Of a DNA stretch of 64,000 nucleotides, positions 1 to 64,000 are shown piece after piece. The stretch comes from an uncultured cyanobacterium (GTDB lineage Bacteria; Cyanobacteriota; Cyanobacteriia; Cyanobacteriales; Nostocaceae), in contig OY970166.1 in the NCBI GenBank assembly GCA_963706595.1, positions 2,016,001 to 2,080,000 of the forward strand, in the 5' to 3' direction. Under the pieces are notes generated by a model, which worked only from the letters and a program-made list of their open reading frames with translations, ran no database searches and was not told the origin of the DNA. A program made the position numbers and the translations under genes. Each line of letters begins with the position of its first letter. Positions within the stretch are counted from its first letter, which is position 1.

Positions 1-2
1 AT

Positions 3-842
3 CTTCACAAGCATCGTCATGATTTTAGCGGTACGGTGAAAATGATTTTTCAGCCAGCCGAAGAAGGGCCAGGCGGCGCAAAACCCATGATTGCAGCCGG
101 GGTACTAAAAAACCCTGATGTGGATGCAATTATCGGGTTACATCTATGGAATAATTTACCATTAGGTACAGTCGGTGTCCGTCCTGGTCCATTAATGGCA
201 TCTGTAGAGTGCTTTAACTGCACCATTTTGGGTAAAGGTGGACATGGTGCGATGCCTCATCAAACCATTGATTCTATCGTCGTTGCCGCCCAAATCGTCA
301 ATGCCCTACAAACTATTGTCGCCCGTAACGTCAACCCCATTGATTCAGCCGTGGTGACAGTTGGCGAACTTCATGCCGGCACGAAGCTGAATATCATTGC
401 AGATAAAGCCCGCATGAGTGGGACTATCAGGTACTTTAACCCTGATTTTAAAGGATTTTTTCACCAGCGAGTTGAGCAAATCATCGCCGGAGTCTGTCAA
501 AGTCATGGTGCAAAATATGACTTAGAATACTGGAGTCTTTATCCACCAGTCATCAATGATGCGGGTATAGCGGAACTGGTGAAATCAGTAGCAGTAGAAG
601 TGATTGAAACCCCTATCGGTATTGTCCCAGAATGCCAAACTATGGGCGGTGAAGATATGTCATTTTTCTTACAAGAAGTCCCTGGTTGTTATTTCTTCCT
701 GGGATCTGCTAACCCTGAGAAAAATTTAGCCTATCCCCATCATCACCCCCGATTTGATTTTGATGAAACAGCCTTAGCAATGGGTGTAGAAATATTTGTT
801 CGGAGTGTGGAGAAATTTTTGAATAGAGGGAGTGGGGAGTAG
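3..842 (+). CDS. M20 family amidohydrolase (5' end outside the window)
   Basis: FQPAEEG, GKGGHGA, MGGEDMS and HHPRFDFDE motifs; the frame is open back to the window edge. Confidence 0.9.
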   Translation, partial: LHKHRHDFSGTVKMIFQPAEEGPGGAKPMIAAGVLKNPDVDAIIGLHLWNNLPLGTVGVRPGPLMASVECFNCTILGKGGHGAMPHQTIDSIVVAAQIVNALQTIVARNVNPIDSAVVTVGELHAGTKLNIIADKARMSGTIRYFNPDFKGFFHQRVEQIIAGVCQSHGAKYDLEYWSLYPPVINDAGIAELVKSVAVEVIETPIGIVPECQTMGGEDMSFFLQEVPGCYFFLGSANPEKNLAYPHHHPRFDFDETALAMGVEIFVRSVEKFLNRGSGE

Positions 843-1060
843 GGAGTGGGGAGTGGGGGGAAGAGGCAGGGGTGCAGGGGGCAGGGGAGAAGATAAGAAG
901 CAGGGGTGCAGGGGGCAGGGTGCAGGGGGGAAAAGACGCAGGGGTGCAGGGGGCAGGGTGCAGGGGGGAAAAGAGGCAGGGTGCAGGGGGCAGGGTGCAG
1001 GGGGGAAAAGACGCAGGGGTGCAGGGGGCAGGGTGCAGGGGGGAAAAGACGCAGGGGTGC
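827..1060 (+). repeat. G-rich compound tandem repeat (about 4 copies of a 37-38 bp unit)
   Basis: Unit GCAGGGGTGCAGGGGGCAGGGTGCAGGGGGGAAAAGAC at ~900, 938, 976 and 1013, preceded by GGGAGTG heptamers; a single related unit sits at ~4792-4830. Confidence 0.9.
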
Positions 1061-1075
1061 GAAGACGGTAACTTC

Positions 1076-1113
1076 CCAATGACAAATGACCAATGACCAA
1101 TGACAAATGACTA
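1076..1113 (+). repeat. STRR heptamer tract (CAATGAC-like)
   Basis: Tandem CCAATGA/CAAATGA units directly before the helicase start. Confidence 0.85.
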
Positions 1114-3276
1114 ATGACCTTCTCTAAACTCGCACCTTTTATCCAGGAATACATCTACCATCACAACTGGACTGAATTACGTCCAGTACAATTAGCAGCT
1201 TGTGAAGTTATCTTTAACACTGATGCTCATTTACTAATTCCAGCTGCAACAGCTTCGGGTAAAACAGAAGCAGCATTTTTACCAGTGTTGACTCTATTAC
1301 ATGAAAAACCCGCTAAAAGTATCGGAGTATTATATATTGGTCCCATCAAAGCTTTAATTAACGACCAATTTGAACGCCTCAACGACTTGCTGAAAACAGC
1401 AGATATACCAGTATGGCACTGGCATGGTGATGTCGCGCAAAGTCGTAAAAATAAACTTATTAAGAATCCCCAAGGCATTCTGCAAATTACGCCGGAATCT
1501 TTAGAAAGCTTGTTAATTAATAAGAATAATGACTTGATGCGCTTGTTTGGTGATTTACGATTTGTGATCATCGATGAAATTCATTCCTTTATGGGTTCTG
1601 AACGTGGTTGTCAAATTATTTGCCAATTACAGCGTTTAGCCCACTTGACAAAAACCCAACCTCGCCGCATTGGTTTATCAGCCACTCTCGGTAATTATGC
1701 AATGGCTGAAGAGTGGTTGCGTTCTGGAACTGACAAGCCAGTAATTACCCCCAATATCACCGCCGAAAAACGCCAAATTAAGCTGGCTGTAGAACATTTT
1801 TATCTGAATAATGAAATCGATGAATCAGAAGCTACAGCTTACGAGAAATATATTTTTAACCTCAGCAAATCTCGTAAATGTCTGATTTTTGCGAATAATC
1901 GCACCCAAACTGAATCAGTAATTGCATCCTTACGCCGAATTGCTACAGAACAAGCATTACCAGATATCTATCACGTACATCATGGCAGCATCTCTGCTAG
2001 TTTACGCCAATCTGCGGAAAATGCGATGCGAGAACCTCACAATCCGGCTGTGACTGCTGCGACTTTAACTTTAGAATTAGGCATAGATATTGGTCATTTA
2101 GAGCGAGTTATTCAGTTAGAATCCCCTTTGTCTGTTGCTAGTTTTTTACAACGTTTAGGACGCAGTGGGAGGAGAGGCGAAGCTGCTGATATGCGCTTGA
2201 TTTGTGGGGAAAATCAACCATTAGCTGAAGCACCTTTACCAGAACAAATTCCTTGGCAACTTTTACAATGTATTGCCATTATTCAACTTTATCTAGAAGA
2301 ACGTTGGATTGAACCGATACAATCAATTAAATATCCTTTGAGTTTGCTATATCATCAGACAATGAGCATTTTGGTAGCAACAGGAGAAATGACACCTGCG
2401 GCTTTAGCTAAACAGATTTTAAACTTATCACCTTTTGCGGCTATTTCTTCAGCAGAATTTAAGCTATTATTACGCTATTTAATTGATATAGACCATATTC
2501 ATCAAACAGAACAAGGTAAATTAATCATTGGATTGGCTGGAGAAAAGATAGTCGGAAAATTTCAGTTTTATGCTGTCTTTGCTGACAATCAAGAATATGC
2601 AGTCAAGCAAGGGACAACGGAAATTGGCAGTATTGCTATACCTTCGCCTGTGGGGAATCAATTCGCCTTAGCCGGAAGAACTTGGGAAGTTTTAGAAGTT
2701 GACTTCAAAAAAAAGGTAATTTGGGTGAAGCAAGTAGCAGGTAAAGCTACTATTTATTGGCGGGGCGGTAGTGGTAGTATTCACAGCAAAGTTTTGCAAA
2801 GAATGCGGCAAGTATTACTAGAAGATATAGAATATAGTTACTTACAAAAAAATGCTCAATCACGTTTAAAATTAGTTCGGCAAGTGACCCGAAATGCTGG
2901 ATTAGATAAAGGAAATATTTTACAATTAGAAAAAGGTAAATGCTGCATCTTTCCTTGGATGGGTACAGTGGCTTACCGGACTTTGGAAAGATTGCTTAAT
3001 TCTTTGTGTCGAGAATCGTTAGAAATTAATAGTATTGGTGGGGTGAATCCTTATTATTTGACAATCAAATTAGGTAAAGATAAATTTAAACATCTGCAAA
3101 CAGAACTTGTTTCTTTGTGTGAACAAAGAATTACCGCAGAAGATTTAGTCAGTTCCGCAGAAGCCCCAGAACTGCAAAAGTATGATCAATTTATCCCCCA
3201 TTCGCTGTTACGAAAAGCGTTTACTGAAGATTATTTAGATATTCTAGAAGTTAAGCAGCAAATTTTACTTTGGTAG
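1114..3276 (+). CDS. Lhr-like DEAD/DEAH-box SF2 helicase
   Basis: ATASGKT Walker A, TPESLE, DEIH, LSATL, LELGIDIG and QRLGRSGR motifs. Confidence 0.9.
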   Translation: MTFSKLAPFIQEYIYHHNWTELRPVQLAACEVIFNTDAHLLIPAATASGKTEAAFLPVLTLLHEKPAKSIGVLYIGPIKALINDQFERLNDLLKTADIPVWHWHGDVAQSRKNKLIKNPQGILQITPESLESLLINKNNDLMRLFGDLRFVIIDEIHSFMGSERGCQIICQLQRLAHLTKTQPRRIGLSATLGNYAMAEEWLRSGTDKPVITPNITAEKRQIKLAVEHFYLNNEIDESEATAYEKYIFNLSKSRKCLIFANNRTQTESVIASLRRIATEQALPDIYHVHHGSISASLRQSAENAMREPHNPAVTAATLTLELGIDIGHLERVIQLESPLSVASFLQRLGRSGRRGEAADMRLICGENQPLAEAPLPEQIPWQLLQCIAIIQLYLEERWIEPIQSIKYPLSLLYHQTMSILVATGEMTPAALAKQILNLSPFAAISSAEFKLLLRYLIDIDHIHQTEQGKLIIGLAGEKIVGKFQFYAVFADNQEYAVKQGTTEIGSIAIPSPVGNQFALAGRTWEVLEVDFKKKVIWVKQVAGKATIYWRGGSGSIHSKVLQRMRQVLLEDIEYSYLQKNAQSRLKLVRQVTRNAGLDKGNILQLEKGKCCIFPWMGTVAYRTLERLLNSLCRESLEINSIGGVNPYYLTIKLGKDKFKHLQTELVSLCEQRITAEDLVSSAEAPELQKYDQFIPHSLLRKAFTEDYLDILEVKQQILLW

Positions 3277-3288
3277 TTAATTAAAATC

Positions 3289-3873
3289 ATGTCCATTGCC
3301 CCTTGGCGAAGCGCGATCGCTCGTGCGCTGCATCGTAATCGTAGCCTAGTTTACGCCCGTTACCTACAAATAGCAACAGTCCGGGAAAACAATCGTCCTG
3401 CTAACCGTACCGTTGTGTTTCGTGGTTTTCTGGAAGATAGCAACCAGTTAAAATTTATTACTGATGCCCGCAGTGATAAAGTTGAGCAAATAGAACAACA
3501 ACCTTGGGCAGAAATTTGTTGGTACTTCCCCAACACGCGAGAACAATTTCGCATTTCTGGCTGCTTAACTTTAATCGGAGAAAATGATTCCCACCCCATT
3601 CTCCAACCAGCCCGGAGCAAAATTTGGCAAGAACTAAGTGATGCAGCGCGTTTACAATTTGCTTGGCCTGATCCTGGTAAACCCAGAGTAGATAAACCAG
3701 AAGCCTTTGAACCATCACCACCTAATCCCGCCCAGCCGATGCCCAATTTTTGTCTCCTGTTACTCGACCCCCAGGAGGTAGACCATTTAGAATTGCGGGG
3801 TGAACCACAAAATCGCCGAATTTACTGCCGCAATGAGCAGCAAGAATGGTCTAGCGCGGAAATTAATCCTTAG
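3289..3873 (+). CDS. FMN-binding pyridoxamine 5'-phosphate oxidase-like protein
   Basis: PANRTVVFRGF, TDARSDK and EQFRISG are typical PPOX-family motifs. Confidence 0.85.
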   Translation: MSIAPWRSAIARALHRNRSLVYARYLQIATVRENNRPANRTVVFRGFLEDSNQLKFITDARSDKVEQIEQQPWAEICWYFPNTREQFRISGCLTLIGENDSHPILQPARSKIWQELSDAARLQFAWPDPGKPRVDKPEAFEPSPPNPAQPMPNFCLLLLDPQEVDHLELRGEPQNRRIYCRNEQQEWSSAEINP

Positions 3874-3945
3874 TCATTAGTCATTAGTCATTAGGAAGTT
3901 ACAATCCTTCCCCCCCTGCTCCCTGCCCCCTGCTCCCCTGCCTCT

Positions 3946-4710
3946 TTAAATCCCCGCACCATCGAGAAATTGTTGAATTGCTTTATCTCTGAGGCTACAC
4001 AAGGGAGCATCTTTTAACAAATCACTGTCAGGAGAAACTACAGAAACGGCCAAAACATGAGTTTTTGGAGAAGTCTGATTGTTTTGGAGATTTTGGACTT
4101 GTTGTTCTAACGATTCAATTCGATCAACTAAGGCACGAATGACTTCAGCTTCGGAATCTGGTAAATTGTTGTGTTCGAGGGGAGCAACTCGCGCACCAGA
4201 ACGATAGACAACCCGACCGGGTACGCCGACCACTGTGCAATCAGTAGGCACATCCCTGAGAACAACTGACCCAGCACCAATGCGGACATTATTACCAATT
4301 TGAATATTACCCAGCACCTTTGCACCGGCTCCGACTACGACATTTTCCCCGACAGTGGGATGGCGCTTGCCGGTTTGTTTACCAGTTCCCCCAAGGGTGA
4401 CACCTTGATAAATTAAGGTATAATCCCCCACTATCGCCGTTTCACCAATTACCACGCCCATACCGTGGTCAATAAACACACCCAGTCCAATTGTTGCGCC
4501 TGGATGGATTTCGATTCCTGTTAAAAACCTCGCTGTGTGAGAAATTAAGCGGGGGAAGAAGGGCAGACCAATATGGTAGAGCCAGTGAGCTAGCCGGTGG
4601 AATAGCAGGGCTTGCAAACCTGGGTAACAAAACAAGACCTCTAGCCAGTTACGGGCAGCCGGGTCACGTTCAAATATGATGCGAAAATCAGCACGTAGTC
4701 TAGATAGCAC
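3946..4710 (-). CDS. cysE: serine O-acetyltransferase
   Basis: [34 protein letters not shown] and hexapeptide repeats. Confidence 0.95.
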
Positions 4711-4891
4711 GAGATAGTACCCTCGGAAAGCAAAACGAGCTACTTTCCCATAATATCGTTCCTGGTGTCAACTCTGAAATTTGGGGAGTAGGAAGAGGCA
4801 GAGGTGCAGGGGGCAGGGTGCAGGGGGGAATTGGACTCGGAGCAAAATTTTTATCCCTTTTTCCCGTTCTTTTTTTCTGGCGATTGGGGAG

Positions 4892-5392
4892 TTATTTCTG
4901 CTGCACCGTTAGAGTATAGTTACGCCTGATGCCAGGATTAAAAGTACCTACCCAAATTTTATAAGTACCACTTTTAAAGTCTTTGTCTTCAAAGCTGGCA
5001 TCTTTGTTTGTACCAGTGTCATCGCCGCAGCGAATTGTTTTTTCGTCTGGACCTTGGATGAGTAAGGTGGTGTCATACCCGCCACTTTTAACGAGTATGT
5101 TTAGCCGAGCAAAGTCTTTTTCCAACTTCAAAATGTGATCTGGTAGGGGGTCAGCAAAACCGACGCAGGCATTTCTATCGCGATCGCGTCTGCTAATCTC
5201 AGACAGGGAGTAAGAACCACCTGTGTTACCAGTAAGTATTCCTGCTGCTGGCTCAAAATCCGGTGCTAGGCTTAATTTTCCAAAATGTGATGTATTTGCT
5301 ATTGCTGGTGTAGCTGTAATGGCGGCAATCATCGCTACCATCCAGCTACCTCGAAAATGATACCGAGGGCGACGGTATTTCATAAGGAGCAT
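4892..5392 (-). CDS. hypothetical secreted beta-sandwich protein
   Basis: Signal-like N-terminus (ATPAIA) and DTTLLIQGP...CGDD...GTYKIWVG, resembling a pre-peptidase C-terminal type domain. Confidence 0.6.
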   Translation of the reverse strand: MLLMKYRRPRYHFRGSWMVAMIAAITATPAIANTSHFGKLSLAPDFEPAAGILTGNTGGSYSLSEISRRDRDRNACVGFADPLPDHILKLEKDFARLNILVKSGGYDTTLLIQGPDEKTIRCGDDTGTNKDASFEDKDFKSGTYKIWVGTFNPGIRRNYTLTVQQK

Positions 5393-5541
5393 CTCAACAC
5401 GCTTTTATCTCGATGATATATACAACATTTTTTCGTGCAACAATTCCAGATAACTTTTTAGACAATTGGCAAATTTCACAGTAGGGATCAAAGAAAAAAT
5501 ATCACAAAACGTTTTGTTTGTTTACCCTCTGTAAAAATTTA

Positions 5542-7206
5542 TCAGTCCAAAAATCGGAATAATATTCCACCTTTGAGCAATCCTTTCTCGCTACCGTAAC
5601 TGCTGATAGTGAGCGATCGCAGGTCTTGGAAAAACGGTTTACCTACAACTTCTACTAACGGCAAAATCGGCAATTGACGCTCTAACAGCGTTTGGCTTTT
5701 TGTCCAATCGAGATACACATACCCCTGATTCGGTTGGGGAATCGCCGCGATACTATCTTGGAAATTGCGTTCGCTGATCAAAGAACCGTTTTTGGTGGTG
5801 ATCACTTCGTTCAAAGTTTCCAAATTCGAGGCGAAAATCTCGTAATTTCCGAGAGTCGTGTGTACTCCCTGGACTTTAGCCTCAATAGCAAATGCTGGAC
5901 GTGCTTGAGTATCAGTTTCTTGAGTTACAGCATTTAACTCTGTCCAAGCAAAGATTTTTTGTTGATTCAAGTTGAAAGAACTAATACTGAGTCCACGGGA
6001 TGAGGCGATCGCATCTAAACGAGAAATTCCTTCAGGGACATCCTCTAGTTTTTCCACCACAAACACCCAATCAGCAGCGCCTTCTCCAGCATGGGGTAAC
6101 ACCGCTAAGGCATATTCTCCTGTTACCCAACTAAAGATATCCTCTCCCAAGTTTATACCCTGGTTGTTTTGCAATTCTGCCAAGGGTTTTACCACAGTAG
6201 AAATTGCATCCGTTCCAGAACCAGAGAGAGCCGTTTTTACTTGTGTCCAGAGTTTAGCTAAATCACTATTACCCAAATTATCTAAATGAGAACTGGAAAT
6301 CACCAAACCCGCCCCATCTGGTATATATTCTAACGCCTTGACAGTTTTACTCAGTGGTTCAGAAACGGGCGTAATTTCCGAGTCAGTTAGGAAATTAGTT
6401 TCTGCTAGCAGTCCTTTAGGGTTCAAAGATAAAGAAATAATTTGGCTATCAAAGGTGGCTGCTGGTAGTTCTAAACCTTGCCATTCTGCCACGGCGGGAA
6501 GATTGAGAAAAGCCGTAGCTAAGGACGCTTTAGGCAATTTTTGGGCGGCTTTTTGGTATTTGGGCGAACTGGACAAATTCAAATCAGGAGCCTGGACATT
6601 ATTAATTGCGTCTCGCAGCACCTTCAGATCATTAGCAAATAAAACAAAGCCATCCACAACTGCACCAGCGAGGGAATCTTGCTGTGGTTGGGAATTGTCA
6701 GATATTAACTTTACGCCTTCATATTCCTCCACAGCCAAATTTGCGCCAGCCAATACCCTGCGAGAAAATAGTAAGTCTAAAAACTCACGGCTTTTTTCTG
6801 GTTTTTCGGTAGCAAGTGCCATTAAATACCCTGGCTGCTTTCCGTTCTCTGGATCACGGTCAATATCTACAGTAGTGACGGAGAGGGTGATTTCATTTCC
6901 CAGCCAGGGCTGAATATCTTGTTTGTAGTCTATGCCACTTTTAGCCAATAAACTGGTTTTGAGTTGAGATAATTCCCCTTTACGCTCCAACGATTGTAAG
7001 CGTTCAGGATTGGTCAGTAACGAAACCGTCACCGGAGCCAGTTTTGAGACGAATATAGCCGCATTGGCCTGTGAGGTAGAGGCGAATAACTTAACCGGAG
7101 AAGGAGCGAAAAACCAGTAAAAACCTGCGACTATGATTAGAAGTGCGATCGCAGCACCAGCCGCCACGAAACCAAAGAACGAGCGTTGACTATTGACATT
7201 AGACAT
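5542..7206 (-). CDS. DUF3352 domain membrane-anchored protein
   Basis: N-terminal TM helix, DIQPWLGNEIT and DIFSWVTGEYALA motifs. Confidence 0.75.
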   Translation of the reverse strand: MSNVNSQRSFFGFVAAGAAIALLIIVAGFYWFFAPSPVKLFASTSQANAAIFVSKLAPVTVSLLTNPERLQSLERKGELSQLKTSLLAKSGIDYKQDIQPWLGNEITLSVTTVDIDRDPENGKQPGYLMALATEKPEKSREFLDLLFSRRVLAGANLAVEEYEGVKLISDNSQPQQDSLAGAVVDGFVLFANDLKVLRDAINNVQAPDLNLSSSPKYQKAAQKLPKASLATAFLNLPAVAEWQGLELPAATFDSQIISLSLNPKGLLAETNFLTDSEITPVSEPLSKTVKALEYIPDGAGLVISSSHLDNLGNSDLAKLWTQVKTALSGSGTDAISTVVKPLAELQNNQGINLGEDIFSWVTGEYALAVLPHAGEGAADWVFVVEKLEDVPEGISRLDAIASSRGLSISSFNLNQQKIFAWTELNAVTQETDTQARPAFAIEAKVQGVHTTLGNYEIFASNLETLNEVITTKNGSLISERNFQDSIAAIPQPNQGYVYLDWTKSQTLLERQLPILPLVEVVGKPFFQDLRSLTISSYGSEKGLLKGGILFRFLD

Positions 7207-7375
7207 ACTAAACCAGAAATAAATTTTACACGGTTATATTTGCCAGCCCAGAGGCTAGGGATCAGGAAGCGAATCTCAGTATTTTCTGATAACTACTTCC
7301 CTGGGAAGAGATGCTGATGCTAGGAGACAGATTTTCTGTCACCATAAAGGATATAAGGTTGTTTACAAAAATCTC

Positions 7376-7735
7376 ATGACAGGGAATCCTTCTGGTCAAC
7401 TCATTACTCAGATTAGTGTAGAGGAATTGGCGCAACGTCTGTCTTCTGGTGATGCAAGTATTCAGTTAGTAGATGTGCGCGAACCTCAAGAACTAGCAGC
7501 CGCTAGAATTGAAGGCTTTGTCAACCTACCCCTGAGTGAATTTGTGGAATGGGGAGATCAAGTCCCCACCATGTTCAATCCCCAAGCTGAAACCCTTGTG
7601 TTATGTCACCACGGCATTCGCTCTGCTCAGATGTGCCAGTGGCTAATGGTTCAAGGGTTTACAAATGTTAAAAATATTACAGGTGGCATTGATGCCTATT
7701 CTCTATTAGTTGATGATTCAATTCCCCAATATTAG
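7376..7735 (+). CDS. rhodanese-like protein
   Basis: LVDVREP, CHHGIRS active loop, GGIDAYS. Confidence 0.9.
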   Translation: MTGNPSGQLITQISVEELAQRLSSGDASIQLVDVREPQELAAARIEGFVNLPLSEFVEWGDQVPTMFNPQAETLVLCHHGIRSAQMCQWLMVQGFTNVKNITGGIDAYSLLVDDSIPQY

Positions 7736-7777
7736 TCATTAGTCATTAGTCATTAGTCATTAGTCACTAGTCATTAG
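7732..7777 (+). repeat. STRR heptamer tract (TTAGTCA)n
   Basis: About 6 tandem copies; the same unit occurs at 3869-3893 and 48174-48222. Confidence 0.9.
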
Positions 7778-8241
7778 TTGTTGAAGCTGCATACCCCGCC
7801 CCTTGGCTACGCAACTCAAGCTATCGTGGGTATGGTTAACGATGGACTAAAGACCAAGGACTAATGATTCCACCTAGCGGTTTGATCATCCTCTGAAAGA
7901 TGGCGTTGCGAAGATGCGGCTGATATTTCCCTCTGAGCAATGCTATTCTTAACACAATACCCTCTCAGGTGATGATCTAGCAAACAAAACTCCCGACTCT
8001 CAGCAGCAGTTGGACTTTACTCATTTTGCATATATGAATTTTGTCTAAAAATAAGTATGTTTAAATACAGGTTTTTTGTTCAAAAGCTGCAATAATACTG
8101 AAAAATGCTAACTTTGCTTGGAACACACAACAAAATTAAATAATTTGCTAAATTAATTAACTATTATTCATAAAATCTGGCTTTGAAATCTCTAAAATTT
8201 TCCCAGTTTAGTCAAAATTTGCCTTCAGCAAAACATACCCT

Positions 8242-9339
8242 ATGCAAGTCCAGTTAACGAATCGACAACAGCATATACTTTGGGCAACAGTACGCCACTA
8301 TATCGCTACAGCAGAACCTGTAGGTTCAAAAGCTTTGGTTGATGAGTATAATCTGGGTGTGAGTTCAGCCACAATTCGGAATGTGATGGGCGTGTTAGAA
8401 AAATCTGGGTTACTTTACCAGCCACACACCTCTGCTGGACGCATACCTTCAGACTCAGGCTATCGGATTTATGTTGACCAATTAATTACACCTGGTCTGC
8501 GAGATGCGACGCGCACGGATGTTTTAGCCAAGGAGGTAGAACTGGCGCTGCAAAATCGACTCCACTGGGAAGATTGGAGTTTGGAAGCCGTACTCCAAGG
8601 CGCAGCGCAAATTTTAGCCACCGTGAGTGGCTGCATTAGCTTAATCACTATGCCGCAAACCACTACAGCAATCTTGCGACATCTGCAATTGGTGCAAATT
8701 GAAGCCAATAAGATCATGCTAATTGTGGTAACGGATGATTATGAGACACATTCTAGGCTGATGAATTTGTCGCCCACCGAGGAAGAAGCAAAACTTGATC
8801 CAGAGGGAATAGATCATGAATTACAGATTGTTTCTAATTTTTTGAATACCCACTTGCGGGGACGCAGTTTATTGGAATTAGCCAGCTTGGACTGGAGTGA
8901 GTTAGATCAGGAATTCCAACGCTATGGCGAATTCTTGAAAGGTTCAGTTGCAGAATTAACTCGTCGTAATTTGACACCAACTACAACTCAAATTATGGTT
9001 CGGGGGGTGGCTGAAGTTTTGCGTCAGCCAGAATTTTCTCAATTACAGCAAGCACAGACAATTATCCACCTGCTGGAAGAAGAACAAGACCAACTGTGGC
9101 AATTAATCTTTGCAGAACCGGAAGGAGAAGAGTTAGGTAAGTCCAGGGTAACGGTTCGCATTGGTACAGAAAATCCCCTAGAACCGATACGTACTTGCAC
9201 CTTAATTACTTCTACCTATCGCCGTGGTTTGCTACCTGTAGGAAGTGTGGGAGTTTTGGGACCGACACGCCTGGATTATGATAGCGCGATCGCAGTTGTC
9301 GCGGCTGCGGCTGATTACCTCTCAGACGCTTTTCGTTAA
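8242..9339 (+). CDS. hrcA: heat-inducible transcription repressor HrcA
   Basis: [24 protein letters not shown] and [10 protein letters not shown] motifs. Confidence 0.95.
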
Positions 9340-9351
9340 CTTATTTAAATT

Positions 9352-10056
9352 ATGTTCAGAAAAATTGCCTTTGGTTCAATATGGCTGGGATTTCTTACCT
9401 ATGCTTTTATCTTTGCTCCCCCAGATCAACCTGATACATTTGAATTAATTAAAAATCTTTCCGTTGGTAAATGGGAAGGTATTAACCCCCTAGTCATCGC
9501 ATTATTCAACCTCATGGGCATTTGGCCTGTAATTTACAGTGCAATTCTGTTTATTGATGGTAGAGGGCAAAAAATCCGGGCTTGGCCATTTGCTACAGCC
9601 TCTTTTGCTGTCGGTGCTTTTGCGCTGTTACCTTATTTAGCTTTACGGGAACCAAATCAGGCGTTTTCTGGTAAAAAGAGTCTCTGGCTAAAGTTACTAG
9701 ATTCTCGGATTACTGGTTTGATTTTGACTATCGGCGCAGCGATTCTAGTCGCCTATGGTTTACAAGGAGATTGGGGAAACTTTGTGCAGCAATGGCAAAC
9801 CAGCCGTTTTATCCATGTGATGAGTTTAGACTTCTGCGTACTTTCGCTATTATTTCCCGCATTATTGGGAGATGACATGGCACGTCGGGGGATGAAAAAT
9901 CAGCCATTATTCTGGTTAATCGCATTGATTCCCCTATTCGGTCCCTTAATTTATTTAACTGTGCGATCTGCTTGCAGCAGCGCCTCGCTATCGCCGCAGG
10001 TGGGGCGTAGCCCATCGCCCTTACCAGAAGCAGACATAGAGACAGTATCCAGTTAA
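9352..10056 (+). CDS. multi-TM membrane protein (DUF2834-like)
   Basis: About 6 hydrophobic helices; ALLPYLALR and MSLDF...DDMARRG motifs. Confidence 0.7.
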   Translation: MFRKIAFGSIWLGFLTYAFIFAPPDQPDTFELIKNLSVGKWEGINPLVIALFNLMGIWPVIYSAILFIDGRGQKIRAWPFATASFAVGAFALLPYLALREPNQAFSGKKSLWLKLLDSRITGLILTIGAAILVAYGLQGDWGNFVQQWQTSRFIHVMSLDFCVLSLLFPALLGDDMARRGMKNQPLFWLIALIPLFGPLIYLTVRSACSSASLSPQVGRSPSPLPEADIETVSS

Positions 10057-10085
10057 CAAATATAGCTCAGTGCTGTGTGTGGATT

Positions 10086-10856
10086 TTATTTAGACAGTTG
10101 ATGTACTTCTGGTAACTGCCACCAAGGAACATGAGGGTATTCGTGATGTTCGTAATGGTAGCCAAAATGGTAACAAGTTATGAATGACCACCAAATAGGA
10201 CGGCTAATAGTGTGAGAACGATGAGGATCTTTATAACCTTCTACAGGTTCACTATGGGGTAGAAAAGTTCCAAAATAAAATAATTGCAATGAACTTAAAA
10301 TTGAGGGGATTACCCAAAAATAAGTGAGATTGTCCTCTGGAAGATGCCATATATATTTGACCACGTTATAGATAATCATTAATGTGATAATTTGTAGCCA
10401 ACTCCAGTAACGCTTCATAAAATATAAATACCAAGCAAAAAAGTTTTTATGCTTACCGTTATGAAAGTCTGGGTCTGCTTCACTGGCGGGATTATGGTGA
10501 TGTAGCCAATGCTTTTTTAAAAGTTTCTGATAAGGTAAAAGACCATAAAGAAACAGGCAAAATGAGCCAATGAAATGGTTAATTTTGGGATTTTTGGGAA
10601 AAACTACCCCATGCATGGCATCATGAGCTGTAATAAATAATCCAGTATATAAAAATGTTTGCCAAAATATGAGCGGCAACAACATCCAAAACTTGAATTG
10701 GGATATATCAATATAAAGTAACAAACCGAGGCTGATAGCCCATATACTAATAATGGCGATCGCCATGAAAATACCCCCAAACGGGGATTTACTTTTCACT
10801 GCTGGGGTGGTATTGATTTTTATTTCCGGCAATGGTGGTTGTTCTAACTGGATCAC
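10086..10856 (-). CDS. crtW: beta-carotene ketolase
   Basis: Histidine boxes TGLFITAHDAMHG, HWLHH...DPDF and CYHFGYHYEHH, plus PWWQLP. Confidence 0.9.
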   Translation of the reverse strand: MIQLEQPPLPEIKINTTPAVKSKSPFGGIFMAIAIISIWAISLGLLLYIDISQFKFWMLLPLIFWQTFLYTGLFITAHDAMHGVVFPKNPKINHFIGSFCLFLYGLLPYQKLLKKHWLHHHNPASEADPDFHNGKHKNFFAWYLYFMKRYWSWLQIITLMIIYNVVKYIWHLPEDNLTYFWVIPSILSSLQLFYFGTFLPHSEPVEGYKDPHRSHTISRPIWWSFITCYHFGYHYEHHEYPHVPWWQLPEVHQLSK

Positions 10857-11123
10857 GCTTTTACTCCGCGTAGCTTTCAGGTGAAAATTCTCAAAATATA
10901 GTTATGAAAAAGCACTCAGCATTAGCCAAAAACCAATTTTAGTGGTAAGCGTTCTGCACTAGACAGTGCCAATCATCCCCAACTGTTTAGAAATATTAAA
11001 ATAACTTAATTATTATTACACATTATGCTCGCCATACCAAAAACTGTTTTCAGCTAAGTGAATCGGTAATGGGGATGAAGACAGTGTTTAGTATCCACAG
11101 CGCCCAGTATTTTTTCGTGGATA

Positions 11124-11315
11124 TTAGGAACCTAAATGGAGTACTTCCCGTATTACGCTGTAGCCGTTGAGATCCCAAAGTAAGTAAGCGATAAAACCAA
11201 TCATCGCCAAGCGACCATTCCAAAGTTCCGATTGAGGCGTAAACCCAAATTTCAAAGCATTACGATCTTTACCGTTGTAGGCGGTTTCAGTGGCATCAGT
11301 AGGATAAAGTCCCAT
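11124..11315 (-). CDS. high-light-inducible protein (HLIP, chlorophyll a/b-binding)
   Basis: GFTPQSELWNGRLAMIGF motif; likely start is the ATG at 11315. Confidence 0.9.
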   Translation of the reverse strand: MGLYPTDATETAYNGKDRNALKFGFTPQSELWNGRLAMIGFIAYLLWDLNGYSVIREVLHLGS

Positions 11316-11626
11316 TATAAATTCTCCAGCCAATAATAAGATTTCCTTTTTCATAGTATTTACCTGCTCACTTAGTGCTATCTGTCTCTAGTGCCAAAGT
11401 GTAAGCAAGTCTAAAGGATGAATTTTTCCGATTTATCAGGAATACTCCGAAGGATTGCAACTCTGATAATTTTGATATTTTAAATATTATAAGAATCTCG
11501 GTTTGCTCAAATAATTTAGAAATGCCATAACACTGGCAATGTGAACAAAAAATCAAACTTCAGATACCATAAAAAATCTAACGAAAGTTAGAAGGTTTCG
11601 CGAGTAAAATTATCCAAACTAAGAGA

Positions 11627-11768
11627 TATAGGACTCATATTTGATTTATGAAACACACGTAGGGTGTGTTAGGCGTAAGCCGTAACGCACCCCCCAAAGC
11701 TTTCGGTGCGTTACGCTGTCGCTAACACACCCTACGTATCCGTTCAATAATCAAATCGGATTCCTATA
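11627..11768. mobile_element. MITE-like element carrying a pair of GTAG-type REP palindromes
   Basis: Imperfect TIRs TATAGGACTCATATTTGATT / AATCAAATCGGATTCCTATA enclose GTAGGGTGTGTTA...TAACGCACC and GGTGCGTTA...TAACACACCCTAC. Confidence 0.75.
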
Positions 11769-11796
11769 GATGGTCTTATATTTATAATTGCTGAAT

Positions 11797-12615
11797 ATGG
11801 CTCCCACAATATTAATTACAGGTGCATCTGAAGGCATAGGTAAAGCTACGGCTCTTTTATTTTCAAGGAAAGGTTATAATCTCGTACTTGCAGCGCGTCA
11901 TGGTGACACATTAGCCGCCACATCCCAAGAGATAGAAAACCTTGGTCATCCCGCCCCATTAAGTATTACTTGCGATGTCAAAGATCCATTTCAGGTAGAT
12001 ATATTAGTGCAGACGGCATTAGAAAATTATGCTGATATCGATGTGTTGGTAAATAATGCCGGGATCTTTGCATCAGGGCCAGTAGAACAATTTTCGCTCA
12101 ATGATTGGCACGAAGTTATAGACACTAACCTTTGGGGATATATTCATACTATTCATGCCCTTTTACCCCATTTTCTGCAACGGGGAAGGGGAACCATAGT
12201 TAATGTTAGTTCTATTGGCGGTAAAGTACCGACAGCTTACATGGTTCCCTACTGTACGAGTAAGTTTGCGGTGACAGGGTTAACTGAAACACTGCAAGCG
12301 GAATTACAACCAAAAGGTATTCAAGTTTGTGGGATTTATCCGAATTTAATCAAGAGTAGTTTTATGGAACGAGCAGTTTTTCGAGGACAGGATGAACAAG
12401 AAATCCAAACTCGAAGGGAACAGCTTGATAATGTCCTGAAAACTCCTGTAATAGAGAAGCCGGAAGATGTGGCTAATGCTATTTGGGATGCAGTCAAGCA
12501 TCAAAAGTCAGATGTCATGGTTGGTTCTGCTAATGTATCTCAGGGTTTATATAGATTGTTTCCTGGTGTGATGAAGTGGGTTTCTCGGCAAACTTTGAAA
12601 AATCAAGATAATTAA
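11797..12615 (+). CDS. short-chain dehydrogenase/reductase (SDR)
   Basis: ITGASEGIG, VNNAG, NVSS and YCTSK (YxxxK) motifs. Confidence 0.92.
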   Translation: MAPTILITGASEGIGKATALLFSRKGYNLVLAARHGDTLAATSQEIENLGHPAPLSITCDVKDPFQVDILVQTALENYADIDVLVNNAGIFASGPVEQFSLNDWHEVIDTNLWGYIHTIHALLPHFLQRGRGTIVNVSSIGGKVPTAYMVPYCTSKFAVTGLTETLQAELQPKGIQVCGIYPNLIKSSFMERAVFRGQDEQEIQTRREQLDNVLKTPVIEKPEDVANAIWDAVKHQKSDVMVGSANVSQGLYRLFPGVMKWVSRQTLKNQDN

Positions 12616-12687
12616 CTAATACCGTTGCTAATTTAGGAAGTTTAACGCCTGTAGAAACGGGATGAATACGATTTAAGGAATGAATTT

Positions 12688-12909
12688 ATGAAAAATGAAA
12701 ATTTAGACTCTATGTTCCTCGTTGAGCTAACTTTAGTGGAGCAAGAACTTTTATCTGGTGGACAAAACTCAGATGATCAGAATGGTGATTTCGATAAATT
12801 CAAAGATAAAGATAAGGAGAAACAGAAGGATAAAAATATTACAAATTTCTTGATTGCTCAAAAGGATATAAGTGGGTCGGTGGAAATAAACTTAACTATC
12901 AGTATGTAA
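12688..12909 (+). CDS. small protein with double-glycine leader (bacteriocin/RiPP precursor-like)
   Basis: ELTLVEQELLSGG matches the ELxxxELxxxxGG leader pattern; AAGGA RBS upstream. Confidence 0.6.
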   Translation: MKNENLDSMFLVELTLVEQELLSGGQNSDDQNGDFDKFKDKDKEKQKDKNITNFLIAQKDISGSVEINLTISM

Positions 12910-13378
12910 GCAAAAGTAAAGACAATTTTCCATATTTATGTTATCAGCGATCGCTCATGGTGGGTATTTGTGCGATCGCTCCTCTTTTCCTTTCAGAATG
13001 TTGGATTATGGATAGTAGGCTAAGTTGCATGGGAATAAGTATCTTCTAGTAGTTTGTATAATGATGTAGTCATTTACTAATAGTTAAAATACTTAGGCTT
13101 AAGTCTATATCAGTAGTTTCTTCATGTTTTAATATGTGGTTTTACATATTTTTGTATTGCCCCATATTCAGTTGCTAGGCACTCTCCCCTACTAAAGATT
13201 TATGGGGATTTAATTGCTATGGCAATTAATGTGGTATTTACTGAAAATACTCTAGACGTTGTATTTATTTTTTTCAATAATAATCATGAAAAATTTACCA
13301 TTTAAACTCTTGGTCTTGTGTTTAAATGTGTTTATAATTTCAATGGATACATAATTTGCTACATATTACAGAAATAAT

Positions 13379-14292
13379 ATGCCTATTGATTTGGGTAAAA
13401 TTAATAGCGGAAACACAAGTGATACAGTTCTTCATCCCAGAGAAATATTTACTGCCCTTCCAAATAAGGATGAAAACAGTTTGAATTTCCGAGAGATGGT
13501 CAAACAGAAGTTTGGGATAATTGGTTCTCTAGGAGGGATAAAAAAGATTTAGTTATCAAAATGAATACGGGTAATGGCAAGACTGTAGTCGGGTTACTTA
13601 TCCTCAAGAGTTGCCTAAATGAAGGTAAAGGTCCGCGAACTTAATAGTCCTGATGATTGTTTGAAACAAACAGTTATGGAGAACAAAAAGGAATTGAAGT
13701 TACAGATGAAAATTGTTAGACAATTAGCAGGTATTTTAATTGTCATTATACATCTAATTAATGGAAAATCAACTGGGTGTTGGTGATAGGCTGCAAATAA
13801 ATATTGGAGCATTATTATTGATGATGCTCATGCGTGTCTGAACGGTAGAAGATCATTTTACTTTAACAATGGATAGCATCAGATGCATATCAAGAAATTT
13901 ATAGATGGTTTCAAGAATCACTTCTCAGCAATGTTTACAAAAGAATTAGAGATTAATAATCATGAACCTGATACTTATATGCAAGTTCCTTTTTGGGCTT
14001 GGCAAAGTGAATTACACAAATGTAGCCAAATTTTAAATAAATTGAAATTGATATCAAATTAAAGCCCATTGATAAAGGAACACTAAATTTATCAAGGTGT
14101 GTTATTAGCTCAGAAAAAATAGAAATTTCACCTCACTGCATACCAATTCATATGATTCCGAGTATTATAAATGCACCTAGAAAGATTATTTATGAAACCG
14201 ACTTTAGTGATGACATACTTGTATAGCATTTTGGTATTACAGATGATTATTAATAATTGTATTACCGAAAGAGTAGATGGTATTTTTGATAG
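13379..14292 (+). pseudogene. frameshifted 5' half of an SF2 helicase
   Basis: Fragments in shifting frames: MPIDLGK...HPREIFTALP, PRDGQTEVW...KMNTGNGKT (Walker A), SIIIDDAHAC (Walker B) and YMQVPFWAWQ. Confidence 0.85.
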
Positions 14293-15699
14293 ATGATTCT
14301 ACATCGACAAGTAATCAATTCCAAAATAACTGACTATCAAATCAAGGAATTTTGTAAGTTGATTTCAGAGGATGTGAATGTTGTTGTTATCGTTCCATCA
14401 GACGAACGAGCTAAATACTGGAAAGATCAAGCTAATTTAACTTTGAACAAAGATAATCTGTATGAAGGAGTAACTCGTTTAAAAAAGGAAAAAGTTGGTA
14501 TAACAATATTAGTGAATCGCTACGATGGAGTAGACTTACCAAAGGATGCCTGTAGGTTTCTTGTAATTGATGGATTGCCATCTGCTAGACGACTGATTGA
14601 TAAAGTTGAACAAGTTATCCTCATGGGAAGTTCAAGAAAAGCTGCTCAACTAATTCAAAAAATAGAGCAAGGAATGGGGCGTGGTGTTAGATCCAGTGAT
14701 GATTACTGTGCTGTATTTTTAATGGGACGTAAACTTACTAGCCAATTATATGCTGGAGGTGCAATAGATAAATTTTCCCCAGCAACTAAAGCACAAATAA
14801 ACCTGTCGGAGAAGATTTCTGAGCAGATTCAAGGAGAAGGTTTATCTCAGATACGGGAAGCTATTATGTATTGCTTACATAGAAACCAAGAGTGGGTATC
14901 AAAAAGCAAGGGAGCTTTGGCATCGCTTTCATACGCAGCAACTAGTACACCTGATTTTATAACAATTGCACAAAGGAAAGCATATGATTTTGCTTATATA
15001 AAAAATTATAATGCCGTAACAAATGAGTTTATCAACACTATAAATATAGTAGATGAGAAACCCCTCAAGTCTTATTTAAAACAATGCTTGGCAGAGTACA
15101 TTAACCTCTATGATCAGGCTGAGGCACAAAAAACTTTGATGTCAGCAGCCATTGATAATTCAAGAGTAACTAAGCCAATGGATGGAATATCCTATCACAA
15201 GATTGAATCGAAAGCTATGGATGAAGCAAGAATATGTGGAGATTACTTAAGAAAAAAATTTGCTGATCCAAATAAAATCGTTATTAAGATGAATGGATTA
15301 TTAGAATCATTGATATTTAAACCAGAGACAGCAGAAATATTTGAAGAATCATTGAAGACAATTGCTCGGTATATTGGGTTTAATAGTCAGCGTCCAGAAG
15401 CAGAGTATAGGAAGCTACCAGATGTCCTTTGGGAGGTTGGAAACTTATCATACTTTGTAATCGAGTGCAAAAATGGAGCTACTACAAATACTATTAGTAA
15501 ACATGACTGCAATCAGCTAAATGGATCTGGCGAATGGTTTACTAATACTTATGATCAAACTTGTAGTTTTACTCCAATTTTGATTCATCCTTCAGTAAAA
15601 TTTGAATATGCTGCCTCACCTAAAGCGGAGACACGAATTATGAATGGAGACAAATTGAATCTGTTGCGTGAAACTCTATCTAATTTCATCAATTATTAA
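14293..15699 (+). CDS. intact 3' part of the helicase: C-terminal RecA domain plus PD-(D/E)xK nuclease domain
   Basis: NRYDGVDLP, EQGMGRGVRSSDDY (motif VI) and PDVLW...FVIECKNG nuclease motif. Confidence 0.8.
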   Translation: MILHRQVINSKITDYQIKEFCKLISEDVNVVVIVPSDERAKYWKDQANLTLNKDNLYEGVTRLKKEKVGITILVNRYDGVDLPKDACRFLVIDGLPSARRLIDKVEQVILMGSSRKAAQLIQKIEQGMGRGVRSSDDYCAVFLMGRKLTSQLYAGGAIDKFSPATKAQINLSEKISEQIQGEGLSQIREAIMYCLHRNQEWVSKSKGALASLSYAATSTPDFITIAQRKAYDFAYIKNYNAVTNEFINTINIVDEKPLKSYLKQCLAEYINLYDQAEAQKTLMSAAIDNSRVTKPMDGISYHKIESKAMDEARICGDYLRKKFADPNKIVIKMNGLLESLIFKPETAEIFEESLKTIARYIGFNSQRPEAEYRKLPDVLWEVGNLSYFVIECKNGATTNTISKHDCNQLNGSGEWFTNTYDQTCSFTPILIHPSVKFEYAASPKAETRIMNGDKLNLLRETLSNFINY

Positions 15700-15920
15700 A
15701 TGTAGAAAACAAAATTAATGATGAAAAAGACTATTAAAGAGAGATTCCTATTCTACAGACTAACAGGCGGTTCGTTTTTCCATTACTATACTCAGTCAAA
15801 ATCCCATAAATAGATTAAACTTGCAAATGTAGGATGATCCCATTTTCTCCTAAATTTATTAGCATTTTTTCAAATCCTTGTGGTTGAGTAGTAAGCTAAA
15901 AATTAAGCGATTTATTTGGA

Positions 15921-16232
15921 ATGGCTATGAACAATCAACCGAAATCTCTTGTAAATGAGTTAGAACAAATTTATAGTCAGAATATTCAGACAATAACCCG
16001 TTTGTTAGCTCAAATAACAAACCGTAATCCAGATGAGATTAAACCACACTTGGATACCATGCTTAAGATGTTAGTACAACCACAGGGTGAGCGTCCTTTC
16101 TATGAAACTGCAACCCCTCAAGAGTGGGTAACAGCATTTCAAGAGTGGGTAGAAAGCCATCGAGAACTTAACCTTCCAACACTTTCAGACGCAGCCATTA
16201 GCCGAGAAAGTATTTATGGAGAGCGAGGTTAA
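15921..16232 (+). CDS. putative antitoxin of a VapBC-type pair
   Basis: C-terminal LSDAAISRESIYGERG is typical of cyanobacterial proteins encoded before PIN toxins; followed at once by a toxin-start stub. Confidence 0.6.
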   Translation: MAMNNQPKSLVNELEQIYSQNIQTITRLLAQITNRNPDEIKPHLDTMLKMLVQPQGERPFYETATPQEWVTAFQEWVESHRELNLPTLSDAAISRESIYGERG

Positions 16233-16258
16233 GTGCCGTATCTTGTAGATATTAAGTA

Positions 16259-16708
16259 TTATCGTGATTCACACTCGCGTTTAGTGACATGGTGACGATA
16301 GCGAAACATCGCTTCCAATTGGGCTTGTATTAGCCAACCACTGACAAATTCCACTGTACCACCACCGGGCATAGAGAAGGAAACAGCATCGGTTAACTTG
16401 GTTTTACCATTTTCTGGGGCGAATTCATGGCGATGTATCCAAGACTCAAAAGGCCCAGATATCTGTTTGTCAATAAACAGGCGATTTTTTTCACATTCAG
16501 TGTGTCGCGCTAACCAAGTTAAAGGTAATGGCCCTAAAAACAAACGAAATTCAGTGATAGCGCCCACTTCTAGCCCGCCTTCACGACGAATTACTTGCAC
16601 CGGTTGCCAAGGTGGGTTGAGTAGTTGCAAAATATCTGGTCTTTCGTGGAATTTCCACACTACTTCGACTGGCGCATTAATGACTGAGGAATGTTGAAAT
16701 TGCAGCAT
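16259..16708 (-). CDS. SRPBCC family protein
   Basis: INAPVEVVWKFH and FIDKQISGPF..WIHRHEF motifs. Confidence 0.85.
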   Translation of the reverse strand: MLQFQHSSVINAPVEVVWKFHERPDILQLLNPPWQPVQVIRREGGLEVGAITEFRLFLGPLPLTWLARHTECEKNRLFIDKQISGPFESWIHRHEFAPENGKTKLTDAVSFSMPGGGTVEFVSGWLIQAQLEAMFRYRHHVTKRECESR

Positions 16709-16728
16709 GGAAAGAAAAAACGTAAAAT

Positions 16729-16917
16729 TTAGCTTTCGCAGTCAGTTGAAATCTCTATATCTAGGGTATCTTCATCAATTTGCACATACAAAATATTCGG
16801 GTTACAGCAAACTTGACAATCTTCTACATAGGATTGTTGTGAACCGGCACTTAAATCGATAAAAGTTAAGCTTGGTTCGCCGCAATAAGCGCAGTAGTAC
16901 TCAGCAGTATTTTGCAT
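16729..16917 (-). CDS. CPXCG-type cysteine-rich protein
   Basis: CAYCGE...YVEDCQVCCNP. Confidence 0.85.
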   Translation of the reverse strand: MQNTAEYYCAYCGEPSLTFIDLSAGSQQSYVEDCQVCCNPNILYVQIDEDTLDIEISTDCES

Positions 16918-18556
16918 TTAATGGCTGTAGTTCTTTGGGGGTTGAGTTGAAATGACTGGTAGCTTCAGCCAAGTGCTTCAGTAGTGTAGACTGTGGTAGC
17001 GGCCCTTGCAAGTGATTCCAAGGTAAGATTTGCTCGGTTGACCAGTTGCTGTGAACGTAATACTCTAAGTCGGGTATTTGTCCTTTGAGTTGTTTGAAAG
17101 CACGTTTGTAGCTACCTAAAGAGTCGCCAAATTCACGGGTTAATTCTAGAAGTTGGGACAGTCGGCGATCGCCTCTCGATATCAAAGCCTGTATAATTGA
17201 CCAATTATAGCTTTCAGGACGAAATTCTATCCCCTGGGGTTTTAGCTGTTTTTGCAGCATTTGTAGCCGCTTTTCAGCTTGGCGATTTACCCCAAACCAT
17301 TGAAATGGCGTGTGTGCCTTGGGAACAAATGTACTACATCCAAAGGTTAACCGCAACCCTGGGGCAGCTTTTTTAATATTCCGCATCATCGCCACAGTTT
17401 GCTCTAAATCTTCTGGTTCTTCACCGGGGATACCTGCCATACCGTAGAGTTTCAAGCCTTTTAATCCTCCAGCTTTGGCATTGATGGCAGCTTGGATGAT
17501 TTCATCATTATGCAGCTTTTTGTTGACGATTTGGCGGAGTTTTTCGGAACCACTCTCGACTGCAATTGTAAGCGATCGCGTGTCTCGTTTCGCTAAAGTT
17601 TCGGCAAGCTGCACTGTTACCGTATTGGTTCGGACTGAGGCAATACTCAAACGGACATCATCATATTTTGGCTGACTAATATAATCTAGCAAAGCCTCAA
17701 ACTCTGGGTGTTGAGTTACAGAAGCCCCCAATAACCCCAGACGGTTGGTTACAGCTAACCCTTTTTCAATAGCGGGAATTAACGACTCTTCCAAACTGGC
17801 TGTTCTAAAAGGTAAAGTCAGATAACTCGCCATACAAAAGCGGCACATTTCCGGACAACTCCGCACCACTTCCACCATATAAATATTTTCCCATGCGGCT
17901 TTTTCCGTCACCACAGTAGATGTAGATAAAGTATTCCCTCTGTAAGTCTGCTTCTGCACCACTGGGGGAATTTCTGGGAAAATTGGTTTAATTGACTTTA
18001 ACTCACCATCTTTGGCGTGATATTCCACCGCATACAAACTAGGAACGTAAATTCCTGGTACTTGCGCCAGTGCTTTGAGTTGAATTTCTCTAGAAGCGTT
18101 TCTGACTTCTTTGTACGTCTCAATAAAATTAGGCAGCAGATTTTCCCCGTCACCGAGTAAAATGACATCAAAAAAATCGGCAAAAGGTTCGGGGTTAGCA
18201 GTGAGAACAGGGCCACCACCAAAAATTATCGGATGGGAATCATTACGGGAAGTAGCCCTGATGGGAATGTCTAAAGATTCCAGTAAATTTAAGATATTCA
18301 CATAATCGAGTTCCCAGGAGATAGAAAATCCTACAATTTCCGGGTTTCTCGGTAGTTGTTCTTGAATATCGGTAAATAAGCGACTCACCTGCACATCTTC
18401 ACGCATGGCTAAAGTTGCCCACACCACCTGATAGCCGAGGCTGGTAATACCCACTGTGTACTCGTTGGGAAAGGCGAAAATTAGCGGGATAGCATCGTTG
18501 TGGGGGGTGGTGGGGGTAAATAGGAGGCGTTCAGAGGCAAATAGAGATGATGTCAC
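16901..18556 (-). CDS. B12-binding-like radical SAM protein
   Basis: CPEMCRFC (CxxxCxxC), GGGP...NPEP and FVPKAHTPFQW motifs. Confidence 0.9.
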   Translation of the reverse strand: MTSSLFASERLLFTPTTPHNDAIPLIFAFPNEYTVGITSLGYQVVWATLAMREDVQVSRLFTDIQEQLPRNPEIVGFSISWELDYVNILNLLESLDIPIRATSRNDSHPIIFGGGPVLTANPEPFADFFDVILLGDGENLLPNFIETYKEVRNASREIQLKALAQVPGIYVPSLYAVEYHAKDGELKSIKPIFPEIPPVVQKQTYRGNTLSTSTVVTEKAAWENIYMVEVVRSCPEMCRFCMASYLTLPFRTASLEESLIPAIEKGLAVTNRLGLLGASVTQHPEFEALLDYISQPKYDDVRLSIASVRTNTVTVQLAETLAKRDTRSLTIAVESGSEKLRQIVNKKLHNDEIIQAAINAKAGGLKGLKLYGMAGIPGEEPEDLEQTVAMMRNIKKAAPGLRLTFGCSTFVPKAHTPFQWFGVNRQAEKRLQMLQKQLKPQGIEFRPESYNWSIIQALISRGDRRLSQLLELTREFGDSLGSYKRAFKQLKGQIPDLEYYVHSNWSTEQILPWNHLQGPLPQSTLLKHLAEATSHFNSTPKELQPLNAKYC

Positions 18557-18577
18557 AGGTGTTTATTAGGAGCAAGT

Positions 18578-18832
18578 TTATCTATATTTAATTTTAAGCC
18601 ATAGAATTATGAAGTTGAAAAATAAGGTGAAGCTGTTGGCCAGAATAATCGGTAAGGATTTTAAATAAATTCCATATATTAACCATAAAAATAGACCACT
18701 TATAAATGTAATCAGCATCAGGTAAGAGACATCTTTTGCTGATTTGCTTTGCCATGTTTTCCACATTTGTGGTAAGAAGGCACTGGTTGTTAATGTGGCA
18801 GCACATAATCCTAAGATTGTGATAAATTCCAT
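18578..18832 (-). CDS. SemiSWEET family transporter
   Basis: Three TM helices, AFLPQ (PQ-loop), SAKDVS and WLIYG motifs. Confidence 0.9.
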   Translation of the reverse strand: MEFITILGLCAATLTTSAFLPQMWKTWQSKSAKDVSYLMLITFISGLFLWLIYGIYLKSLPIILANSFTLFFNFIILWLKIKYR

Positions 18833-18935
18833 ATATGTTAGGTTGTAATATATGGGAATTATATCTGAGTTTTAAGAAGTAATTTTTAAACGAACCGCCA
18901 AGTCGCCAAGTTCGCCAAGGGAAAGAGAAATATGT

Positions 18936-19583
18936 TTACAATATAATGTTTTCAAGATGCGTTAACCATTTATCAAAATGCTGACACTGTTGACGAATTA
19001 TATCTAGTCCTATATCTATGGCAATTAGAGATCCATGTAATGGTTTATCATAGCTAGGACAGCAACTAATAATTCTTTTGGATGGTGCTGTCATCGGATT
19101 TTCGTTGATATGCTCAGGTGAAGCAAACGAGTCACGCTCACGCTGTAGCTGGTCTACTATGCTTTGATCAAACCATCCCTTAAAAGCATTGGGATTACTG
19201 TACAATAGTCCCTCAAACTCATGTAATAATAAATTGGGAATAAAATTTTTGTGTCCAACATCTGCGCTCATGGACTGTTCAATATATTCAGCTTTTTTAA
19301 ATGGGTCATTCGTGTTTGGCAGACAATTTTTTCCAGGAAAGTCTTTTGGCAAGGCATATAAATCAAACATTGTCGTGACGAATGCCGAACTATCCTCAAG
19401 ACATTTTCGATGCAATTGCCGTTTTATTTTTTCATAGCTGACTATACCACCTTTACTTCTTGAGCTAGTTCGCACCAGGATGGGAGTGAGATAAATATTT
19501 TGTTGCTGAAAATGCTCATAAAGTAATTCTCTCACAAAGGTTTCTTCTGTCTGTCCTTCCACAAAAATATTGACTCGCATCAT
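18936..19583 (-). CDS. DUF4276 family protein (TOPRIM-like)
   Basis: RVNIFVEGQTEE, FDLYALP, HEFEGLL, PEHIN and APSKRI motifs; ATGA overlap with the upstream ATPase stop. Confidence 0.8.
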   Translation of the reverse strand: MMRVNIFVEGQTEETFVRELLYEHFQQQNIYLTPILVRTSSRSKGGIVSYEKIKRQLHRKCLEDSSAFVTTMFDLYALPKDFPGKNCLPNTNDPFKKAEYIEQSMSADVGHKNFIPNLLLHEFEGLLYSNPNAFKGWFDQSIVDQLQRERDSFASPEHINENPMTAPSKRIISCCPSYDKPLHGSLIAIDIGLDIIRQQCQHFDKWLTHLENIIL

Positions 19584-20674
19584 CGTGAAGGTCTTCCTCC
19601 CAGGATGTTCTTTTTCCACAATTCTCCTAAGCTGTAGTCTTCCAACCACTCATGTAAATCATCCTCCTTTAATCTGCGAAGTAATGATTTTCCATCTTCT
19701 CTATCTACAACAATTACATCTTTAACATCAAATTCATTTAATAGTTCAACTGATTGAGTGGAAACAATAACTTGTTTTTCTCTGGAAGTTGCACGCATCA
19801 AGGATGCCAATACAGTGATTGCATAAGGGTGAAGACCTAACTCAGGTTCATCAACTAAAATTGTTCCAGGTTGCAAAGAAGTCGGTTGTAAAAAAACAGT
19901 TGCTAAACAGATAAAACGCAGTGTTCCATCAGAAAAAAGATGGGCTTTGAAGGGAATATCTTGATTTTGCTCAAACCATTCTAGTTCTATTACTTCCTTA
20001 TTTTGTGGAGAAGGTCGTAAATGAAAATCACCAAAAAAAGGAGCAACAAGTCTAATTGTTTTAATGATTCGTTGATAAGAATCAGGATGATTTTCTTTTA
20101 ATAAATACAAAAAAGCAGCTAGATTACTGCCATCTGGACGCAGGTAAATATTATCATTAATACTATGTGGTTGCTTCACATAAGCCGTGTCACTGGTATC
20201 ATGGAAATGGTAAACCCGCCATTGTCGCATAGCAGGTAATATGTAGTCGTCAATTTGAGTTTTATTACCCTGGAAAGCTTTAGTTTCAAAATGACCACTG
20301 CCGATTTTACGCCTATCGCCCATGTTCCACCAAAAAGACTCTTCGGAAAACATGAGACGATTATCTTTAGTTGGTTCAAAGGTGGCAAAATATCCGTTGT
20401 TGCCAAAGTAAAGCTCAATTTCTAGTTGTTTGGTTTTTTTTCGACCAAAATGCAAGATTGTATCTGGTCCACCTTGGCGACTTACAAAAATTTGCAACTG
20501 TTCATCAAGTATCTGTTGCACCATGCGAAAAAAGCCGATAAAGTTAGATTTACCAGCACCATTACAGCCAATAAGTATATTGAGTTGAGAAAGCTGGATG
20601 TCACATTCGGCGATGGATTTAAAACCCTTTAAAATAATTCTTGATAGTTGCTTTTCACTGCTCAAATTTGTCAT
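19580..20674 (-). CDS. ABC/AAA_21-type ATPase
   Basis: GFKSI, GCNGAGKSN Walker A, SDGT signature, DEPELGLHP Walker B and STQS. Confidence 0.9.
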   Translation of the reverse strand: MTNLSSEKQLSRIILKGFKSIAECDIQLSQLNILIGCNGAGKSNFIGFFRMVQQILDEQLQIFVSRQGGPDTILHFGRKKTKQLEIELYFGNNGYFATFEPTKDNRLMFSEESFWWNMGDRRKIGSGHFETKAFQGNKTQIDDYILPAMRQWRVYHFHDTSDTAYVKQPHSINDNIYLRPDGSNLAAFLYLLKENHPDSYQRIIKTIRLVAPFFGDFHLRPSPQNKEVIELEWFEQNQDIPFKAHLFSDGTLRFICLATVFLQPTSLQPGTILVDEPELGLHPYAITVLASLMRATSREKQVIVSTQSVELLNEFDVKDVIVVDREDGKSLLRRLKEDDLHEWLEDYSLGELWKKNILGGRPSR

Positions 20675-20712
20675 GGAACAGTCTCCTATTTTTTCTGTAG
20701 AGATGCTTCCCG

Positions 20713-21153
20713 TTAAGCGAAGAAACTGGGGTCAAGAATTTGCTCAATTGTAAACGGACATTCAGCCGGAAAAATTTCTCCTGAGTTTTGAGTTTCTTTA
20801 GCTGCGTCTCGACAAGCACGACGGTAGTATTTTTCTCTCCACACTGAATCTTGAAGATAACGCCGCAAACTGGGAGTATCTTCTAAGCAATCTTGAATTT
20901 GATTTCGGCAGTTGGAAAGGGTGTTATCCCAGCTTTTGGTTCTGCTTTCTGGCTGATACTGGCTTTTGAGTAAGTGCATTAACAGCACCTGTAAATAGCT
21001 GCCGAGTTCTTTCTGTTCGCTGCGCCCCAAAGCCTCTATTTCCTCTACCAAGTTTTCAATGTCTAACTCAGCCCAATGTCCTTTTTTCAACAACTCGGCT
21101 TGTTGTTGTGTCCACAGCAGAAAATCTTGCTCATAACCAGTTTCTTTACTCAT
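20713..21153 (-). CDS. DUF29 family protein
   Basis: YEQDFLLW, LDIENLVEEIEALGRSE and CPFTIEQIL motifs. Confidence 0.9.
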   Translation of the reverse strand: MSKETGYEQDFLLWTQQQAELLKKGHWAELDIENLVEEIEALGRSEQKELGSYLQVLLMHLLKSQYQPESRTKSWDNTLSNCRNQIQDCLEDTPSLRRYLQDSVWREKYYRRACRDAAKETQNSGEIFPAECPFTIEQILDPSFFA

Positions 21154-21157
21154 CCTC

Positions 21158-21242
21158 AAATTACGAATTACGTTAGCGAAGCTCCTCTGAAAGAGGCACT
21201 ACGAACTACGAATTACGAACTACGAATTACGAATTACGAATT
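21158..21242. repeat. STRR heptamer tract (AATTACG)n interrupted by a small dispersed repeat
   Basis: Tandem AATTACG/AACTACG units with GTTAGCGAAGCTCCTCTGAAAGAGGCACT inside; the same unit occurs at 27661-27711 and ~53057-53082. Confidence 0.85.
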
Positions 21243-22329
21243 ACAATACCTTACACTGTCCATGATGGCGTAATAAATGGTCACATAAAACTAATGCTAC
21301 CATTGCTTCAACCATTGGCACGGCACGAGGTAATACACAAGGATCATGTCTGCCTTTGGCTGCTAATACTGTTTCTTCACCTTCTTTAGTAACTGTTTTT
21401 TGCTCTTTTCTAATGGTGGCTGTGGGTTTAAATGCAACTCTTAAAATTATATTTTCACCGTTGGAAATTCCCCCTTGAATGCCTCCAGAACGATTTGTTA
21501 CGGTGCGAATTTCTCCGTTTTCATCAATATAAAATTCGTCGTTATGTTCAATTCCGGTTAATAGTGTCCCGGCAAAACCTGAACCAATTTCAAAGCCTTT
21601 GCTAGCGGGTAGAGACATCACACCTTTGGCAATATCTGCTTCTAATTTATCAAATACTGGTTCGCCTAAGCCTTTGGGGACATTCCGGGCTACGCATTCT
21701 ACTACACCGCCGATGGAATTACCTTGTTTACCTATTTCTTCTATTAATGAAATCATGCGATCGCAGCATTCGGCATCGGGACAGCGTACAATATTACTTT
21801 CGACTTGTTCTAAGGTGACGGTGTTAGGATCAATTACGCCTTCTAAGTCTTTGATGCGCTTGACGTAACCGATAATTTCAATATTGGCAACTTGACGGAG
21901 AATTTTTTTAGCGATCGCACCAGCTGCAACTCTACCTATTGTCTCACGGGCTGACGATCTGCCGCCACCTTGCCAATTACGAATGCCATATTTTGCATCA
22001 TAAGTTGCATCGGCGTGGGATGGGCGATATGTTTGCGCCATCTCGTCGTAGTCTTGGGGACGGGTGTCTTTATTCCGCACCATAATGGCTATGGGTGTTC
22101 CCAAGGTTTTCCCTGCAAATACTCCAGAGAGGATTTCGCAAGTGTCTGCTTCTTTGCGGGGTGTGGTAATTTTACTTTGTCCCGGTCGTCTTCTGTCTAG
22201 TTCTACTTGAATTTCTTCGGCTGTAATTTCCAGTTGTGGAGGACAGCCATCAATTATAACCCCCACTCCGCCGCCGTGGGACTCGCCAAATGTTGTGATG
22301 CGGAATAAATGTCCGAATGTGTTACCCAT
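21241..22329 (-). CDS. aroC: chorismate synthase
   Basis: [21 protein letters not shown] and GRHDPCV signatures. Confidence 0.97.
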
Positions 22330-22411
22330 GTTGTTGAGGAAAATTAGTGAGGCTTTTGTATTGTACCGAATGTTATCACGTTATAAAATGATCAGTTTTT
22401 CGGTTTTGAGG

Positions 22412-22445
22412 ACGTTAGCGTAGCTTGCGCGTAGCGCATACCGCC
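22412..22445. repeat. small dispersed repeat, second copy at ~39343-39376
   Basis: ACGTTAGCGTAGC(T/G)TGCGCG(T/A)AGCGCATACCGC occurs at both sites. Confidence 0.7.
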
Positions 22446-22483
22446 AAGTCGCCAAGTACGCCAAGGGGAGAGAGTTTGAGGAA

Positions 22484-23413
22484 TTATTCAAGGTTTAAGT
22501 TTGCACTCATTAAGTCTTCTAGGTTTGTGACTAATTTGGTGCAAATTTGATCTACTGGTAAGTCGTTGGGTTCGAGTCCAAAGGGGTTTTCTATTTGATT
22601 GGCAATTTCTTCTACGCCTAGCAAAATAAAACTGATGACTGCGACGATTGGCGCTGTCCACCAATTTAGGTTATGTACAAGTTGTAAGGGTAATATTAGA
22701 CAATATATTAATAAAACTCTCTTGAGATATATTGTATATGCTAAGGGGACTGGTGTTGTTAAAATTCGTTCACAACCGATGAATCCTTCTACCATGTTAT
22801 CTAGTGCGGTGTTCATGGCTATTAGTTCAAATATTGAGATGCGATTTTGGTTTTGCTGCTGTTTGAGATAATCGCCAATCCATAAGGCTATTCTTAAGGG
22901 CGGACTTTTTGCATCTTTGATTTCTAAATATTGTGCTGGTGTGAGTAAGGTTTCTAATTCGCTATTGACGGGTAAGCGTCTTAGTTGTAGTTTTGTGGCG
23001 ACGGAAAAGGCACTTAATAATTTTACTGCGGCTGCTTTTCTTTCTCCATCTACAGGTTCTTTTTCTAGAATTAATAGCCTAATTCTTCTCCCTAAGTTTA
23101 AACTATTAATAACTATCGTTCCCCAGATTTGCCGACCTTCCCAATATCTACTATATGCTGTATTTGTGCGAAATACCATTAATAATCCTAAGACAAGATT
23201 ATAGGCTACATTACTAATTACACTACTAAAAACTTGTTGTGGTAAGTCATAGCCGTAGTAGTGAATTACAGATACGATAAATCCTAATCCACTACATAAC
23301 ATTAGTCGGGGGAAAATAGCCGGAACTACTGAACCTTTTATTTGTAAAGCCACTTGCAACCAATTGGGTTTTTCAACAATCATCTGAATTTTTACATTTA
23401 TGGCGTTTTGCAA
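22484..23413 (-). CDS. bestrophin family (YneE-like) channel
   Basis: FRTNTAYSRYWEGR, CERILTTPVP and ENPFG...NDLP motifs. Confidence 0.9.
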   Translation of the reverse strand: MQNAINVKIQMIVEKPNWLQVALQIKGSVVPAIFPRLMLCSGLGFIVSVIHYYGYDLPQQVFSSVISNVAYNLVLGLLMVFRTNTAYSRYWEGRQIWGTIVINSLNLGRRIRLLILEKEPVDGERKAAAVKLLSAFSVATKLQLRRLPVNSELETLLTPAQYLEIKDAKSPPLRIALWIGDYLKQQQNQNRISIFELIAMNTALDNMVEGFIGCERILTTPVPLAYTIYLKRVLLIYCLILPLQLVHNLNWWTAPIVAVISFILLGVEEIANQIENPFGLEPNDLPVDQICTKLVTNLEDLMSANLNLE

Positions 23414-23526
23414 TGGGAGAGGTGATGGAAGAGATAATTAACCACAGATGCACACAGATAAATATAGATGAATCTGTGCTATAATGGTGTAATTATCCGA
23501 TTCTTTGAGTGGCTTTTTGAGGGTTT

Positions 23527-24834
23527 TTATCCTAAGTCTTGATGGGTAAATGATTGGGCATTTTCTCCAGTATATGCGGCGACAATATGACCGTTACCAG
23601 TCATTTGATATTTGTAGGTAATTAATCCTTCTAAACCAACGGGACCACGGGGCGGCATTTGTTGGGTGCTAATTCCTACTTCTGCACCGAAACCGTAGCG
23701 GAAACCATCGGCGAATCGGGTAGAACAATTGTGAAATACTCCGGCTGCATTTACTAGTCCAAAGAAGGTTTCTACTGCTGCTAAGTCTTCTGTGATGATG
23801 GCTTCTGTATGACGGGAACCATATTCGTTAATATGTGCGATCGCATCTTCTATTGAATCGACTATTTTAATCGATAAAATGAAATCGCTGTATTCTGTCT
23901 CCCAGTCTGTATCTGTGGCTTTGGCAATATTTGGGAATATCTCTAAGCTGCGTTGATCACCTTTTAATTCTACATCAACTAGTTGCAAAGACTCCGCAAT
24001 TTTTGGTAAAAAGTCGGCGGCTATGGATTGGTGAACTAACAAAGTTTCAATGGCATTACAAGCAGCAGCATATTGAATTTTAGCATCCACTGTAACTTTA
24101 ATAGCTTTGGCTATATCGGCAGCTTTGTCTATATATAGATGACAAATTCCTTCGGCGTGTCCTAATACGGGAATGCGGGTATTATCTTGGACAAACTGCA
24201 CAAAGGAATTAGAACCTCTGGGAATAATTAAATCTACATATTTATCTAAATTTAAAAGTTCTAAGGTTTCTTCTCTGGTTGTTAATAACTGCACTGCATC
24301 TGAGTTCACCGCAGTCTGAGATAATCCTTGTTTAATGGCTTTAACTATGGCTTCACAAGAACGAATCGCTTCTTTTCCACCTTTGAGAATTACACCATTA
24401 CCTGATTTTATCGCCAGGGAAACAATTTGAATTGCTGCTTCTGGACGGGCTTCAAAAATAATCCCCAACACACCCAAAGGACAAGTTATGCGCTTGAGAA
24501 CTAAACCTGTATCAAGTTCCCGGTGAATCTGCACTTGACCCACTGGATCTGCTAGTTTAGCCACATCTCGCACCCCTGCGATCGCATCTCTTAATTTATG
24601 TTCATCTAACTGCAACCGTTTATACAGTGGTTTAGCAATTCCCTCAGCAGATGCGGCTTGACAATCGGCGATATTTGCCTGTAAAATCTCGTCCTTAGCT
24701 GATTCTAAAGCTTGGGCGATCGCTTCTAGAGCTTGATTTTTCGCTTCAGTGTCCAGAAGTGCCAATTTACTAGCAGCTTGGCGGGTTTGTTGGGCGATCG
24801 CAATTAACGGAAAAGTATCTTGAATTATAGTCAT
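23527..24834 (-). CDS. proA: gamma-glutamyl phosphate reductase
   Basis: [33 protein letters not shown] and PRGPVGL motifs. Confidence 0.95.
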
Positions 24835-24996
24835 CTTAAAAAACTGAGCTTTTTCCTCATCCTATCAATCTTAGGAATCTGAATTAAATAACATCTCTAT
24901 CTCCCCTCTCCTTAGCAAGGAGAGGGGCTGGGGGTGAGGTTCTCCATATTATACTGGTTGATTTTCCGTGAATGGGTTTTAGACTTTTCCCACGTC

Positions 24997-25935
24997 CTAA
25001 CCACCTTGGCGATTTTCTGGCGAATAAGGAACACCTAAGCCTTGGGGAGGTCTAGATTTACCAGCTAATCCCAATAATGCCAATAAAGCGATCGCATAAG
25101 GTAACATGGCGAGAAACTGATAGGGAATGTTCACACCCAGGGCTTGAATTCGTAACTGTAAAGCTTCTGTCGCGCCAAACAACAAACAAGCCAGAGTACT
25201 ACCTATAGGATGCCATCTGCCAAAAATTAAAGCTGCGATCGCAATAAATCCTTTCCCTGCACTCATATTTTCGGCAAAAAATTGTATTTGTACTAAAGTC
25301 AGATAAGCACCTCCTAAACTGGCAAGACAGCCACTAAGGATAATCGCCCAATATCGCACCTGTGAGACTGCAACCCCAGTCGTTGCAGCAGCTTGGGGAT
25401 ATTCACCTACAGCCCGTAAAGTCAAACCAAAGCTAGTGTGAAATAAAATATAGTAACTTACAGCAACTAGAATTATTAGTAAATATACGAAAACATCTTG
25501 CTGAAACAATATAGAACCCAGTAGAGGGATATTCGCCAAACCAGGAATGACTAAAGGCTCAATTCCTGCTAATCTCTGAGTGCTACCACCATCAAATACT
25601 AACCGTGCTAAAAACGATGTTACCCCGGCAGTTACCAGATTAATCGCTAAACCTGATACTAATTGATTGACGTATAAACTTACGCATAGAAAAGCGTGGA
25701 GTAAACCGACTAATCCCCCAGCAATTAACGCACAGAGAATTCCCAGCCAAGGATTACCCGTGTAGAAAGTGGCGACAGCACTAGTAAAAGCACCAGTGAG
25801 TAACATTCCTTCTAAGGCAATATTTAGCACTCCTGACCGTTCAGAGTACATTCCCCCAAGGGCTGCATAAGCTAGGGGTACGGCTAAACGCAGACTAGCA
25901 ATTAAGTAGTCAGAGAAAAAGTTAAGGTTATCCAT
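24997..25935 (-). CDS. ABC transporter permease (nucleoside/sugar, BMP-type)
   Basis: SERSGVLNIALEG, RAVGE and GKGFIAIAA motifs; likely ATG at 25935. Confidence 0.9.
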   Translation of the reverse strand: MDNLNFFSDYLIASLRLAVPLAYAALGGMYSERSGVLNIALEGMLLTGAFTSAVATFYTGNPWLGILCALIAGGLVGLLHAFLCVSLYVNQLVSGLAINLVTAGVTSFLARLVFDGGSTQRLAGIEPLVIPGLANIPLLGSILFQQDVFVYLLIILVAVSYYILFHTSFGLTLRAVGEYPQAAATTGVAVSQVRYWAIILSGCLASLGGAYLTLVQIQFFAENMSAGKGFIAIAALIFGRWHPIGSTLACLLFGATEALQLRIQALGVNIPYQFLAMLPYAIALLALLGLAGKSRPPQGLGVPYSPENRQGG

Positions 25936-26011
25936 AGTTTTTATTTTTAAACGCAAAGGAACGCTGAGGAAAGCGCAAAGTATCGCCAAGAAATCTCCGC
26001 GTACCTCTGCG

Positions 26012-27064
26012 TTAAACCTTAGCGTCACTCTGCGTTTTTACTTTTCTTTCAATGGCGAGACTGATAGCAATGAATAATACTGTTAATCCTTGAATAGCGT
26101 AAACTACAGTTACAGGTACGCCAGCACTACGTTGCATCACATTAGCACCACTACGTAAGGCGGCGAAGAATAAAGAAGTCAACACTACACCGCTAATACT
26201 ACCGCGACTTAAAAAGGCGATCGCAATGGCATCAAATCCATAGCCTGGGGATACCTGTTCAAATAGGCGGAACTTCAACCCCATGACTTCAGTTGCACCT
26301 GCTAACCCCGCTAAACCACCTGCTAACGACATAACGAGCATAATCGTATTTTTCACAGAGATGCGGGCATAATGGGCGGCTGTGGGGTTAAAACCAACGG
26401 CAGCAATTTGGTATCCTAGAGGCGATCGCACTAATAACACCCATAACAGTCCGGCGGCGAGTAGTGCTAATAAAATGCCAGCATGGGCTAAACTTTGGGG
26501 TAAGATAATCGGCAACTGTGCAGATTTGGCAATCAATGGGGAATAAGGACTAGGTGCGCCGGGTGCTTGTAAGGGGTTCTGCACTAAGTAGCTAATTAAA
26601 TACACGGCAATGTAATTTAGTAAGAGGGTAGTGATGACTTCATTGACTCCTCGCACAGCTTTGAGATAACCAGGAATCCAACCCCAAACCGCACCAAAGC
26701 CAAACCCAGCCACAAGTGCTAGGGGAATGTGGATAATAGCGGGTAATCCTGGCACATATAAACCGATTAAAGTGCTACCTAATGCACCAAGGTAAATTTG
26801 TCCTTCACCACCGATATTAAATTGACCCGCCCGCAATGCGACTAAGACACCTAAACTGGTAAATAATAAGGGTGTCATTTTGGTCAAGGTATTGCCAAAT
26901 CCAAAATAAGTAGTCAGAGATTCTTGAAATAAAGCTGTGTAGGCGGTGATAGGATTTGCCCCAGCCATTAAGATGAGAATAGCACCGACAATCAGGGCAG
27001 AGGCGATCGCAATTAGCGGTGCTAGAATTGGTAGCAGGATTTGAAAGCGTTTATTTCTAATCAT
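26012..27064 (-). CDS. ABC transporter permease (nucleoside/sugar, BMP-type)
   Basis: FNIGGEGQ, NEVITTLLLNY and GYGFDAIAIAFL motifs; likely ATG at 27064. Confidence 0.9.
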   Translation of the reverse strand: MIRNKRFQILLPILAPLIAIASALIVGAILILMAGANPITAYTALFQESLTTYFGFGNTLTKMTPLLFTSLGVLVALRAGQFNIGGEGQIYLGALGSTLIGLYVPGLPAIIHIPLALVAGFGFGAVWGWIPGYLKAVRGVNEVITTLLLNYIAVYLISYLVQNPLQAPGAPSPYSPLIAKSAQLPIILPQSLAHAGILLALLAAGLLWVLLVRSPLGYQIAAVGFNPTAAHYARISVKNTIMLVMSLAGGLAGLAGATEVMGLKFRLFEQVSPGYGFDAIAIAFLSRGSISGVVLTSLFFAALRSGANVMQRSAGVPVTVVYAIQGLTVLFIAISLAIERKVKTQSDAKV

Positions 27065-27070
27065 GATGAA

Positions 27071-27640
27071 ATGATTGCCACCCCTCAACCTCAAAAAATG
27101 AGTATCGACCAATATCTTGCATGGGAACCATTACAAGATTGTCGCTATGAATACGTGAATGGCGAAATTTTCGCTATGACTGGCGGTACAATTCCTCATA
27201 ATGATATTGCCTTAAATCTCTACAGAGCATTGTATCCCCATCTACGCACTAGAGGTTGTCGCATCAACGTTGCTGATGTCAAAGTGCAAGTTAATACACA
27301 AAGTCCGTACTTTTATCCTGACGTGGTGATTAGTTGTGATCCCAGAGATTTAAATGCACGCAAATTTATTCAATATCCCAAAATAATTGTCGAAGTGCTT
27401 TCTCCTGGAACAGAAGCTAAAGATAGAGGAGGTAAGTTTGCTTTTTATCGCACCATGCCCAGTTTGCAAGAATATATCATAATTGAATCTGAGAAAATCG
27501 GAGTTGAGTTTTATCGTCGAGGAGAAGGCCGAATGTGGCTGTATTCCCCTTATACAATTGGTGATAATATTACTATAGAAAGTGTTTATTTTAGTTGTGC
27601 GATTGATTTAATTTATGAAGGCATAAGTTGGGATATATAA
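27071..27640 (+). CDS. Uma2 (DUF820) family endonuclease
   Basis: RYEYVNGEIFAMTGG, YPDVVI, IVEVLSPGT and KFAFY motifs. Confidence 0.92.
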   Translation: MIATPQPQKMSIDQYLAWEPLQDCRYEYVNGEIFAMTGGTIPHNDIALNLYRALYPHLRTRGCRINVADVKVQVNTQSPYFYPDVVISCDPRDLNARKFIQYPKIIVEVLSPGTEAKDRGGKFAFYRTMPSLQEYIIIESEKIGVEFYRRGEGRMWLYSPYTIGDNITIESVYFSCAIDLIYEGISWDI

Positions 27641-27711
27641 AGATAAATTGCAAGAATCATAATTACGAACTACGAATTACGAATTACGAATTACGAATTA
27701 CGAATTACGAA

Positions 27712-29187
27712 TTATCCTCTGGGTGTCCCTTCAGCCATCAATAAACCAATTTCTTCAAGCGTTGCGGTCTGTGCGTCCAAAATAGCGACAAACTCACCTC
27801 TGTAAATTACAGCAATGCGATCGCTCATCGCCATTACTTCTTCTAACTCAGTAGAAATATACAATATTCCGGCACCGCGATCGCGTTCTGCTAATAATCG
27901 AGAATGAACTGCACTTGTCGCCCCTACATCTAAACCCCGTGTGGGTTGCATAGCTATAATTAAATCTGGTTCTCCCGCCAATTCCCTCGCTAAAACTACC
28001 TTTTGTTGATTTCCCCCCGATAGTTGACTTACCTGGATATTTTCCCCAGTCGCCCGAATATCAAACTCCTGCATTGCAACTTGGGCATAATTTCTGATAA
28101 CTGGTGTTTGTAATAAGAAATGTCGGCAAAATGGTGATTTTTTCCAAGCTTTTAAAATCAAGTTTTGGGCAATGCTAAACTGCAACACTAAACCCATTTT
28201 TTGCCTATCTTCAGGAATGTACCCGATTTTCTCCCAGGTACAAGAATGATTAAATTCAATCTTACCTTTATTTATACCTCTTAACCCGGCGATCGCATCA
28301 GCTAATTCTCGCTGTCCATTACCATCTACACCAGCAATTCCCAAAATTTCCCCAGCTTGCAATTGCAATGAAACATTCCGAATAGCAGGAATACCCCGAT
28401 CATCTACAACTGCTAAATTTTGGACTGATAATATCACCTTTCCCGGCACAAATGTAGATTTATTCACTTGTAAAGCTACTTCTCGCCCGACCATCAATTG
28501 GGCTAATTGCTGTGGAGTTGATTGTTGAGTTGTTGTTGTTGCGATTACCTGACCTCGCCGCAACACTGTGACGGTATCGCAGAGATTAATCACTTCTTCT
28601 AACTTGTGACTAATAAAAATAATCGTGTTACCAGATGCTGCCAATTGTCGTAAAATATGAATTAGTGATATTACTTCAGTTGGTGTCAGAACTGCTGTTG
28701 GTTCATCGAGAATTAATAGTTTAGCTTGACGATATAAAACCTTGAGAATTTCTACTCTTTGTTGTGTTCCCACAGGTAAATCTTCTACTTTGGCTGTAGG
28801 GTCAATTTCTAGCCCATAAGCCTGGGATAAAGCGAAAATTTCTTGTTGTTTTTGCCGCAAATTTAAACGCCAACTATTTTCTCTACCTAAAATGATATTC
28901 TCGGTAACAGTTAACTGAGGTACAAGCATGAAATGTTGATAAATCATGCCTATACCGAGTTTTATTGCTTCATTTGGCGAAGTAATTTTTACTGGCTGAT
29001 CATGGAGATAAATTTGCCCTGCATCAGGTTGATAGACACCACTGAGAATATTCATTAAAGTGGTCTTACCTGCGCCATTTTCTCCTAAAATTCCATGAAT
29101 TTTCCCAGAATCTACACTCAGGCTAATATTGTCATTAGCAACAAATGAGTTAAAGCATTTGCTAATATTTTCTAAACGTAAATTCAT
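27712..29187 (-). CDS. ABC transporter ATP-binding protein (double domain, CUT2 type)
   Basis: GENGAGKT, DEPTAVL, LSGGNQQK and QPTRGLDV motifs. Confidence 0.95.
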   Translation of the reverse strand: MNLRLENISKCFNSFVANDNISLSVDSGKIHGILGENGAGKTTLMNILSGVYQPDAGQIYLHDQPVKITSPNEAIKLGIGMIYQHFMLVPQLTVTENIILGRENSWRLNLRQKQQEIFALSQAYGLEIDPTAKVEDLPVGTQQRVEILKVLYRQAKLLILDEPTAVLTPTEVISLIHILRQLAASGNTIIFISHKLEEVINLCDTVTVLRRGQVIATTTTQQSTPQQLAQLMVGREVALQVNKSTFVPGKVILSVQNLAVVDDRGIPAIRNVSLQLQAGEILGIAGVDGNGQRELADAIAGLRGINKGKIEFNHSCTWEKIGYIPEDRQKMGLVLQFSIAQNLILKAWKKSPFCRHFLLQTPVIRNYAQVAMQEFDIRATGENIQVSQLSGGNQQKVVLARELAGEPDLIIAMQPTRGLDVGATSAVHSRLLAERDRGAGILYISTELEEVMAMSDRIAVIYRGEFVAILDAQTATLEEIGLLMAEGTPRG

Positions 29188-29193
29188 TTATTT

Positions 29194-30234
29194 TCAAGCT
29201 TTTTTAACACAGCGTGTATCTTTCCCAGCTTCTTGACAACTTGCAAAAGTAATTTTTTTCTCGGCAATTTCTTGTTTGACTTGTAAAGCATTTTGTTGTA
29301 TATCTTCCGGGACATTTACCCCAAATTTACCTAAAGATAATATATCTGGTCGTTCCAAACCGATAGTATATATCTGTCCTTGGAGTTGTTTTTGTTTTGC
29401 CAGTTCTGCTAAATAGGCTATTGCTATATCCAAACGTTTCACTGCACTGGTTAAGACTGCTTGGGGGGCAATATCTAGCTGGTCTTTAGTATTGCCAAAA
29501 GCATAAACTCCTTGATCACTGGCTGCTTGTAAAACTGCGGTTCCAGCACTATCTAACCATTGATAAATGACATCAGCACCTGAAGAAATTAACGCCAATG
29601 TCGCTTCTTTGGCTTTAGCAACATCATTCCAATCACCTGTAAATGTGGAAACAATTTGAATATTAGGTTTAACTGATTTTGCCCCTAATTCAAATCCTCG
29701 TAGTTCTTCTTCTGTGGCGTTAAATTTTTGTCCAGCAATATAAGCTAGTTTATTAGATTTAGTCACAGCAGCGCCAATAATGCCACATAGATAACTACCT
29801 TGCAGGTGGTCAATTCTTAAAGAAGCAATATTTTCTGCCTTGGTGTTACCATTTACACCCACAAAAAATGTCTGGGGAAATTGGGCGGCGACTTGTTCTA
29901 TAGCTGCGTCAAATTGTCCGCCGTGGGCGAATACCAAATTATAACCCTTGCGGGCAAAGTCTGTTAATACTTCTGTTTGATCTGCTTGGGCGATTTGTTC
30001 CACATAGGCAATTTCTGCATTTAGCTTTTGTTTAGCTAGGTTTACGCCTTCGTAACCAGACTGATTCCAAGCTTGATCAGATATTACTCCAGGAAGTGCG
30101 ATCGCTATTTTAAAATCTGACCCACTACTACTAACAGGAGTTGGATTACTACTGCAAGCTTTCAGCAACAAGCTAGTAGCAAAAGTCGCTGAACCAGATA
30201 AAACAAATTTACGACGGTTAAAATTTAGATTCAT
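29194..30234 (-). CDS. BMP family ABC substrate-binding lipoprotein
   Basis: RR signal with lipobox [20 protein letters not shown] and LTSAVK motifs. Confidence 0.9.
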
Positions 30235-30311
30235 ACAATTTTGGATTTGAGATTTTGGATTTTAGATTAACCCAATCAGAGGTTCGCGGCTATTTGGAGA
30301 AGAAAAATGCG

Positions 30312-30407
30312 TTCCGTGGATTCAAACAGTCCGGTATGGGTCGCGAACTCGGTGAATACGGACTGCAACAATACACCGAAGTCAAGACTGTTACAATAAA
30401 ACTATAA
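30312..30407 (+). pseudogene. 3'-terminal remnant of an aldehyde dehydrogenase gene
   Basis: Translates [31 protein letters not shown], the canonical ALDH C-terminus; no upstream ORF. Confidence 0.85.
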
Positions 30408-30408
30408 A

Positions 30409-31215
30409 TTATGATTGCTCTTTGGCAATTTGGGCTTTTGCCTGTTGCCATAGAGACTCTAACTCATCCAAACTGTAATCAGAAAGGGGGCGATCAACAA
30501 CCGCCTCCATTTTTTGCAATCTCTGCACAAAGCGCTGATTTGTCCCCTGTAACGCTGCACTAGGGTCAAGATCATGCCAACGCGCCAGTTGCATCACCGC
30601 AAACAATAAATCTCCTAATTCCGCTTGTTGACGTTCTGGTGTTTCCTCAGCCACAGCCTGTTGAAATTCCCCCAACTCCTCATGAAACTTCGCCCAAACC
30701 CCATCAATATTTTCCCACTCAAAGCCAACACCCGCAGCCTTTTGGGAAATCTTCATCGCCGCCATCAGAGGGGGAAGAGTCCGATAATAACGAGCCAGTT
30801 TATTACTAAATTGATGCTTTTCTGCAACTTCCCCCTTCTCCTGTGCCTTAATCGCCTCCCAATTTTGCCGTACCTCATCCACACCATCCACCGACACATC
30901 ACCAAAAACATGAGGATGACGACGAATCAACTTTTGAGAAATTCCCCGCACAACCTCCTCCAAATTAAAATCCCCCGACTCTCCAGCAATTTGGGCTTGC
31001 AAAACCACCTGTAAAAGTAAATCCCCCAACTCCTCCTTAATCCCCTCCCAATCCCCCTCACGAATCGCATCAACCACCTCATAAGCCTCCTCAATCACAT
31101 AAGGAATCAGACTTTGAGGAGTTTGTGCCAAATCCCAAGGACAACCCCCATCAGGCGATCGCAACTTAGCCACCACCGAAATCAACTCTTGTAAAGCCAC
31201 CAAACTCCCATCCAT
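30409..31215 (-). CDS. mazG: nucleoside triphosphate pyrophosphohydrolase MazG
   Basis: GGCPWD, EEAYE, EELGDLL, RRHPHVF and ELGDLLF motifs. Confidence 0.95.
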   Translation of the reverse strand: MDGSLVALQELISVVAKLRSPDGGCPWDLAQTPQSLIPYVIEEAYEVVDAIREGDWEGIKEELGDLLLQVVLQAQIAGESGDFNLEEVVRGISQKLIRRHPHVFGDVSVDGVDEVRQNWEAIKAQEKGEVAEKHQFSNKLARYYRTLPPLMAAMKISQKAAGVGFEWENIDGVWAKFHEELGEFQQAVAEETPERQQAELGDLLFAVMQLARWHDLDPSAALQGTNQRFVQRLQKMEAVVDRPLSDYSLDELESLWQQAKAQIAKEQS

Positions 31216-31241
31216 AAAAAAACCTCCGCGTACCTTTGCGC

Positions 31242-31820
31242 TTACCTTAGCGTACCTCTGCGTTTAACTCCTCCCTTCCTCCTCCCCTTCTTCCCAGCAA
31301 ACAAACTCCGCACCCCCTGCTTCTGCACCCGCTTATAAGCCGAACCCCCCCAATCGCTGAGAGAATGACTCATAGCACCGAGTTCCAACCCCAAAAACAG
31401 AGCCAAATATTCCGTAGTATAAACCACAAGCGATCGCCCCAAAGCCACACTTAAATCCTGCCAAGTCACAGCCAAAATCCCCAGCTTCTCCCCCACCACC
31501 AAAAACACCGTAGCCACCAGCGCCAGGAAACAGCCCAGATAAATCACCCGGATAATTGTCCCAATAATCGGCCCATGAGAAAAAACAGAACGATGGCGCA
31601 GCTTTTTTTGATAAGGTCGCCAAATACAGCGCAAAAAGCCCCAGCGTTGGAACTGACGCGAGTAAATATCCAAATCGGGGCCGAACATCAAACCGCTAAA
31701 CATAAACCCACTAGCAACCAACAAAGTTAAATTGCTGCTGCGAGTTTGCCATAAAGTCACACCGGCGATTACAGGCAGAGTATATAAGGTGATGCGATCG
31801 TGGGTTCCACCAGAGGGCAT
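31242..31820 (-). CDS. DUF2227-type metal-binding membrane protein
   Basis: MPSGGTHD, GPDLDI, HRS..SHGP and SHSLSD motifs. Confidence 0.85.
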   Translation of the reverse strand: MPSGGTHDRITLYTLPVIAGVTLWQTRSSNLTLLVASGFMFSGLMFGPDLDIYSRQFQRWGFLRCIWRPYQKKLRHRSVFSHGPIIGTIIRVIYLGCFLALVATVFLVVGEKLGILAVTWQDLSVALGRSLVVYTTEYLALFLGLELGAMSHSLSDWGGSAYKRVQKQGVRSLFAGKKGRRKGGVKRRGTLR

Positions 31821-31896
31821 AATGCAGTTAAATCGCCTGTGGGCAAAGGATTACTGAGTTATTATTGTACGTGAAAAAAAACTTTTCCCAAAGGGC

Positions 31897-31925
31897 TTGC
31901 GCGATTAGAAATTCTTTGCTATATT
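31897..31925 (+). promoter_or_regulatory. sigma70-type promoter for tRNA-Val
   Basis: TTGCGC, 17-nt spacer, TATATT with extended -10 TG, about 20 bp before the tRNA. Confidence 0.55.
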
Positions 31926-31945
31926 GGTTTACTGTAAGACAAAAC

Positions 31946-32018
<73 letters not shown>

Positions 32019-32111
32019 CTTTTAATATTACCTTGCCATCTGCGTCCGAATAAAATTGGAAGCAGGTGGTTTCTCATTTACGGGTTAAATCTTGCGAGGT
32101 TGAAAAATTAG

Positions 32112-32573
32112 ATGACAGCGCCTCAACCAAAAGTCTTGACAAACTCCCAGCTTTACGATGAAGATTTTTATCTGTGGCTAGAGACAACAGCTAAACAACT
32201 AAAAGCAGGTAAATTAGCGGAAGTTGATTTAGTCAATCTCATTGAAGAAATTGAATGCATGGGGAGAAGTGAAAAAAGAGCGTTAAAAAGTAATTTAATA
32301 GTTGTTTTAATGCACTTGCTGAAATATAAGTATCAGCCAGATAAACGTACTAATAGTTGGCTATCTACTATATTTGAGCATCGCCGGAGACTTCAAGAAG
32401 GTTTGTTAGAGAGTCCTAGTTTAAAAAACTACTTTGACGAAAATTTTGCGGTATGTTATCAGGATGCAAGACAACAAGCGGCTTTAGAAACTGGTTTGTT
32501 AATTGATAATTTTCCTGTGGAGTCTCCTTTTACTGCGGATGAATGTTTGCGTCAAGATTTTTTGCCTGAGTAG
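32112..32573 (+). CDS. DUF29 family protein
   Basis: LYDEDFYLW, NLIEEIECMGRSE, SPSLKNY and ESPFT motifs. Confidence 0.9.
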   Translation: MTAPQPKVLTNSQLYDEDFYLWLETTAKQLKAGKLAEVDLVNLIEEIECMGRSEKRALKSNLIVVLMHLLKYKYQPDKRTNSWLSTIFEHRRRLQEGLLESPSLKNYFDENFAVCYQDARQQAALETGLLIDNFPVESPFTADECLRQDFLPE

Positions 32574-32675
32574 CTAAATAGACTCTTTATATTAGCCTAA
32601 ATATATGAAGCTGCATGGCATAAAATATCAAGAATAATTGAACGCAGATGGACGCAGATTAACACAGATAAAGAT

Positions 32676-32912
32676 AGGATGTTACATTGAGATATCCCTG
32701 TAGATATGCAAGAAACTGAGTTAGAAGTAACAGTGACAGTCAAACCTGTTCACCAAAAAATTGATTTGTTAGCAGAAGAAGTTAACAAACTAAAATGGCA
32801 TGATTTCATTAATATGACTTACGGTTGTTTAGCAGATGATCCCATTATTAGACATCCTCAAGGTGAATATGAAGAACGAAAAACAATAGAATGATTTATT
32901 TGTTATATGGGA
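32676..32912 (+). pseudogene. degraded antitoxin followed by a PIN-toxin start stub
   Basis: In-frame MLH*DIPVD precedes the 32706-32894 ORF; ATGA-coupled MIYLLY at 32891 is cut off by a MITE. Confidence 0.55.
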
Positions 32913-32913
32913 C

Positions 32914-33019
32914 TATAGCGGTATCCACTCAAATGAAGTACATCATAGGCCCCTCCTCGCTTGAGGGGAGGGGGTTGGGGGTGGGGTTCTTGTATCTCAC
33001 TTAACTGATAACCGCTATA
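32914..33019. mobile_element. MITE-like element
   Basis: TIRs TATAGCGGT / ACCGCTATA enclosing a CCCCTCCTC...GAGGGGAGGGG palindrome; related cores at ~24900-24940 and ~48257-48293. Confidence 0.7.
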
Positions 33020-33045
33020 CTATCTGATGATTGAACAAACACGTA

Positions 33046-33257
33046 GTAGCGTGGCAAGGCTAAAATGTTGCAATAGATTTTTGAGAAAATTCAGATAAAT
33101 CAATGTTTTCGGCTTTTTCCTAATGCACTATTTTAAGCTTGCCACGCTAGTAGTGGCGTGACAAGGCTAAAATGTTGCAATAGATTTTTGAGAAAATTGA
33201 GATAAATCAATGTTTTCTGCTTTTACCTAATGCACTATTTTAAGCTTGTCACACCAG
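33046..33257 (+). mobile_element. two tandem 105-bp IS630-related MITEs
   Basis: Copies at 33046-33150 and 33153-33257 separated by TA; their termini match the adjacent IS630 TIRs. Confidence 0.9.
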
Positions 33258-33259
33258 TA

Positions 33260-34508
33260 GTGGCGTGACAAGCTTAAAATGTTGCATTAGAATCAACGAT
33301 TTTGTGAGTTTCAAACACTGGGTAAAGATGTTTAAGTTTGATACGAGCATCATCAGTAGTAAAACGCCAAATAACTTTACCTGCGGTGCGGTTACGTTCG
33401 TTTTGCCAAGCGGTCAATTCTCTAGATAGTTGACAAATACTAGGAATTCGTCGGTCTAGGCACTGTTGGCTTAAAACGCTTAATTCAATTTCGGCAACGT
33501 TGAGCCAGCTTCCATTGCGAGGAGTGTAATAAATCTCCAGTCTCCTAGCCAAGCGGTGAGCTTCTGGTGCGGGAAAAGCTTCGTAAAGTGATGTAATGCT
33601 ATGAGTGTTGAGGTTGTCACATAGCAATTTGACCTTGGTGGCTTGGGGATAGTCTTCATCTAATAGTTGACGGACTTCTTCGGCCCAATCAACACGAGTC
33701 CGATGAGCGCGATTGCTGACACGTCGCCAACCTCTGATAGGGTCAAAAAACATGAACAAAGCTTGGACTCCTTCGCGAGTATAGTGATAATCTTCTTTTG
33801 CATCTTCACCCGGTTCCATTGGTTTTGGCTCATAAAGATGCCCTGTTAATTGTCTAGAAGCTTCATCCATACAGATTAAAGGTTCCAAATCACTATGTTC
33901 TTGGCTGTAGAGGTCTAAAACTACTTCCATTTGAGAGACAAAACGTGCTATATCCCGTTCGGGAATACAAAATCTTTCTGTTTTCCAGGGGCGTAATTTG
34001 TTTTTTTTAATGTCTTTCTAATCGTCTCCCTAGAAATTTCTATGATAATTTTTCGGTTTTGAATTTCTTGCGTCAGTAATCTGAGACTCCAGTGTGCTTG
34101 CCCCGTGGGAGGTTCAGAACAACATAATGCAATGATTTGGGCTTCAGTCTGACCATCTATCTTGCTGACATTTGGTGGTTTTAACCTCTGATGACGATTT
34201 AAGGCAGGTTCTTCTCCCTGTTCGAGGAACCTCTTCCTGATTCTTGCCACCGTATTGCGATGAACCCTTAACCCTATACTTATTTCTTCATCTGTCCATT
34301 TTTTCCTTGCACCCTCTCCCTCATCGCACATTAACAACACCTGTGCGTGCAATATTTTTTTGGCTGGGGCCTGTCCGTTGCGAGCGATCGCTTCTAATCT
34401 TTTTCTTTTCTCTGTATCTAATATGACTTTATCTCTACGACCTCTCCCCATCAATTTCTCCTTTTTTTTCCTCCATTCTAATGCACTATTTTAAGCTTGC
34501 CATGCCAC
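33260..34508 (-). mobile_element. IS630 family insertion sequence (1249 bp)
   Basis: TIRs GTGGCGTGACAAGCTTAAAATGTTGCATTAG / CTAATGCACTATTTTAAGCTTGCCATGCCAC flanked by TA at 33258-59 and 34509-10. Confidence 0.92.
33274..34454 (-). CDS. IS630 transposase in two frames (HTH orfA 33948-34454, DDE orfB 33274-33930)
   Basis: orfA WTDEEI...HWSLRLL; orfB CMDE, DNLNTH and SWLNVAEIE; a -1 shift at the A8 run (34001-34008) joins them as LKKNKLRPWK. Confidence 0.9.
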
Positions 34509-34510
34509 TA

Positions 34511-34616
34511 CTGGCGTGGCAAGGCTAAAATGTTGCAATAGATTTTTGAGAAAATTGGGATAAATCAATGTTTTCTGCTTTTTACCTAATGCACTATTTT
34601 AAGCTTGCCACGCTAG
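34511..34616 (+). mobile_element. 106-bp IS630-related MITE
   Basis: Near-identical to 33046-33150, TA on both sides. Confidence 0.9.
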
Positions 34617-34759
34617 TAGGGTGCGTTATGGACTTTAGTCCTAACGCACCGATAATCTAGGATGGTGCGTTGCGCTACGCGACAACACACCCTACAAAAC
34701 ATAATTTTGAGTTACCGAATCATTTGTGTGTACACCGTAGCCGTTTTAACAGTTATCAG
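34616..34759 (+). repeat. 144-bp REP/MITE segment, inverted copy of 46664-46807
   Basis: The reverse complement matches with one mismatch by manual alignment. Confidence 0.9.
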
Positions 34760-34891
34760 TTATCAGTCAAGAGACTTATTTGGCTTTAATCTTTGGTTTT
34801 ATTTTCGTTAAATTTGTTCCCAGCCATAAACTTTATACACTCAAATACTGAGATGTGAGCTAAACTATTGCCATTGTGTGCGGAGTTAACA

Positions 34892-36076
34892 ATGGCGAGT
34901 CAAAGAGTGTCGCAATTACTGTCACTTGGTTTTATTAGTGGCTGCTTTTGTCTAGGTATTGGGATGGGAGTTTTGATTCGCTTTGGACAATTTCCATTAT
35001 CAGGTGCGATCGCCTCATTCACTGAAACTGAGTTATCTCCCTTTGCTGAACCAGAACTTACGCCAACGCCAGAGTCAGAAAAAACTGTTTTAAATACCGT
35101 TAGTATCAAAGCAGTTGGGGATATTATTCCGGGAACTAACTTTCCTGATTATAGATTGCCTAAGTCTCCAAATAAATTGTTACCAAAATCTGTGCGTAAA
35201 TACTTGCAAGGTTCTAATATTTTGCTGGGTAACTTGGAAAGCACCTTCACTAACCATCCCTATACTTCTAAAAATATCAGTCGGGGACAAGTTTTTGCTT
35301 TTCGTTCTCCACCTAGTTATGCAAAGTTATTTTCTCAGGTGGGGTTTAATGTCTTGCATATAGCAAATAACCATGCAATGGACTTTGGACAGGTGGGTTT
35401 TCAGGATACAATGAACAACCTGAAAAACGTTGGTATTGCGACGTTAGGTCATAAAAATCAAATTCTTTATTTTGAAGCCAATAATATGGCGATCGCCATG
35501 ATCGGTTTTGCTCCCTATAATATGTATAATTCTATTCAGAACCTCACAGCAGCCCAAGCATTGGTCGCTGAAGCTAAAAAAAATGCTGATATTGTTATTG
35601 TATCTATGCACGCTGGGGCGGAAGGAACCGCAGCACTCCATGTGAGAAATAAAACCGAGTTTTTCTATGGAGAAAACCGAGGTAATTCTATCCAGTTTGC
35701 ACGAACCGTCATAGATGCGGGAGCAGATTTAGTGCTAGGACATGGCCCTCATGTTCCCAGAGCAATGGAAATGTATCAGGGGAAATTGATCGCTTATTCT
35801 TTGGGTAACTTTCTCGGATATCGGACTTTATCAACAAAGGCTCAGACTGCATACTCAATGATATTAGAAGTCAAACTAAATTCTCAAGGTGAATTAGTTG
35901 CAGGTCAGATTATCCCCATACATTTAAATAGACAGGGAATACCTGAAATTGACCAGCGTTTTCGGTCTGTGGGACTGCTGCGGAATTTAAATAAAAATGA
36001 TCATCTTGTGGGACCGATACAAATTAACGATCAAGGGGAAATTGTCTTGCGCCAGAATAATCCAGATATCCAATAG
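34892..36076 (+). CDS. CapA / poly-gamma-glutamate synthesis family metallophosphatase
   Basis: AVGDI, GNLES, ANNHAMDFG, SMHAGAE, GHGPHV and YSLGNF motifs. Confidence 0.9.
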   Translation: MASQRVSQLLSLGFISGCFCLGIGMGVLIRFGQFPLSGAIASFTETELSPFAEPELTPTPESEKTVLNTVSIKAVGDIIPGTNFPDYRLPKSPNKLLPKSVRKYLQGSNILLGNLESTFTNHPYTSKNISRGQVFAFRSPPSYAKLFSQVGFNVLHIANNHAMDFGQVGFQDTMNNLKNVGIATLGHKNQILYFEANNMAIAMIGFAPYNMYNSIQNLTAAQALVAEAKKNADIVIVSMHAGAEGTAALHVRNKTEFFYGENRGNSIQFARTVIDAGADLVLGHGPHVPRAMEMYQGKLIAYSLGNFLGYRTLSTKAQTAYSMILEVKLNSQGELVAGQIIPIHLNRQGIPEIDQRFRSVGLLRNLNKNDHLVGPIQINDQGEIVLRQNNPDIQ

Positions 36077-36164
36077 CACTTTTAGATAAATATCAGCGTT
36101 ATAATTGCTTAAATATACTTGACAATCACAGTAGTTATCGTAGATATTTAGATTAAGCTAATTT

Positions 36165-36354
36165 TTGGCAGACCTATAGTGAGGTCAAAAACCCTGGGGG
36201 GTTTGCCAAATCGCCAGAACCTTGACAAATCAATAGTTACAGCGTTTCATGAGTTTCAATTGCGAATTTCGCGAAGTCTGAAATAGGGTTTCTAGATCAC
36301 CTTTGCCAAAATCGCCTCCAGAATCCACTGTTAGACTATGTTTCAAATGGCGGT
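36165..36354 (+). promoter_or_regulatory. CRISPR leader
   Basis: Non-coding region abutting the first perfect repeat; contains TTGACA and recurring TTTGCCAAA motifs; degenerate repeats lie at the opposite end of the array. Confidence 0.65.
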
Positions 36355-37268
36355 CTTTCCGCTAACTAATTCCCCGCAAGGGGATTGAAACATTTATTAC
36401 TCAGGCTTCACGATTGACAAATATTGCACTTTCCGCTAACTAATTCCCCGCAAGGGGATTGAAACTTTGCGGCTTTGGCCATCGCAGAGAGACTGAATTC
36501 TCTTTCCGCTAACTAATTCCCCGCAAGGGGATTGAAACTTTAGGCATCGGGAATAATGAGCAAATCACTAGTACTTTCCGCTAACTAATTCCCCGCAAGG
36601 GGATTGAAACATTTTAATGCTACTTTTGGTGCAAATATCAATATTACCTTTCCGCTAACTAATTCCCCGCAAGGGGATTGAAACATGCAACCGGAGTATC
36701 AGCCCCAACAAGCCCCGGCTCTTTCCGCTAACTAATTCCCCGCAAGGGGATTGAAACTGGCACTTGATCTCCGCAATCATCTCAGTATCCTCTTTCCGCT
36801 AACTAATTCCCCGCAAGGGGATTGAAACATATCTGATCCCTCGGCAACCCAGTAAATGTTGCTCTTTCCGCTAACTAATTCCCCGCAAGGGGATTGAAAC
36901 TTTAGAGAAAGCATATCTTACGTTGAGAATAAATATGTTTCTTTCCGCTAACTAATTCCCCGCAAGGGGATTGAAACAGGTTTTCAATAGCATTCATGAG
37001 TAGAGTTTTAGAACTTTCCGCTAACTAATTCCCCGCAAGGGGATTGAAACCGAATTAATAGGAAGCTTGGCTACGGCCGCTTTGGCTTTCCGCTAACTAA
37101 TTCCCCGCAAGGGGATTGAAACAAAGCTTTCATGTTGTAGAAAGAATGTTTAACACCGTTCTTTCCGCGAACTAATTCCCCGCAAGGGGATTAAAACACT
37201 TAAGGACATCAACCTTTTTTGGGCTGGCATTTCTTCTTTGCGCTAATTAATTCCCCGCAAGGGGATTT
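36355..37268 (+). CRISPR. CRISPR array, 13 repeats / 12 spacers
   Basis: 37-nt repeat CTTTCCGCTAACTAATTCCCCGCAAGGGGATTGAAAC (11 perfect and 2 degenerate terminal copies at 37161 and 37236), unique 34-40 nt spacers, TCCCC-GCAA-GGGGA hairpin. Confidence 0.98.
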
Positions 37269-37331
37269 AGGGGGCAAAATAGACTCAAATGCAGCCCAGT
37301 TTTCGGTAACGGAGGTTAGGGTAAATCTCAC

Positions 37332-37871
37332 TCAAATCTGAATACTTAACAAAGAGGCGATCGCTTCATCGCACCATTCAATCCACATAGTTTCGTAGCG
37401 AATCCCGCACCGCAGGGTGAGATAGATATGTCGTTGCGGGCGAGACAGATGATTTAAATCGCCAAATTCTAGTTCACGGGAGAGATAATGCTGCAATTTT
37501 TGCTGATGGAATTGCTTGCGGCGCTCAATTTCACGGATGAGGATATCTTCAGGAACGATAAATCCACTGCGTACTTTTACCAGTAAATCTTCACGGATTG
37601 CGGTTGCTTCAGAAGGTTCGGCAATCCAAGAAATCAATTCTTGTCTACCTACATCGGTGAGAGAATAGATTTTTTTGTCAGGACGAGCCGATTGTGGTAA
37701 TATTTCCACTTCTACCCAGTCTTTCTCCTGCATTCGTGCCAGTTCTCGATAAATCTGCTGCGAGGTGGCTTGCCAGTAGCAACTTACTTTTTCATTAAAT
37801 TCTTTGCTCAGATCGTAGCCTGTCCGAGGAGATTGAAGCAAGATGCTGGCGATCGCATGGGCTAAACTCAT
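37332..37871 (-). CDS. PadR family transcriptional regulator
   Basis: TGYDLSK, QIYREL, RPDKKIYSLT and C-terminal LTLRCGIRYE motifs. Confidence 0.92.
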   Translation of the reverse strand: MSLAHAIASILLQSPRTGYDLSKEFNEKVSCYWQATSQQIYRELARMQEKDWVEVEILPQSARPDKKIYSLTDVGRQELISWIAEPSEATAIREDLLVKVRSGFIVPEDILIREIERRKQFHQQKLQHYLSRELEFGDLNHLSRPQRHIYLTLRCGIRYETMWIEWCDEAIASLLSIQI

Positions 37872-37880
37872 AATTCTATC

Positions 37881-37933
37881 TTGACATAAACAACTAGTTG
37901 CATATACCCTTTGATTTATATAACTAGTTTTAT
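37881..37933. promoter_or_regulatory. divergent promoter with palindromic putative PadR operators
   Basis: TTGACA at 37881, CAACTAGTTG at 37891-37900 and AACTAGTT at 37922-37929. Confidence 0.55.
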
Positions 37934-37995
37934 AACAGTCAGTTGAATATCACAACGCTTCTTGTCAACGTAGCATAAAAATCATTCGCCAGTTT

Positions 37996-39315
37996 ATGGA
38001 AGCCCAAATTCAAGATATAGATGATGAGGCTGCCTCGCCTTTGAAGAATTCAAAAAAGATCGGAGTCAGAAATCTGCTGATTGCGAGTGGGATGGTAGCG
38101 GCAATGGCCTTCGGAGTATATGAACGGTTGTCTACTGGTCAAGAAGTGGCTATTTCTCCGCCATTGGCAGTGCAAGTCATCAAGCTCAAGCCTGTACAGT
38201 CATACGAAACCACACGATTTTATACAGGTGAAGTAGTGTCCACTCGCCGCAGCGACTTGGGCTTTGAACGAGGGGGAAAAGTGACTGAAATTATCTTCAA
38301 TCGCGGACAAACCGTAGAAAAAGGCGCAGTCATTGCCCGGTTAGATACGCAAAATCTCCAAGCACAATTAGCACAATTAACAGCACAGCGATCGCGTGCA
38401 GTGGCAGAATTACGAGAATTGCAGAATGGACCACGCAAAGAAACCATTGCTGCGGCTCGTTCTCAAGTGGAAAATTTAGAAAATCAGTTGCGGCTAGAAA
38501 ATATTCGTCGCGATCGCCGCAGTTCTCTGTACGAAGCAGGAGCGATTTCCCGTGAACAGTTGGATGAAGTGGCATTTAATCGGGATGCCCTCGCCGACCG
38601 CCTCGCTGCTACTCAAAGTGAATTAGAAGCATTGCAAAACGGGACACGCCAAGAACAAATCGCTGCCCAAGCCGCTACGGTGGCGGAAATTACAGCCAGT
38701 ATGGGCGATGTAGAAATCAATATTGAAAAAAGCATTCTCCGCGCTCCTTTTCGTGGTGTAGTTGGGGAACGAAATTTAGATGAAGGCACTGTGGTGCAAG
38801 CCGGACAGCCGATTGTGCGCCTAGTGGAAAAACTCACCCCGGAAGTAGAAATTGGCGTACCGCCCCAAGTCGTGCAGACTTTGAAAGTGGGGAGTCGTCA
38901 ACAGGTGCAGGTGGGTGAGCAAATTTATACTGCCCAAGTGCTGGCTCATAAACCAGAGATCAACCCCCAAACCCGGACTCGGACAGTGGTTTTGCAATTG
39001 GTTTCTACAGGTCAAACTATGCCAGCATCGGGAGAAATCGCTCGTCTACAAGTGGAACAAATGGTCTCTACCCAGGGATTTTGGTTGCCAGTAACCGCCT
39101 TAATTAAAGGAGAGCGCGGATTATGGTCTTGTTTTGCCATTGCGCCAGAGGGAGAAACCTATCGCATCGAACGGCGGGATGTGGAAGTGTTGTATACCGA
39201 AGGCGATCGCATCTTAGTACGTGGCACAATCATCGCCGGGGAAGAAGTTGTCAAAAGTGGCGCACACCGCTTGGTTTCTGGGCAAATCGTTAAATCAGTG
39301 GACAGTGAACAGTGA
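37996..39315 (+). CDS. RND efflux membrane fusion (periplasmic adaptor) protein
   Basis: N-terminal TM, LGFERGGKV, long coiled coil, LRAPFRGVV lipoyl halves and TRT motif. Confidence 0.92.
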   Translation: MEAQIQDIDDEAASPLKNSKKIGVRNLLIASGMVAAMAFGVYERLSTGQEVAISPPLAVQVIKLKPVQSYETTRFYTGEVVSTRRSDLGFERGGKVTEIIFNRGQTVEKGAVIARLDTQNLQAQLAQLTAQRSRAVAELRELQNGPRKETIAAARSQVENLENQLRLENIRRDRRSSLYEAGAISREQLDEVAFNRDALADRLAATQSELEALQNGTRQEQIAAQAATVAEITASMGDVEINIEKSILRAPFRGVVGERNLDEGTVVQAGQPIVRLVEKLTPEVEIGVPPQVVQTLKVGSRQQVQVGEQIYTAQVLAHKPEINPQTRTRTVVLQLVSTGQTMPASGEIARLQVEQMVSTQGFWLPVTALIKGERGLWSCFAIAPEGETYRIERRDVEVLYTEGDRILVRGTIIAGEEVVKSGAHRLVSGQIVKSVDSEQ

Positions 39316-39505
39316 ACAGTTATCACGCCAATTATCCAGATAAACGTTAGCGTAGCGTGCGCGAAGCGCATACCGCAGAGACACAGAGAACACAGAGGTA
39401 TGAGAGTTTGAGAGGTTTTTTGCGTTAGATGGTTGAGTGTTTTTTTATTTGAAAGTCTCTTATCTCTCTTGACTGATAACTGATAACTGATAACTGACAA
39501 CTGAT

Positions 39506-42500
39506 ATGGCACAGCTATTTTTTCGTAACTTGCGCTTGCTTTTGTTGGCGATTTTTTTGATTGTGGCTTGGGGAACTGTCACCTTTCAATCTCTACCTCG
39601 ATTGGAAGATCCAGAATTAACTTCTCGTTTTGCCCTAGTTACTACTTTTTTGCCAGGAGGAACCGCCGAACGCACCGAATCCCTGGTTACTGATCCCATT
39701 GAAGCGAAAATTGCCGAAATTCCGGAAGTGAAAACTTATGAGTCCACGTCACGCGCCGGGGTTTCCAGCATTTCCGTAGATTTACTCGATAGTGTGAGTA
39801 GGAGTCGTGTGCCTTTGGTGTGGTCACGGGTGCGGGATAAATTGCGGGAGGTGCAGGGGGAATTACCCAACGCCGCCAGTGAACCAGAATTAGATGAGGG
39901 AGAAGTGCGTGCCTATGCCCTGCTTACCGCCCTGACTTGGGAACAGTCTGATGCACCAAATTATGCCATTTTGCAACGACGGGCAGAGGTGTTAAAAAAT
40001 GCCTTGCGATCGCTCTCTGGCACAGATGAAGTGGAGATTTTTGGCGCACCGCAAGAAGAAATTACAGTGAATGTGAATACAGAAACTCTTGCTAGTTTAG
40101 GTATTACCGCCGCAGAATTAGCAGGGCAAATTCAACAAAGCGATGCCAAAACTTCCGCCGGACAGTTTCGCGGTGACAATACTTTGCTCTATGAAGTGCA
40201 GGGAGAATTGGATACCCTGAACCGTTTGCAGCAAATACCTGTAAGCTGTGCTAACTGTGAATCTAACCGGGAATTTCGGCTTTTGGCAGATATCGCCACC
40301 ATTGAAAAAGGAATTGCCACACCGCCCACAGAATTGGCATTTACTGCCGGTAAAGCCGCGATCGCCGTTGGTGTTTATGTCCAGTCCCAATATCGTCTGG
40401 ATCGCTGGGCTGTAGACGCACAGAAGGTGATTGATAGCTTTCGGGCTGATTTACCCAAGGGGATACAGTTAGAGATTGTCTTTGATCAGAGTCGTTATGT
40501 AACGGCGCGATTAAATAATCTCATCGGTAATTTGCTCTCTGGTACTTTGATGCTGTTCGTGATTTGCATTATCATGATGGGCTGGCAACAGGCATTAGCT
40601 GTACAGATGGCACTGCCGCTTTCAGTAGCGATCGCCCTGATTGTGATGGGCTTGTTGGGCATTCCCTTACATCAGATGTCGGTAACGGGGCTAATTGTAG
40701 CTTTGGGTATTCTGATTGATAATGCGATTATTCTCGTAGATGAGATGAATATCCGCCTGAAAGCGGGAATGTCTTTAGAAACCGCCATTACAGAAACTGT
40801 GCAGTATCTGCGTGCGCCTTTGCTGGGTGGGACATTAACCACTGTATTCTCCTTTGCACCTATTGCCTTACTTCCCGGTGCAACTGGTGAATTTGTCGGG
40901 ACGATTGGTTTAAATGTGATTGTGGCAGTGTTGGCTTCGCTGTTGGTAGCATTAACGATTTCGCCAGCGATTACCGCGAAAATTTATCAGTGGAATCATC
41001 GTCGCTCGTTCACCGCTAAAGGCATGATTGGTAAGGGAAAATGGGGGGAATCAGGATTTTCTCATCCTGCACTCACTGCTTCGTATCGCCGTTCTTTGCA
41101 GTGGTCGTTGCGGTATCCCAAACGCGCGATCGCCCTGACGCTGATTTTACCAGTCATGGGGTTTACCCTCATGACCACCTTAAGTTTACAATTCTTTCCG
41201 GCTGCTGACCGCGAACAGTTCATAGTAGAGTTAGAATTGCCTCCTACCAGTTCTCTAACGCAAATTCAGCAGTTGACACAAGAGGTAGAATCCACTTTAC
41301 GCAGTCATTCTGAAGTTCAACAAGTGTATTGGTTCTTGGGCAAGAGTGCGCCGAAAGTCTATTACAACCAACTCAATAATCGGGAGAACGAAAGCAGTTT
41401 TGCTGGGGCAATTGTGCAGATGAATGGCGTTGCTGCGGATAGCTTCATTCGCCAACTGCAAACGGAACTTAACAGCGCCTTTCCGAATGCTCGTGCTTTG
41501 GCGCGGTTGTTTGAACAGGGACCACCTTTTGAAGCCCCAATTGAGTTACGCATTTACGGCTCTGATGTAGATCGCCTGCAACAATTAAGTGAGCAACTCC
41601 GGGCAGTTTTGGCAGAAGTTCCGACTATTACTCACATTCGCAGTCGCCTTAACGATGTGCTTCCCCAACTGTCCCTAGATATTGACGAACCAGAAGCGCG
41701 ATCGCGAGGTTTAAGCCGTCGAGAAATTGCTCAACAATTGCAAATCATCACCGAAGGGGTAACTGGTGGCACAATTTTAGAAGATACCGAAGAAGTGCCT
41801 GTACGGGTGCGTCTAAGTAATAGCGATCGCGCTGACTTAAGCCAATTGCAATCAGTGAATCTGCTAACAAGCAATCGTAACGGCTACATTCCCTTAGAAA
41901 CCATTGGTAAACTCAGTTTAGTCCCCAAAAATGCCGCCATCACTCGCAAAAACGGTCGGAGAGTCAGCACAGTGCAGGGCTATCTCACAGCCGGAACCTT
42001 ACCTGCTAACGCTCTGGCTGATTTTCGCCAACGCTTGCAAAACTCGTTCTCCCTACCTCAAGGCTATAGTTTAGAATTTGGTGGTGAAGAAGCAGAACGT
42101 AACAGCGCCACTGGGGGACTACTCGGTTACGGCATTGTGCTAGGAATTGCCTTAGTGGTAACTCTGGTACTTTCGATGAATTCTTTCGCCCTGGCGGGTT
42201 TGATTGGTATGGTAGCGATTCTTGCCATTGGTTTGGGCGGATTATCGGTTTGGCTATTCGGTTATCCCTTTGGTTTTAATCCCATTATTGGCACTGTGGG
42301 ACTGATTGGGGTGGCGGTGAATGATGCGATTACCGTTCTCACTGCTGTCAAGAGTGATACCCTGGCACAGACAGGCGATCGCCCAGCCATAGTCGAAACC
42401 GTCATCCACACTACGCGCCATGTCCTGACAACCACATTCACCACGATGGCAGGTTTTATTCCTCTGATTCTCGGTGGTGGTGGATTTTGGCCTCCTTTAG

Positions 42501-42637
42501 CAGTGGTAATTGCCGGTGGTGTAGCTGGTGCAACCATTCTCGCTCTTTACTTTATTCCCTGTGCTTATTTATTATTGTCATCAAAGAAGCGATCGCCTCA
42601 AAACTCCCGGCGTTCCATAAATACGGTTCACTATTAA
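39506..42637 (+). CDS. RND efflux permease (AcrB family)
   Basis: 1043 aa; LPRLEDP, LGILIDNAI, FFPAADR, GPPFEAPIE and LTTTFTT motifs. Confidence 0.95.
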   Translation: MAQLFFRNLRLLLLAIFLIVAWGTVTFQSLPRLEDPELTSRFALVTTFLPGGTAERTESLVTDPIEAKIAEIPEVKTYESTSRAGVSSISVDLLDSVSRSRVPLVWSRVRDKLREVQGELPNAASEPELDEGEVRAYALLTALTWEQSDAPNYAILQRRAEVLKNALRSLSGTDEVEIFGAPQEEITVNVNTETLASLGITAAELAGQIQQSDAKTSAGQFRGDNTLLYEVQGELDTLNRLQQIPVSCANCESNREFRLLADIATIEKGIATPPTELAFTAGKAAIAVGVYVQSQYRLDRWAVDAQKVIDSFRADLPKGIQLEIVFDQSRYVTARLNNLIGNLLSGTLMLFVICIIMMGWQQALAVQMALPLSVAIALIVMGLLGIPLHQMSVTGLIVALGILIDNAIILVDEMNIRLKAGMSLETAITETVQYLRAPLLGGTLTTVFSFAPIALLPGATGEFVGTIGLNVIVAVLASLLVALTISPAITAKIYQWNHRRSFTAKGMIGKGKWGESGFSHPALTASYRRSLQWSLRYPKRAIALTLILPVMGFTLMTTLSLQFFPAADREQFIVELELPPTSSLTQIQQLTQEVESTLRSHSEVQQVYWFLGKSAPKVYYNQLNNRENESSFAGAIVQMNGVAADSFIRQLQTELNSAFPNARALARLFEQGPPFEAPIELRIYGSDVDRLQQLSEQLRAVLAEVPTITHIRSRLNDVLPQLSLDIDEPEARSRGLSRREIAQQLQIITEGVTGGTILEDTEEVPVRVRLSNSDRADLSQLQSVNLLTSNRNGYIPLETIGKLSLVPKNAAITRKNGRRVSTVQGYLTAGTLPANALADFRQRLQNSFSLPQGYSLEFGGEEAERNSATGGLLGYGIVLGIALVVTLVLSMNSFALAGLIGMVAILAIGLGGLSVWLFGYPFGFNPIIGTVGLIGVAVNDAITVLTAVKSDTLAQTGDRPAIVETVIHTTRHVLTTTFTTMAGFIPLILGGGGFWPPLAVVIAGGVAGATILALYFIPCAYLLLSSKKRSPQNSRRSINTVHY

Positions 42638-42692
42638 TGGTGTCTAGAAGCGGATAATTTGATTCTACCAAAACAATTTTGAGTATTTTAAC

Positions 42693-43304
42693 CTATTGAC
42701 TTGCGGCTAATTTACCCCAACTCACATAAGGCAGTTGAGCCGCCGTAGCTCGAACTTCTTCAGCATTAGCCACTAACTGACCGCAAGCATCCCATGTCCC
42801 AGCAATAAAAGTGCTGCGAGTGCCGTCATTCATGGTAACTTTGGCTGTATAGTCACCAATTTGCACTTCTAAAGTTTCCAAATTCACCGTCACAGCAGCT
42901 TGGGCATTAGCTACTACTAACTCTTGCAGTTTTTTGACTGTGACTGCATCGGCTGTTAAACAAGGGATACCCATTGCTACACAGTTACCAAAAAATATTT
43001 CGGCGAAACTTTCACCAATTAAAGCTTGAATTCCCCATTTAGCGATCGCCTGGGGTGCGTGTTCTCGTGATGAACCACAGCCAAAATTACGGTTAACGAT
43101 TAAAACGTTTGCCCCTTGATATTCTGCTTTGTCAAAAGGATGTTCGCCTTTTAATGCTGTACGGTCATCGATAAATACCCCTTCACCCAATCCATCAAAG
43201 GTGATGGCTTTCAAATAACGGGCGGGAATAATCCTATCTGTATCTATATCATCCCCAATAAGGATTATACCGCGCCCTGAGATTTTTTTAACTTCACTGA
43301 CCAT
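42693..43304 (-). CDS. leuD: 3-isopropylmalate dehydratase small subunit
   Basis: [25 protein letters not shown] and SFAEIFFGN motifs; likely ATG at 43304. Confidence 0.95.
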
Positions 43305-43533
43305 AAATTTAAATTTTGACTCGATTTTTGACAACAATCTAATTACAAGAGATTTTCTGAAAAAAATCCCCAATTTGTAGGGTGGGTTAGGCGCACAACA
43401 CCAGATAATCAAGATTAAGATTTATTAAGCTTGCGCCGTAACCCACCATTTACCTTCTTAAACTCCTCCTCTCTGCGCCTCTGCTTACTGAGCGAAGTCG
43501 AAGTATGCGCCTTTGCGCGAAACTAATCCATAT

Positions 43534-44937
43534 TTATAACAACTCGCGCACATCTGAAACTTCCCCTTTAATAGCCGCAGTCGCCACCATAGCCGGACTC
43601 ATTAATAATGTGCGTCCAGAAGAGGAACCTTGTCTACCTTTAAAATTGCGGTTAGAGGAAGACGCGCTGATTTGTCTACCTTGGAGTTTGTCCGGGTTCA
43701 TAGCTAAACACATAGAACATCCCGGTTCACGCCACTCAAATCCGGCTGCTGCAAAGATTTTATCCAGTCCTTCGGCTTCGGCTTGTTGCTTCACCCGTTC
43801 CGAACCAGGGACAACAAAAGCTTTCACACCCTCCGCAACGTGACGACCTTGAGCAATTTTTGCTGCTTCTCGTAAATCGCTAATTCTGCCGTTGGTGCAA
43901 CTCCCAATAAAGCAGACATCAATTTTAGTGCCTTTTATCGGTTGACCGGGAAACAAATCCATATATTGATAAGCTTCTTCCGCAATAAATCGGTCTTCTT
44001 CTAATAGTTCTTCCGGCTTGGGTATAAATTGATTTACGCCGATACCTTGACCGGGTGTAATTCCCCAAGTGACTGTGGGGGAAATATCCGCCGCATCGAA
44101 GACTACAACATCATCGTATTCAGCATCAGCATCACTCTTGATGGATTCCCACCAAGCCACAGCTTTGTCCCATTCTCCACCTTTAGGAGCGAAGTCTCTA
44201 CCTTTTAAGTAATCATAAGTGACTTGATCAGGGTTGACATAACCGCATCTCGCGCCACCTTCAATAGCCATGTTGCAAACGGTCATCCGTTCTTCCATGT
44301 TCATTTGGTCAAAGGTGGTTCCAGCGTATTCATACGCATAACCTACGCCACCTTTTACACCTAATGTCCGAATGATGTGCAGAATCACATCTTTGGCGTA
44401 AACACCAGGGTTTAAAGTCCCGTTAACTTCAACTTTGCGAACTTTGAGTTTCGATAAAGCCAGGGTTTGAGAGGCGAGAACATCTCGCACTTGACTAGTA
44501 CCAATGCCAAATGCGATCGCACCGAATGCGCCGTGGCTAGATGTGTGACTATCACCACAAGCAATGGTCATTCCTGGCTGAGTCAGTCCTTGTTCTGGGG
44601 CGATGACATGGACTATCCCTTGATTACCAGAACCGATGTTATGAAAGGTAATATTATTTTCTTGACAGTTTTGTTCTAAAGCCTGGATCATATCTTCCGC
44701 CATGCTGTCAATAAATGGTCGGGCTTGGTTTTCAGTCGGGACGATGTGATCGACTGTGGCTATAGTTCGTTCTGGAAACAGCATCTTCAAACCCCTTTCC
44801 CGCAACATGGCAAAGGCTTGGGGACTGGTGACTTCGTGAATCAGGTGAAGCCCGATAAATAGTTGCGTCAGCCCTGAAGGAAGTGTTCCAACGGTGTGTA
44901 AGTTCCAAACTTTATCAAACAGGGTGCCTTTGCTCAT
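43534..44937 (-). CDS. leuC: 3-isopropylmalate dehydratase large subunit
   Basis: [31 protein letters not shown] and NRNFKGRQG motifs. Confidence 0.97.
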
Positions 44938-45087
44938 ACAAAAATCGTTATTTCACGAGTTAGAGCTACTATCGTATCAAAAAGTGTCCGGCTTTTGCTG
45001 TTTTTCCAAAGGGCTGTTCCTATGATTATCACTACCTGTATATTTTCTGCGTTGCTTGATGGTAAATATCGTTTTCAATTCATTTCG

Positions 45088-45391
45088 TTAGCAATAGATT
45101 TACTGCGATATCAGGAGTTAGAACAAGCTTATCATGAAGCTGCGGCGGAATTTAAGCCAGAATGGGATTTGACCGTCGGGGATGGGCTGACAGATGAAAT
45201 GTGGTGAAATTTATTTTGCAAATCTCAGTCCCGCAGTCGGTTCAGAAATGGATAAACTTTGTTCTGTAATGATTGTCAGCAATGACGCTAATAATGCCTC
45301 GAATACGGTGACTATTTTACCAATTACATCTAATATGATTCGTGTATATCTTTTAACACATCCTGATCAAGATATTAAAACTAATCTTTGA
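45088..45391 (+). pseudogene. relic of a mazEF/pemK-type toxin-antitoxin pair
   Basis: Antitoxin C-terminus ELEQAY...WDLTVGDGL overlaps a truncated MazF N-terminus GEIYFANLSPAVGSEM...IVSND...ILPITS. Confidence 0.75.
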
Positions 45392-45397
45392 GGCAAT

Positions 45398-46357
45398 ATG
45401 CCAGAAAATACTAGCTTTGCTTTTGTTGCTAATTTACTTGATGTTAACTGCAATCTACCTTTTAAAGTTATTGAAAATTGCTACTTTCAAAAAGCTGATT
45501 CTATCCAAACTGGCATAATCAAAAAACATTTATTAGATTCAGGATATTTTTCATTTGGTCAATGTCCCTATGAAGTAATATGGGTTGAGAAAAATACGGA
45601 GGCACAGCAAAACAAGGAGTTTACAATTCAGCGACTTGAACAAAAAGATTGGAAATATTATGTAATAAATTTTCAGGGGAACATTGGTGAAATATTTAAT
45701 TTATCCTTGGCGGCAAATTTACTAGAAATAGAACTAGAATTCAACTTAAAATTTCGCTCTTGTGACCAAAAAAAAAGCCAAGAATTTGGGCTTATAAAAA
45801 ATCTTACACACGCATTTAATTATTTCCATGAAATAGAGATGACTGTGCCGCCTTTCATTGAAGTCATTGATGATACAACTTTACAAAATTTAGGCATAAT
45901 ATATAAAAATTATCAGCAATTAGATGAAATTAAGTATCCAGATATAAAAAAAGCTATTAATATGCTTGAAGATATGAAGCATCTTCCTCATAATTCTAAA
46001 TTTAAAGTTCTGGGATTATTTACCATAATTGAATTTTTAATTACACATAAGCCAATTGATACAGGAGATTCAATTACACGACAAGTCACAAATAAAATAA
46101 ATTTATTATCAAAGCGTTTTATTAATCAACTCGATTATTCTCAGTCTTTTGGGAGTACACCCGAAAGTACAATTTGGAAAAAACTTTACTCTTACAGAAG
46201 TAAGATAGCACACGGTGGTCAACCCGATTTTGCGAAAGAGCTATCAGTATTAAAAGATGATTTGACTGCCAACAAATTCTTAAAATTAGTTGTAAAAATG
46301 CTTTTAAGACACTCTCTAATAGAACCTCAACTATACACTGATTTGAGAGAATGCTAA
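45398..46357 (+). CDS. Apea-like HEPN domain protein
   Basis: TIIEFL and KKLYSYRSKIAHG (Rx4H) motifs; AT-rich; GAGG RBS. Confidence 0.75.
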   Translation: MPENTSFAFVANLLDVNCNLPFKVIENCYFQKADSIQTGIIKKHLLDSGYFSFGQCPYEVIWVEKNTEAQQNKEFTIQRLEQKDWKYYVINFQGNIGEIFNLSLAANLLEIELEFNLKFRSCDQKKSQEFGLIKNLTHAFNYFHEIEMTVPPFIEVIDDTTLQNLGIIYKNYQQLDEIKYPDIKKAINMLEDMKHLPHNSKFKVLGLFTIIEFLITHKPIDTGDSITRQVTNKINLLSKRFINQLDYSQSFGSTPESTIWKKLYSYRSKIAHGGQPDFAKELSVLKDDLTANKFLKLVVKMLLRHSLIEPQLYTDLREC

Positions 46358-46439
46358 ACTAATTTAGATTAAATTCATGCTTAAGCAAAAAAAATTACAA
46401 ATCCGTGAACTGATGATTTTTTTATATTTTAGATGCGTA

Positions 46440-46664
46440 GTAGCGTGGCAAGCTTAAAATAGTGCATTAGGTAAAAAGCAGAAAACATTGATTTATCTCG
46501 ATTTTCTCAAAAATCTATTGCAACATTTTAGCCTTGTCACGCCAGTAGTAGCGTGGCAAGCTTAAAATGGGGCATTAGGAAAAAGCAGACAACATTGATT
46601 TATCTCGATTTTCTCAAAAATCTATTGCAACATTTTAGCCTTGTCACGCCACTACTGGCGTGGC
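46440..46664 (-). mobile_element. two tandem IS630-related MITEs plus a 10-bp stub of a third
   Basis: Copies at 46440-46545 and 46548-46652 with TA junctions, reverse orientation to those at 33 kb; CTGGCGTGGC stub at 46655-46664. Confidence 0.9.
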
Positions 46665-46682
46665 TGATAACTGTTAAAACGG

Positions 46683-46845
46683 CTACGGTGTACATACAAA
46701 TGATTCGGTAACTCAAAATTATGTTTTGTAGGGTGTGTTGTCGCGTAGCGCAACGCACCATCCTAGATTATCGGTGCGTTAGGACTAAAGTCCATAACGC
46801 ACCCTACCCAAATAAAAGGTTTTTGGACTTGTGTGTACACGCTAG
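46683..46845. mobile_element. MITE-like element with internal REP pair
   Basis: TIRs CTACGGTGTACATACAA / TTGTGTGTACACGCTAG enclosing GTAGGGTG...CACCCTAC palindromes. Confidence 0.7.
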
Positions 46846-46852
46846 GTTAAAA

Positions 46853-46937
46853 CGGAGAGGGGGGGATTCGAACCCCCGTTGGGTTTCCCCAAAACGCATT
46901 TCGAGTGCGTCACCATCAACCACTCGGACACCTCTCC
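46853..46937 (-). tRNA. trnS: tRNA-Ser(CGA)
   Basis: Reverse strand GGAGAGG...CCTCTCCG, anticodon arm ACGCA-CTCGAAA-TGCGT, long variable arm, GGTTCGAATCC. Confidence 0.97.
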
Positions 46938-47071
46938 AGTTATGTATTCAATTGAGGTGAATGCCATCAGACTTCCCGCACTTATCGGCACTTAATTATT
47001 TATTGCCGATATTTTGTCCGTAAGTTTAGCAAACACCATAAACCATCATAGCATCCCCAAGGATTTCATAG

Positions 47072-48181
47072 TTAAGTTAAAACTAAATTATCTCGATGAA
47101 TCACAGTTTCAGCACCTACATAGCCCAAAATTGTGAAAATTTCCCTAGAATGGCAGCCGCTAATCTTTTGGAGTTCGTCGCTGCTATAGTTAACAAGGCC
47201 TCTGGCAATTTCGTTTCCCTGATTGTCGCACAACTGCACGGCTTCTTGAGCGTCAAACTCTCCTGATACTGATTTAATTCCAGCAGCTAATAAGGATTTT
47301 CCTGCCTGGGCGATCGCCGCGATCGCCCCCGTATCCAAGTATAATTTTCCCGCCGGGACTAAACCATAAGCAATCCAACGTTTCCGCGCCGAAGTTGGTT
47401 CTGGCTGTGGTTGAAAATGAGTCCCCAGAAGTTCCCCTGCGATAATTTTCTCAATATTCTGCGGAAATCGTCCTTGAGTAATGACGGTACGCACTCCCGC
47501 AGCAATCGCAATTCTGGCGGCGGAAATTTTAGTGGACATCCCACCAGTACCCCATTGAGAACCTGGAGAGGTGGTTTGCACTTGTAATTCTGCTAATTCT
47601 TTGAGGTTACTTACCAAAGATATGGGTTGTGCATCGGGTACAGAACGGGGATCGGCGGAATATAGCTTGTCTACATCGGTGAGGATAAATAACCAATCTG
47701 CTTCGACTAAACTCGCCACCAATGCTGAAAGAGTGTCATTATCGCCAAATTTCAGTTCGTCCACTGCAACTGTATCATTTTCATTGACTACAGGAATTAC
47801 ACCCAGTCCCAGGAGTTCCCGAAAAGTGTTGTAAGCATTGAGATAGCGGCTACGTTGTACCAAGTCGCTCCGCGTCAGTAATACTTGAGCAATGGGCTGA
47901 TTTAATGTAGTAAATAAATCATCGTATATCCGCATTAACCGACCCTGACCCACTGCTGCTACTGCTTGTTTGAGAGCGATCGCTTTCGGGCGTTCAGTTA
48001 AGCCCAACCTAGCACAACCCACTCCCACAGCACCAGAGGAAACTAAAATCACTCGATGCCCTTGCTGCCTTAAATGGCAAAGTGTCTCTGCTAAAGTAGC
48101 AATGGTAGAAAGCGCTAGCTGTCCGGTTTCTGGTTGAGTAAGGCTAGAAGTGCCGATTTTGACAACAATTGTCTTAGTCAT
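47072..48181 (-). CDS. proB: glutamate 5-kinase
   Basis: [36 protein letters not shown] and a C-terminal PUA domain. Confidence 0.96.
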
Positions 48182-48493
48182 TAGTCATTAGTCATTAGTC
48201 ATTAGTCATTAGTCATTAGTCATATCATGTTCCTTGGATGACATGAAACCTCTTGTCTCCCCTCCTCGCTTGCGGTCTGGGGCTGGGGGTGGGATGTTAG
48301 ATTGTGGTAAAAATTTGTAAAGCGCCGATCCTTCTATATGTGAAGGCCGACGCTCTACGGGTTTATTTTTATCTATTATGAACTAGGGTCTTTATTTGGC
48401 TGACCCCATATTATCAATTGTCATAATGCCCGATTTTTGTATCCTATTTACATTCCTTAATTATTTCTTTAGATTTACTTTAATCACCATTTC

Positions 48494-49033
48494 TCAAGTT
48501 TTGTGAATTTTTGTCTCTTTAGGAGTAATAGTGGCTCCCAAGATTTCCGATAACCAAACTTCAAAATTGCGGATCGGATGCGATCGCAAGGCTGCACCAG
48601 GATGGATAATTGGTTCTACTAAAACAGTGAACATTCCTAAACGATTACCCGCGATGACATCGGTAAATAAGCGATCGCCCACCATTCCCACTTGGTTGGC
48701 TGGTAGATTCATCGCTGTGAGTGCGGCTCTAATTTTCCGTCGTGATGGCTTGGCTGCACCTAAATAATAGGGCAAATTGAGCGATCGCGCGATGCCACCG
48801 ATGCGGGATTCACTGAGATTATTACTTACCAAAAACAAATCTGTACAAATACGAATTTGCTCTACCCATTGTTCTAATTCTGGTGAAGCTAGCCCCACTG
48901 TAAACGGTACTAGGGTGTCATCCACATCCAACACCAGACCCTTCAGCCCGTATTGTTGAATCATTTCAGGTGTCAGGTTTAATACAGAACCTTCTAAAAT
49001 CAAATCAGGCTGTAAGAGCTTGTTCCAGATCAT
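48494..49033 (-). CDS. YqeG-type HAD IIIA phosphatase
   Basis: LDVDDTL, VSNN, AAKP and VGDRLFTD motifs. Confidence 0.9.
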   Translation of the reverse strand: MIWNKLLQPDLILEGSVLNLTPEMIQQYGLKGLVLDVDDTLVPFTVGLASPELEQWVEQIRICTDLFLVSNNLSESRIGGIARSLNLPYYLGAAKPSRRKIRAALTAMNLPANQVGMVGDRLFTDVIAGNRLGMFTVLVEPIIHPGAALRSHPIRNFEVWLSEILGATITPKETKIHKT

Positions 49034-49046
49034 GTGAATTTTGAAT

Positions 49047-49619
49047 TTATTCGACTTCGTTAAAAAGTTGTTCTTCTAACAGTGGTTGTACTTTCTTAAA
49101 TTCCTCTGGGGAAAGTAATTCTGGTTTGCCGGTGGTCGAAATTCGGGCAAAAAACAGCAGAGGATCGAGTGGTGTATAAACTGCGTATTCTTGATCTGTA
49201 TCATAGAAGCTAGCTAGTAGCTGCAATTGTTCAGGCTCCAAATCAGCCTCTTCATCTTCGATTTCTAAAGTGAAAAGTTCTGATTCTTCCACTGCTGGTA
49301 AATCACCCGCCACAGTCAGAGCATAAGCAGTATTTTTGACGATCAGATTTTGTTCGGCTAAGACAGCTTGAGCCGTGGCAAAAATTTGGTTAATGACATC
49401 ATCATCATCTACCAAAACCGCCTCTTCTTCTTCTTCGTCACCTTGCCAAGCAAAAATTTCTATGGGTGAGTCTACAGGGAGCAGTAAGACATATTCTTGT
49501 CCATCTACCGAAAGCGAATGTTCAACATAACATTCGAGGGTTCGGCCTGTGTCATCGGTCAGAGTGATGGAACCTGCATGAGCATGATCATTTTCTTCAG
49601 GAAATGGAGAGGGGAACAT
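49047..49619 (-). CDS. DUF3727 family acidic protein
   Basis: GRTLECYVE, LLLPVDSP and YTPLDPLLFFAR motifs; lies between ruvX and the YqeG-type gene. Confidence 0.75.
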   Translation of the reverse strand: MFPSPFPEENDHAHAGSITLTDDTGRTLECYVEHSLSVDGQEYVLLLPVDSPIEIFAWQGDEEEEEAVLVDDDDVINQIFATAQAVLAEQNLIVKNTAYALTVAGDLPAVEESELFTLEIEDEEADLEPEQLQLLASFYDTDQEYAVYTPLDPLLFFARISTTGKPELLSPEEFKKVQPLLEEQLFNEVE

Positions 49620-49759
49620 AGCCGAAGTGTAAAATTTTATAAATACCAGCAAATGTACAAATTTCTTGACTGTTTAATGACCAACTCAGTCAAAAAAATA
49701 GCTTCAGAACTCGATACAAATGTTGGTGATTAGCTTTCAGAATATCATGTAAAAAGGTA

Positions 49760-50236
49760 TCAATACTCTAAGGCTAGCACCGATTTCTGGAAGTTGGCTC
49801 GCCTGGTGTCCAGCCATTGTTGCAAAATTATCGAAGCTGCCTTCCGGTCAATTAAACCTTTATGGCGTGATGGGGAGCGATTTTCAGCTATTAACAGTTG
49901 CTCTGCTTGAAAAGAAGTTAATCGCTCATCTACATATTCCACAGGTAAATTGAGTGCTTTCCCCAACTTTTTGCCAAATTTCTGCACTTGACGCGCCTGG
50001 AATCCGAGAGTCCCATCCATTGAGTAAGGTAAACCCATCACCAGGACTTGCACCTGACGCTCATTCACTAAGTTGCGGACTTGCTGCACATCTCGCTCAA
50101 AAGATGTCCGCTCAATGGTGGTCAGTCCTGTAGCAATTAAACCCGTACCATCGCACCCCGCTACACCCATCCGCTTGCGACCGAAATCTAAACCCAATGC
50201 TGAAATAAACGGTTGTGGTTGCTCTTGGGGTGTCAT
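49760..50236 (-). CDS. ruvX: YqgF/RuvX family nuclease
   Basis: LGLDFGRKRMGVA, VMGLP, DERLTS and IDRKAASIIL motifs. Confidence 0.93.
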   Translation of the reverse strand: MTPQEQPQPFISALGLDFGRKRMGVAGCDGTGLIATGLTTIERTSFERDVQQVRNLVNERQVQVLVMGLPYSMDGTLGFQARQVQKFGKKLGKALNLPVEYVDERLTSFQAEQLLIAENRSPSRHKGLIDRKAASIILQQWLDTRRANFQKSVLALEY

Positions 50237-50322
50237 AGGATTTTAGATTTTAGATTTTAGATTTTAGATTGATTTCACAGATAAATCTGGGGACTTGTAC
50301 TATTAACAAAGAATTAGTCAAA

Positions 50323-51561
50323 TTAGTTCTCCTGTGTTGGATCTGTGATCTCAGGAATGGGCAATGCTTCCATACTCAAATTTTCGCACTTGAAGGTTAC
50401 AGGTTCTGATTTGGTAGGCGCTGGTCTTTCTGACGCTGGTTGCGGCGTTTTTTGTATCCATGTCATCCCACCTGGAATTGGTTTACGAGCCGGTTGCAAA
50501 CCTTGCAGCACCCCAGTCCACTGAATTCCTTCTAAGGAAACAAATTTAGACTCCCGGAGCTTATGCCAAACAGAACGAGACATCACTAGGGTATGTTCTA
50601 TGCGTTCTGCCCCAATGCGCTCTAAGTACTCTTCTCGTTCAGCTTGGTAGTCTGAGGATGCCAGTTGTAAACCTTGCTGAGGGAAATCTTGGACAATGCG
50701 CGCTAGTTGAGAAAGCAACTCTGGGTACAGCCACGTATAAGCGGGGTGAACTGTCAGCGTGGCGACGTGAGGAGTTTTACCTTTGCGGTCAAGTTGAACT
50801 TGGAAATAGCCGATGGCGGCTTTGCGTTGGGGTTCAAACACGTAGCCACTCACTACTTCAGTTTTAGTGAGCCACTGCTTGACAGCATCAGTTAAAGCAC
50901 CAAACAAGCTGGTTTTAAAGTCGCGAGTATTGCGGTCAAAAACCTGACGCACCAAAGGCGGCATTGATGCTGTATCTAACTGATAGAGTAACTGAGCATC
51001 AGCATTACTGACAGGTAGAAGGTTGGGCAAATCAGGCTCTGCTTGCGCCAATTCCACGAGTAATTCGGGTTTAATTTCCCAATAGGTCATTTCTGCTAGA
51101 CGCTGAAACCCATTTTGGCGATATAGTGCCAGTGCGTCTTTATCATTCACATTCACTTCTAATAGCCAAGTGCGAGCTTCCAAAATCGATTCAAAGCAAT
51201 GGCGCAAAAGTTGCGAGCCGACTCCTTGCTTCTCCATCGATGGAGCCAGCATCACCCGATCAATCCGCCATGTACTGCGTGTGCGGTTGAAAGGTGACAC
51301 TTGAATCATCCCTAAAAGCGATCGCCCTTGCTCTGCTACGTAGGCACAGAAGCGATATTTTAGGGGATTAGGAAACCAACTCAAAAATTTGAGGCATCCA
51401 TACCAACGGCGTAACCATTGCATCTGGCTGATGGCCAGTTGCGCCTCTTTGGGAGTGAGGGTTGCGAATGAATCTTGGGTTATTTGTTCAATTCCGTCCA
51501 GATCCCGGTATTGGGCTGGCCGGATGACAACGCTGAGGTTTCGAGGAAGTAATGAAGTCAT
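50323..51561 (-). CDS. GNAT family N-acetyltransferase
   Basis: KQGVGSQLL and ALALYRQNGF acetyl-CoA binding motifs. Confidence 0.85.
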   Translation of the reverse strand: MTSLLPRNLSVVIRPAQYRDLDGIEQITQDSFATLTPKEAQLAISQMQWLRRWYGCLKFLSWFPNPLKYRFCAYVAEQGRSLLGMIQVSPFNRTRSTWRIDRVMLAPSMEKQGVGSQLLRHCFESILEARTWLLEVNVNDKDALALYRQNGFQRLAEMTYWEIKPELLVELAQAEPDLPNLLPVSNADAQLLYQLDTASMPPLVRQVFDRNTRDFKTSLFGALTDAVKQWLTKTEVVSGYVFEPQRKAAIGYFQVQLDRKGKTPHVATLTVHPAYTWLYPELLSQLARIVQDFPQQGLQLASSDYQAEREEYLERIGAERIEHTLVMSRSVWHKLRESKFVSLEGIQWTGVLQGLQPARKPIPGGMTWIQKTPQPASERPAPTKSEPVTFKCENLSMEALPIPEITDPTQEN

Positions 51562-51707
51562 TTTAATTCTAGCTTGCCATTTAGCCTTAACTTACTGGGT
51601 CAGAGGAACTGTTGCAATAATCAATTTTAACGGCTTTGTGCTTCTAGTTCTTGCTCCCAAAGGGTGATTTTTGTAACTAGATACTAAAATATGATCATAA
51701 ACAAACT

Positions 51708-51770
51708 AAAATAAAGCAGGACTGATGGGAACAACTTTGGTGTTGCCCCAACAATACCTGCTTCTATTTT
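51708..51770. terminator. stem-loop, probably an intrinsic terminator
   Basis: AAAATAAAGCAGG ... CCTGCTTCTATTTT inverted repeat downstream of the 51800-52012 ORF. Confidence 0.5.
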
Positions 51771-51799
51771 ATGAGAATTTTGAGAAAAATTTTGCTGTT

Positions 51800-52012
51800 T
51801 TACAGTCCTTGTCGAGAAATTAGCTTTTCAAAATTGGCTTGGGTTTGGTGAAGCAGTTGCTCTCGGCTATCTGCAACTGAAAATGTCTGCTTCAGGGTGG
51901 GAACCAGATTGCGGGCTTGTAGAGTCATGTGAAGTTGCAAATGGGCAACATATTCGCTGAAGTCTTCATTTGTTACAGATGCGCCCGTTGAAATATTTGA
52001 TTCCATTGCCAC
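51800..52012 (-). CDS. small hypothetical protein
   Basis: AAGGAG RBS upstream; protein-like sequence FSEYVAHLQLHMTLQARNL. Confidence 0.7.
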   Translation of the reverse strand: MAMESNISTGASVTNEDFSEYVAHLQLHMTLQARNLVPTLKQTFSVADSREQLLHQTQANFEKLISRQGL

Positions 52013-52330
52013 TGGGTTCTCCTTTCTTAGTTCTCGTCTTTGTCTTCACATCATCAGAACTTATCATGTTGTTTGGCTTTGCTTGGTGGATTCGCAATGA
52101 AGTTTAATGTTTTGCTACATTTTCTGATGTAACTGCTCTTGTGGTGTTGGTTCGGGAGAGATTTTTTTTGCCCGCACCGCCAAGAACGCCAAGGGAAGAA
52201 GTGATTCAGGACGGCTATGTTCAGCTTTTTTGCCGCTTTGGTGTAGTGGAGCCGTTAAATGAATTAAGGGAAATTACGGTTGTTTTTTGGTAATTTGTGA
52301 AATTCTACGCTTAATCTAAGATAGCGACTG

Positions 52331-52954
52331 GTGATTATGTTTCAGAAATTCAAACAAATTCAAATGCTTCTGACTTATCAGGATTCAGAGAATTTAGGTG
52401 ATTTTGCTATTCTCAAGTCTGAGTTATTCGGTGCTAAAGTTTCGCCAGAAGTAGCTTCTAAATTACAAGAAGTACAAGGATATCATCCCTCTATTGATTT
52501 GGCAAAATTAAGCGAATATCCTCCAGGTTCTTTGGGACGAGAATATGCAGAACATTTACAAGCCAATCATCTACAACCCTTCAACATCAGTCCTGAGTTA
52601 GAGGAAGTTGCTAGACGTAACGTCTTTGCTTTGCGATATGCGGTTACTCACGATATTTTTCATGTTTTACTTGGTTTTGATACTAGCTATGCTGGAGAAA
52701 TTGGAGTTCTGGCTTTTGCAGTGGAGCAAAACTATAGTAAATCACTAAAAATTGGTTTATGGATAGCTCAATTACTTTATCCCATTCTTGCCCCTCAACA
52801 AATTAAAACAATTTTCAAGAATTTGCACAAAGCCAGAGAATTGGCAAAAAATGCTGATTTCCTCTTAGGATTTCGGTTTGAAGAACATTGGTTAGACTCA
52901 ATTGCTGACGTGAGAAAACGCTTATGTTTACCGCCAATAGCAACGTCTGCATGA
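52331..52954 (+). CDS. Coq4 family protein
   Basis: PPGSLGREY and HDIFHVLLGF...GE (HDxxH) motifs. Confidence 0.85.
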   Translation: MIMFQKFKQIQMLLTYQDSENLGDFAILKSELFGAKVSPEVASKLQEVQGYHPSIDLAKLSEYPPGSLGREYAEHLQANHLQPFNISPELEEVARRNVFALRYAVTHDIFHVLLGFDTSYAGEIGVLAFAVEQNYSKSLKIGLWIAQLLYPILAPQQIKTIFKNLHKARELAKNADFLLGFRFEEHWLDSIADVRKRLCLPPIATSA

Positions 52955-53094
52955 TTTCAAAAGATACAACAGTTTGTAATTGAGTATATAGATGAAAAAC
53001 AGGGGAGTTAATTTCCCAACCCCATCACCCCAATAATAATTTTTCTCCCTATTTCCTAATTACGAATTACAAATTACGAATTAAAAATTACTTC

Positions 53095-53673
53095 TTACCA
53101 TTTTTCAGTCCAATAGACAATTTCTGAGGCTGAACTATCAATGGCTACACCATAGCTATCGCCGTGATTCCATTTGAAGCTGGGTGTACCTTTGTTTTTG
53201 GCATCTAATACTAATATTTCATAAGTGGCGGGAAAGGATTCTATCGAAGCATCACTAGTGTAAAAGAATGTTGTCGGCACACCATTGGGTAGATTAACAT
53301 GATGGTTTGTACTACCACCTTGATACTGATATTTAGCAATATTTTTATATTGTAAAAGTAGCTGTTGGATTTTTTCTGGTGACTGTTTTAGCCTAACTTG
53401 AAAAAAACTTTCTTCTGATGCAAGTCCACGATAATAGGCAATGCGGACGTTTTTAGCTTCATTAGGCAGCGCATGAGGAAAATGTTTAATGTAGTTGTTA
53501 TTAGACAATAATTGCTGACGAATTTCTTGATAGCGAGATGTATCAGTGATGACTTTAATTTTGCTGCTACTGCTAACAGCCCTTTTCAGCAAAAAACTGC
53601 CCCCAACAATGCTAATACTACTTAGGGAAAGTAACACTATCATGGCTATGTTGACAAGATGCGATCGCTTCAT
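53095..53673 (-). CDS. hypothetical membrane-anchored protein
   Basis: 192-aa ORF with an N-terminal hydrophobic helix. Confidence 0.65.
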   Translation of the reverse strand: MKRSHLVNIAMIVLLSLSSISIVGGSFLLKRAVSSSSKIKVITDTSRYQEIRQQLLSNNNYIKHFPHALPNEAKNVRIAYYRGLASEESFFQVRLKQSPEKIQQLLLQYKNIAKYQYQGGSTNHHVNLPNGVPTTFFYTSDASIESFPATYEILVLDAKNKGTPSFKWNHGDSYGVAIDSSASEIVYWTEKW

Positions 53674-54026
53674 TGAATTGGGTACATCTAAATTTCATAG
53701 TTATCTCCCCAACTACTAAGCACTCCTAACAGAGATATTGAGTAAAACTTTGCTTAATCCGCGCAAACAACGCGGCAATTGTAAAATTATTGTAAAGGCA
53801 TGGAATATTAGCAAAATAACTTCCCCAGTTCTGTTTGGCTACACTCACGGCTAGCCCAGTCCGGGGAAAATATCTAAAAACTAGATAATAATTGAGTAAT
53901 AAATATCAACCCCTGTACTAGTTTTCAAAGTATGATTTTTAGTAGATCAACGACTTTTAAATCGACCTGACGATCTGGCTGAGTGGGCTAGGTCGCTTTT
54001 TATGAGATTTTGCTTTGTTGGCGCTA

Positions 54027-54914
54027 CTAGCCAAAAATAGATCCGGCAATCATTCCTGTCAGTAAAATAAAACCAATCCAAACATTTTGGCGGAAAATTT
54101 CACCATACACAGGGTTGGGTAAGTCTTTATTTCTTAAACGTAAACATTGCCAACTCCAGGCAATAGTAGCAATTGCTAGGCTAACCCAAAAGGCTATGTT
54201 CAGATTGATCAATATACCTAACCAAGCTAGTAAAATCACTGTACTCACAAAGAAAATACCAATAGCTACAGGGGCGTAATTACCAAAAAATAAAGCGCTG
54301 GAATTAACACCAATGCGTTGATCATCTTCGCGATCGCTCATAGCGTAAACTGTATCAAATCCCAATGTCCAGAGAATTGTCGCGCCCCACAATAGCCAAG
54401 CGGGTTGAGAAAGGTTCTGTGTGACTGCACTCCAGCTAATCAACACCGCAAAACCCCAAGCAATGGAAAGTACTAGCTGCGGTACGGGAAATACTCGCTT
54501 TGCACCTGGATAAAGTAAAATTACTGGTACAGCCTCCACAGATAACCAAAAACTTAAGGGGTTAAGATATAAAGCCAGTGCTGCTGCACAGACTAGGGAA
54601 ACAATAGCGACCACAATGCCAACTTTAATAGACAGGGCGCGAGAAGCTAGAGGGCGATCGCGTGTTCTCTCTACTTCCGGGTCAATGTCCCGATCCCACA
54701 AATCGTTAACTACACAACCAGCCGCACTTGTGGCTAGAGTACCTAAGACAATTACGCCTACTAAAGGTAAAGGTGGTTTTCCAGAGGCGGCTAAAAATAC
54801 AGCCCAAAGAGCCGGAATCATTAAAATTAACCGTCCCTCTGGTTTATGCCACCGCAAAAGCCGGATAATGGACAGCCATACAGGTTCCTGTTTGAGTTGC
54901 TGAGGATTTAGCAT
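54027..54914 (-). CDS. ubiA: 4-hydroxybenzoate solanesyltransferase (UbiA family)
   Basis: NDLWDRDID, RTRDRPLASR and DTVYAMSDREDD motifs. Confidence 0.9.
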   Translation of the reverse strand: MLNPQQLKQEPVWLSIIRLLRWHKPEGRLILMIPALWAVFLAASGKPPLPLVGVIVLGTLATSAAGCVVNDLWDRDIDPEVERTRDRPLASRALSIKVGIVVAIVSLVCAAALALYLNPLSFWLSVEAVPVILLYPGAKRVFPVPQLVLSIAWGFAVLISWSAVTQNLSQPAWLLWGATILWTLGFDTVYAMSDREDDQRIGVNSSALFFGNYAPVAIGIFFVSTVILLAWLGILINLNIAFWVSLAIATIAWSWQCLRLRNKDLPNPVYGEIFRQNVWIGFILLTGMIAGSIFG

Positions 54915-54995
54915 AAAAATCAAGTAATAACTTTAGATAGATGAATTCAAACATCTTTATATCTATAGAATAACGTTATTTGATATTTGTAAAAG

Positions 54996-55106
54996 GACGT
55001 TGCTGATTAGAAGTCTGAACAAGATTTTTGTTGATGTCAAAACCCCTGTAGAGACGTGACGTACCACATCTCTACACCTAAATTCCTACTTAATTTCAGC
55101 AACGCC
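54996..55106. mobile_element. MITE-like element with REP core
   Basis: TIRs GACGTTGCTGA / TCAGCAACGCC enclosing GTAGAGACGTG...CACATCTCTAC. Confidence 0.65.
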
Positions 55107-55353
55107 TGTAAAAGTACCACCTTTAACTGGCATCGTCGGTTACAAAACTTCAAAAGTTGTCCTGATAGTTGTGCTACAGGATAGTATTATTACACATCAG
55201 TATTTTTTCAGTGATGCGCTGAATGTGTCGGTAGTAAGTAACTATTCTGAGATTACTCATCTTTGCACTAGTCAGACTAAAGAATATATTTATTGAGCAT
55301 CCACAAAAGTGCTAAACACCCCGATGTACCACCTTTTTATGAGAGAACACTAG

Positions 55354-57003
55354 ATGCTGAATTTAGTTTCAGCTAGCTGGGAAAGTGTTAGCACTCAACC
55401 AGTTAAGCAAAACCGGATTATTGCGGCCATTGACATGGGAACTAATTCCCTGCACATGGTAGTAGTCAAGATTGACCCGACGTTACCATCGTTTCGGATG
55501 ATCGCCAAAGAAAAAGAAACCGTCAGACTGGGTAATCGTGACATCGCCACTGGAGAACTGAAACCAGAAATCATTGACAAGGCGATTACCGCCCTCAGAC
55601 GCTTTCAAGAAGTTGCTAAAACAGCTAATGCAGAAACCATCATTGCTGTCGCCACTAGCGCTGTGCGAGAAGCCCCGAATGGCAGAGATTTTCTGCACAG
55701 AGTAGAATTGGAGTTAGGTTTAAGCGTTGACTTGATTTCAGGTCAAGAAGAAGCCCGACGCATCTACTTAGGTGTACTTTCGGGGATGGAATTTAATAAC
55801 CAACCCCATATCGTCATTGATATTGGCGGTGGTTCTACAGAGTTAATTTTGGGCGATAGTCAAGAAGCCCGCAGTCTCACCAGTACAAAAGTTGGTGCAG
55901 TGAGACTCACCAGCGAGTTTATTACTAACGACCCCATCAGTGATACTGAGTTTCAGTACCTAGAAGCCTACACACGCGGGATGCTGGAACGTTCTGTGGA
56001 AGATGTGCTAGGAAATATCCAGTTGGGGGAATCTCCCCGTTTGGTGGGAACCTCTGGTACGATTGAAACCCTGGCGATGATTCATGCACGGGAAAATTTA
56101 GATACTGTTCCTTCGACTCTCAATGGCTACGAGTTCAGCCTCAAGGACTTGCAGAATTGGGTCTATCGCTTGCGAAAAATGACTTATTCGGAGATTTCTC
56201 ATATCCCCGGTATGCCAGATAAGCGGTCAGAAGTGATCTTGGCTGGGGCTGTGATTTTACAGTCAGCCATGAGTTTGTTAGGTGTGGAATCTGTGACGGT
56301 GTGCGGGCGCGCCCTCCGGGAAGGCGTGATTGTGGATTGGATGTTAGCCCACGGGTTGATTGAAGATCGACTGCGCTATCAAGGTTCAGTGCGTGAACGC
56401 AGTGTGCTGAAACAGGCTGATAAGTATCATATCAATTTAGAACATAGCGATCGCGTGGCTTTATTTGCCTTGAGTTTATTTGACCAAACCCAAGGGAAAT
56501 TACATAACTGGGGAGTCAACGAACGACAAATGTTATGGGCGGCGGCGATATTACATAATTGTGGGCATTATATTAGCCATTCGTCTCACCACAAGCATTC
56601 CTATTATTTAGTTCGCAATAGTGAATTACTTGGCTATACCGAAACCGAGATTGAAATTATTGCTAATTTAGCCCGTTATCACCGTAAATCACAGCCCAAG
56701 AAAAAACACGAAAATTACCGAAACTTGCTGAGTAAACAGCATCGCCAATTGGTTAGTCAATTGAGTGCAGTGTTGAGATTGGCAGTGGCATTAGATCGGC
56801 GACAAATTGGTGCGATCGCCCGCGTAGAATGTGACTACAATCCTGATAGCCAGGAATTTAAAATGTTGATTTTCCCCTCTAAACCTGATGATGACTGTGC
56901 TTTAGAACTTTGGAGTTTAGATTATAAAAAACCAGTGTTTGAAGATGAATTTAAAGTCAAGTTGATGGCTAATTTAAAACAGACTCCTATCACTAGAATA
57001 TAG
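55354..57003 (+). CDS. ppx: Ppx/GppA exopolyphosphatase
   Basis: AAIDMGTNS, ATSAVREAPN, EEAR, DIGGGSTE and LREG motifs plus a C-terminal HD-like domain. Confidence 0.93.
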   Translation: MLNLVSASWESVSTQPVKQNRIIAAIDMGTNSLHMVVVKIDPTLPSFRMIAKEKETVRLGNRDIATGELKPEIIDKAITALRRFQEVAKTANAETIIAVATSAVREAPNGRDFLHRVELELGLSVDLISGQEEARRIYLGVLSGMEFNNQPHIVIDIGGGSTELILGDSQEARSLTSTKVGAVRLTSEFITNDPISDTEFQYLEAYTRGMLERSVEDVLGNIQLGESPRLVGTSGTIETLAMIHARENLDTVPSTLNGYEFSLKDLQNWVYRLRKMTYSEISHIPGMPDKRSEVILAGAVILQSAMSLLGVESVTVCGRALREGVIVDWMLAHGLIEDRLRYQGSVRERSVLKQADKYHINLEHSDRVALFALSLFDQTQGKLHNWGVNERQMLWAAAILHNCGHYISHSSHHKHSYYLVRNSELLGYTETEIEIIANLARYHRKSQPKKKHENYRNLLSKQHRQLVSQLSAVLRLAVALDRRQIGAIARVECDYNPDSQEFKMLIFPSKPDDDCALELWSLDYKKPVFEDEFKVKLMANLKQTPITRI

Positions 57004-57010
57004 TTTGAAA

Positions 57011-57174
57011 AAGAGGCAAGGGAGCAGGTAGCAGGGAGCAGGGGGGAAAGTCCAGATGGGGATTCGACCCCATCAGGACGAGAAGCACTTTGTAGAAGTG
57101 GGGGACTCAGACCCATTTTCCGCTCCGCTTCACGGCAGGAGGAAGGTGTTATTTCCCCCTGCCCCTGCCTCTTC
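57011..57174. repeat. dispersed repeat with inverted termini
   Basis: AAGAGGCA(A)GGG ... CCCTGCCTCTT ends with internal hairpins; a short REP palindrome GTAGGTGCG...CGCACCTAC follows at ~57188-57220. Confidence 0.55.
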
Positions 57175-57289
57175 GTTAAACAATAAGTGTAGGTGCGTTA
57201 CACTGTGTTACCGCACCTACCAAACCATCTAAAATTTGACAATTGATTGCCGCAACTGCGTTAAAAAAAACAATTTCTCTTATTTGCCA

Positions 57290-57772
57290 TCACGGCTGGT
57301 TTAGTCCCTCTAATTTAATTTCTGCTTCATTAATTTGCTTTTGGATTAACCTAAGTCTCGCCTCGGCTATTTGTTTTTGTACTTCTAATAGTTCAGTTTC
57401 TTTATTAATACGATTCATTCTAACTTTATGTGACGTAGTGCGTCCTGGTTGAAAAATTAATCCCATATAAACAGTGAGATTTTTAGCATCAAGAGTATTC
57501 AGTCCCACTGACATATTTAAACCAAAGTCATTCTCTGTATTCACTGGAGTATTGAGAGGATGATCTAGTGGATAGATGTTTGGGACATTAAACTCATTAA
57601 TATTCTCAGCATTATTTTGGTTGGGAGTTTGAAAAACATTATTAAAATTTCCATTGACGGTAGAATCGCTGTTAGTACTTTGTTGTGAAAAAGCAGGTTG
57701 ATTTACCAGTGTTTCGGCGATTAAGAGCTTTAAAATGGCAGTAGGCAATAAAATTGCTAATCTTCGTAACAT
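57290..57772 (-). CDS. hypothetical secreted protein (Asn-rich, amphipathic beta-hairpin, C-terminal coiled coil)
   Basis: Signal peptide ending QPAFS; alternating strands FGLNMSVGLN / LTVYMGLIFQ; heptad tail. Confidence 0.7.
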   Translation of the reverse strand: MLRRLAILLPTAILKLLIAETLVNQPAFSQQSTNSDSTVNGNFNNVFQTPNQNNAENINEFNVPNIYPLDHPLNTPVNTENDFGLNMSVGLNTLDAKNLTVYMGLIFQPGRTTSHKVRMNRINKETELLEVQKQIAEARLRLIQKQINEAEIKLEGLNQP

Positions 57773-57971
57773 GATTTGTTTACATTTACTAGTCTTACAG
57801 ATTTAACTTCAGCTATAACTTTTGTACTTGAATATCAGAGGATAGATCATCAAAATTGTTCTCCCGACCTATATTAAGGAAAGTAGATTGAATTTTTTGT
57901 AAATTAGATTACCGATATAAAAGTCCTAAATCATTTATGAACTTCTTCCCTGAATTTTACACCTTGCTACA

Positions 57972-58229
57972 TATAGGAATCTGATTTGATTATTGAAAAA
58001 ATCTAAGTATATGTAGTGGCGTGACAAGGCTAAAATGTTGCAATAGATTTTTGAGAAAATCGAGATAAATCAATGTTTTCTGCTTTTTACCTAATGCACT
58101 ATTTTAAGCTTGCCACGCTAGTAGGGTGTGTTATGGCTTTAGCCTAACGCACCGTCTTCTGTGGTCTTGGTGTCGTACTCTCCTCGATAACACACCCTAC
58201 TTGTGTTTCATAAATCAAAATCGAATACA
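57972..58229. mobile_element. nested element: MITE containing a REP pair, with an IS630-related MITE (58016-58121) inserted in it
   Basis: Outer ends resemble 11627-11768; the inner 106-bp MITE is flanked by TA at 58014-15 and 58122-23. Confidence 0.85.
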
Positions 58230-58233
58230 TTAT

Positions 58234-58683
58234 TTAGTCAACATAAATAATTAAGGTATTGGCGATATTACCATTACCTGTATTTTCCTGGGTAACTCGT
58301 GTATTGATTCCAATTAATTCCAGCTTAAATGCAGATGTAATTGGAGTATAACTACCCATAATATCTATAGTATTTTTACCTTTCTTTAAAACAGGAGAAA
58401 GATTAATCTGAGTGCTATTGTTTGTAAATTTAGCAATTATTATACCATTAAGTTTAATGTTTCCTGTTAACAGGTCAGTGTGTCGAGAACCCCTAATTTT
58501 CAGTAAATACTTTTCTTTAAATTCATCAATACTTAAATTAATAATTGTTGTTTGTGTCGTTTCTTTTAGTTGAGTTGGATTAGCAAAAGCCAAATATGGT
58601 ATTATAATAGACATACTCATTGCTAAAAAACCAGAATAGCAAATCGCAGTTAATATTTGCTGAAAATTCATATTTATTTCCAA
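58234..58683 (-). CDS. hypothetical secreted beta-rich protein
   Basis: Signal peptide ending LAFA; GNIKLNG...INLSPVLKKGKNTIDI beta-sandwich-like pattern. Confidence 0.7.
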   Translation of the reverse strand: MEINMNFQQILTAICYSGFLAMSMSIIIPYLAFANPTQLKETTQTTIINLSIDEFKEKYLLKIRGSRHTDLLTGNIKLNGIIIAKFTNNSTQINLSPVLKKGKNTIDIMGSYTPITSAFKLELIGINTRVTQENTGNGNIANTLIIYVD

Positions 58684-58787
58684 CGATTGTTTTTTATATT
58701 ATATGAGCTAAAAAATAAATGAATTTGTAGGGGTTTAACAGTGGTATGGTAAACCCTTACTAAATAAAAGATTGAATGTACTAATTT

Positions 58788-59162
58788 TTAGGGGTGAAAA
58801 TTTTTTGGTGTTTTGACATTAACGGGAACAACTATGCTACTTTTAACAGTTGGTCCACTCATACCAGTGCTATTACGCCCATTATTTCTAATTTCGTGAC
58901 GAACCTCTTGATGCTGTCTCACACGCCCATTATTACTAGTATTTACTTGTACTGCTGTAGAAGAACTGGTATTTCCTGTACAGGATTTTGGACTGTGCAT
59001 TTCCACATTAGACGTTTGTGTGGCTGGTGTGTTAGACATATTAAGCTGAACGCCAACATGGGACATAACACACTGTGCTACTGCGGGTTTAGTAGCAAAA
59101 GTAGCCACGGTTAAACACATACCAAAAGATAAAAAACCAAGATATAAATCTTTACGTTTCAT
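58788..59162 (-). CDS. hypothetical secreted Ser/Thr/Asn-rich protein
   Basis: GGGGTGA RBS, signal peptide ending PAVA, two mature Cys, repeated VQLN/VQVN/VPVN. Confidence 0.75.
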   Translation of the reverse strand: MKRKDLYLGFLSFGMCLTVATFATKPAVAQCVMSHVGVQLNMSNTPATQTSNVEMHSPKSCTGNTSSSTAVQVNTSNNGRVRQHQEVRHEIRNNGRNSTGMSGPTVKSSIVVPVNVKTPKNFHP

Positions 59163-59185
59163 CTAAATCACCCCATATTTGGACG

Positions 59186-59530
59186 TTAATAACAAGATAC
59201 GGAAACCGTACTACTTTGAGTGCTGTGTCTATTATTTCTGCTAACTTGTGTTGTTTCTTGTTTAACAACACTACCTGATTTTTTACAGGAATTTCTCCAA
59301 AAAATATTGAAATGATCAAGGGGACGATTTCTATTTATATAGCTGCTTCTGGAAGGAACAGTTAGCTTTGTATTTCCAGTGTCTATATAAAAATTTCCGT
59401 GGGAATCTTGATTGATTCTCACACGCCCTGCTTGCATATCTATTTCACTTGCTTGGGTAACAACAGGTAGAAATAAGGTGAAGAAAATTAGAAGGGAGAA
59501 AAATTTGTACATAAGCATGGGAAATCCCAA
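59186..59530 (-). CDS. hypothetical secreted protein
   Basis: Signal peptide ending VTQA; C-terminal Cys pair flanking a polar Q/S/T-rich segment. Confidence 0.7.
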   Translation of the reverse strand: MGFPMLMYKFFSLLIFFTLFLPVVTQASEIDMQAGRVRINQDSHGNFYIDTGNTKLTVPSRSSYINRNRPLDHFNIFWRNSCKKSGSVVKQETTQVSRNNRHSTQSSTVSVSCY

Positions 59531-59544
59531 GTTAAAGAAAAAGT

Positions 59545-59580
59545 TTAGGGTAAAGTTATGTTGTGTCAGCTTTACCCTAA
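59545..59580 (-). terminator. intercistronic stem-loop with U-tract
   Basis: Minus strand TTAGGGTAAAG...CTTTACCCTAA followed by ACTTTTTCTTT. Confidence 0.65.
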
Positions 59581-59641
59581 TAATTTAGCACCCGAAACTC
59601 AATCTAAGTCAAGGAAAACTGCCAATTATTCTGAATGATGA

Positions 59642-59983
59642 TTAATGATTATATCTGCCTCTATCATGGTGATTGTGTTGTTGGTCTCTTTGATGAATTT
59701 GTTGGTTGTTTTGAGAAGCTTTGTTGACACAAAGATTACCATTACCAAAAGTGTCACACTCTTGACCTATAGCTTGACCGTTAGCGCCATTACCACCAGC
59801 GTTTTTATTGACATTTAGATGGTTTTGTGTAGCATTATTAATACTGCGGTTGTGATTGCCAGTGGTAACACTTCTTTGGTTGATAATTTGAGCGTTATCA
59901 ACATGACTAGGCCGAGCATTAGCAGGAGTAGACGCAAGCGCGATCGCACTTAAAGTGAATAGACCGATGATAAACTTATTCAT
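59642..59983 (-). CDS. secreted Asn/Gln-rich protein with two curlin-like repeats
   Basis: Signal peptide ending PANA; repeats NAQIINQRSVTTGNHNRSINNATQN and NGQAIGQECDTFGNGNLCVNKASQN. Confidence 0.75.
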   Translation of the reverse strand: MNKFIIGLFTLSAIALASTPANARPSHVDNAQIINQRSVTTGNHNRSINNATQNHLNVNKNAGGNGANGQAIGQECDTFGNGNLCVNKASQNNQQIHQRDQQHNHHDRGRYNH

Positions 59984-60357
59984 GGAAAACTCTACAGTTT
60001 TGAATGGTTAATCTACCCACTAGCTCTGATTAGCTTGAAGCAGTTGGGTTTGCTAGCTTTTTGTCTCAGCTATAAATAACCATAAGAGTATTTTTAGTCC
60101 TGATCTGCTTACAAAGTACAAAGTCTCCGAAGCTTTTTGGTTGATGGCTGACATTTTTTCAAAGATTTAATAACTTTAATCAAAAAGTCATCTACAATTG
60201 TGATTTAAAAATTAACTTAATGATAAAGTTTATTAATACTCTGAGTATAATCTTCTTTCCTATTCATCAAGATCCTCAGCGAACACAAAAGTACAAAAAT
60301 CGGTAAAATTAGGTAAAGTAATTTTGGCATTGGTTAAACAAAGGCATCAGCAAACTC

Positions 60358-61374
60358 ATGCAACTGAAACTCAGTGCATCTAAATTTCCCTTCGCTCCTT
60401 TACTCTTAATCGCCCCTTTTTTCTTCTGGGGAACGGCAATGGTGGCGATGAAAGGAGTCATACCCCACACTACACCCCTATTTATGGCAGGTGTGCGATT
60501 GCTACCAGCTGGGGTGTTAATTTTGATTGCGGCAGTATTGATGGATAAACCCCAGCCAAAGGGTTGGTCAGCATGGCTGTGGATTATTTTATTTGCTTTG
60601 ATAGATGGGGCTTTATTTCAAGGCTTTTTGGCAGAAGGTTTAGTCAGAACTAGTGCTGGTTTAGGGTCGGTGATGATTGACTCTCAACCTTTGGCGGTGG
60701 CTTTGTTGTCGTTGTGGCTCTTTCAAGAACATATTGGTTTGTGGGGATGGCTGGGATTAGGACTGGGAGTCATCGGCATTAGTTTAATTGGTTTGCCCGA
60801 TCAGTTGATTTTGCAGTTGTTTGATGCCAACGTCAATGCAACTGTTGGTAATTGGCAAGATTTGTTTGCTAGTGGTGAATGGTTAATGTTGTTAGCCGCC
60901 CTCTCAATGGCTGCGGGAACAGTGATGATTCGGTTTGTGTGTAGACACGCTGACCCAGTAACCGCTACGGGATGGCACATGATTTTGGGGGGATTGCCGT
61001 TGTGGGGAATTTCATCTGTAACTGAATCTCAGCAGTGGCAGAATCTGGTAACATCTGAATGGATGGCTTTGGGTTATGCTACAGTTTTTGGCAGTGCGAT
61101 CGCCTATGGCTTATTTTTCTACTTTGCTTCTAGCGGTAGCCTCACCAGTCTGAGTTCTCTGACCTTTTTGACTCCCGTCTTTGCCCTATTATTTGGCAAT
61201 CTCTTTCTCTCGGAAGTTCTCAGTCCCTTGCAGTGGGTGGGAGTAGGACTGACTTTAATAAGCATTTATCTGATTAACCAGCGCGATAACTTGGCGGGAC
61301 AAAGTAACGAAGTGAGTGTGGGACAAGAAGTTAAACAGCACTCACGCGCCTTAGAAACCTCGGCTCATAAATAA
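60358..61374 (+). CDS. DMT/EamA family transporter
   Basis: About 10 TM helices; FFWGTA, SQPL and LTPVFA motifs. Confidence 0.9.
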   Translation: MQLKLSASKFPFAPLLLIAPFFFWGTAMVAMKGVIPHTTPLFMAGVRLLPAGVLILIAAVLMDKPQPKGWSAWLWIILFALIDGALFQGFLAEGLVRTSAGLGSVMIDSQPLAVALLSLWLFQEHIGLWGWLGLGLGVIGISLIGLPDQLILQLFDANVNATVGNWQDLFASGEWLMLLAALSMAAGTVMIRFVCRHADPVTATGWHMILGGLPLWGISSVTESQQWQNLVTSEWMALGYATVFGSAIAYGLFFYFASSGSLTSLSSLTFLTPVFALLFGNLFLSEVLSPLQWVGVGLTLISIYLINQRDNLAGQSNEVSVGQEVKQHSRALETSAHK

Positions 61375-61438
61375 ATTAGTCAGTTTCATGTTTTTTTTGT
61401 TACTTTAAAACTTAACATTTAGACATCTTGAAGTTATT

Positions 61439-62665
61439 GTGGAATCGATAACTTCAATGTACCTTCAGGCTGATACTGACAATATGAGGCTATCCCATTC
61501 CTCAATTCTGATTTTTACCTGTTTTACTTGCTTGGGTTTTTACCCACATCGCGCAAGTACGGCAGCATATCATCTAGCATCCCCAGAAATTGCACAAGCA
61601 AGTTCGACCACACCTGTCACCGAGAATGTTCTCAAACTCGGTAGTCAAGGGTCCTATGTTCAAATCATGCAAATTCAATTAAAGGATTTAGGATACTACG
61701 ATAGTGTGACAGATGGAGTATATGGGCAAAATACGCAAAATGCTGTAATTCAGTTTCAGAAATCCCAAAATTTAGAAAGAAGAGATGGAGTTGCTGATCA
61801 TGCAACTAGGCTCAGTCTGCAAACAGCTTGGGCAGAAAAAAATCCCTTTGCGCCCTTTGCTCGCGTCGCCTCCGCATCTACTACTCCAACTGTCCAGAAA
61901 ACTGAGCAGTCACAAGCCAGCGAGCGAGGGTTTATTTGGTGGTCATTATTGGGTCTAGGAATTCTAGGAACTATTGGCGCAGTCCTGTTTGGCATGAAAT
62001 GGTTCAGTCAGGTCAAAGACCAGCCAGAATCTACTCCTACCCAATTGAAAGCTTTGAGTCCTGGTGGCGAAAACTTAGTGCAGCCGCCGTTGCAAGAGTT
62101 GGAAACTGAATCAAAACCGCAGGAAAATCATGTATTGGCCATCAGTCCACAAACAGCAACAGCCTCTATTACCACAACAGTATCACCAGATGAAATGACT
62201 TCGCCTCTGACCAAACTGAATATTGTTGATGAATTGATTCAGGACTTACGCGGTAGCAATCGCCCGAAACGGCGCAGGGCTATTTGGGATTTGGGTCAGC
62301 AAGGTGACTCACGAGCTATTCAGCCCCTAGTAGACTTGATGATTGATGCTGATTCTCAACAACGCAGTTTAATTTTGGCGGCTTTGGCAGAAATTAACTC
62401 GCGCGCACTCACACCCATGAACCGTGCTTTGGCAATTTCATTGCAAGATGAAAGTCCACAAGTGCGACAAAATGCTATCCGTGACCTGACTCGCGTTTAT
62501 GACATGATGATTCAAATGAGCCAGATGTTAGTCCACGCGCTGGAGGACCCGGATGTTAATGTGCAAACTACGGCAAAGTATGCTCTGACTCAGATGAATA
62601 AAATGCGGATTTTACCCGATCAACAGAGTCTACCAAAAGGTCATCACCAAGAGGCAGAACAGTAA
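61439..62665 (+). CDS. peptidoglycan-binding domain protein with TM helix and HEAT repeats
   Basis: LKLGSQG...DGVYGQNTQNAVIQFQ; TM WWSLLGLGILG; HEAT repeats LQDESPQVR and LEDPDVNVQ. Confidence 0.85.
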   Translation: MESITSMYLQADTDNMRLSHSSILIFTCFTCLGFYPHRASTAAYHLASPEIAQASSTTPVTENVLKLGSQGSYVQIMQIQLKDLGYYDSVTDGVYGQNTQNAVIQFQKSQNLERRDGVADHATRLSLQTAWAEKNPFAPFARVASASTTPTVQKTEQSQASERGFIWWSLLGLGILGTIGAVLFGMKWFSQVKDQPESTPTQLKALSPGGENLVQPPLQELETESKPQENHVLAISPQTATASITTTVSPDEMTSPLTKLNIVDELIQDLRGSNRPKRRRAIWDLGQQGDSRAIQPLVDLMIDADSQQRSLILAALAEINSRALTPMNRALAISLQDESPQVRQNAIRDLTRVYDMMIQMSQMLVHALEDPDVNVQTTAKYALTQMNKMRILPDQQSLPKGHHQEAEQ

Positions 62666-62666
62666 C

Positions 62667-63125
62667 TCATAAATATTTCAATTGGATTTGGATAACTGTA
62701 TTTGGGCCTGCTAACAAAAAAGCGGCTTCCTTGAACTTAGGAGGACTGGTGCGAACTTCTGGGTTTCTGGAAAACCCAAAGCCTTCGATGGGCATACCAA
62801 GGTTATTACGATTGAGGATTTGGTCTTTATTCTGATCATGGATAACGGCAACAGCATAACTACCCGCTTGTAAGTTATCAAAAGTCACTTTTAAAGACCC
62901 CTCGGCAATCTGGGTGCATTGCCTTTTGAATACGCGATCGCTTTTGCTGGGAAATCCTTGACTATTAGCAAATATGCTCACACAAACCTGTCCTTCTGTG
63001 TTCCGAAATCCATCAATTTCCACGGTGAGATTACCCTGAAAACTTGCCCTAGCACTGGATATCCAGGTAAAATTTCCGATAACTGCCAGTAACAGCGCAC
63101 TCAGTCCCAGTTTTTTCATCATCAT
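62667..63125 (-). CDS. DUF2141 family protein
   Basis: GSYAVAVIHDQN and GMPIEGFGFSRNP motifs. Confidence 0.9.
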   Translation of the reverse strand: MMMKKLGLSALLLAVIGNFTWISSARASFQGNLTVEIDGFRNTEGQVCVSIFANSQGFPSKSDRVFKRQCTQIAEGSLKVTFDNLQAGSYAVAVIHDQNKDQILNRNNLGMPIEGFGFSRNPEVRTSPPKFKEAAFLLAGPNTVIQIQLKYL

Positions 63126-63240
63126 GTCGTCACTAAAATCAAAAAAAATTTGTTGGCACTAAGTACAGTTTGGCATTAATTTGTCACGGTTAACATCTAA
63201 ATACTCATTTTGAATTGGTTTTGACTTGTAAGTTGCTGTA

Positions 63241-63350
63241 CTAGTACAGCACGGCGTAAATAAACCAACCATTCCAAGTCAATGAAAATCCTATAGAATA
63301 AGCTTTTTGACTTTTGACTTTTGACTTTTGACTTCCGCTTTGCGGTACTA
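63241..63350. mobile_element. MITE-like element with a (TTTTGAC)n tract
   Basis: Ends CTAGTACAGC / GCGGTACTAG, abutting the kinase stop codon. Confidence 0.6.
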
Positions 63351-64000
63351 GCCCCTGGCGATGGGTATTTTAATGATGAACTCAGTTCCTTGCCCAAATG
63401 TAGATACACACTGTAGTTGTCCCCCATGTTTTTCCACTACAATTTGATAACTGATAGATAGTCCCAATCCAGTGCCTTTACCGACGGGTTTAGTCGTGAA
63501 AAATGGGTCAAATAATCGCTGTTTTACATTCTCTGGTATGCCAGTTCCATTATCACTAATGTGAATTTCTATGCATTTTTTGTTAATGATTTGAGTGGAA
63601 ATTTTAATAACTGGATTCTTCTTTTCTTTGCTCTTAACCAGTAATTCTTCTAAAGCATCTATAGCATTAGTCAAGATATTCATAAATACCTGATTGAGTA
63701 GACCAGGGTAGCATTCCACTAAAGGAAGTGTTCCGTATTCCTTAACCAGGGTAATACTTTCACTGATTTTGTGATTTTTCAGGCGACTTTGTAAAATTAG
63801 CAGGGTACTATCAATCCCTTCATGAAGATCAACTGTTTTTTTCTTAGCTTCATCAAGGCGAGAGAAATTTTTTAAAGACCGCACTATCTGCTCAATACGA
63901 ACGCAGCCAATTTCCATAGAATTCAGAAGTTTAGGAAGGTCTGCTGTTAAAAAATCCAGGTCAATTTTACTAGCCTCAGTTTGAATTTCTGCCACTGGAT
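63348..64000 (-). CDS. sensor histidine kinase, C-terminal HATPase part (5' end outside the window)
   Basis: NQVFMNILTNAIDA (N box), DNGTG (G1), FDPFFTTK (F) and GTGLGL (G2). Confidence 0.93.
   Translation of the reverse strand, partial: PVAEIQTEASKIDLDFLTADLPKLLNSMEIGCVRIEQIVRSLKNFSRLDEAKKKTVDLHEGIDSTLLILQSRLKNHKISESITLVKEYGTLPLVECYPGLLNQVFMNILTNAIDALEELLVKSKEKKNPVIKISTQIINKKCIEIHISDNGTGIPENVKQRLFDPFFTTKPVGKGTGLGLSISYQIVVEKHGGQLQCVSTFGQGTEFIIKIPIARG

Follow-up and report, generated by a model that had tools for sequence, protein, structure and literature searches.

A conserved cluster of small, probably exported proteins in cyanobacteria with a candidate curli-like fibre subunit

The repeat of curli subunits, which has the motif X6QXGX2NX10, is reported to span about 20–23 residues and to abut its neighbours (PMC3521004), and both CsgA of curli and FapC of Fap are described as carrying in-register imperfect repeats with conserved Asn and Gln residues and a variable outer face (PMC12822426, PMC12392863). 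In Fap, by the same descriptions, three repeats of 35–40 residues adopt a Greek-key fold, and the system includes FapD, a peptidase of the C39 type, as well as the FapF barrel (PMC12392863, PMC12822426). For cyanobacteria, searches of open papers yielded only two counterparts, the amyloid operon ebfG and a recently described pilus, CT. The secreted proteins EbfG1–4 of Synechococcus elongatus PCC 7942 are small, and three of the four are reported to form amyloid and support biofilm (10.1101/2022.07.13.498973). The CT pilus (MrpC) of Microcystis aeruginosa is reported to form a tube of antiparallel build, to have helices at the C-terminus and to be encoded with genes for O-glycosylation, and its pilin has two long hairpins and adjoins a pilin-like gene (PMC12397347).

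Here, we analyse a five-gene cluster in a window of 64,000 nucleotides (the whole stretch of DNA under study) from an uncultured cyanobacterium of the Nostocaceae. The proposed system would work like curli and Fap, yet is neither by sequence. The five minus-strand open reading frames of 113, 114, 124, 149 and 160 aa that an earlier note on this DNA had listed, here named A to E, lie where it placed them and have these lengths; for B and D, the ATG starts, which give 110 and 145 aa, are likelier than the TTG starts. The features of the locus are as follows.

55354-57003, flank: ppx
57290..57772, minus strand, gene E: 160 aa; leader, A-like N-terminal segment, beta-hairpin, coiled coil
57970..58215, no strand assigned, dispersed genomic repeat element(s): 212 hits genome-wide by blastn
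58234..58671, minus strand, gene D: 145 aa from ATG; 149 aa if TTG at 58683
58788..59162, minus strand, gene C: 124 aa; leader, invariant Cys pair
59186..59518, minus strand, gene B: 110 aa from ATG; 114 aa if TTG at 59530
59545-59580, minus strand, stem-loop followed by a U-rich run, 3' of gene A: −13.6 kcal/mol, z −2.69
59642..59983, minus strand, gene A: 113 aa; export-type leader, two imperfect Q/N repeats of ~30 residues, basic His/Arg tail
59696..59785, minus strand, repeat 2 of A: residues 67–96, 38 residues beyond repeat 1
59810..59899, minus strand, repeat 1 of A: residues 29–58; strand, GxxN arc, strand
60358-61374, flank: EamA/DMT transporter gene

The GC content of the cluster is 34%, versus 41% genome-wide. 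All five proteins are rich in Asn, Gln, Ser and Thr, as had been claimed, at 32–39% versus a mean of 22% over 3501 ORFs of the genome, of which only 0.1–2.0% reach values as high. The five show no recognisable enzyme family, again in line with the earlier reading: all fall below Pfam and NCBIfam cut-offs, and neither the proteins nor their alignments gave a meaningful match in Pfam, NCBIfam or PHROGs; no characterised family matched. Sequence searches of the PDB returned nothing significant for A, C, D and E, no paralogues of A–E were found elsewhere in the same 5.57-Mb genome, and the homologues of A–E carry hypothetical or automatic labels. Our preferred explanation, to which we assign a probability of roughly two in three, is that A is likely exported and, as predicted, would stack head to tail, so building a cross-beta fibre of the curli type outside the cell. 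C would likely be its minor subunit or nucleator, and B, D and E would help in assembly; this reading draws on sequence patterns and structure models.

The five-gene cluster is real and conserved. Synteny across cyanobacteria, which the earlier note had named as a check, is borne out by the recurrent order A(n)-B-C(-D)(-E), which is fixed in all 19 C-anchored loci (from 18 other genomes), with A lost at a contig end in one. With C as the sole query, C was present in 19 of 61 related genomes. In a profile search of these 61 genomes, from which the A, C, D and E profiles had partly been built (B was scored in loci only), A was detected in 22 genomes; C in 21, every one also with A; D in 19, comprising 16 with A and 3 without A (one of the 3 weak); and E in 10, all with A, leaving 12 of the 22 A genomes devoid of E. 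The conserved core is thus A-B-C, whereas D and E are optional. The system is patchy: of the 151 genomes in an even phylum-wide sample, 5 contain A, and C is present in exactly these 5; within the host genus, the cluster occurs in 5 of 11 genomes. Cluster records come from Fischerella, Calothrix, Rivularia, Leptolyngbya, Dolichospermum, Raphidiopsis and Rippkaea, non-Nostocales genomes included, and the nearest named homologues of C are Anabaena, Nodularia and Anabaenopsis records labelled hypothetical. Gene A is often tandemly multiplied; a single locus can have as many as 7 copies, and one genome gave ten matches. A complete A-A-A-B-C-D cassette, its three A copies identical, resides on plasmid pP880101 of Rippkaea orientalis PCC 8801. 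A scan for E with one genome per species returned 64 loci, all in records titled as cyanobacteria, of which 24 have ABCDE, 13 have ACDE, 22 have E without any match to the A–D profiles and 5 show other combinations; at least some of the E-alone loci, judged by eye only, are split or have a divergent C-like neighbour.

It is extremely improbable that these genes are only a loose group whose secreted proteins are unrelated and make nothing together. In favour of that view, D and E are each found without the rest, and the D–E gap at this locus is 461 nt versus a median of 147 nt (38 loci). The dispersed repeat element(s), which lie outside the fibre system, widen this gap. Against such a loose group speak the fixed order of the C-anchored loci, the short B–C gap (median 23 nt, 37 loci) and the joint presence or absence of A and C.

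The evidence for the preferred reading centres on gene A. Mature A contains two copies of a consensus unit, Q-x3-Q-x5-G-x-G-N-x7-Q-x3-Q, with a variable linker between them, and three units occur in a few Leptolyngbya-type members; across A proteins, the arcs are spaced 38–60 residues apart and the strands span 12–14 residues. In the A protein of this genome, a Cys pair, Cys76 and Cys85, flanks the arc of repeat 2, one per side. The two repeats are in register, with an identity of 0.53 at shift 0 versus 0.06–0.14 at shifts 1–4 (60 aligned proteins), and covariation lies on the residue i / i+38 diagonal (corrected mutual information of 0.20 versus at most 0.03). Specifically, 73% of alternate positions are identical between repeats (566/780) compared with 29% (242/840) of the other set, the inward/outward parity having been picked after the table was viewed and the A sequences being related to each other. 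The matching face is free of proline and carries charged residues at only 0.8%, versus 16.5% on the other face, and this two-face pattern is present in 60/60 proteins and 18/18 sequence clusters. Identity on the matching face within a protein (0.73) is twice that between proteins (0.35), which indicates that changes in the ladder hit both repeats together; in particular, where a ladder Gln became Thr or Ile in a lineage, it was swapped in both units. Identical residues of the two repeats use identical codons in 57% of cases versus 48% expected, with synonymous sites near saturation, so a recent duplication is not the cause and selection keeps the repeats matched. As read from sequence, the repeat pattern of A is the signature expected of parallel in-register beta-arches.

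Curli is among the closest known systems. It and the cluster share a small Sec-type subunit with imperfect strand-arc-strand repeats and a Gly..Asn arc, Gln and Asn conserved on one face with a variable outer face, a subunit gene that comes first with small accessory genes next, and a head-to-tail solenoid, which for A is predicted. However, CsgA has five abutting repeats of 22–23 residues, whereas A has two (sometimes three) of ~30 residues with a linker, and diversity here arises via gene copies rather than via repeat number as in curli. The claim that A has curlin-like repeats stands for their style but not for the family: the Pfam curlin repeat (PF07012) matched 0 of 33 A proteins and nothing in this genome, with E. 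coli as a positive control, and two QxGxxN cores occur in just 2 of 60 A proteins. None of the A–E profiles resembled any of the six Csg proteins of E. coli (the top score, for D against CsgC, was 6.1 bits, with a probability of 2% by hhalign), and no cluster gene had a Pfam match to CsgC, CsgE or CsgF. With Fap, the cluster shares long imperfect repeats, variable linkers, an Asn/Gln network and a single operon, but A would form two simple arches, and the cluster lacks a peptidase and a large barrel: neither FapD nor the FapF 12-strand barrel was found among its genes. A Fap repeat pattern made from G-x-x-N-x-a-G-n-q-q-N, as quoted in PMC12392863, matched 0 of 60 A proteins. Imperfect repeats that would stack in parallel register, with conserved Asn and Gln, are a curli- and Fap-like trait that sequence and modelling predict for A.

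Structure models extend this picture. The AlphaFold2 monomer of A is all-beta with four long strands at low confidence (pLDDT 57.6, pTM 0.35). Searches with it gave no significant match in Foldseek (best E-value 2.8, with the FapC fibril on top and the HET-s fibril among the top rows) or in VIA (CsgA fibril on top, Z 2.5, rmsd 5.7, 48 residues aligned), and the ESM Atlas was uninformative (best 0.77). By contrast with a best control score of 0.01 among 3 controls, a four-copy model of A scored 0.67. In the calibration of the mark for complexes, which used two copies and other alignments, 20 of 30 solved pairs attained it, as did 1 of 23 single chains. Across the four-copy runs, contacts agree by at least 94% and the partner pLDDT is at least 80 (80–83). 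In the model, the copies are arranged head to tail, with residues 39–75 of one copy upon residues 1–38 of the next; the best residue pairs between copies are offset by 38, and repeat 2 meets repeat 1 of the next copy. The stack and the sequence signal are not independent, because the same alignment underlies both, and the passing score may stem from resemblance to solved CsgA and FapC fibrils. Still conditional on model and sequence, the in-register repeats and the predicted stack support the earlier suggestion of an analogous extracellular fibre or matrix system.

The same data bear on two other architectures. A tubular pilus of antiparallel beta-hairpins, resembling the CT pilus or the gas-vesicle wall, in which A would be the pilin and C a pilin-like protein, would accord with the four predicted strands of A, with the two-hairpin CT pilin beside its pilin-like gene as reported in PMC12397347 and with a weak antidiagonal signal within the A repeat (0.054). 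We nevertheless judge this arrangement very improbable, as covariation in A runs from i to i+38 and the model stacks in parallel register, A lacks the helix-turn-helix of the CT pilin, and the cluster lacks its glycosyltransferase and methyltransferase genes. No MrpC-type helix-turn-helix was found in A and no O-GlcNAc transferase or FkbM gene in the cluster, and PDB sequence or structure searches with A, C, D and E did not match the CT pilus. What the CT pilus, as described in that paper, and the cluster have in common is a patchy distribution among cyanobacteria only and a beta-rich secreted filament, for the cluster a predicted one, encoded beside a pilin-like neighbour. A second option, that A is a soluble small beta-solenoid or short oligomer acting as an adhesin, an ice-binding protein or a desiccation protectant without long fibres, is improbable: the two rungs have no capping element, the pLDDT rises from 57.6 for A alone to 80–83 in the stack (with a different program), and there is no regular Thr array on the outer face (Thr 10% outside, 14% inside), whereas the differing outer faces of tandem paralogues and the many mat, soil and cold-water habitats given in sequence records would suit it.

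We return to the fibre outside the cell, for which A must leave the cytoplasm. The signal-peptide-like N-termini noted earlier hold up for all five proteins as export-type leaders, scored by a simple script (not SignalP) over 77 loci with six duplicates dropped. A hydrophobic 10-mer was found in the leaders of 117/121 A, 37/37 B, 53/55 C, 47/48 D and 62/66 E homologues, and the alignments show a basic start, a hydrophobic stretch and AxA. Lipoprotein or Tat export of A–E is not supported, as a lipobox occurs in 2 and a twin-arginine motif in 0 of 327 leaders, and no double-glycine leader of the EbfG type was found in the A–E alignments. Like EbfG, the cluster is a cyanobacterial operon of small proteins that are probably secreted; by description, the double-glycine leaders and short hotspot motif of EbfG set it apart from A–E, which have Sec-type leaders and a two-repeat ladder in A.

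How the outer membrane would be crossed is less direct. The earlier note had seen no csgG or fapF homologue, which is correct for the cluster. For csgG it does not extend to the genome: curli has CsgG, the cluster has no linked CsgG, and a single CsgG-family gene lies 3.3 Mb away beside CRISPR-like repeats. CsgG as the pore was rejected, as it does not track the cluster (3 of 22 A genomes versus 8 of 39 genomes without A), and so was E as an obligatory pore, since 12 of the 22 A genomes lack it. The cluster genes encode at most about 280 aa, and none of them matches a family of peptidases or porins; this genome contains a secretin gene. Two-step secretion in Synechocystis is reported not to require type IVa pili (10.1101/2021.10.08.463751). 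Because no pore-like cluster gene is universal, our best guess is that crossing most likely follows a general route.

The main rival reading departs at this point and holds that A polymerises likewise but within the envelope, where it would form a scaffold in the periplasm or a layer that coats akinetes, hormogonia or the sheath. The leaders predict crossing of the inner membrane only, no universal pore was found, polymers of the wall or sheath could be bound by the basic tails of A and B, and D is weakly sugar-binding-like in 8 of 36 members. We consider it unlikely, however, as signal-peptide reporters are reported to reach the medium in cyanobacteria (10.1101/2021.10.08.463751; PMC13297417), the cluster occurs in non-Nostocales and on a plasmid of a unicellular strain, and it is patchy inside one genus (5/11).

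In the extracellular reading that we prefer, the remaining genes would serve the fibre. B, which we infer to be a core accessory protein, consists of a leader, a short beta-rich N-terminal part, a variable basic linker and a Cys-closed polar C-terminal segment. The Cys pairs that had been noticed in the second and third ORFs are invariant in the B and C alignments. C has conserved Gln residues spaced 33–34 residues apart, with a weak repeat signal (0.22 at lag 33–34, median 0.11), and its likely role as minor subunit or nucleator is suggested by gene order and this pattern; profile comparison detected no homology between A and C or between B and C. For D, the proposed beta-sandwich is matched by a confident model (pLDDT 87). 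A structure search with D listed generic Ig, fibronectin-III and glycosidase accessory-domain matches (Z at most 6.1, none significant), and CsgC and CsgH were not among the matches listed. Likeness of D to galactose-binding or Ig-like domains is weak, with the sugar-binding-domain matches confined to the 8 of 36 members mentioned above, and D is also found in another cassette. E contains the expected amphipathic hairpin (residues 83–108), with aliphatic residues on one face and Gly, Asn, Ser and Thr on the other, and a coiled coil (a heptad helix at about residues 115–157); its N-terminus shows a weak likeness to the A repeat (E-value 0.0015, probability 16%). E could possibly act as an anchor or a small oligomeric barrel. 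Its relatives number 30 among 1.84 billion representatives. In the ESM Atlas, E scored 0.95 against a hypothetical cluster from cyanobacteria and 0.93 against two phage clusters, which we treat as a lead only, and E was not found in viral contigs or phage genomes.

The terminator-like hairpin reported after A does fold (z −2.69, with 5 of 200 shuffles folding as well) but was not called by a terminator scan, and among relatives only 13 of 34 A–B gaps have z below −2. It is possibly a partial terminator or an mRNA stabiliser that would raise A over B–E. A promoter scan gave 10 sites versus 13.6 expected, and the search for motifs in 42 upstream regions gave nothing convincing apart from an AC-rich 7-mer, which 15 of them contain. 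An XRE gene that stands beside A at 19 other loci was rejected as a dedicated regulator, as 29 of the 61 relatives have it and many of these lack the cluster; the query used did not find it in this genome.

We therefore propose a working scheme in which the subunits would cross the inner membrane unfolded by Sec, and A would polymerise head to tail, contributing two beta-arch rungs per subunit to a predicted two-sheet cross-beta filament. The hairpin after A and the extra A copies may supply an excess of the major subunit, C may seed or cap the fibre, and B may assist. D could bind glycan or act as a chaperone, E could anchor the fibre via its A-like segment, hairpin and coiled coil, and the fibre itself may function in sheath, matrix, aggregation or adhesion.

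A bolder version, which we regard as doubtful, holds that the cluster is a third, independently evolved and cyanobacteria-only amyloid-fibre system, in which two-rung subunits build mixed fibres of up to seven or more paralogues without CsgG or FapF, and in which E, where present, would be a new barrel with one hairpin per subunit on a coiled-coil stalk, holding or passing the fibre. As a fibre system, the cluster is apparently, and probably, undescribed so far: no published description was found in a search that covered the main texts of open papers. Cyanobacterial mats, crusts and blooms depend on matrix, and the cluster supplies named, testable genes across several cyanobacterial genera. 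If the reading is true, programmed amyloid assembly would have one more solution, not homologous to the known ones, and materials work would gain a very small building block of only two rungs. The system would also offer a natural substrate with which to ask how proteins exported by Sec pass the cyanobacterial outer membrane.

The intergenic gaps of the window at 57004-57060 and 57970-58215 carry dispersed, high-copy repeat elements, with 177 and 212 blastn matches, respectively; a stable hairpin lies at 58100-58200 within the latter. Beside the DMT transporter gene lies the following gene, whose position is conserved in the genus:
window 61439-62665, HEAT-repeat protein that also has a membrane segment and a peptidoglycan-binding domain

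Elsewhere in this genome, the CsgG-family gene, the sole one among the 11 genomes of the genus compared, stands alone and adjoins CRISPR-like repeats and an uncharacterised gene:
L102:1327-2376 (G000:C1:5338279-5338875), CsgG-family gene

In many other genomes, the cassette of small leader-bearing proteins A to E has an XRE helix-turn-helix gene in divergent orientation on one side and a PIN-like gene in convergent orientation on the other (loci L021, L022, L030, L057-L059, L062, L064, L070, L092, L098, L105 and L112), and in L112 a longer C-terminal region is fused to the PIN-like domain; neither gene was found in this genome. On plasmid pP880101 (L115, L116), downstream of the A-A-A-B-C-D cassette, there are genes for a 358-aa protein that is Q/N-rich and bears a leader, and for a caspase-domain protein. 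In the variant cassette at L101:6351-7795, a Phe/Gln-rich A with three repeats precedes C, and an unrelated 137-aa leader-bearing protein replaces B, D and E.

E, the hairpin and coiled-coil protein, is kept without the rest of the cassette in Chamaesiphon records (L080-L095), and at two Pseudanabaena loci (L077, L078) its gene is read in the direction leading away from A-C-D; E may therefore have a function of its own. Two phage clusters resemble E in model features.

The D-family beta-sandwich gene also lies downstream of two alanine-rich helical-repeat, leader-bearing proteins at three loci, from which A, B and C are all absent:
L103:3942-6026, D-family and helical-repeat cassette
L104:4606-6413, D-family and helical-repeat cassette
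L108:4287-6049, D-family and helical-repeat cassette
This gene set is a second, unannotated cassette of presumably secreted proteins, and a D-type accessory domain is common to both.
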